A stretch of DNA of 64,000 bases from Chrysomallon squamiferum (taxonomy: Eukaryota; Animalia; Mollusca): positions 8,556,001 through 8,620,000 of the forward strand of contig CM022668.1 in NCBI GenBank assembly GCA_012295275.1. Reading direction: 5' to 3'. The position numbers and the translations under genes were made by a program. Shown piece after piece: positions 1 to 64,000 of the stretch. Each line of letters starts with the position of its first letter. Position 1 is the stretch's first letter. Under the pieces are notes generated by a model. It was not told the DNA's origin. It saw nothing but the letters and a program-made list of their open reading frames with translations, and made no database searches.

Positions 1-62
1 CTATTACAATATTTTCAGTGACTGTTCTATAGTTTAATATCTTCCTCACGTTACTGTCACAA

Positions 63-171
<109 letters not shown>

Positions 172-255
172 GTAGATGAAAAGAAAGAAAAAATATACCA
201 AGCAAAATTATTGATACGTATCTACATTACACATTAAATTTTATTTTATACCAAC

Positions 256-8940
<8,685 letters not shown>

Positions 8941-9289
8941 TTTGAGTTGTTTGTATCTATTTTATTATAAAATAATGGTAAAACAACACTAGCAACAGCA
9001 TAACAAGAACAAATAATAAGTAAAATCGACTTTAATGTGGATAACTGTCAACATGATGAAAATAACAACAGTAATAATGAGTCGTAATAAATATATAAAA
9101 ATAAAAATAACAGTAACGAGAAACAACAAATATTTAAACTAAATCTTAAATACATTAAATAACTGTCATTTATAAGGAAACAACTATGAAATATGTTATA
9201 CGTTTAAGAAATGAATTCAAATCACAAATATATATGTGCAAATAGAAGGTGCAAATGTTTACTTTAGTATATATGATGAAAGAGCTTAA

Positions 9290-9800
9290 ATGTAACTAAA
9301 TATGTTTAATCAAAATACGAAATACTAACTCAAATTTGTAACCATAATACGTTATGCTCACTCAAGTACGTGTAACCAAAATTCGTAATACTCATTCAAA
9401 TATGTGTGTAACTATAACCTTAGTGGTCTCAAATAGCTAACTACAATCCCTGCTGTTCAGTCAAATGCATAACGAAAGTGTTTAACACTCACCAAAAGAT
9501 ACACCCCAAGTCCGTAATGTTAACGAAATAAATAACCAGAATCCGTAATATCAGCCAAAATACGTAACTAGAGTCCGTAGTCCTCGCTCATATACGAGTT
9601 ACCTATGGGACTAAGTAATGCTGAAAGACATAGAGAAAGAATATAATGCACTCATTCAAATAACTATAATAAGTATTTGTATTACTGAAAGAAAAACCGA
9701 GCCCGTAAGGCTCACTTATATATGAGTAACCAGAGTCCGTACTACTCACCTTAAACACCTGTAAATAGAATATCAAATGCTCAGTCAAAATTAATACAGA
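9290..9800. repeat. Degenerate tandem repeat upstream of SLC22 exon 1
   Basis: Recurrent AAATACGTAAC...TCCGTA...ACTCA motifs, with an inverted counterpart at about 12330-12790. Confidence 0.5.
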
Positions 9801-10159
9801 ATGTGTATGAGTCTGTACCTCTTATTAAATATATCGCATCAGTGCTATGATGACAAGTTCTGCAACTTAAATTTCCCAGACAAAAATAAAATAATCGTCT
9901 GCTGTGAAATGTACGCTGTATACCTCTGTGAATACGTCGTCGTGTTGTGGCAGGGACAGCTATTCACAGTGTTTGTGAATATATTATTTTTCTCTATCAA
10001 ATCAGAAGTCTTAGTAGCAGTGTTTGGATATATACTTAAAATGTAGCGAAATAACTATCTACGCTGAATGCCTGGCTGGAATGTTTGCGCAGTTTCGTGG
10101 GTAAAGTGGACTGCGTTGGGTGAAGACAATAGAAATGACATGTTTTTTTTTTTTTTTAA

Positions 10160-10890
<731 letters not shown>

Positions 10891-11506
10891 CAACAACAAT
10901 AATAATAATAATACCAATATCAACTTCAATATCAACAACAACAACAAGAAAAGCAATGATAACAAAAACAACATAAGTATTTAAAAATGCAAGCTTTTCA
11001 TTTATCCATTTACAATTAAAGTGTACTTAAGGTAGTATATAAGTCAATTAATAACTAATTATCCAAAAAAAAAAAAAAAAATAATAATAATAATAAAATA
11101 AAATAAATAGCCTTATCACAATTGTCACACGTCCAAGTAATTCTTGTATTATTGAACATTATAATAATTTTAAGTATGTTGTTCTTTCTTTTTGCTTATG
11201 TGCTCTTGCTACTACTACTATTACTACAACTACTACTACTATAGCTACTACCGCTACTACTGCAATATTATTATTATTATTGTTGTTGTTGTTTGAAAAA
11301 GGAAGGATAACTGTGATCTTTAAAGAAAAAGAAATCAAGGTGTAGCAATAGATACATTTACAAATATAGTTTCATTTCTTCAGAAGTCTTACAGCAAATG
11401 TTTATACTGACTGACACTGCATTAATTATGTCAATGAACGTGTTGAATCAGCAAAGTATTATGTTTAACTAGCGTTACACAATAATTTGGTTATTCTGCA
11501 TATCAA

Positions 11507-11581
<75 letters not shown>

Positions 11582-11755
11582 TGATCGATTTATAACGGTT
11601 ATTGAATAATTAAAAAGTTAATTTGTTCAAGTTTTAATATATATTTAATATATCTTCTTTATATAAACTGAAAACATTACTTAATATAGTAATTACAATC
11701 AATAGGCCAAAGAAATAAACCAACAAAAACCAAAACAAACAACAACAACAACAAC

Positions 11756-11790
<35 letters not shown>

Positions 11791-11944
11791 TAATTTTAAA
11801 AAGTTAAAAAGCAAAATAATAAAATAAAATAAATGCATTATTAAAAAAGATATATGTGTAAAGCATAAAACAAACTGACAAATAACCTAATAATTATTTT
11901 ATTCACATTGCTTTCTGTTCACACATAAAACATCACAAACATTT

Positions 11945-17200
<5,256 letters not shown>

Positions 17201-17288
17201 TATCGTTTTTTTGTAAGTCCGGGTCACGTAGAAACTTTAGAGTAAATATCTAATATTTTTAAACTGTACTGTTTTATTGTTATACTTC

Positions 17289-17356
<68 letters not shown>

Positions 17357-17483
17357 GTATAAAAAGAATATTAGAAAAAAAGAGAGAGAGAGAAAAAAAG
17401 AAGATCTTTGAAGTGCCCAGAATATATTTAGGCCAATTCTTCGCAGCACTGAAGGTATATTTTAAGGAGGAATTCACTTGAAA

Positions 17484-17526
<43 letters not shown>

Positions 17527-17650
17527 AAAAGTTACACCACGCTAATATCAGATGTCTACTAATTTTTGAAAGCTATATCTAGTTTAGGCCTCATTAAGTC
17601 AAAACACAATCCAGCCTATATATATATATTTATAAACAATAAAAGTTCAT

Positions 17651-18345
17651 TTATTTTATAAAATCCTCTTCTCCTTCAGTTTCTCCAGATCCGTTATCAC
17701 TAGAATCAAATTCTGATGCTCTAGATGTCTTGATTGGTGATGCTGTTGTCGGTATTGCAGCTGATGATACTGTTGTAGATGGTATGGCTGATGATTACAT
17801 TGTCTGTGTAGTCACTGATACTGCTGCATGTGCTGATTTGTTGTTATTCCTTTTTCCGGTTGATTTACTATACTATCTGATAACGTGAGGACAAACAACC
17901 ATCTCGTCTTCGCCGTTCACAGTTTTGTATTTACGACTTAAAATAATACTGTGTACTCAGCATCAACCAGCTGAGAAGACGCCCACTTAAAAACGTCACA
18001 AAGGATTGTTCAGTCAACCTGACACGGCGTGCAGTCCTTACTTTGTTGTTAGAAGTAATCATCTTCTTACCTAACCTGACAACGGGTATAACACATGACA
18101 AACAACATATTTTTGAAGTGACTGCTGATACGAACTTAGGTTGTGTTACAGCTAGAGCTAATATATGCATATCTTTTTAAAACTTTTTTTTTTTTATCAT
18201 AGAAATGTATTTTTAAGAGTATGAGAGATATAGACAGGGGGGTTCTCTGTCCTTTAAATGTTTCTGGACCGCATTGCTTCTTTATTCTAACCGCACGCAA
18301 ATTATCCTCTGTAAACAGTATTTTTGGTATGTTTGTCCGTCAGTG

Positions 18346-18403
<58 letters not shown>

Positions 18404-18450
18404 CTGAATTCAGATATATTTGAAAAGTGCTGTATTTTGGGTGGATATAT
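17651..18450 (-). pseudogene. Duplicated segment B (copy 2) with decayed Cys-containing and Ser/Thr-rich reading frame
   Basis: The minus strand reads ...EDDYF*QQSKDCTPCQVD*TILCDVFKWASSQLVDAEY..., then after a frameshift KYKTVNGEDEMVVCPHVIR*YSKSTG...SSAIPSTTVSSAAIPTTASPIKTSRASEFDSSDNGSGETEGEEDFIK*. Confidence 0.4.
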
Positions 18451-18671
18451 TTTAATGTAATAAATACAGAAAAAAAAAAAAAAATAATAATAAAAAGTAT
18501 GGAGATGTTAAAGGAATCGGATACTACAGTGTTTAATAATTAAATACTAGATTTGACAGGAAATTGTTACTGGTTCTGGAAAATGTCAGGATTAATCCTA
18601 TAACCTATCTTAAACTTTTCTGTAACCAACGAGCTAACATACCGCTTGAATATAAAGAAAATTACTTTTGA

Positions 18672-18783
18672 TCTATATATAAAATCATAAAATGACGATT
18701 ATTAGACATTCATAGACTCAGGTAAGTTTTCGTAAACATTATTGTACTTTAGGAAGTTATATGACGTCATAGGATATGATGTC

Positions 18784-18814
<31 letters not shown>

Positions 18815-18845
18815 GGAAAAGAATTTTCTAGCGCCATATTTGGTG
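18672..18845 (+). promoter_or_regulatory. Putative promoter and non-coding first exon of the 7TM gene
   Basis: TATATATAAAA at about 18674, strong donor CAG|GTAAGT at 18721/18722, perfect CRE TGACGTCA at 18762-18769, YY1-like CGCCATATTT at about 18832. The matching acceptor TTTTTTTACAG ends at 19236. Confidence 0.45.
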
Positions 18846-19265
18846 ACGTGTATAGAATTTGACTTCGATTTTCCTTGGTAAATTGTTTAATTTTATTTTA
18901 TTTTTAATTGTATAAGTATATAAGTTCAGCAGCAAAAGAAAATAGTTGTGAATTGTTGTTACAGTTTTCGTGTTGTTGCTTTGTTAGAGCACCTGCAATG
19001 GTTTGGTGTATTATATATTCATTTAATGATTTTATTGTTAATATAGTTTGAAACGATATTTATTAAGAGTGTTTTATTTGTGAAGATTTGTTGACAACAA
19101 TATAGTATTTGTTAGTCGATTTATTTATATTCAGTTTAGGCTAAACTCGAGGTTATATTAATTCTGATTAGCTTAAGTAATATTAAAAGTATTCATTTAA
19201 AAAAAAAAAAATTTATTATTATTATTTTTTTTACAGTGAACAGCAGTCAATATCGACCATCTAAA

Positions 19266-20114
19266 ATGGATCACGTATTAGCTAGTTACAGAAGCAATTG
19301 GCGATTTTTCAAAAATGGAATTCTCTGGTGTGGAATGGCGGCTGACTGTGTCACATTTTGCTTTCTAATGCGAAGAGAACAAAATCAGTCCATCTGGAAT
19401 CTCATTCTAATCTCGTTTTTCGACGGGATCTTCTTGAATATGTTGTTTCTCTATTTCCAAAGTGAACTGCAGTGGTTTTTCAGCATTCATGCAGTCATTG
19501 ATGTGTTCTTTCTTATATCCGGTGGTTTCAAACTGAAAGCCCTCATTCAAGAGTTTATGACTTTAGAAACTCTCTTGCAATGGAAATCGATACCTCTAGA
19601 CATTAACCATGTCAGCAGCAGATTTATATTTCTGTTCATCATGGTATGTATTGCGCTGCCTTGCTTCCTTATCATCTACATCCATTTCGAGGTCTACAAC
19701 GTGTTCTTTATTTTACAGTTTACAATGGAGATCATTTTTCTTCATATGCTACCTCTGTCTTTAATCGCATGCATGATTCCATGTATTAAACTGGACCTCA
19801 GACAAGCCAAGCAATGTTACGAAGCGAATACAAGTCCTTCCTTCCAACCATTTTTCACCAACGTCGTAATTTCTGTGTGTGCCGTATCGTTTCTGACCTA
19901 CTCCATGCTCTCCCTCATTTTATTGCTCCAGTACATCTACTCTTACATAATATGGCAGGAACTGTCTGTTATGGCCACCTGTGTAATAACCGTCCAGTCT
20001 TTTGCCAACTTCTACTTTGTGATGCTGTCGAAAAATAGCATACGAAGGAAGTGTATGAAAAAAGAAATCGAAGCTTGTTCAGAGGTAGTGGAAACTTTGA
20101 AGAATAAGGTATAA
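19266..20114 (+). CDS. Divergent seven-transmembrane rhodopsin-class (GPCR/chemoreceptor-like) protein, 282 aa
   Basis: Single coding exon after the acceptor at 19236, first ATG at 19266. About 7 hydrophobic segments with class-A remnants: TM2 LILISFFD, TM5 FLHMLP, TM7 QSFANFYFV followed by IRRKC. AATAAA at 20123. Confidence 0.75.
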   Translation: MDHVLASYRSNWRFFKNGILWCGMAADCVTFCFLMRREQNQSIWNLILISFFDGIFLNMLFLYFQSELQWFFSIHAVIDVFFLISGGFKLKALIQEFMTLETLLQWKSIPLDINHVSSRFIFLFIMVCIALPCFLIIYIHFEVYNVFFILQFTMEIIFLHMLPLSLIACMIPCIKLDLRQAKQCYEANTSPSFQPFFTNVVISVCAVSFLTYSMLSLILLLQYIYSYIIWQELSVMATCVITVQSFANFYFVMLSKNSIRRKCMKKEIEACSEVVETLKNKV

Positions 20115-20975
20115 CAGTCAGAAATAAATTCATATGTCATGAGCTACTCATAACTATTGAATTATTTTAATTATCTTTATTAATATTGGTTGTACATTAA
20201 AAAGTCGTTTCTATTAATCAGTTTATATTCAGAATTAGGCAAGTCGTAAATTTTATGGTTTAAATGTTTTCTCTTTTTATATCTTACAAATTGTGTTCTC
20301 TCCCTGTACAACTGTCTGTGTATCTGTATGTTATATTATGTATCTAGTTTTCACCTTTCTGCATGTGAATGAATTTAAAATTAATACAGAATAGATAATG
20401 GTTTTTTATTTTATATTTTGTTTTTCAATTTTTTAATGAAATTGTTTCAGTGAAGTTTTCAAATTTTACTTGTTATTTGTAAGTTTTTGTTAATAAAAGT
20501 TTTAAAAGTTTGACTGTGTTAATGGTATTTACCGAAACATTTAAGATAACACTAATTAATTCTAACATCTCCTATTTTAAGTTGGGCCGTACCAACTTCA
20601 CTTCAAATCAAGAGAAGCAAAATAACCTTAAAGTAATATGTTATACCACTGTTCATTTGTTTAACAGTCTTACTTTGAAAATACAAAGAAATAATATAAA
20701 TATTTTCTGCAAATTTCCGAACTATGTTTTATCTATTCATTTGTATTATTATTGTTGTTGGCTGTTGTTGTCATTATTATTATTGATATTGTTATCATTT
20801 TATTGTTGTTGTTATTATTACATTAATTTCCTGAAGCTAATCTGAAAAAGAATAAAAATAGTATGAGGAGGTTATAGAATGACATTATAGAAGATAAATT
20901 AATTCTTTTCACATTCCATAAATCTTTCTTTTTTTTTCTTTTAATCTGTATCTTTTTGTTTCAGTTTATAGTTTA

Positions 20976-21014
<39 letters not shown>

Positions 21015-21073
21015 TATATATATACTTTTTATCTCTTTTTTTTTTTTTTTTTATTATTCGGATGAAGTTTCTG

Positions 21074-23995
21074 TCATCTCTTAAACTCAGTGCTCATGTC
21101 AACGTTCTGCCACGGCAGATTAAACACTTTAATTTGACCTCTACGTTCACCTATGAACAGTCTGTGTTTATGATAATCATAATAAACACCATCAGGACTA
21201 CTTAGATCATCATCCTGCGTAATAATCTCAGACACACAGCGACCCTCTGACGTCAGCTGGACTATTTTATGTAGTCTGATATCTGCAACGAAAACGCCTC
21301 CATCTAGGTCACACGATACACCAGCAGGGTACTTGATCACGTGATGTAGACCTGCATACCCCGTATCTTCGAATGGGTACGTCCATTTAATCTTTCCTGA
21401 AAGACTGACGCAAACGAGTTTCATGCATGACGTCATTTTGCCTTCTGCCATTGCATAGCATTTATCCACGACAATTAACTCTTTTTTGGGTGTCAATGTT
21501 AAGTATGTTGGCCTCGAGAATAAAGACCCGCCATCGCAGACAGAATAAATCAGATACCCTGACGAATCTACAACGTCGACAGCTGGAAGATGTTCCCAGG
21601 GAGCGCTGGCTGCAAATTTGGTCTCCGTTATACCCGCCAAATAGTGGTATTTTTTCTGAGTAAGGACGTGATAGTTATATTTCAGCTCTGGTGTCACGCA
21701 TAGAAACAGAATCTTCTTAGCCTCCGGTACGGCTACAGCAACACCACCTAGAGTCGATCTCGTTACTCCTTTGGGGAATTCTGTTAGATGAAAACAACTG
21801 TGTCGATATTGGTCAGCCTTGTAAAAGAAACATTTCACGGATTTGTTCAAATGGTCACCCACTACAATGGCTGAACCCCAGACTGTTTCTATAACTGTTA
21901 TGTCTGTAATGTATGGACAGTATTTATCATCTCTGAGTCGCGCACAAATAGAACGATCCAATTCCCATCTGCCAATAGCTGGATCACGAATACTGTTCAC
22001 TGAAACATATTTCAAAGATCCTTTGTTCCAGTCACGTCGTAACATTTTGTAACCCTGACCAGGCCCCCCAATAACCGGTTCTCTAGCAATGTCATACTGA
22101 AACCATTTGCTGTTGTTCGGATGCAACTGTCCAGGCATTTCACATTCAGAATCGTCGTAATAGGGAATTTTATTTTTGTAGATATTGTCTCTCCTCCGAT
22201 ATGTAACGCCCGGGTGATAAGGGTATAGACTTTCTCGAGGTGAAATGTCTTCATCGTCTGGTTGTGTATCATCGATTTTTATATCTCGAGAATGCCCTGG
22301 ATTAACTTCGTTAGCCGGAGTTGTCTTTCTTTCCTCAGGTTGATGGCGTGTTTTGCCTGGAGCTGCCGTTTCCGGACTTGTGTTTCCTTTATCATTTCGA
22401 TCACGTGTCGAAATTGGATTTTCTTTCGTTGTATATTTTTGTTGTCGGTTCACAACGGGGTTTAACGGAGATGTTGCTGTGTCCGTCTCTACGTCTGCCT
22501 GTTTAGCAGGTGCTATGTCTGTGCTTTGTTTGACTTTCTCTGACTTGACTGTGGTTCTTTGTTTTGATTTAGGAGGAGCTGGCGTTGTTGTACAACCTAG
22601 AGGAAAGAGAGAAAAATAAAGAAAGAAAGAAAAAGAAAAAGAAATGTAAATTCAAATATCTGATAATAATAATTAACAGCGATTTATGGCACTAAACGGC
22701 TGAAGTTAACACTATAAAGTCTCTGAAAATAAGAAGAAAGAAGACGATACTGGTAGCGATTCAAGTTTGACTGTCTATAACAGTGATTCTCAACCAGTGT
22801 GCGCAAACGTTTGTAGAAAAAAAAAATTCCAAATCTCATTCGTACGCATTGCTTTCTACATAGAGAAGTTCTTGTTTCAAAAATATCTCAGGAAGATTTT
22901 AAAAAATTGTGTTACATCAAGTTATTGGAATTATCAATTATATAAGAAGTAGGCCACTGAAGTCACGATTATTTGAACAACTGCGCAAAGAGATGGACTC
23001 TCAGCATGTTAAGTTATTAATGCACACTGAGGTTCGCTGGCTGTCGAAAGGCAAAGTACTAAATCGTGTTCACGAACTGCACAAGGAATTACTATCATTT
23101 TTCTCTCAAGGAAAAGCAGGAAAAATTCTGTTAATACCTTAGTTGCGAATTTTGGATGTCTAAAATGGAATACCTAACAAATATTTAGTGAACTAAATAA
23201 AACAAACAGTAGTATGCAAGGCAAAAATGAAAATATTCTCACTTCAACATACGAGATAGTTGCCCTCAAAAAGAAAATTGTGATTTGGAAAAAAAGAGCA
23301 ATCACTGGCAATCTTGATATGTTCCCTTTATTGCGTTCTACCTGCATTAGAGAAATGATCCCTATTGTGTTTACTCATCTGACAGCCCTGGACGAAAGCA
23401 TCAACAATTACTTTCCGTCAATAAAGACAGAAAAGTATGACTGGATTAGAGATCCTTTCATAAATCATTCTTCCAACATTAAACTTGAATTACAGTTGGA
23501 TGCTGTCTATGACATCCATGTTTATATTTTGCAAAATTCAAATATTTTTTCATATATATTTAGACAGGTGTTCCAAGGTGTGCTGTTGGCAAAAAAAGGT
23601 TGAGAACCACTGTCCAATAATAACACAAGTAATAAAAAAAAGGTTGAGAACCACTGTCCAATAATAACACAAGTAATAAAAAAAAGGTTGAGAACCACTG
23701 TCCAATAATAACACAAGTAATAAAAAAAAGGTTGAGAACCACTGTCCAATAATAACACAAGTAATAAAAAAAAGGTTGAGAACCACTGTCCAATAATAAC
23801 ACAAGTAATAAAAAAAAAGCTGCTGCTAATACTGCCACTGCTGCTTCTACTGCTGATACTTCCACTACTACTAATATTCTGGTTTTTCATCTTATTTATT
23901 TATTTATTTATTATTTTTAATGGTTTCTAAATATTTACATACAAAAAACATATTAAATAAGATTAATTTATTTTTGAATATTTACCGTTTCCCAT
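21074..23995 (-). CDS. NHL-repeat / six-bladed beta-propeller protein with N-terminal MGNGC lipidation motif and disordered linker, 510 aa
   Basis: Coding exon 23995-23986 (ACA ATG GGA AAC G|GTAAAT, in-frame stop upstream) splices in phase to 22596-21074. C-terminal NHL-type blades: FSRPTYLTLT..ELIVVD, KYPAGVSCDLDGGVFVADIRLHKIVQL, LSSPDGVYYD..LFIGERRGQIKVF. Probable UTR exons at 24058-23996 and 24512-24423. Confidence 0.85.
22781..23612 (+). mobile_element. Internally deleted hAT (Charlie/Buster-type) DNA transposon
   Basis: Terminal inverted repeats CAGTGATTCTCAACC...GGTTGAGAACCACTG. Broken transposase fragments include INYIRSRPLKSRLF...LLMHTEVRWLSKGKVL and MQGKNENIL...FPLL...WIRDPF. Left flank GTCTATAA resembles a Charlie target site; the right TSD is imperfect. 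Confidence 0.9.
23591..23818. repeat. 44-bp tandem repeat x5 made of the hAT right TIR plus flank
   Basis: Unit AAAAAAAAGGTTGAGAACCACTGTCCAATAATAACACAAGTAAT; TIR ends fall at 23612, 23656, 23700, 23744 and 23788. Confidence 0.95.
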
Positions 23996-24183
23996 TGTGA
24001 CTAGATTTCATAATTTTTATTTCATGCCGGAACTGGGAATAGTCTGTTTTTTAATTCTCTGAAAAATAAAATCAAATAAAAAAATAAATTAAAATTAAAA
24101 AATTAAAAACCCAGTTAGATTAGACCAAAGCTAAATTAAACCTCTCGAGCCAGACAGAAACACACACACACAAACAGACACAT

Positions 24184-24214
<31 letters not shown>

Positions 24215-24292
24215 CACTGTTAGTGGATAGTTATTTTCTTTTTTGAATGAAATCGATAATTTTAAATTAAATTTATAGAACTAAATAGTAAA

Positions 24293-24378
<86 letters not shown>

Positions 24379-24554
24379 ATAATAATAATGGTAATGATAA
24401 TAATAATAATAACATATCTTACCTGCTTTTCCTAACACTACCTAAGCACCATTACTGAACGGAAAAAGACACTAAAATTGCCATAATATAGTGAACAAAA
24501 AAAGTAAGTACTCTGCAAAATATACAGAGCCAATTCAAAAGAAAGAAAGAAAAA

Positions 24555-24605
<51 letters not shown>

Positions 24606-24778
24606 AGAATAGGAGAAAGAAAAAAAAAAAACAATTCAAAAGAAAAAAACAGAAACTTTGTAATGCTAAATAGCGGTAACCATAAATACTAGTTCACCTT
24701 TCACTACTGATGCGTCTACTCTATTACTACTACTGCTACTAGTGATGATAATGATTATATTATATTATATTGTATTGT

Positions 24779-24820
<42 letters not shown>

Positions 24821-25216
24821 ATACATTACATTCTCTAAATTCGTCTTGTTTTGTAGTCTCAACTAATTTTGTGGAGTGTATTCCAAATGTTGACTTTCAG
24901 ACAGTCCCTGTTTGTATAATGTGCTTGCAACCATGGGCGATCTTTGTGAGACTTTTGAAAACATTTAGAAAGATAATTGTACTTTTTGTAAGAAACAACT
25001 ATCGTCAACAGAATATTTTGAATAGAGAATTTGTTTAGGCGAGTGATTTTAAACTGAAGAATAAATATAAAAATGTCAGATACTTCACACGTTGTAAGGT
25101 TTTCATTTAATGTTAAGTATGTGTATTAGTATCAGCCCAGTACACTGATAGTTTATGCGTGTGTTTATGCGTGTGCATGTATGTGTCACTATGTATTTGT
25201 GTTCTGTGTGTGGTGT

Positions 25217-25375
<159 letters not shown>

Positions 25376-25932
25376 CGAAAATAATATGATTCACTTTAAA
25401 AGCTAAATAGCCTGTAAAGACTGCTTATGATAAATGTTAAGGTATATTCAGGGGCAATCTATGACGTTGAGAATGAGTCTTTATAAGAAATACATACATG
25501 TATTGCGTCGAGCGGTTTGGTATTATGAACTTAGGTTTCAGTGGAAGAAAAATAATACAGAAGAAGAATATTATTATAAAAAATGACATTATTATTATAT
25601 AAATATAAAGAGCCACTATTGATGCTGGTGTATTCATAATAGCTGTTTAAAATAGCGAGTTCCTAGTGGATCCGTGGTTGATAACATTTAGAGAAACCTG
25701 GGAAACAAAAACAAAAATAAATAAATAGATAAAATAAAATAAAAATAAGGAAGAAGAAAAACAGGTATTTGAAAGTACGGAGAGTCCGGCCTGTCTGAAG
25801 ACAGTCGCAGCGGCTTCAGACGTGTGTTAGTCAATGGTAAGGAATACGTGGTGACACCTGGTATATGGATAATACGTTATTTAGAATACCAGCAAAAAAT
25901 AAAAAAATAATAAAAAATAATCATAAAAAAAA

Positions 25933-25982
<50 letters not shown>

Positions 25983-26094
25983 AATAAAATAAAATCAGGG
26001 AACACTCTAAGAAATATACAAATATCGAAATTAGTACCCATCTGGAGTTAGCAAAACATCCAAAAAGTCTCTGTTTTATCTTAGAACTATTTAG

Positions 26095-26176
<82 letters not shown>

Positions 26177-26718
26177 ATTATTATTATTAATATTTTATTT
26201 TTTTCTTGCATTGACAGTGGCTCAATTTTTCGCACATGGTAGGTAAAATGCAAAGTAAAATTAGTTTTGAAGGCTTACATCATTCATCACTGTGAATTTA
26301 GACTACATTTAGTTCTATATAGTGTTTTACACTGATAATATTAATATCTGTTTAATTTAACACCCTTCGGAAATTCCTAAATGTTGTATTTCCCTTTAAG
26401 TCTGTTATATGAGATTGAGGTCGACTGTAAACAAGTAATTTTTGAAAAGAGGGAAGACAGGGGGACATAACTCTGTGTACAACTGTTATTAAGGCTTCGA
26501 CGATACTTGCCCTTCAGCTATAAGCACTTTCCTGATAGGTGTCGGGACAATAAGCGAGATTTGCCCTAAATTAATAAAACCTTAGTTGTTTGTTTTATTA
26601 ATCCTCTAGTATATCAGTAAACAGTTCAAACGGACGCATGCCTTTAATTTCTTGTTATATTTGTAATTATGTGAAGCCATGTTGGGAAATATTATCTAGA
26701 AATCTGTTAAAAATCGTA

Positions 26719-26756
<38 letters not shown>

Positions 26757-27034
26757 AAAAAATTAAAGAAAGGAAGAGAACAACAACAGCATTGTCTGAT
26801 GATTAAAATAAAAACAAAATATATATTTTTTAATTTATTCATTTATACAGACAAAAATTGGAATTTTTATTTAGCCTTTCTAGTTGCAGTTTTCTATCCC
26901 TCGCTCAAAGCATTACATTTCTTTGTATTATTTGCAGTCATCTATTAAATCAAACATTAAACAGCTTTAAAAAAAAAAAAATTATTCATCTGTATAAAAT
27001 GAAATAATCCTTTATCGACTTGCATATTCAGCTC

Positions 27035-27238
27035 CATAGCAACATGGCTGTCTGTGTGATCTATTATAATAACGTCACGAGGTTCGTTTAAATCGAAAGT
27101 AAGATAAAGAATACAGTACTGAGAAATCGCCGATTGTTGAATGTCAGAACAAATTTATTCGGTTCGTGTGCAAGTCGCTTTCTTTTTCTCTTAAAACTTT
27201 GCCGATTATCCTTCAGTCTGACTACTTCCACTACTATC
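27035..27238 (+). promoter_or_regulatory. Putative NT5C3 promoter / 5' UTR
   Basis: CpG-retaining patch directly before the ATG; YY1-like AACATGGC at 27041 and half-CRE CGTCA at about 27073. Confidence 0.4.
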
Positions 27239-27432
27239 ATGGATTTGGTAAGTATATATTGTAGTACATATTCATACCGTTCATTATTATTATCATGAAA
27301 TTCATGGTATTTTTCTGTTTATATTGAGTTGCATACGTGTGGGGCCTTATATGGGTTAGGAAATTAGATCTCAATATTATTAAAAATAAAATGTACTTTC
27401 TACAATTATTATGTTTTGTCTGGATGAAAAAG

Positions 27433-27482
<50 letters not shown>

Positions 27483-28158
27483 TAAAAAAATAATAATAAT
27501 AATAATGAGAAGAAGAAGAAAAAGTTGTTTTTTTAATGAATTATGGTTTTTTATTTTATTAATTTTCAGATTTGACATTGTATTAGTTTAAAAAGAGTAA
27601 TGTCAGAATATATATAAAATTATTTGATTAAAAAAGAGAAAATAATAAATAAGACACAATAAATGACTTATTGCCAAAGTTATGTTTATCAAATATATGT
27701 CAACAAATATTGAAAAAACAAACAAATAAGTAAAAAATAAAAGGAAAAAAAAGAACAAAAAGTTAGTGGTGTTTGAAAAAAAAAAAAAAAAAAAAAAAAA
27801 GAAAGAAAGAAAAGGAAAAAAAGAAAAAAAAAGAAAGAAAAATGTGACATTCAGTTAGGTTTTTCCACCTAGGTTGATATTGAGGCATATCAAATTTACT
27901 ATTTATTTAGACCAGATGTGTAAAGTATGTTCTGTTTGTTTTTATAACAAATGTCATTTCTGCATAAAAACTCATTAAAGAAAACCTTAACAACAATAGA
28001 AAAACCTATCAAATATGTATACGTTTCTTTTCTCAAAATGTTGATTAATGAAGGCTCTTCACAATGAAATCACTAAGTCATGTCTTAAGGAAAAAAAAAA
28101 GAACAAAAAGAGCAACAGGATAATATATTTATATCTATATCTATATCTACATATATAC

Positions 28159-28199
<41 letters not shown>

Positions 28200-29793
28200 C
28201 TAAGCAAAGACTTGTCATAGTAAGTGTGTTTAAAGTGAAAGTTGTTTGATAAACAGAAAATACAAAAAGTCAGAAACAAGGCTAGTCAGTGTGAATATAA
28301 ACATCATACAAATATAAATACAAACATCATACAAATGCTTTTATCTGGTATTATATTGGTACTTATTAATTAGCAAAAATCATAAAAAACTGGAAGATGA
28401 TGAAGAAAAACACAATTAAACCAGTGTCATATTATATATACTGAGATTTTAAAGTTCAGTTTAAAGAGGTGTTTTATTTACTGAGGTTTTAAAGTTTAGT
28501 TTAAAGAGGTGTTTTATTTACTGAGGTTTTAAAGTTTAGTTTAGAGAAGTGTTTCATTTTCTGAGGTTTTAAAGTAAGTCCTTAAAGGTGTTTTGTTCAT
28601 GGGAGTTTTAAAGTTCAGGTTTTAGAGGTGTTTACTTTACTGAAATTTGACATTTAACTATTTGGTAAGTCATGGGATTAGTGGAAATGTTTTGGTTTTA
28701 GGACAAGTCCAGTTGGTGAGAGTCCTGTTTTGCTATACCTATATTGTATGAAAATAACAGAACTTAGTTCGGTAAAGAATGAAACACAAAAAAAGTAATT
28801 AAAGCAACACTGAATAACTTTCTTGTCATAACTGTACAAGAAAAACAAAGGTAAACTTCAAAATAAAATAGTTTAACATATATAACAATAATATAACAAA
28901 AAAACTGTATCACTCCACTGGTAGCAGTTAGCAGTAAAGGAGCTAGTTGTTATGAGTTTCTGCACTGACAGGCTGGCACAAGTCTTTCTGATAGAGCAGT
29001 AATGACCATTTGATGAATGAATAGTGAAACATTAGCTAGCATGGGAAATAATCAAATCAGTGAATGAAAAAGATTGAACTGGTGACTTATGATATTTTAG
29101 GTGAGAGCTTGAATACAGACAAAAGATACCATTTTATGCTACAGCTCTTATAAAAAATTAAAATGAAAATTAACAAGAAATGAAAAAAAAAAAAAAAAAA
29201 AAAAAAAAAACAAAAAATAATAATAATAATAAAAAAAATAAAAAAAAAAAAAATAATAATGACAGTGATAGTCATCGTAAAAGATAAATAAATAAAATAA
29301 AAAATCCTTAATAAAAGTGATTACTTCTTTGAATATAATATTAGATGTGTTTAGCATTGTTCTAAAAATAAATAGATATTTTGCAGAATTTTATACTTTA
29401 TATTTTGTCTGAGATAGTGAAACAAATTGAAAAATAAATAAACAAAACAAAAGAAAGAAATAAATAAATAGAGTAGATATTATATACTGAAATAATATGG
29501 AGTTAAATCTGAGGATTATTTTCTTTAATCTGTATGTGTACCTAATACTGGCTACCATATTATGGTTGTCATGGCAACTGATGCATGTAAGCTGAAAGCA
29601 ATCAAAGTATAAGAATATTCTTTTTTTTTAATCTTATTTCTTAAAATTAATAACATTTTACAGGTATTTTTATATATATATATATATCTTTTTAATATCT
29701 ATATAAATGCCTGTAAAATTATATTCTTTTTTTAAAAATCTTATTTCTTTAAATTAATAAGATTTTACAGACATTTTTATATATATGTGTATT

Positions 29794-29830
<37 letters not shown>

Positions 29831-30977
29831 TAATATATATATATATATAAATGCCTGTAAAATCTTATTAATTTAAAGAAATAAGATTATAAAAAAGAAT
29901 ATTGTATATACTTTGGTTGCTTTCAGCTTTCATGCATCAGTTGCCATGACAACCATAATATGGACAGCTAAAATGGTAGCCAGTATTAGGTACACATACA
30001 GATTAAAGTAAATAATCCTCAGATTTAACTCCATATTATTTCAGTAAATCCTGTTTACACTGAAATGCTGCGCCAAATTGCTGCTGTTGATGTAATGTTG
30101 AAGTTATGTTATGCTGACAGTGCTGTTGTAGCTTTTCAAATTTTAAAGCTAGTTTATAGTACCTCTGTGAGTAGATATGTAGTCTCCAGATTTTGTTTGT
30201 TAATAATAATAATAATAATGGAGAGAATTGTTTCAAATTTGTTTATTATTTATTTAATTATTATTATAAAGAACATAAGGAAAAAGAAATTAAAAGGTTT
30301 TTTTATTGTCATGTCAATATCAAAATGATGATGATCATGATAATAATAAAATAAGAACAATGATAACTATAATAATAATAATGATGATGATGACAAAGAT
30401 TATGTTGATAATAGTAATGATGCAATGAGCTAGAATGAGGAAAGAACATAATTAAAATAACACAAAAGCTACAAAATAAAGATAAATAAATACTTCTACT
30501 ATGAAATAATATAATCAGTAAATATAACACAGCAAGTGTACTTTTTCATGTATTATACAAAATATATATTTTAATATTTATACGACATATCTAAATCCTG
30601 ATACCATCTGTTATTAGAAATAGTCATAATTAAATATTTATTTATGCATGGATTATATTGTGAAAAATATATGTCTGGGTATGTAAAAAAATAAAATAAA
30701 TAAAAATATATAAACTTAAAGTGGGTTATCTTAATAAAATACTTCTGCAAATATCTTATAGGTTGTGTGTGTGTGTGTGTGTGTGTTTATGTTTCTGCAT
30801 CCATGTTTATAGATGTCTGATAATAGAAATATTATGTTATACAAGTGTGTGATATACAGGAGAGCATGAGGGGATGCATGTAGATGTATGTATGTTATGT
30901 AGTGTACACGTGCATATATGTTAATTACTTTATACAGGATTTCTTTATATGTGCAGGTGTGTGTGTGTGTGTGTGTG

Positions 30978-31018
<41 letters not shown>

Positions 31019-32999
31019 ATGAAAAAAAAATGAATGAGTAAAATGAAATTGTCAGTTTCTTTTGGTAAGTATATTTTTCTTATGTTCTGGATAATTATGT
31101 ACGTTTTTTTGTTTTTTTGTTGTTTTTTGTTTTTCAGTGTAAATGTAAAATGTGATGTTTGATATTTTCAGATTCCTCAGCTAAAACAGAGCCATGTTCA
31201 CATAAAAGATGCTGATCATGTGAACAATATGTTAAATCACATGATCAGTCAGGGTTACAAGAAACTGCAGGTAACTTTCACTTTCACTACTGTAAAATAT
31301 CTTTAGTTTTTTTCTTCTTTTTCTACTTTCACTTTTTATATACTTTTACTTTCACTTAATTTTCATTATAGATAATGTTTCATTGTGTTCTTTCACTTTT
31401 CTATAGCTTTAATTTTATTTTCATTTCTTCATTTTCATTTTTTTCTACTTTTAAATATTTTGTGTTGTTTACTTTCACTTTTATATACTTCATCTTTCAT
31501 TTTTGTTTCTTAATAAAACTTTAATTTGCTATTTTATTAATTTATTGTTTTCTTTTTCTTTTTCTGTTTTTGATGATTGTCTGCTTTGACTTTATCACAT
31601 ATAATGATATATGTTATTTTGTTGTTGTGTTTAATAGTTATATACTTTCATCTTCCTATTTTACTGATTTTAGTTTACTTTCAAAGCTTTTCATTATTTT
31701 GTTTCTCTTTTCTATATATCTGTCTTCACAATAAACTTAATCTTATTCTTTGTTTTCCCATTTTAACTTGTTTTTTTTTTACTTTTCAGTTATTTCCATT
31801 CTTTACCTTAATTTAACCTTCTTTGTTAACATTGTTTTCATATAGCTTTCTAACTGGTAACATATATTCATATATATAAATATATATATATATGCACATA
31901 CACACACATGTTTGTTTATTTAATATTTTTTGTTACTTTGCTTTTCTTTATGAATGCAGTTGAAATCCAAAACATCAAACTTTGATATCTCTAACTGAAT
32001 ATCTGCTCCCTGCCAAACTCTTATATAAGCTAGTAAATACCTTTTGAAATGGAAACATCCATAACTGTTTATCAAAATCTTTTTATGATCTCAGTATATT
32101 GATTTATCAGAAATTAGCCTTTGAAAACATGAAGCACTAGTTTATTTCCTGATATTTATTTCAAATTATGAGTTTTCAGTAATGTATAAACCTGTATATG
32201 TTTTTGGCTGTGAAAGCATTGTTTCTGTGTGTGTGTGCGTATGTATAATCATATATGTGTATACAAGAAATTATTGTTATTGTTTCTTTTTCTCATTTCA
32301 TTTGCTCTTTGTTTTCAGGTTGTGGCTGATTTTGACAGAACATTGTCCAAGTATTCCCATCGAGGGCAAACCTGCTCAACATGCCATAGTAAGAAAACAT
32401 TTTACAATCATGGAATATTTGATTTTACTTTTACATTACCTTTTCTTAGTTCTATTAAAATGTATTAAATTTCTTTGTTTTGTTACAATGTATTATGTTT
32501 TCTGGATTCAGTTGAAACCTATAATGTTTTCTTATTTCTGTTAAAATGTATTAGGTATTCCTAGTTCTGTTAAAATGTATTAAGTTCTTTAGTTCTTTTA
32601 AAGAGTACCTATGTCTAAACAAACATCTAAACTTCTTGATATTTACTAGTAATTATATTGTCATTAATAACAATGTATGACTCTCAAAATACTTTTAAAA
32701 CATCTGAATGCCACCATTTTACTTCTTCACAACTGGAGTGGTTATGTTCAGAGAACAGCTGTCTGTATTGTATCTGACAGAAAAATAGCTCTACTGGGTT
32801 TTTTTAATATTTTTTTGTATTTTGTTATTAAATAAGACTGGATATGATAGGGAAAATCAAAATCATACAAGAAGAAGAAGAAGAAGACAAAACAACAACA
32901 ACATAACTTAGAGCTGTGCAGAATATTTCTTCATTTCACCAATAGCACACTTCAGTTTATCATTTAATCCCCTTTCAAAAATTAAAACCATATTGCAAA

Positions 33000-33041
<42 letters not shown>

Positions 33042-36000
33042 AAAAAGAAAGGTTTTCAGAATCATGCTTTGTGGCATTATGTAAATATATCTGTGTATGT
33101 GATTGTGTATGTTTTGTTTGTGTCTGTGTGTGTTTTAGCTCATTTTAAAATTTGTTTAATATTTAAAGAATTATTTTCTTTCTCTTTTATTTCAGATGTT
33201 CTGGAAGACAGCAACCGTATGCCTGAGTTTTACAAGAAAAAGGTTTTAACCTCAAACAATATTTAGATAAAACTGACTTCAAAATTACTTTAAAATATTT
33301 TTATCTTCGTATTTCATTAACATTAATAAAACAAATGAAACAAGATAAATGGTATTTTCTGCAACTTATATTGGCTTTTCTTCTATCAATTTATACTTTA
33401 TTTTCTCTTTTCCATTGTATTCTTTTTATGATCTTTTCTGATTTTCTGTCCTCTTTCTTTTCTACATTTATCTATTTTTTCAGCTCCTGTTTCCATCTTC
33501 CTTCCTTACCTAACTTCCTCTCTCTGTCCATTAAACCATCTATTAATCTATCCATCTATCATTTAATGTGATGTGATAACAGAATCACAAATTAATGATA
33601 CATTACTAACAACAGTTAATGTATTTCAGACAACAGAACTGAGAGAGCTGTACATGCCAATAGAATTTGATGAATCTCTCACAAAGGAGGAGAAAATTCC
33701 ACAGATCATAGAATGGTAATACTAAATCAATCAGCCAGTTAGCAATACTCTCAGTAGTCACCCAGTTAACAAAACTAACTCAGTTTACTATTACTAAACC
33801 ATAGTAATAACTGTCACATATTTTATACTTGCTTAACTATTATTAAGCCATTTAAATTACAGCAGTCACCCAGCTTGCTGTTACAAAACATGGTAATAAC
33901 TGAAATTTGTGTCACCCATTTAACAGTTATTAAAACACGACAATAATGAGTCATTTAAAACAACAACGAAGCTAGGTTATAAACATACATATTTAAATCA
34001 GTTAATTGTAACAAGACAGTGGTAATAGCTAACATCAACATTAATCAAGGAATCATTATGAAAACCAATATAATAACATGTGTATTCAAAGCACCTGATT
34101 AACATCTTACAAATCCTATAATAAATGACATATTTTAACAATTAGAAGAACCACGAATACATAAAATCTGTTTAAAATTTGCAGTGATAATTAAACACCA
34201 ATAATGTTTTTGCCTGCAGGTACACCAGTGCACATGATCTGCTGCTGTCGTGTCATGTGACTAAAGATGACCTGGTTCAAATGGTTCAGGATTCGAAGAT
34301 GATGTTAAGGTATCAATGAAGTCTGGAGTGATGATATATACATATGTAACAGTGACATATGCATATGTCTAACACTTGTTTATATCAGTGTGTTTGTATG
34401 TGTGTGTAGATATACAAACATGTATAAATATTCACACACACACACAGAGTTGAACAAGTTCACACATATTCATATACATACAAACATATATATATTCATA
34501 CATACATATATACATGCATGCATACATATACACTTACATACATTCAGAAATACATATATACATACATATGTACACATAAATACATACAAACACAGTTATA
34601 GAGGTCCAAACATATTCATATGTACACATGCATGCACACACACACACGCACACACACACACACACACAAAAACACACACACAAACACACACAGGCATACA
34701 TATGTCCACAGATACAAACACATATTCGTATACGTACATACATGAATAGAGCTGTATAGTTTCACACATAATTTCTGGCAGACAGCATTAACCATTAGGA
34801 GTCAGTCAAGCTGCAGTTATTTCTTACAGTTCTTTTAGTTTATTTTTCTTTTCTTTTAGCACTTTTAATGCTATTTTTTCTTTCAGGTTTATGTTTTTTC
34901 ATTCAGTACTATGATACTATACACATCTACACACATAGACACGTACATTGACATATACACACACAAACAAGACTTGCATCACATACATCCATACATATTT
35001 TCCACCTAAACACTATTTTTCCTTTCAGATCTTATTAGGAAAATATTTCAAGCTAAAATCATTTTTATTGAAATAAAAAATTAAGAAATGTTTCCAAATT
35101 ATTTGTATGATTTATTGACATTTTAAGCAGCTGAAACACTGAAGTAAGGCATTTTAATAAAAAATATGACAAATAATAAATACAAGTTAATGATACCCTG
35201 AAATGATGAAAATGTGATACAAAACACTAGTGATTTTGTTAAAATTCAGTACTTTTGTAACTATTAAAATGGGTGTCAAATAAAAATTACTAAAGCTAGC
35301 TAAAAAATCAGAAAAATATAAACTATAAATAACTCTAAAACATTTACTTCAGCTAATTCCATCATTCTCAAAATTCTATTTTATATTTACAGATGTCAAG
35401 TCTGATGAGAAGCTGAAGGGTTTGGTACTGAAAACATCAAGTGTGTTCTGTTTATCCATTCACAGCAAGTAAAATTTACAACTTCTAAACCGAAGTATTA
35501 GTTCATAGAATATCTTTAATTCAGAAATCTTATCAAAACCAGCTATTTCTAATAATCTGTATGTGTATAAGAGCTATAACTAGGCATACAGAAATAGACA
35601 TGTACATACACACAGACACAAACAATCACATGCATGTCCTCACACAAACATACATACTGGCACACACACTAAAACACAGAAACACAACTAAACATCATAG
35701 ACTCTAATTTCAATGTCTGATGTGGAAATACTTTTGTCATGTGTTCTTTGAGTGGTCGCTTCTTAGTCTGGCTTACAGGTTCCACATCAAAAAGTGCCTG
35801 TTTGGTTGATCAGAGGTTTGCAGCACTTTTCAAAAAGTGGTATTTCAGCAATTGATTATATTTCACATAGGACATAAATGATAAACTGAATATCTGAATG
35901 ATGAATAAAATGGCACCTGTGTGATTGAATAAATCTGTGTTTAAATATTGAATTTCACTTAAAAACACTGTGAACATCTGTTGCAACATTGTGTTTTTCT

Positions 36001-39000
36001 GGAGCATTTTACCTGTAATGTCCCCATCTTCTTCTCCTGATTTCACATTTGACACCAAATTAATTAGTTTTTTGGCATAGGTCAGTTTTGTTGATGGTGT
36101 CTGGCTAGTGCAATTTGAAGGTTTTATGTATTTATGAGTGTTGAAACAAACATTCTATCATTCATTTCTTTGTAAACTGATATTTAAATTAACCTTTTAA
36201 CTTAACTTGGTAAACTTAACTTCATAGAGCTCTGTCTTTCCCCTATCCTGTATTGAAGATCTGTCTATCCTCCAAACAAAGATTTTATCACAAATATACT
36301 TGTGCCATACAAAACTTGGAAATACCTTCCAACAGTGACCTTCTAAGACCTTTATATGTCAAACACAGAAATTCTTATTCTCAAAGATCCATTCTGAAAC
36401 ACAATATACTATGACCTATCATGGTTGGAAAGCTTCAAATTTGAAAAGATTGCTGTCATAAAATGTAATTATATATGTTACTAAAATGAACATATTATTA
36501 AATTAAAGTTGGACAAGGTCTGGTAATCTTCATTGTGCATTCTTGCTAAAAGCTGTGATTATCATCACATCCATGTAGAAACATCTTCAAAACTCAGCCT
36601 GCTCGTTCACCTAGACTCTCAGAATCAGCTGTTTTCTCTCTGAGATATTCTAATTTGCTACATTTACCAAGTTGTCTGTGAGATGCTTAGCAGTTGTAGT
36701 GAATTTTTGGTGAAAACTGTGAAATTTTCCTTCTAAATGTTTTGTTCACTTCAGAGTAAGTTTCAAAAGTGAAGTTTTCCAGATATGTTGTTTTACTTGT
36801 GAGAGTAATAGTTTTAATATTTGTTCCTTTCTAAAGTTGTCTTATAATGTTCCTGCTAAGTATGTTTTAAAATGTTTTCTTTCTGAGTTTTAAAATATGT
36901 TCTAAGTAAGTTTTAAAATATGTTCCTTCTTTAAAATATGTTCCTATTAAGTTAGTTTTAAAATATGTTCTAAGTAGCTTTTAAAATATGTTCTTTCTAA
37001 GTAAGTTTTAGAATGTGTTCCTACTAAGTAGGTGTTAAAATAAATTTTTAAAGTAAGTTTTAAAAACAGTTGTTTCTAACTAAGTTTTAAAATCTTTTTT
37101 TTTTTTAGTAAGTTTTAAAACATTTTTTCTCAACAGTTTTTAAAATATGTTCATTCACAAAATTTCACTTTATTTGTTACTTCTTCGCTGTTTGATGTTT
37201 ATCTGTATAACACAAAATAAGTAAAATAAAACAAAGTCTGAAAACAAATCACTAGAAGAAACTACTGATTAGCAGTATTTGCAGCATTTCATCATCTAGA
37301 CATCAGTTTTTGTTTGTCTACAAAGAATATCAGAATGATCAGTTTTGCAGAGGGACATTTCTTCTTTTGCTAGTCACAAGCTGGCTGTGTCAGTCACTCA
37401 GATCTGTTAAATCTTTAAAGTTCAGCTTTAAATCTTATAAAATTTAGTGAAGAAAATTTTTGTTTCATAATGCTAAACCCATTTTTCATCTTCTTACATA
37501 ATTTAGTGTTGAATTTTGAAGTTTTAAGTCCATAATTTATTTTTTATTTTTTATTTTTTGTATACAACATAACTGATTATTAAGAAAATCTTCAAGTTTC
37601 TTGGGGTTGTTTTTTGTTTACTGTGTCAAAAACTTGTATTTTGGTTAAATGTTACTTTTTGATTTTGTCATGTTTGATAGTTTTATGTTTTTGTATTTTC
37701 CTATTACCATACAGTCTAATATACTCACATTTTTTTATATATCATATATATCATACATTACTCTACTTCTGCAGTATCATAGTAAATACTTTGTTTCATG
37801 ATCAACAAATAATTTAAATAATTTCTACTTCTTTCAATGCAGAAACAAATCTGCTGCACAAACCAATGTACAAGTTTGTTTATCTTCCTACAGCTAATCT
37901 CACCTAACTGAGCAGATTTATATTAGAGGTCTAGAATATAGTTTCTTCAGATATGAGACCCACCAGCAACTAAATCTCAATATCTGTGTATATGTTCAGA
38001 ATTTTCATCAACTGAACAGATATACATTGAATTATCTTAGCCTAGGATGAGTTCTGATAGAAATATATATATATATTTTTTTCTGTCAGAAACTTTTTAG
38101 TGATCTAGTTGACTAGATTTATGTTGAATTGTCAGGTAACTGCTTTTAACAACCCCTTGACTGACATGCTAACTCAATATCATTAAACTTTATCTTTGAT
38201 GTTACGAAGAAATAATCTAAATCTACATGCGTATTTCAGAGTTATTTTTAATTTAAATTGCTGATCATTATTAATTAATAAAACTGTAAAATAACATTAA
38301 ACTGGATCTTTGTTGATATGAAGTAGTGTAAATATATTCTGATTAGTCCACAATTATTATTTTTTATATTATTTCTTATTTGCTGGTCATTCTTAATTTA
38401 GTAAGAGTGTAGAGTTAAAAATATCTGGGCTGTCCAATTTTTCTGTAATCCTGTGTCACTGTATACTTAGTGAACATGAGTACACTGAGTCTTGTTGCAG
38501 TGTCAGAAACAAATACAGTCATCAGCTGGAAATGTACTTGAGGTAAATGAGCAAAATGGTGGAATTCAAATTTTCAAAACTATACTCTTTCTTTTTGTGA
38601 TATTTTGTAACTTATTTTGACTTTAATCATAACTTACTGATGCTCGGTGTAAATATATCAATTCTGTGAAGCCTGCGATTAAAGATATTTCCTAATTCTG
38701 TACATATGTTGTCTAGGTGACTGTGACTGTGTGGTAACAATATACGATGGAGAATATACATTTTTACCATGTAAATATTTTACCACTGCCGTAAACATAT
38801 TAACCATCAAATATGGTGTGCGGGGATACTATATATATGCTTATAAATATTATTATTATTATTGTTGTTGTTGTTGTTTTGTTATTGTTATTATTGTTAT
38901 TGTTGCTGTTGTTACTGTTGTTACTATTAGACCATTGTTTCATACTACCACTGATCTACTTTTAATAAGTGCAAAACTTGACAGTCACAGGGAATGGCTT

Positions 39001-39173
39001 TTTTAAGTGAAGCACTGGTGGAAAATCATGATACGAAGACTAGAAATCAAATTACATTTTTGACTGTTATTATCAGTTTATTAACATGGTATAGCTGTGT
39101 TTTAGATAGTCTAAAATAATATTTTTCTAGCACAGTAAATATTAGTAAAATATATCCTTTCATTTATTTATTT

Positions 39174-39205
<32 letters not shown>

Positions 39206-40880
39206 GATTGATTGATTGATTGATTTATTTATTTATCTCTTTATTTATGTATTTATTTATAATTTTTTTGAATTTTTTCAAATCACTGATATATTTCTTT
39301 TATTTCCAAGTTATAGTTTTATTGTTCTGAATGATCTAACAGCTTTCATCACACTAAAATATTACGACACTAAAACAAAATTCTTATAATAGCACAATAT
39401 TCCCTAACCCTTTCATCCACTGGATTTTTTGTAGAATTTTTGGTGTAAAATTCATTCTGTCATGTGTGTATGTGTCTGCAGCTAGCATTTTATTCAGTTT
39501 TAAAAAATTACAAAAAAAACCCAACAACTGTTCATTTTTGTAGAAAGAGGGGTTGCTGGTACAGGATGTTTTTAAACATTCTTTTTGTGTGAGTTGGGCT
39601 AACAGAAAATGCAATCAGTTTTTCAGCTGTCTCTTTTGTGTGTGCTCCATTTCCACTGCTCACTTTCTCCAACAGGAAATGTATCTCTCCTCTTTCTTAC
39701 ACCGTGCTTTATTTTAGTTTCTCCTCTGAACTTACTCATTCAACCTTCGTATACCTTCTCACATGGTGAATTTAGTGGTATTGTTTGTTCATGTATTCAA
39801 AATAAAAAATCATCTTATAATTTCAATGGCATTATGATATTTATTTCTGGTGTTTTAATAAATGTTGCTGTTCATTTTTATTTTAAATTTGTTTATCTAT
39901 TTATTATTTTTCTATATTTTCCAAATTAACAACATCAGTGGTAACAATAACAACAGTAACAGTGACAAAACAGCAAAAAAAACCAGCCAAAACAATAACA
40001 GTGATTAAAAAAAACAAAAAATAAGGTTTTCAAAGTCCACTTGTTCAGTAAATCAGATCATCCATTTATATTCACTAAAACTTCAAGCTGGCCTTTCTTG
40101 GGAAAAGAATTTGTTTGTAAGCTTATTACTGAAAAGAAAAGAACTATTATTTTTATTTGTTTTAGTTTTTGTCTTCTCAATAGCTTATCATATCCTTACC
40201 ACATCCTTTTCACTGGTTAGTTAAAAATTAATTGCAGCAAAAACTGAGATCACGTACATGAAATTGTACACACATACACACACAGCTAGAGCTTAAAATA
40301 ATAACACATTATTTTCATTCTTTCCATTTTCACTGTTAAAATCTGTATGCTTACGTGTATGCACGCATACATACTCAAAAACCAAACACATTTAAAAAAA
40401 TTCATTTTTGTTTAAATTATATTTGTTTGCACCTCCCCACTTTTCAAATAATAGCATTCACATACAAACCCACCCATCCAAACACACACAGACACACAGA
40501 CACACACACTCTCACTCACACACACACAGTCACACACACATATAAAAGCATATATACACAGGTACATACATACTTCTTACTAAGTAAATAAATGATTCTT
40601 TAAAAGTCTTGAGTAAACAGATGTTTGTGTAGAATGATGAAAGAGAAAGCCACATGTGTCACTGTTTTTATCCATCAGCAGTGAGGAATCTTTCACATGT
40701 TTAATTTGTGTACACTAAAGAAAAGTCGGCTCTAATATAAAATGAAGCCAAGTAATCTTTGATCCTACCACCTCTCATATATTTATTTCTCTGAGTTAAA
40801 ATCACAACCTGTGTTCAACTGTTTGTTTGTGTGTGTGCTTGTGTGTGTGTGTGTGTGTTTGTGTATGTGTCTTGTGTGTG

Positions 40881-40962
<82 letters not shown>

Positions 40963-40981
40963 TGTATGTGTCTTGTGTGTG

Positions 40982-41025
<44 letters not shown>

Positions 41026-43066
41026 TGTGTGTGTGTGTGTGTAATAACAGAAAGAATATAACAGATTTTCAATCCTCCTTCACCTTTTTTTTGTTGTGAT
41101 TTCTGAATATTATTAGATATTTAATGAACAAATTCAGGTTTAGAAAATTAAGACTTGCTGTGTTTATTATTTGAATTAAACAGAGCACACAATGTTTTCT
41201 GTACAGACTGGAATTGTTTGTTTATTTATTTATATGTGTTATTTTTTCTGCATTTTTAATTGGATGTGTATATCACATAAGTGTACTGATAAACAAATAT
41301 TTTCTTACAGAGATGGCTGTCAGTGGTTTTTCACTGAACTGTACAAACTGGGCATTCCTCTTCTCATCTTCTCAGCTGGAATCGGCGACATCATTGAGGA
41401 GGTCATACGTCAGCAGTCTGAGTGGTACGACAACATGAAGCTTGTGTCCAACTTCATGGACTTCAACAGCGAGGTCTGTACACACACATATATATATGTA
41501 TATACAGCTACACAGGCATACACAAAAAAATATATATCACATATACAGTCACACACATACACACATATATATGCACAACACACACACACACACGCAAGAC
41601 ACTGTCAGATCAAGGATCCATTCTTTTCAGAACTGCTTTATTTATTTTTCTGTTTTGGGATCATGTTTTCTGTAAAATACATTTTCTTTCTTATTAACCA
41701 TGATATTTTATAACCACAGATTTAAACTACAGTCAAATTTCTATGATACAAACATGAAGGAAAGCATATTTCATTCTCCTTAATCAATGACCCATTGTTC
41801 TGTAATTACAAAGGGAAACAATAGCTTGACCGTTCCTGTGTTTCAAGTATTCAAAGATTAATTTCTGTTAGATCGGTAGTCTCGGACTATAAAATGACTG
41901 AGAAATCGAGGTTTTTCAGTTATCAACATGTGAATTTTTGAAGTTATTATTACTTGTTTGGCCAGGACCAGCATTTCAGTTGGAGAAACTATGGTGAAGA
42001 TATTGGGTTTTCTATCAGTTTAGAAATATTGCCAGTATGTTGAATAAAACATGTTTTCTTTGTCCCGTGGTAAACTGACAGGTTTAAAATATTCTGTGAG
42101 TTGGTGTGTATATGTGTATTATGATGTTAAATAAAACATTTCTTTGTTCCAAGAAATGTTTTATTTAACATCATGTTCATATTGGATTTTCACTGGTTTA
42201 AAACTATAGTCAGTTTATTTATTTAATCCAGGGTAAGCTGATTGGCTTCAAAGGAGATCTTATCCACACTTTTAACAAGAATGAAAACAGCATTCATTCT
42301 TCAGATTACTTTGAGAAACTGAAAAACCACGAGAATCTCATCCTCCTAGGAGACCATATAGGAGACCTGCAGATGGCAGAAGGAGCTGAAGTGACCTCCT
42401 GTTTAAAGATTGGCTTTCTTAATCATCACGTAAGTTTCAAATGGCTTTCATAGATTAGATGTGAAGTTACTGTTATGGGTGTTTTAATACCAATTTGAGT
42501 AACTTTAGTTAGTTATTCAGAAATTCAGATATCAATTTACTTATATGACAAGTTTAAATATTAATTTAATTATTTATTTTAATACTTCACATATTAATTT
42601 TATTATTTCCTTTAAAGAATCATATATTAATTTACTTAGTGATTTAAAGTATAAATTAATTTACTGATTTACATTGATATTTTTTTCAAATAGTCATTTA
42701 ATTAGTCATTTAAAAAATAAAAATATTAATTTATTAAATTACTGTGAAATCTTCTATACTATAACTAATTAGCTATTAATGAAATTCAGTATTGTTTTAA
42801 TCAAGATATACACATTTCTAAAGTAAATATTATTATTACTTTTATATTTTTAATTATTTATAATTTTTAGAATATCTCTTTTTATTATTATTATTATTAT
42901 ATTATTATTATTGTTATTGTTATTATATTATTATTATTGTTATTGTTATTATTTTCAGGTTGAGAAGAATTTAGAAAGTTACAAAGAGAACTTTGATGTT
43001 GTAATTCAGGAGGATGAAACGATGGATGTTGTCAATGCTATCATTCAAAAAATATGTGAAGTTTGA
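27239..43066 (+). CDS. NT5C3: Cytosolic 5'-nucleotidase III (HAD superfamily, pyrimidine 5'-nucleotidase/UMPH-1 family), 289 aa, 9 exons
   Basis: GT-AG, in-phase exons: 27239-27247 (MDL), 31172-31270, 32319-32388 (VVADFDRTLS, HAD motif I), 33196-33242, 33630-33715 (PIEFD..EEKIPQIIEW), 34220-34309, 41311-41473 (LIFSAGIGD, VSNFMDF), 42232-42429 (LIHTFNKN, LLGDHIGDLQMAEG, LKIGFLN), 42959-43066. Total 870 nt including stop. Confidence 0.95.
28432..28640. repeat. About 40-bp degenerate tandem repeat
   Basis: TTTTATTTACTGAGGTTTTAAAGTTTAGTTTAAAGAGGTG, about 5 copies. Confidence 0.8.
29485..30046. repeat. Long inverted repeat (foldback / MITE-like) in NT5C3 intron 1
   Basis: Arms of about 190 bp, TACTGAAATAATATGGAGTTAAATCTGAGGATTATTT... 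and ...AAATAATCCTCAGATTTAACTCCATATTATTTCAGTA, with TA at both ends and an (AT)n-rich centre. Confidence 0.9.
36855..37150. repeat. Degenerate short tandem repeat
   Basis: Recurrent AAGTAAGTTTTAAAATATGTTC(C)T units. Confidence 0.75.
40830..41042. repeat. (GT)n microsatellite with internal duplication
   Basis: GT run in which TTTGTGTATGTGTCTTGTGTGTGACT occurs twice. Confidence 0.93.
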
Positions 43067-44377
43067 TAACTCACCAGCCACAGCTGTTTCATTGAACAGT
43101 TATTTCCCTTTTAATGATGCAGATCTCATACCACAGTTACTTTAAAACCACAGAAATATGTTATTATTTAAATATAACATAACTTTTAATATTTATTAAT
43201 AAGATATTTACACTTCAGTCTGAGAAGTATTTTTGTTTGTACAGAAATGTTATATTTCATTTTGTCTCAGGAGTTTTGTTCTGTTTAGAAAATTAACATT
43301 TGATATTTACATATAATGAAAATTGAAAAGACTTTAGTAAATTACAAATGTCAAGGAAATGTAGTGAATTGTTATTGAATGATGTTTAAAAATATGTGTT
43401 TTTACAATATCATATACCATGTTTATTTAGAGATGCTGTGATATGAACACAGGCAAAGCTATGCTTTACATGTTAAACAACTTTCATAGAATATTTACAG
43501 TTATTGATATAATTTGTTTTAAAATTAATAATAATAAGATGAAGAAAACATAAATATAAACATATATATATATATATATATATTGTTGCAAGATTATTAA
43601 TAAACCATTTTGAAAATATGGACGTCTGGTGTCCATGGGTGTATGTGTTTTACTCCAGGTACATGACATCTGATGTTTAGGCCTGATGTTGTTGTTTCTT
43701 ATTCCTTACTAAATATAAAGTACTAACAACCATACCGTTCAATAAAACCACTGAAAGAAATCAATGTAGTTTCATTAAATAAATATTTATTAAACATAAT
43801 TTTTAGATATTTATATTACTTATTATAATTTTCAGGTTTGATTGTAATTTTCTAGATTTGTAAATACCTAACAGGTTATAATACAGTTTCCAATTTTTAT
43901 TATTATTATTTTTTTTATCATATTTATACGATATATGAGATCAAAATAACCCTGGTAAGAGTATGTAGTATAAAATAAAGAGATAATTTTATGTTTTTTT
44001 AGTAACAGATTAGATTATTTTTAATGGTATTTTTTTCATCAGTAGCACTATATATATATATATATACTCAGCATATTTATGAAAATGTTATTGTAAAAAT
44101 TTCATTGAGATGTTTTGTGTTTTGACTTTTATGACATTTCATATGCAGTCTTTAGTTTCCTGTGATTTTGTAATATTATACAGACATATTTTATATTTTT
44201 TTATATGAATGTTTTTTCAGTCCACCTATTTAGACTAGTTATTTTGATTTTCAAGCAAGCACAGAAGTATTTTTTGCTGAAAGATATTTTACAATAATAT
44301 TCCCTTATCTCCCCTCAGTTTACAAGAATTTTATTTATTTATACATTTATTAATCATTATTATTATTTTCTCTTTTC

Positions 44378-44409
<32 letters not shown>

Positions 44410-46919
44410 CTGCATTTAAACATCTCCTCTTTGTTAGGTTTGAGTTACATCAAATTATTTCTTTCTCTTGAGAATAATATTTTGAGATCTAAACAATATA
44501 TGCTTCTTCTTCCTAAAATTAATATTTTTCTGATAGGATGATTATGATGATGACAGTGATAGTTATGATAATTTTGATGATGAGACTAATGATATAATGA
44601 TTATGAAGATTTATTTAAATTTGATTTCAATATCAAGATGAAGCTTGTGAAATACTGTTTTGTTGAAACAAAACAACAAATTTAGTTCTCTAAGTTCATT
44701 CTTTTGGCACATGTACTTTCAAATATATTAAACGTACAGTGAAAACTATCTTTAATCAAAGATTCAGATTAAATTCTGCATTATATCAAACTTACAGAAA
44801 CAACAATAAAAAAATAAAAAATAAAGAAAAATTATTTGTTAGATTATGGAAGTTGCTTTTGTTTTATTTGTTGCAGTAAAATAGGTTAAAAATACTTCTT
44901 GTGCTTGCTAAGTTTTATATATATATATATACACACATATATTGGAAAGTTGTTGGTTTTTAAATGTTTTATTACAGGTTTGAAAGAAATGTATTTTAAT
45001 ATGTTACTATCTTTTTGATATTATTTTCCTGTTCTGTATTATTTTGGTTCATTTCTTTCCTCTTTTTGTTTTGTTTTTGTTTTATTTTAATTTTAATGTA
45101 GCTGTGTGTGTGTGTGTGTGTACACACACAAACATATATATCTTGTACATGACATACTTGCACGTTACAAACCTAGTTTTAAATGCACTGCAATTTGAGT
45201 TTGTGGTTAAAATTCATTTTTAACTGTAATTGAAGTTAACAGATTTATTTATTTAAAATGTTAGTCTTTCATTCATATAATTTGATTGATGATTTTATAA
45301 GCGATGATAATGGATAGAGTTTAGAATGAATTTATGCACAATGGGGAAAACTATAATTACTACATGTGATTATTTAAACAGTCTTCATGTAAATGTTAGG
45401 TTTGGTTTGGTGTAAGCTTTTGTGATTTTTACATTGCCTAATACTTTCAGAAATGTTTTAAATTGATTATATATTTATTTGTTTGTTTGATTCTTTCCTT
45501 CTTTCTTTATTTAATTTTATTTTATTTGATATATTTATTCATTTATTTTTGTTTTCATGTTATTTTATTTTATGAGGTTACAACTAATTGGTATTAGTTT
45601 GATTATACTGAATTTCTTCACATTCATTAATTTCATGTAATTCAAACATTCTAGTATCTTTAAAATTAAATAAAATATATTTATGTATTTATTATTTCAA
45701 CTGTTAATCAGTTTACTTATAATTATTTAGTTAATTATTTATCAGTTTCATGCTAAAATTTGGCAAAAATTTATATTACCAGTATTATTACTATTAATAT
45801 TATAAATTTAAGAATTTCTGTTCAAACACAAGAAACTAAATAATTTTGTATTTTAATTTCTTACTTAAACTTGATTAACATTTCAAAACATTTTGTTTTT
45901 GTTTTGGTTGTGTGTTTCACTTACACAGAAAGAGAGACAAAGAGATATATATATATGTGTGTATATAGTAAAAATAAAATTAAAAAGTCTTTTAACAGTT
46001 TTTAACATTTACTTACATTTTGTTTTTATTTATCTAGAAATACAACCAATATTTGATGACTGTTAAATATCTGTATTTTTATATAGTGTGTGTTACATAT
46101 TATGTATTTATATGATCCAGAGACGTATATTTAGTTTATACTGGTGTGTTTTGTAAGGTAACTTGTTTGTATTTTAACTTTAATGATTTTATCAATTTGC
46201 ATCTATTAAATTTTTAACATCAATTGTTGTTTTCTTGTTTGTTCTTTTATTTACCTATCTGTCCAAAAGTCCATCCACCTTTCTTTCCATCTTTGTATCT
46301 GTCTGTCTATATATTTATTATATTTTATTCTTTATTTGCTTTTTTATTCTTTTTTATGTTATGTTTTTAGTGGTAAAAGTATTTGCTCCATTTCAAAAAT
46401 ATTGACTCCCAGATATATATTGCTGCTTAATAATAACATAATTGTGTGTGTATTTTCAATATCTTATGATTTATTATACACTTACTATCTGACCTAAGTA
46501 AATTTAACAATTGCTAAATATATCAAATTTTTACCAATATACATGAAAGATCAATATTTTAAAATATTCTACTTTGTTACCTAAAGTCTATATTAAAAAT
46601 TCACTTAGTCTATTTTTTTCTTTCCAACAGAATATACATGTTAAAATAAAATAATATAAAGGTGATGTTAAAAATACAGAAGTCTCCTGTTTATCCTTAA
46701 CATAGATCAGTTGTTGTATCTAATACTAGATATTTAATCCATTTAAACACAATAAATATGTTTTAGTAACTAACGTGTACACAATGATTAAAAAAAGAAG
46801 AAAATAAGATAAATAAAAATTATACATTGCTATTATTCCAGTTACAGTCAGATGGTGGTGATTTAGATTTATATATGTATTGTTTTGCAGTTAACATATT
46901 AAATTGATTAAACAATTCA

Positions 46920-47300
46920 GTTCTTGAACATATTGTTGGAGAAAAACAAAATGTATTGATTGTTGAACTTAAACTCAGTTCTCAAACCAAGCCAAGGGAA
47001 TGTCTTCAGATGAGGAGGAGGGAAGGAGGATGCTCCTAACTCACTAATCAAAGAAATGTGTGGAAAATAAAGTTTTGTGAAAACAGTTCACACAGCTGTA
47101 GCAGTGAGCAGCATACATGCCAGAATGTCATGTGCTACATTTTAAAGAGCAGACAAGTGCAGTGAGTATCAAGCAGATTGAACAGACAAAGAGTTACGTT
47201 TGTAGGTGATTCAAAACATTAATATTCCTCTCTTTTTCTCACCAAACTTCCACTTACCCCATCTGCTGTCCTCGGTAAAGTTAAAGTGCAGTTAAATTTT
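46920..47300 (+). mobile_element. Degraded Tigger/pogo-like transposase C-terminal relic
   Basis: Frameshifted reading MSSDEEEG..EDAPNSLIKEMCGK*..SFVK..HTAVAVS..NVMC..ILKSRQ resembles the acidic tail of invertebrate Tigger transposases (recalled similarity, not searched). Confidence 0.5.
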
Positions 47301-47904
47301 CATTTATTTTATTTATTTATTGTTTATAATTCTTGTATTTTTATTGCATATAACTATTATTAATTACGCAGTTTTAAATTAAACAGTTTCAAAATCGTTT
47401 GGTTTGCCCAAAATAATAGCTTGTGCATTTATTTGGAGTCATTTTTATTCTTAGAATAATTCACTGAATATGTTTACAAAAGCAAATACTGTCGTCAACT
47501 TACCTAAAATAAATTTAATATATAAAAATGTTAAATAAATGGAGAATCTAAATTAATGGAGAATCTAAAAAACAAGCTAAATCCAAATATATTTAAATCT
47601 TAATATATTGAAACAATTCATATTATCTGAAATAAATTTAATACTAGCATATAAATTGTTAAATAAGTGACTTAATTAACTGAGTATTTAAAAACAGGAG
47701 AAATCTATAATTTAATACTCAGTTGTCGTAACAAATTTTAATTTAAATACACATTTATATATAAGGGAAATCTGCTAGAATATTTGCCTTGAGCAACCAA
47801 ATTTGAGTCATAAATAATAAAAGTTTATTTTCTATTACGAAAATAATTTTCTAGTTAATATATTGTACTGGATTAATAGCATAAATATCAAATCAGTGCC
47901 AAAA

Positions 47905-50142
47905 AATCAAACAAAACAACAGCAACCCATCAAACAAACAAAACAACAGCAACCCATCAAACAAACAAACAAAACAACAGCAACCCATCAAACAAACAAA
48001 CAACAGCAACCCATCAAACAAACAAACAACAGCAACCCATCAAACAAACAAAACAACAGCAACCCATCAAACAAACAAAACAACAGCAACCCATCAAACA
48101 AACAACAAATCAAACAAAAAAAACAAACAACAGCAACCCATCAAACAAACAAAACAAAACAAACAAACAAAACAACAGAAACCCATCAAACAAACAAACA
48201 AAACAACAGCAACCCATCAAACAAACAAAATAACAGCAACCCATCAAACAACAAAAAAAACAACAGCAACCCATCAAACAAACAAAACAACAAGCAACCC
48301 ATCAAACAAAAACAAATCAAACAAACAAAACAACAGCAACCCATCAAACAAACAAAACAACAGCAACCCATCAAACAAACAAAACAGCAACCCATCAAAC
48401 AAACAAAACAACAGCAACCCATCAAACAAACAAACAAAACAACAGCAACCCATCAAACAAACAAAACAACAGCAACCCATCAAACAAACAAACAAAACAA
48501 CAGCAGCCCATCAAACAAACAAACAAAACAACAGCAACCCATCAAACAAACAAAACAACAGCAACCCATCAAACAAACAACAGCAACCCATCAAACAAAC
48601 AAAACAACAGCAACCCATCAAACAAACAAAACAGCAACCCATCAAACAAACAAAACAACAGAAACCCATCAAACAAACAAACAAAACAACAGCAACCCAT
48701 CAAACAAACAAAATAACAGCAACCCATCAAACAAACAAAACAACAGCAACCCATCAAACAAACAAAACAACGGCAACCCATCAAACAAAAACAACAGCAA
48801 CCAATCAAACAAACAAAACAACAGCAACCCATCAAACAAACAAAACAACAGCAACCCATCAAACAAACAACAGCAACCCATCAAACAAACAAAACAACAG
48901 CAACCCATCAAACAAACAAACAAAACAACAGCAACCCATCAAACAAACAAAACAACAGCAACCCATCAAACAAACAAACAAAACAACAGCAACCCATCAA
49001 ACAAACAAACAAAACAACAGCAACCCATCAAACAAACAAAACAACAGCAACCCATCAAACAAACAAAACAACAGCAACCCATCAAACAAACAAACAAAAC
49101 AACAGCAACCCATCAAACAAGCAAAACAACAGAAACCCATCAAACAAACAAACAAAAAACAACAGCAAATCAATCAAAAAAAACAACAGCAACCCATCAA
49201 ACAAACAAAACAACAGCAACCCATCAAACAAACAAAACAAAGCAACCCATCAAACAAAAACAACAGCAACCCATCAAACAAACAAAACAACAGCAACCCA
49301 TCAAACAAACAAACAAAACAACAGCAACCCATCAAACAAACAAAACAACAGCAACCCATCAAACAAACAAAACAACAGCAACCCATCAAACAAACAAAAC
49401 AACAGCAACCATCAAACAAAACAGCAGCCCATCAAACAAAACAACAGCAACCCATCAAACAAACAGTGACAGCAACCCATCAAACAAACAAACAAAACAA
49501 CAGAAACCCATCAAACAAACAAACAAAACAACAGCAACCATCAAACAAACAAAACAGCAACCCATCAAACAAAACAACAGCAACCCATTAAACCAACAAA
49601 ACAACAGCAACCCATCAAACAAACAACAGCAACCCATCAAACAAAACAACAGCAACCTATCAAACAAACAAACAAAACAACAGCAACCCATCAAACAAAC
49701 AAAACAACAGCAACCCATCAAACAAACAAACAAAACAACAGGAACCCATCAAACAAACAAAACAACAGCAACCCATCAAACAAACAAAACAACAGCAACC
49801 CATCAAACAAACAACAGCAACCCATCAAACAAAACAACAGCAACCCATCAAACAAACAACAGCAACCCATCAAACAAACAAAACAACAGCAACCCATCAA
49901 ACAAACAAAACAACAGCAACCATCAAACAAACAAAACAGCAACCCATCAAACAAAACAACAGCAACCCATTAAACAAACAGTGACAGCAACCCATCAAAC
50001 AAACAAACAAAACAACAGCAACCCATCAAACAAACAAAACAACAGCAACCCATCAAACAAACAAAACAACAGCAACCATCAAACAAACAACAGCAACCCA
50101 TCAAACAAACAACAGCAACCCATCAAACAAACAGTGACAGCA
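47905..50142. repeat. 2.2-kb A/C-rich satellite, about 21-28 bp unit
   Basis: Core AACAGCAACCCATCAAAC separated by variable (AAAC)n linkers. It creates the spurious 792-aa ORF. Confidence 0.97.
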
Positions 50143-51118
50143 GTAATAGCACCGAGACGCATCACCCCTCCCCACTTTTACGCGAATTCTAGAACTTGCT
50201 TTGTGCCAGATAAAATAAACCTTCAAATTTTAGTCAGCTAAACAGAAGCTCCATTAAATAGAAGCAGTACTGTATCTTAGTTTTAAAAGTTGAGTTTGTA
50301 GAATAAGATAAAACCGATATAATTGTATAACATTATTAAATACTTCAATATAATTTATTTTTCTTTGATTATCATCATCATCATCATCATCATCATCTCA
50401 TCATCATCATTATTATTATTATCAAAAGAAATAATGCATATATATTTATTTATAATATTACTATGAGATGTACTTATAGCCGAATCAATATTTTAGAAGA
50501 AATCGGTAACATGTTGAAACAAAGCAGTTAAAACGTGACGACTCAAATCTGTTCAAGGTGAAACAGTTAAACAGCTGCCAGTACTGAAAACGTGATCTCT
50601 TGTTGGAATCAGTAAACAAATATTGCAGAATTAGAACAATTCTCCAAGTGTGTGACTTTTTCGTGCGTTAATTAGTTTATTTTGTTCAAGGCAGGGCAAG
50701 ACCCCCACACGGGTCAAAAACCGCCTCCCAAGTAACAGATATCACGTGATGAAGCGGGTCATTTCGTGTCATATTTTGATTGCTTTGTTGTTGTTGTTTT
50801 TTTCATTGTTATGCTGTTTGTTTCTTCTATAATATCTATCTATATCTATATCTATCTATCTATCTATCTATATCTATATATATATATGAAAATAAATAAA
50901 TAAATAAAAGGAAAAAAAATAACATTTACAATTGCTTTTAAACATGAAACAATTATAAATAATAATTTATAAATAAGATATTAGAAAGAAAGATAATAAA
51001 ATAAATACGCACTAAGTTCTTCGTGCTATATAATTTTTTGAAAAGTACGCAGCCGTTTTTTTCTGTAGTAATGACTTCAAAAAGTGTTATCTTGGAGCAT
51101 TGACTGGATCGGGACAAA

Positions 51119-51150
<32 letters not shown>

Positions 51151-51790
51151 TGCGTGTTTGTGTTTGTGTGTGTATATATATATATATAAACTATTTTCTA
51201 AAAGACTGTTCAGGTTGGTTATTGAAATGTGTGAACTCTTGGTGGAATGGAAACAACGCATGCTCTATATGTACATTTATTTATAATTAAAATCAGAGAT
51301 CTTTCAATCAGTTGATCGATCAAACGATCGATTGGTCGGTCAGTCAGTCAGTCAGTCAGTTAATCAGTCAATAAATCAATTATTCGATGAATAAACAAAC
51401 AAACATAACAAACAAATAAATAAATAAACAAATACATAATTGAAGAAAAGTCATGAACACAACAGAGAAAATTCAGAATTTTGAATTTCATTATTTTCTA
51501 GTTCCGACTTGAAACTTTCAAGAAGAGAAATACACATACAAAAATGGTAAGACAGAATAACAATTTGTTTGTTTGTTTGTTTCAGTTCTGAATAAATTAA
51601 ATCTGCAGTTTGAATGTGTTTGTTCAGTTCGTCGTTTTATTATGCTGATTATCAGCTGAATGAATGTAAAAATTAAAGAAAACAACAAAAACAAAAAACT
51701 AAATATTAATCTTAAAGTCACGTCTTGTCGGCATTAAGACAACGCTTAAGATGTAAATGATATTTAGCTGTTGATAATTCGTTTGCTATT

Positions 51791-51878
<88 letters not shown>

Positions 51879-51994
51879 TGACATATTCACAGAAGGATAA
51901 AGAGGTTGTAAAATATTATATACATGCGTGCACACCTACATATAGATATTCATTCGTATTGAATTTATTATAATTATTATTATTAAAATTAAAA

Positions 51995-52048
<54 letters not shown>

Positions 52049-52692
52049 GTTATTATTATATGTTAATAGTAGTAGATAGTAGTGGTAAACTAAATGCAAA
52101 AACATAGGCCATGTCACCGGAGACGCAGATAAAAACAATATAAACAGAAATAAATAAATGAAACGAAAAAAAAATTAACAGCAGCAAAAGCTACAACACA
52201 CGAGTCAAATATAAATAATAATTTATAAATGAAATATTAGAAAGAAAAAAAGAAAATTAATGTATGTATTGGGACTGTGATTTTCGTATTGTAGATTCTT
52301 TTTTTTAATCTTTCGCCGCGATTTTTCTATTGTAATGATTTCCCTACGTGACTTCAAAAACTATTATCCTGGAGCACTGGCTGGATCAGAAAGTAGATCG
52401 AAGTTCGTTCTAATGTAGAGTCATTCTATGACTCATAAAAGATATGAGAGCTCTAACCACTAAGCTATGTTTAGTTATGTATATGAGTATTTTAACATTT
52501 TATTTATTTTGATATCTTAATTTAATCTCACACATGGTTTGTGTTTTAGATTCCAAATCAATACTTTACTATATAACTAGTTCACACCTGCTAAATTTTC
52601 AATGTCTGTATTTTGACAATCTTGTTACTTTGCGAGAGAGAAGGATAGTATTAAATTCACAGAGTGCAACAGATTCACACACACACATATAT

Positions 52693-52724
<32 letters not shown>

Positions 52725-53015
52725 GTGTACATATATATATGTATATATATACATATGAAAAATAATAACAAAATAAAAGAGAAAACACTCTTTCCATCAC
52801 GGTGAAATTAGGATGATATCAAGGTATGTTACAAATGGAGGGGAGATGTCACACAAATCGAAGCAGAATTCATTTTTATCTTTACTAAAATTTATTTAAA
52901 AGTCTGTGGGGCTCCTGAACACGCCACGTGTGTGCGTCACAGAATGATTTATAAGTCGCTGCTTTTTACCTACCACTCCATTCGACTAGAGCAACAAGAG
53001 AAAAGAAAAGTAAAT

Positions 53016-54018
53016 ATGAGGCTGTGTTTACTTCTCGTAGTTGTAGTTGTTGCATGCCTGGCGGTAGCAGAGTCGCATGTATCTTGGGAACATCATCATT
53101 TCTTTAACTGTGCAAACAGGTGAAATGTTATAAATTATTATTTTTATTTGTTACATGTTTTAAAGTTTGCTGCTGTAACTTTTTTCCGTTTTATTAATTA
53201 ATTAATTAATTTATTTATAACACATTTTTCTTCTGTAACTCTATATTATTATTATTGTTCTCATCATCATCGTCATCTTGATTATTACTGTTACTAAAAT
53301 CATTAATATTATTATTATATATATATCGAGAGATTTGTTATCATTCTTAATTTGGTTATTATTATTAACTACGTTTTATTGTTACTGGTGTTGCTATAGC
53401 TATAATACTGTAATCCATTATTTCAGAATTAAAACGATGCAAATCAGACTCGATCTTCTGAAAAAACGGTTAGATGATTGCGAAGCCAAAAGTATGTAAC
53501 ATTACTGCACTTTATTTGCAAAAATAAATAAATAAATAAATAAATAAAATAAAATAAAATAAAATAATTATAATTTCTAAATTCTGAATACAAATTGTTA
53601 AAGCAGTTAATTATTATCGTGTCCTATAAATATGCACCTTAATTCTAAATAATTATTACATTCATAGTTCCCTTACTGATACAAAAATATAGAGTTATAT
53701 ACAGTCATACAAATACACATTTATATGCACTTCACCAAATATAGCATATTTACACATAGATACATACATACATACATACATACTCATACTTAAACGTAGG
53801 CACATATGCTGACACTAATATTTAAACACACATATTAATTACGGAGATAATATCTACTAGTTCAACACAAAGACATACACATTTTGACGTACAACATTCG
53901 TTTAACTACAAATAAATAAAAAAAATTATATAAATAACTTATAAAAGCAAATTTATTATCTGAGATCACTACATTCTAATGTATGTTATTTTTTGTTTCT
54001 TTGCAGCTACTACGAAAC
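53016..54018 (+). CDS. Small secreted protein (signal peptide, His-rich N-terminus, short coiled segment); first three exons
   Basis: Exon 53016-53119 MRLCLLLVVVVVACLAVAES-HVSWEHHHFFNCAN; exon 53427-53491 RIKTMQIRLDLLKKRLDDCEAK; 12-nt microexon 54007-54018 (TTGCAG|CTACTACGAAAC|GTAAGT, TTTK). All in phase. TTTATAAG at about 52948 upstream. Confidence 0.75.
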
Positions 54019-54211
54019 GTAAGTTTGTAACAATCATTTTGTTTGTCTAATAAATCGAGAATGTACTCTACACACAGACACACACTGACACACATAAAAC
54101 ATTCACTTACATAAACATAATACACATAATATACAAACACTATAAAGACATTCATTAATACGAGATATGTATGTATATATATGTGTGTATGTATGCGTGT
54201 TTATATATATT

Positions 54212-54271
<60 letters not shown>

Positions 54272-55429
54272 AAGTAAAAAATATGAATACAGTACATGCT
54301 ATTTTGAATCTCTTTTTAATTTTTTTTTTTTTTTTTTTAGTTCCTCCTCCTTGAATCTTCAAGAACAGAAAAATCTGAAAAGAAATAGAAATGTGAACGT
54401 TTTTGCCAGATCGAATATAAATTATTTGTGCACTTTGAATGTGTTTGTTCATATTAATAGAGTGTTGCTGGAGTGTTGTCTGTGTATATCTGCTGAGTTA
54501 CACAATGAAAGAGAGATTTAGAGAGAGAGAAAAGGAAAGATGCATATACATCTATATGGTATTGCATATGATGTTTGTTTCATATATCATCATTTTCATC
54601 ATAATCATAATAATCGAAAAAAAAAAAAAAAAAAACCCCAGAAAAAATCGAAAATCTCATTCTTACTGATTTTATTATCTAATGAAGAAACTACACGTTT
54701 TTTAAATATATTTATTTCTTTTTTTCTGTTTGCTGTTTCCGACGGTAAAATCCTTCAGATAAATAAAAATGATTTCGAAAATCTATTCCAGCATCAAACC
54801 GTTTCGTCAAACAAATTAGCATTAGTCTGATTAAATCTCCAGCAACATTATTCTGCAAGAAACATAGCTAATATTTTATTTAAATGAATGTTCACTTTTA
54901 CAGATAAAAATCAGGAAATTACGTATGCATATGAGTGTGGAACAAGTTATAATTAGGTTACATTAAAATTGTGAAACTAGGTGATTCGCGAAATCCTGAA
55001 ACCTTCCTATAGCCATCTTTTGTAAACTCAGCGTAATGTGAACTAATAATTTTATAAAGAAGAAAGTGTACACACCATTACTAAATGATAATATATATAG
55101 AAATGACATAAATATTACATTATATTCGTCTTCACTGAATAAACCTGTCATCAAGAAACACATTTAAATAATATTGATAATTTTGTAGAAATATTCTAAG
55201 AGGTTAAAGGTAAATAAACGAAAATGTGCTGGTGCCATTTTATTAAAAAGACACTTTGCATTTTTCTGTTCTAAAAACAAAATGAGAGGGAGAAGGGAGA
55301 GTTTTAAGTTTACTGGGTCAGTTTTCAGATATAAAATTAGTTACCGTAGTTTGTAGTTATGCACCATCTGAACCCATGTAACCTGTTGATTTCTTCACTG
55401 TTTAGACGTCGTTGTTTTTGACCGGATAG

Positions 55430-55675
55430 CAGTGGCGTGCAGAGGTCTGTTGATGCCCGGGGACAGCTCCTTCATTGTGTGCCTCAGATACTCAAATATA
55501 AACTAGAACTGAGAAATATTATGAGAAATGAAGATATTTTGTATATGTAAACACAGATGAAACATAAAATAAACACTTTATTCGATTTAAATATAAATAA
55601 ACCAAATTTATTAAGTTATTTTCTCTGTTGAATGCACCCCCCCCCTCGCAACAGTTTGGATGCCCGGGGCCACCA
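55430..55675 (+). mobile_element. hAT-like non-autonomous element fragment
   Basis: Starts CAGTGGCGT and has the subterminal motif GATGCCCGGGG twice. No matching right TIR was seen. A second hAT-like end, CAGGGGCGGATT, is at 55833. Confidence 0.4.
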
Positions 55676-56047
55676 GACTTGTCTGGACTAAATTCTGCTT
55701 CGACAAAATTTAAAAGCGGTGGGTTGCAGGATGCTAAATAAGACCATTTTAAAAGAGAACAGGAGTTTGTCGAAACTTTTTGTTACTAGTTGAAGCGAGA
55801 CAGCTGCCAAATCTGACAGAATTAAAAGTAGACAGGGGCGGATTATAGTGGGTTCCCAGATGTACCCTCCTTCGGCTAATCAAAAACAAAAAAATATGTG
55901 TTTGTGTGTGTATGTATGCGTGTGTGTATGTGTGTGCGCGCGTGTGTGTATATGTATGTGTGTGTATGTGTGTGTATGTGTGTGTTTGTGTGTGTGTATG
56001 TATTTGTGTGTATGTAAACTTTATTAAAATAGTTCACAATAAACACA

Positions 56048-56128
<81 letters not shown>

Positions 56129-56635
56129 ATATGTTTTCTAAAGCATATAAGAAAAAAATATAAAGTGTATGAACAAAAATAAGTGACTTGGGCTAGGATT
56201 AGAGCGAAACGTGTACATCATATTTTATTAATAAAATGCAAAAAATAAATTAACTGAAGAACCAAAGGAAGTTTTAAATGAAACAACTAAAATCATTTAT
56301 GAATTTTGTTTGACAAATCTGAACAGACTGGGTTCTTTTTATTTCTTCTTTTTTACCCCTTAACATTATTTGCTAAATCACATTACGAGGACTTTAGCAG
56401 AAGAGGACAGAGATGCAGATGTAGGGGAGATAACTACTGTTGTCGATGCTAATGTTTGTCAAAGTACACTACAGTATATATATATATATATATGACAATG
56501 TTAAACATTAAATCAGAGTAACATCCCGCTTTAAATCATTGTTTTTTTCGTCAATCCCGCGAGGGATTTTAGTCCACAGAATGAACTATTAAAGATAAAT
56601 AAAAAAATAAAAATAAATAATAATAATAATAATAA

Positions 56636-56682
<47 letters not shown>

Positions 56683-57249
56683 ATACGTTTGACAAGCTCG
56701 CTTTTTTGTTATTTAAAGCTGGTAACTAGAGATGACTGTGTCTGACACGCCCACATAGAATTAATTATAACAGCTGATCATAAAGGATCCTGAGGACAAA
56801 GCTTTATTTCAATATATTATTTTTAATTCAGTCTTTCTTTCTTTCTTTCTTTCTTCTTCTTCTTCTTCTTCTTCTTCTTCTTCTTCTTCTTCTTCTTCTT
56901 CTTTTTCGTTTTCTTCTTCACTTTATGACAGCTAGACCACACATATTGAAATTCGTCCGATTTTGGTTGAACTGAATTTCTTCTCTCTGTAACATGACAT
57001 CGTTTATGCACAAATAAGCTTTGTACTGTCGCATATAAAAAAGTACTTTGCTAGCGATCGCTCAGATAACTCCCGCCCAGTCTGGTCGTTAGTTTCAGGC
57101 TCGTCTGTATCAAGTGTCGAGAATGTTAAAAAATACTAACTAACGCAGACAGACCAGTAACTCGGTGGATCGTTACACCGGAGGGGAATGTGTGAATTAT
57201 TTACATCAGTTGAGTAAAAAACTTTCATTCACGAATTATATTTCAGCAA

Positions 57250-57356
57250 ATATATGTATATTTGGTACATCAATGTATATTTGGTACATCTATGTATATT
57301 TCAGTACATCTATGTATATTTGGTACATCTATGTATATTTGGTACATCTATGTATG
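57250..57356. repeat. 20-bp tandem repeat
   Basis: ATATTTGGTACATCTATGTA-like unit, about 5 copies. Confidence 0.85.
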
Positions 57357-57953
57357 TAGATAGTACATGACAACTTTTCTTATTGAGTAGTTTCTATTAT
57401 TTTCACCCTGATCAGTGAATAGTATGTGGAAATAATTTCGAAGCAAGATTTGGGAGCAGGTGAAACATAAATTAGAGTAACTTTCCTTAGCATTATCCTG
57501 TGATAATAAATGACCACTCAAAATGTTTGTTTTGTGTTCCTCTGTCAGTTCGACAGATAAACCTAATTTTGAATCATTTCGTCACCTACTGGGACAGTTT
57601 CTTCAGCCAGGCCAGGCCAATGCTGGAAAAGGTATCAAGAAGAATGTCTAATTATTTAAAGGCACCATGCTTAGCTATATATATATATATATATAAATGA
57701 AACTGAAAGAAACAGTGTAACACGTGAGAAGAGCAATGCATTACATAAACTGAACAAAAACAAAACAGTTTATATTATTTAAAAATACCAAGCTGTTGTA
57801 GCTACACACTCCCTCATGTCATTTTGTTCTGTCATCGAACATTAGTAAAAATTCGATTTCGTAATTTCAGTTGTACAAGTTCAGTTACAGATATGGAAAT
57901 TTGTTAAACATGAAAACTATATCAGCCAGTGACAGGTTTCCGAAAATGTAGCA

Positions 57954-58010
<57 letters not shown>

Positions 58011-58158
58011 TATATATCATTATTTAAAAGTTATAGTCAAACCTTTTAATAACCCTCACCGATATAGTGTCATTCTCATCATTATCACTAGGAGAATGCT
58101 AGATCAGGGTTGCCTGTATTTACATGTGTATAGATTTACCCCGTTCACCGCTTTCCAG

Positions 58159-58229
58159 CCTTCATGCCATCCGTCGAGAGTTCGGCGGACACAGTGCGAC
58201 ACAAACTCGATCTCGAGTATCTCTGTTAG
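58159..58229 (+). CDS. Candidate terminal exon of the 53016 secreted-protein gene
   Basis: Acceptor CTTTCCAG, GC-richer than flanks; a phase-1 join gives PFMPSVESSADTVRHKLDLEYLC*. Other candidate exons exist (54904, 57608). Confidence 0.45.
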
Positions 58230-59479
58230 AAAACGTTAATGATGGGAATGCAGACAATGCAAATGGTAGAACGATTTGCATTTATTTTTCTTCATTGAAT
58301 TTTTAAATATGCTGTTCATCTTATCCAAATATCAAAATAAAGAAGCTATAATAACTTTGAATACATTTTATTATTTTCTAAGACAACTAGTCAAGTAATA
58401 GGTTCTTTTGCGATAAGTTCTGGTATTTGGTGGATGTAGTAATTCATACTCTCCGAAATTTCGTTATACCACCCAACACGTTTTAGCGCCAGAAATCAGT
58501 TGACTGTAACTCTTTATTTAATTCGACCGTCACCAAAACTTTTGAATTTAAATATAGACAAACGGTTTCGCAGAGGCACATTTTAATGTTGCTTCTTCAG
58601 TCAGGTTAAAAACAAGAATCTAGTATACTAACCTCACAGGTGCGCTAATAAAGCAGGTAGTTAGAGCTACACAGTGTTAGACAAAACACGATAGGATTTT
58701 CACTGAGATGAGGCCAGAATAGGATTAGTAGAAAGCTTAAAAAACGTTTGTGCTTAGCTTTTACCAGTTAAAAGAAACCACTATGAATTTCAATTTAGTT
58801 ATTATATTTCATTCACATTTTGAACTTGACCAATACGGTCACATATGTTTCTTATAACTTACTGGTTTCATCACTGGTTTCATCACTGGTTTCTATATCA
58901 GGTCTAATTCGAGCCATGTTTTTATACATAAACAATCTGTTATTTGTGTCAGGATGATGAAAAGACTGATACTGAACACAGTTTTAATAGGTATCTTTGG
59001 TGTTACGAAGAAATAGTCAGGATGTACTGTGAATACAAAGCTATATTTTATTTGTTTAGTTGGAAATTAGAAGAAACTGAAACTAACAAAGATATTCAGA
59101 TGAACATAATTTTATTTAGAAACAGTATGTTGAACAAAGCAAAAGTCCTTCATTTTGAGTGAGACTGTTGAACACTCTGTACAGATCATACTGAAATGAA
59201 TATATATATAAATATAATATATTTTCATATTTCTGAGATACCAAATTAGACTTGACAAAAAACCTTATATGAATTAAAATATTTATTTTTTAATATCGCA
59301 CTGAAACATTAAATATATATAATTATAATAAAGAAATTTTAAAATTACACTGCTGTATTTTAAACTATTTAAAAACATTTGCGACGTAATATACTTCGAT
59401 AAAAGTGGCAAACCTTTATATCTAGCATGTACTAGACAGAGTACAATGAGATACGACTGAACAAGTTATTTTTCTATTA

Positions 59480-60434
59480 CTAACTTGAACAGCACACGTT
59501 GTGGTTATAACAGGTGTACCGATCACTAACAATTCCACCGTCAGACAGACATTGCTTCTCCGTTCTCTTGCAGTCTGATGTAACTGGGTTATCTTCACAG
59601 GCTGAAAGAATAATCAAGTTATCAGTATTAGACACGAAATAGTTCTCTCTGAGTTCACATCCAAGTACTACACCTAAATGTGTCTGACAAAATATAATAA
59701 TAATAATAATGATGATGATGATGATGATAAAAAAGTTTTAAAATAATAATAAAAGAAAGAAACTAAGGAAGAGATATGAACAAAAAAATGAGAGAGAAAA
59801 CGTATGAGAAAGGAAAAAGGAAAAGACGAAAAAAAAAGAAAGAAAGAAAGAAAGAAAGAAATACAAAAACAAAAAAGAAAGAAAACAAAGAAGAGATAAG
59901 GAAAAAATGTGATGAAGCAAAAGCTACTATGTAACTCCAATATCAAATCGTGTGTTAAGATTCATCTTGGGTAAACTGAATTATGTAATTATTTAAATTC
60001 CTTACATCAAAAGCATTCGTAAGATACCATTTCCATTACAACTGAATAGCCTAACATTATATATATATATATATAATTTTTTTTCCAGTGCCTTCTCACA
60101 TTCAAAATGGCAACAAAATCGGTTACAGATGTTACAAAACAATAATTGCGTTGAATTTTCGTTGTTACTATTATACTACTGCATAGAGCAGTAGTAATAA
60201 TATAGCAGTAGTAATAATAGTTACAACGAAAATTCAGCGCAACTATTGTTATTTCTTCATCTTGTTCTTGTTGTTCTTCCTACTTCTACAACATCAACAA
60301 CAACAACAACTACTAATGCTATTATTAAGAGACTTACGAAGTTCTTCTGTAACTAAAAAAAGATAAATAAATAAAAATAATAATAATATGAAACAAACAT
60401 ATATGAACATACACTTAAATACATATACACATTA

Positions 60435-60494
<60 letters not shown>

Positions 60495-61202
60495 CACACA
60501 CGTATGTGTATATATGTATCTATATAAACATACAGTAAGTAAATAAAACAACAGAACATACTATTAAAGGTTTAATAATGCCATTACTATTACTACTGTT
60601 ACTAAAACTACAGTTACTAGAAATGTTATCATTATTACCATAGTACCCAACATTACTTCTTTCAGTGAGAGCATTATCGATTCTTTGTCACGATATTTTC
60701 CTAAGAATCAAACTTATTTTGTACGTATGTTTAGAGAAGAATGAGTACCTCTTGATATACCATCGCTACCACTACTAATACCACTTACTATTATCACCAG
60801 CACCCCACCATCATCACCACTGCTACTGTTACTACTACTACTGCTATTAACACAGCTTTATCTACAAATATTACTACAACAAGCACTATTATTACTACTT
60901 CTTCTACTACCTGCTATTACCATTACAATCAGTATAACCATTATTATTACAGCTGTATCAAAAACAATTAATACGAGATTTTACTATTAGTTTAACTAAG
61001 AAGTCCACCAGTACTACGACATCTACTACATCTACTACATTACAGAATTTCTTTAATATAGTACCAAATCAGATACGTTCTCATAACAAAAAACATTTGT
61101 CAGAACTAGTTTACCGACGATGTTGCGTCTGTTATCGGCTGGTGCACCAAGTACAACCATACACACAGCTGCGACAACGGCAATGACGATACACGACTTC
61201 AT
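59480..61202 (-). CDS. Secreted six-cysteine beta-defensin-like / toxin-like peptide precursor, 72 aa, 3 exons
   Basis: Exon 61202-61115 (ACAACATG; MKSCIVIAVVAAVCMVVLGAPADNRRNIV, G|GTAAAC), 9-nt microexon 60346-60338 (TTACAG|AAGAACTTC|GTAAGT), exon 59601-59480 (TTTCAG|). Product: MKSCIVIAVVAAVCMVVLG-APADNRR-NIVEELPCEDNPVTSDCKRTEKQCLSDGGIVSDRYTCYNHNVCCSS*. Confidence 0.85.
60138..60250. repeat. About 45-bp-stem inverted repeat in intron 2 of the defensin-like gene
   Basis: AACAATAATTGCGTTGAATTTTCGTTGTTACTATTATACTACTGC pairs with GCAGTAGTAATAATAGTTACAACGAAAATTCAGCGCAACTATTGTT. Confidence 0.9.
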
Positions 61203-61214
61203 GTTGTTTGTGTT

Positions 61215-61250
61215 CGTACTGAGATGTGCTGAAGAACTACGTTATAAGAC
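61215..61250 (-). promoter_or_regulatory. TATA-like box and initiator of the defensin-like gene
   Basis: Minus-strand CTTATAAC (about 61248-61241), then TCAGT (61222-61218) about 20 nt downstream and 16 nt before the ATG. Confidence 0.5.
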
Positions 61251-62539
61251 GCAAGTCTCTCAGACTGGTTTGTTTATCACTGCAAGAGACAATGCCACGT
61301 ATATAACAAGGATTAAATAAATAAATAAATAAATGAGTAATAATAATTTAAAACGTATACGAATAAATATGTATGTAAACTAAACTATCTGTTTTTAACT
61401 TGGTTAAATGAGAGACATCTGTTACAGAAATATATAAAGAAAAAAGTAAAACAAAATGGGAAAAAGAAGAACTATTGATAGCTAATAATAATAATGATGA
61501 TGATGATAATATGAACTAGAAAAGTGATGATAAAGGTAGTTGTACATGTAGCATAAGAACAACAGTTTGCTTAATATATTAATTAATAATACTCTGGCCT
61601 CGCCGATTTGACCGAGCAAGTCTTCAAATGTAAAACGGGATGAAGTGAGCTACAAACACTGGGATTTTAGCAGCAGCATCAACCTTGCGTTCTCCAATTG
61701 TTTGTTATCTACACCCAGTTGTTCAAATACATACATGCATACATACATCAATACATACATACACACATACATGCATACATATACATTCATACATACATAC
61801 ATACATACAGGTATACATGCATACATACATATATACATATATACAAACACATAATTATACATACATATCATTCAGCCACATATTGTAGTTCATAACAAAA
61901 CCAAGAAAAACCTTTCAGTAGAATTAATAAGGTTCTGGCATTAGGATACAGTACACTTTAAAGATATATGGGGAGTGTTTTGGGGCTGCTACACCAGGCC
62001 TCATTACGACCATGTTTTTATAAATATGCGTTGTATTTATTATGTGTCAGGATTTAAAAACAAAACAAAACAAAACAAAAACCTGCTTAGCATGCATGTT
62101 TGGTGACATGAAAAAAAATCGTATAAAATAGTATAAATATATTGGCATATTTCGAACTACAGTTTTATTTATTTATTTATTTGTTTATTTATGAATATTC
62201 TTTTAGCTAATGAGTTAAAAACAAAAACAATAATAACATATACAAAGAAGCACTCCAACTTATACATAAAATTAACAAATTCACACAAGCACGTACGCAC
62301 GCGCGCACACACACAAACACATGCTTACATATCTATTTCAAAAAAAAAAAAAAAGACTATTATTACTTTTACTTCTACTACCACTCTGATATTACTACTA
62401 CTATCACGTATTTTTAGTATTAGCGTAACTATTACTACAACCATTTCTCCTAATCTTTAAAGAAAAAAAACAAAAACACAACAAAACTATAACAAAAATG
62501 TTGAAATACGTGAATACATGAAAAGTTTTAGGAAAACTC

Positions 62540-63715
62540 AAATTAACAAAGATATTCAGATAAAACAAATTTTATTTAGTAACAGAATGTTGAACACAGC
62601 AAAAGTTCGATTTTGAGTGAGACTGTTCCACACCGTACAGATCATACTGAAATAAATTATGTGTAAATAAATTAAACCATCCATCCATTATCTATATGTT
62701 TGTCTACCTACTTACCTACCTACCTATCGATCCATTCATCTATCGCTCTGTCTGTCTGAGTATCTGTCTGTCTATCCGTCTGTCTGTCTGTATATCTATC
62801 TATCTATCTCTATTTATCTATGTGTCTATCTAGAAAGTAATCATTATAAAAGCAAAAATAAAGAAATAAAATTAAAAATTAAAATTAAAAATTAAAATTA
62901 AAATTAAAATTAAATAAAGGAAAAAATAGGAAAAGAAATCAAAGAAAATGGTAAAAATAAATCATAACAAAAAGAATACATTATTATATTATATATAATA
63001 TTATCAGTATAGGAAAAGATAACTCTTTGTTTAGATTTCGGATTTGAAGGGTGCCGATTTGTACAGAATATCTTATATTAGACATACTTTATTATATTAG
63101 TAAAAAAAAAAATTATATCACTGAAACATTAAACTATTTAAAAACATTTGCTACTTACTGTGAACAATCGTTTACACTAAGAAATCTATTCTACGATGAG
63201 GTACTTCTGAGTAAAGACAAGTGTATGTTCGACTATTGTACTATTATTACTTGCCCCAACAGCACGTTTTGTCATTAACACAGATGTAGTCGTGCTGAAC
63301 GACTCCGCCGCTGACGTTGAGACAGCGTTCTCTGGCAGTTCGACGCTACCGGGTTATTTCAGCAGTCTGGAAAAAAATAATAATAAAAAAAATAAACGAA
63401 GAAAAGGAACACTATTAGTCACAATACACTTGTCTGAGTACACATTCAAGTACTACTAGAAGTAATCTATGAATGGATTGAGAAAGAAAAGAAAAGAAAG
63501 AAAACGAAGAAGAGATAAAGGAAATGAAAAAAAAAAAATAATAATAATACAATAAAGTAAAATAAAATAAAATTCAGGGAAAAAACCCAGCAACAAACAA
63601 ACAAACAACAAAATGTTGGAAAAGGAAAAAGATAAAGAAGGAAAAGCTACCATAAACTCTGAATATCAAATAACAAGTTAAGATACATTTTAGGTAATCT
63701 GAATTACCGATAAAA
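62540..63715. repeat. Direct segmental duplicate of about 59080-59990
   Basis: Shared blocks in the same order: AACAAAGATATTCAGAT...TTTTGAGTGAGACTGTT...ACAGATCATACTGAAAT, CACTGAAACATTAAA, the Cys exon, TCTGAGT.CACAT.CAAGTACTAC, GTTAAGAT.CAT.TT.GGTAA.CTGAATTA. Confidence 0.85.
63247..63366 (-). pseudogene. Paralogous six-cysteine defensin-like terminal exon, disrupted
   Basis: TTTTTCCAG|AC TGC TGA AAT AAC CCG... reads C*NNPVASNCQRT, then an apparent 8-nt deletion shifts the frame into CLNVSGGVVQHDYICVNDKTCCWGK*. Confidence 0.8.
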
Positions 63716-64000
63716 CAAACAGTCATAAAAAACCGACAAAAAAGAGAGCATTTTTATTTAAACACTTAAAAAAATGTACAATTTTTACATCAGATTAGAA
63801 ACTGCACATTTATTTTGCCGGCTACTTCAAAATACGTTTACATCAAGTTAATAATTACATTCAACATTTCGTGTTTTAGTATGTTCTCTCAACCTAACAC
63901 TAATACATGTATTCCAAGAATATTTCATTAAACTAACTTTCAACAAATGACCAAGGAAATACTTGGTATCAACCTTAAATTAATAAATACGGCATCTTTA

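Follow-up and report, generated by a model that had tools for sequence, protein, structure and literature searches.

The window, the 64-kb stretch of DNA analysed here, contains on its minus strand a three-exon gene (copy A) and, 3,765 nt upstream of it, a true paralogue (copy B). The coding part of copy A exon 1 (61202-61115, minus strand; 88 nt) begins with an ATG at 61202, ends at a phase-1 GT donor, and encodes a hydrophobic, signal-like core (approximately residues 4-18) followed by a short pro-piece containing RR. Exon 2 (60346-60338, minus strand) is a symmetric, phase 1-1 micro-exon of 9 nt that adds two acidic residues and has the predicted signals of a long pyrimidine tract, AG acceptors and a GTAAGT donor; a predicted alternative in-frame AG acceptor would extend it to 15 nt (60352-60338, minus strand). 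Exon 3 (59601-59480, minus strand; 122 nt including the stop codon) has its phase-1 acceptor one codon ahead of the first cysteine and encodes the motif C-x8-C-x6-C-x12-C-x5-CC, a spacing of 8-6-12-5-0, with the stop codon two codons beyond the CC. Both introns are GT-AG and phase 1, and the joined frame is open, encoding a precursor of 72 aa (74 aa with the longer exon 2). The exons are 45-51% GC (0.51 for exon 1) and the introns 28%. A likely 3′ UTR end (59074-59214, minus strand), with AATAAA at 59116, is common to copy B (84% over 141 nt). An earlier sequence-only reading had reported a gene here that was absent from the list of open reading frames; copy A is confirmed as a gene that such a listing cannot capture, and the splice junctions, charge count and cysteine spacing given in that reading are exact on recomputation, as is a short pro-piece ending in RR, located at residues 25-26.

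Cleavage after RR is predicted to leave a mature peptide of 46 aa, with approximately seven residues between RR and Cys1, eight acidic (D/E) and four basic (K/R) residues, and a pI of 4.5. Another dibasic pair, KR, comes after Cys2. The signal peptide was judged by hydropathy alone (Kyte-Doolittle peak 3.5), and by this heuristic the ATG exon is one of three signal-like starts on the two strands of the window, one of the three being inside satellite. A loose form of the cysteine pattern followed by a stop codon was found a single time in the window; among 100 third-order Markov simulations, 2 contained it. On this gene model, copy A is an intact three-exon gene whose small, acidic product has six cysteines and is predicted to be secreted. 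Elsewhere in the window, the Cys-rich frames at 48-50 kb are satellite, a second signal-peptide gene stands tail to tail with copy A, and Gigantopelta aegis LOC121387738 shares 75% identity with the ORF at 21077-22651 across 67% of the query.

The cysteine exon of copy B (63247-63366, minus strand) has an intact AG acceptor, an in-frame TGA (63361-63359) directly after Cys1, and a frame change between Cys2 and the GG motif, a stretch of 25 nt in copy B versus 30 nt in copy A, such that Cys1 and Cys2 (63364 and 63337) are in a different frame from Cys3 to Cys6 (63324, 63282, 63264 and 63261). Assembly error is an unlikely source of these lesions because a public DNA contig (run X1) carries identical letters over 63130-63366 (0 differences, 0 gaps, depth 25), with the caveat that run X1 may be the source sample and that contigs can drop alleles. 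Three RNA runs yielded no contig over copy B, a result with no bearing on expression. Nor is the exon rescued by another acceptor: three AG sites give frames with four cysteines, none has a pyrimidine tract, and only one of the three (a GAG) is in phase 1. Two further blocks flank the exon, one (63592-63706, minus strand) homologous to copy A intron 2 (59983-59868; 75% over 118 nt) and one (62534-62669, minus strand; AATAAA at 62576) homologous to 59074-59214. Exons 1 and 2 of copy B, if present, would by distance be expected from about 64060 onward, past the window end. Copy B is thus likely a pseudogene, a broken tandem duplicate of copy A, and with the stop and the frame change the window therefore holds one gene and one likely pseudogene rather than a family.

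The paralogy itself is well supported, as the two cysteine exons align with a score of 62 against a background mean of 17.8 (sd 3.0, maximum 39, 1,587 tiles) and the intron and 3′ blocks are also common to both copies. The cysteine exons are identical at 57/87 nt and the best 3′ block at 119/141. Over 28 codons dN is 0.35 and dS is 0.89 (dN/dS about 0.39), with the same amino acid at 15 of them, and second codon positions are identical at 23/29 sites versus 34/58 for first and third positions. Tests for residual constraint gave p values of 0.055 and 0.06, so constraint between the copies is only suggestive; the dN/dS of 0.39, not above 1, gave no sign of positive selection. A tblastn search of the 64-kb window yielded no third copy. 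These observations revise the proposal of an anionic, fast-evolving tandem family. The duplication stands (a score of 62 versus a maximum of 39), but copy B does not keep six cysteines in one frame, and a family of intact copies is not found in the 64 kb. The anionic character is seen in copy A, the two readable pieces of copy B having two D/E and three K/R residues. Fast evolution is favoured by the exon being less alike than the 3′ block, and is opposed by the dN/dS ratio.

Searches for relatives of copy A were uniformly negative, although such blanks are weak for a 39-aa query and the HMMER filters drop weak matches. The cysteine exon matches no Pfam family at E<=10, and neither the copy A peptide nor an A+B profile matches PDB sequences. 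In a set of 5.8 billion proteins there is no candidate for the cysteine exon among proteins of 34-111 aa, and none with the signal exon among those of 26-86 aa. Four matches among 1.84 billion representatives of all lengths were rejected, all four being repeat-inflated and without the cysteine scaffold. The Atlas gave no usable match (recognition 1982, against 2300 for known families), and metagenome contigs gave no match to the motif common to both copies, with 0 of 237 candidate stretches confirmed. Within the sequence sets searched – Pfam, PDB, the protein sets and the Atlas – the copy A peptide is therefore an orphan with no detected relatives, and the close match to a named family that would have removed its novelty was not encountered. 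In the literature searched, the 8-6-12-5 spacing is named in no title or abstract opening, and a search for Peltospiridae and defensin gave no described effector peptide, the match being a mytilectin study. The available main text of the Gigantopelta hologenome paper contains neither 'defensin' nor 'antimicrobial', and 'defensin' occurs in none of 10 supplementary files (PMC7895826).

Comparison with defensins shows resemblance in gene architecture and departure in spacing. Copy A lies outside the beta-defensin consensus, C-X6-C-X(3-5)-C-X(8-10)-C-X6-CC, with only the last interval within the reported variation; lizard beta-defensins often have x5 before CC, and some members are anionic (PMC6716921). 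The earlier statement that the spacing is wider than in vertebrate beta-defensins holds for the first three intervals, all outside this consensus. It also lies outside the big defensin consensus, C-X6-C-X3-C-X13(14)-C-X4-CC (PMC10608444), and the three gastropod rows available for comparison, 5/6-3-13-4 (PMC7203481). With approximately seven residues from RR to Cys1, the big-defensin hydrophobic N-terminal domain is missing, as had been noted. Like vertebrate beta-defensins and crotamine-like peptides, copy A has a precursor, here of predicted secretion, and six cysteines with a terminal CC, but it differs from them in the first three intervals and has no Pfam, PDB or fold match to them. The precursor layout and intron phase resemble those of defensin genes: in the accessible parts of the account, both beta-defensin and big-defensin genes have their cysteine module preceded at its 5′ end by a phase-1 intron, and have a dibasic pro-site, tandem copies with pseudogenes, and products that are sometimes anionic (PMC7203481). 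Copy A shares the signal peptide (by hydropathy) and the phase-1 intron with beta-defensins, and its RR, at a predicted cleavage site, corresponds to the KR or RR ending the prodomain of big defensins. Phase-1 introns are common among genes for secreted proteins, so the intron common to copy A and the defensins is weak evidence.

The closest architectural parallels are the crustacean panusins and the short non-canonical big defensins (beta-defensin-like peptides), lacking the hydrophobic domain, of two bivalves, Ruditapes philippinarum and Dreissena rostriformis. As far as the available text describes them, they share with copy A a signal peptide, a short dibasic pro-piece, the lack of a hydrophobic N-domain, six cysteines ending in CC, a phase-1 intron just 5′ of the cysteine module, and tandem copies with pseudogenes; the Ruditapes form also has a short exon 2 (PMC7203481). 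They differ in a spacing of 6-3-13/14-4, in showing no detectable sequence similarity to copy A, and in the position of the GG motif, which is between Cys1 and Cys2 in these peptides and after Cys3 in copy A. The same portions of that paper report no non-canonical big defensins of gastropods. The canonical gastropod big defensins (Haliotis and Pomacea) are from the same animal class as copy A and likewise have six cysteines ending in CC and C-x3-GG; in the supplement, two Haliotis sequences carry C-x3-GG-x-C and one Pomacea sequence is acidic (pI 4.96), but they have mature forms of 98-112 aa with an N-terminal domain, a 5/6-3-13-4 spacing, and a phase-0 intron 1 (PMC7203481). Copy A, unlike these, is approximately 46 aa, has no N-terminal domain, and has a phase-1 intron 1. 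In Pfam the canonical gastropod forms go by the name Defensin_big, and copy A has no Pfam match.

Two structure models of the copy A peptide are of low confidence (mean pLDDT 56.4 and 57.3) and differ from each other. The first has two strands only, whereas the second AlphaFold model has helices at 8-12 and 14-19 and strands at 23-25, 28-32 and 35-38; both place a helix over Cys2-Cys3. Foldseek and VIA-align found no fold match to the models (best E 6.6), and at pLDDT 56-57 the beta-defensin fold and its 1-5, 2-4, 3-6 disulfides stay a proposal from the sequence. The strand order of the second, low-confidence model is the three-strand order of trans-defensins, and the predicted helix and three strands would fit a trans-defensin-like peptide, as would the phase-1 intron before the cysteine exon, the dibasic pro-site and the terminal CC.

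Our tentative interpretation, to which we give somewhat less than an even chance, is that copy A is an orphan, divergent, trans-defensin-like host-defence or immune-signalling peptide gene of a peltospirid-related gastropod, with copy B as its broken tandem duplicate. The precursor would enter the secretory pathway by its signal peptide (residues 1 to approximately 19) and be cut after RR by a convertase, freeing approximately 46 residues, in which three disulfides would pin an N-terminal helix to a sheet of three strands that ends in CC. Because the peptide is acidic, with a pI of 4.5, it would be expected to bind one particular target, of microbial or host origin, and not to lyse membranes as cationic peptides do. 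Such a scaffold may be a defensin with a shifted register, in which Cys3-x3-GG-x-V corresponds to the opening Cys1-x3-GG-x-Cys2 of big defensins from abalone, Val standing where these have Cys2, and two of the copy A cysteines are in an added N-terminal helix; with such a shift, pairing need not be 1-5, 2-4, 3-6. The locus would have undergone birth and death, with duplication followed by constraint on both copies and then loss of copy B.

Rather unlikely, in our view, is that copy A encodes a non-immune, secreted cysteine-rich peptide – a water-borne or mucus signal like Aplysia attractin, a protease inhibitor, or a shell or scale matrix component – whose CC ending is convergent with defensins. 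Consistent with this are the acidic charge, the lack of a sequence or fold link to any defensin, the helix over Cys2-Cys3 in both models, and the neighbouring tail-to-tail signal-peptide gene. Attractin is acidic, and its first two cysteine intervals are 8 and 6, as in copy A, but it is not known to have a terminal CC, its fold is all-helical, and the predicted strands of copy A are unlike it. Pfam and PDB contain attractin and clip-domain entries, yet copy A matches neither at E<=10, bearing in mind the HMMER filtering, and has no fold match to attractin. The clip domain, in which six cysteines form a module attached to a serine protease and the loop between Cys3 and Cys4 is long, was rejected for copy A, which has its stop two codons after CC, a Cys3-Cys4 gap of 12 and no Pfam match. 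Attractin is, in the available description, a secreted gastropod peptide of 58 residues with three disulfides, its precursor being a signal peptide plus product without the dibasic pro-piece of copy A (PMC3484142). A role in venom, raised in the sequence-only reading, is very improbable; copy A would then target ion channels in the manner of crotamine or sea-anemone toxins. Toxin genes, like copy A, can have a signal, a dibasic pro-site, six cysteines with CC at the end, and tandem duplication, and crotamine has a 6-6-11-5 spacing close to the 8-6-12-5 of copy A. Crotamine is strongly cationic, however, and the copy A peptide is acidic, with no PDB match for it or for the A+B profile; moreover, the neighbouring gene 75% identical to a Gigantopelta aegis protein points to a host related to peltospirids, and the nearest named relative of the host lives on endosymbionts, 'venom' occurring 0 times in the available main text (PMC7895826).

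There is only a small probability that copy A is open by sequence but silent, mis-joined (with exon 2 skipped or other exons used), or part of a pair that is decaying as a whole. The death of copy B, the 9-nt exon 2 with two possible acceptors, and the borderline constraint tests (p 0.055) are compatible with this, but in copy A the frame is open, the splice sites are canonical and have strong tracts, the exons are GC-rich, and six cysteines, a signal-like start and a conserved AATAAA block are present; skipping exon 2 keeps the frame, so the cysteine domain would be made either way. We similarly consider it improbable that copy A is a symbiont-control peptide from oesophageal-gland bacteriocytes of a chemosymbiotic snail, on the analogy of aphid BCR and legume NCR peptides. 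The host is likely peltospirid-related, by one neighbouring gene, and two peltospirids, in the text available, harbour endosymbiotic gammaproteobacteria, with pattern-recognition genes expressed in their oesophageal gland (PMC7895826). Aphid BCRs are described, in the portion available, as orphan signal-peptide proteins of 67-108 aa with six or eight cysteines, tandemly duplicated, of which two were absent from the official gene set (PMC3574423), and copy A resembles them in being an orphan of about 70 aa with a signal peptide, six cysteines, a tandem duplicate, omission from annotation, and a presumed symbiotic host. Aphids belong to another phylum, though, and the likeness is analogy only; BCR and NCR genes also form multi-gene sets, against one intact copy in 64 kb here. 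Equally doubtful is the more specific proposal that copy A gives a first sight of an orphan scaffold of defensin type with a shifted register (C8-C6-C12-C5-CC), secreted in the bacteriocytes of a chemosymbiotic vent snail and controlling its sulfur-oxidising endosymbionts. It would then be the molluscan equivalent of the NCR peptides of legumes and the BCR peptides of aphids, and more copies would lie past the window end.

The dead twin, copy B, weakens the case for an expanding family, and if copy A is not of defensin type it would be one more orphan secreted cysteine-rich peptide, of a kind common in mollusc genomes. If the trans-defensin-like interpretation is correct, copy A would widen the trans-defensin scaffold to a new cysteine spacing and would be a candidate effector peptide for a group of snails for which the searches turned up no described one. 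The control that vent snails exert over their symbionts is a standing question, and copy A would then open it to a test that needs a single synthetic peptide and tissue RNA that already exists.

The six-cysteine peptide precursor designated copy A is encoded on the minus strand by three exons: an 88-nt first exon opening with the start codon ATG (61202-61115) and ending at a GT donor, a 9-nt second exon (60346-60338) with a long pyrimidine tract ahead and GTAAGT after it, and a third exon at 59601-59480. Both introns are in phase 1, and the spliced frame is open for 72 amino acids, or 74 if a second, in-frame acceptor 6 nt upstream is used to give a 15-nt exon 2. GC content is 45-51% in the exons vs 28% in the introns. 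The precursor is strongly hydrophobic at residues 4-18, and the peptide following the dibasic pro-site RR (residues 25-26) has 46 residues, eight of them Asp/Glu and four Lys/Arg (pI 4.5), with cysteine intervals of 8-6-12-5-0. By our own heuristic, the 64 kb contains three signal-like starts including the copy A ATG exon, and a loose cysteine pattern with a stop arises in two of 100 simulated windows. A hidden three-exon minus-strand gene at 59480-61202 for a six-cysteine peptide, as proposed in the sequence-only reading, agrees with the splice signals and the open joined frame. Copy A passes all sequence tests made and on those grounds is a real gene – an orphan encoding a predicted cysteine-rich secreted peptide of unusual spacing.

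The tandem paralogue, copy B, has its cysteine exon at 63247-63366 on the minus strand, starting at 63366, 3,765 nt from copy A exon 3. The exons align with a score of 62 (background maximum 39 in 1,587 tiles), and by this comparison copy B is a true paralogue. Collinear blocks common to both – 75% over 118 nt in the intron and 84% over 141 nt on the 3′ side, with AATAAA in each – indicate that the duplication took in a whole gene unit, and copy B exons 1 and 2 would be expected just beyond the window end. The proposed duplicate 3.8 kb away is therefore present, but not with an intact six-cysteine frame: read from the phase-1 acceptor, TGA at 63361-63359 comes right after Cys1, and Cys1-2 and Cys3-6 are in different frames. 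From Cys2 to the GG motif (the glycine pair after Cys3) copy B has 25 nt vs 30 nt in copy A, and both DNA alignments place the gap just before GG, a placement that would leave Cys3 of copy A with no cysteine partner in copy B. No alternative acceptor yields a six-cysteine product. In public data of run X1, a DNA contig of depth 25 spans 63130-63366 and agrees with the window letter for letter and without gaps; this argues against an assembly slip as the source of these lesions, X1 being possibly the source sample and its agreement bearing on the assembly, not on other individuals. Judged by its sequence, copy B is broken and likely a pseudogene beside copy A; there is no third copy within the 64-kb window, and the idea of an intact, diverging family is wrong inside it.

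Over 28 comparable codons the copies share 15 identical amino acids, with dN 0.35, dS 0.89 and a ratio of 0.39, which gives no indication of positive selection; the sequence-only reading had taken the pair for a fast-evolving family of anionic beta-defensin-like peptides. The synonymous excess (p 0.055) and the conservation of second codon positions (23/29 vs 34/58; p 0.06) are both borderline, and exon identity (57/87) is lower than that of the 3′ block chosen as best match (119/141; p 0.002). Our reading of these alignments is that both copies were under constraint for some time and that copy B was lost later.

Elsewhere, a second small gene lies tail to tail with copy A on the plus strand at 53016-54018, possibly reaching ~58230, with a signal-like first exon from ATG 53016 (no Pfam match) and candidate exons near 53427-53491 and, as a 12-nt micro-exon, near 54007-54018. 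Of 2,186 candidates, only two proved related to a 525-codon ORF at 21077-22651 (minus): LOC121387738 of the peltospirid vent snail Gigantopelta aegis (75% over 67% of the query) and, at 76%, an unnamed protein with PF01436. This one gene suggests that the host is a gastropod close to Neomphalida. The window's own copy has no Pfam match at E<=0.01, nor has a single hydrophobic 324-codon frame at 19140-20114 (plus), by eye a multi-pass membrane protein. Major-facilitator transporter exons (632-1867, minus; Sugar_tr match, SLC22-like by eye) and pyrimidine 5′-nucleotidase exons (41180-41710, plus; UMPH-1) are also present. Inverted duplicates occur at 3792-4343/15615-16166 (552 nt, 98%, each arm with an exon-like frame containing Cys) and 10590-10796/17952-18158 (207 nt, 95%), and two arrays of a 36-nt unit (6854-7491 and 13204-13959) are oppositely oriented and ~73-79% complementary. 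Long low-complexity and cysteine-rich frames in the strand-biased satellite at 47860-50200 (GC skew -0.77, AT skew 0.87) are false.

Relatives of copy A were not found in Pfam, where the short query makes a blank weak, nor, with the same short query, among PDB sequences, a 5.8-billion protein set of limited lengths, the ESM Atlas or metagenome contigs; eukaryote micro-exon genes are poorly represented in these sets. Four matches among 1.84 billion representatives were all repeat artefacts. AlphaFold predicts a helix at 14-19 and two strands from the single sequence (pLDDT 56.4), and helices at 8-19 with strands at 23-25, 28-32 and 35-38 from a three-row alignment including separate copy B pieces (pLDDT 57.3); five fold searches gave no match to models of this confidence, and the beta-defensin fold put forward in the sequence-only reading is a hypothesis.

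The spacing of copy A lies outside the beta-defensin consensus, C-X6-C-X(3-5)-C-X(8-10)-C-X6-CC (PMC6716921). Big defensins are defined by C-X6-C-X3-C-X13(14)-C-X4-CC and a hydrophobic N-domain (PMC10608444, PMC7203481), a definition that copy A does not fit; we therefore assign it to neither group. As far as these sources extend, both groups resemble copy A in precursor layout, in a phase-1 intron before the cysteine module and in permitting acidity, and resemble its locus in tandem duplication with pseudogenes. Two Haliotis big defensins in the PMC7203481 supplement begin C-x3-GG-x-C; copy A has C-x3-GG-x from Cys3, with Val in place of Cys, on the first predicted strand of the weak model (pLDDT 57.3). 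Going by this short motif and weak model, copy A could have arisen from such families if the defensin core lost part of its middle and a new N-terminal helix contributed two cysteines. Counting against such descent, the phase of intron 1 differs in gastropod big defensins, so far as the sources describe them, and copy B has one extra residue before GG if TGT at 63324 is Cys3. No peltospirid defensin was found in the literature searched, with subscription papers and bioRxiv supplements outside its scope; 'defensin' does not occur in the text and 10 supplements of PMC7895826 (long files perhaps incomplete), nor 'Peltospir' or 'Neomphal' in three supplements of PMC7203481.

Among other roles, secretion for a purpose outside immunity, for example as a pheromone, an inhibitor or part of a matrix, is possible, if less likely. 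The first two cysteine intervals of attractin, an Aplysia secreted peptide, are 8 and 6, as in copy A. Attractin is the comparison peptide for a pheromone-type role (PMC3484142). A symbiont-control peptide, by analogy with the bacteriocyte-specific cysteine-rich peptides of aphids (PMC3574423), appears improbable, as does a silent or mis-joined gene; the text of PMC7895826 describes peltospirids nourished by endosymbionts in the oesophageal gland. That text makes no mention of venom, and a venom peptide seems very improbable.

We tentatively favour copy A as a secreted, compact, disulfide-bonded peptide in host defence, and infer each step beyond the gene model. The precursor would be secreted and cleaved at the RR site, and the mature peptide would form three disulfides in a compact helix-on-sheet; because it is acidic, it would likely act in host defence by target binding or signalling rather than by membrane lysis.
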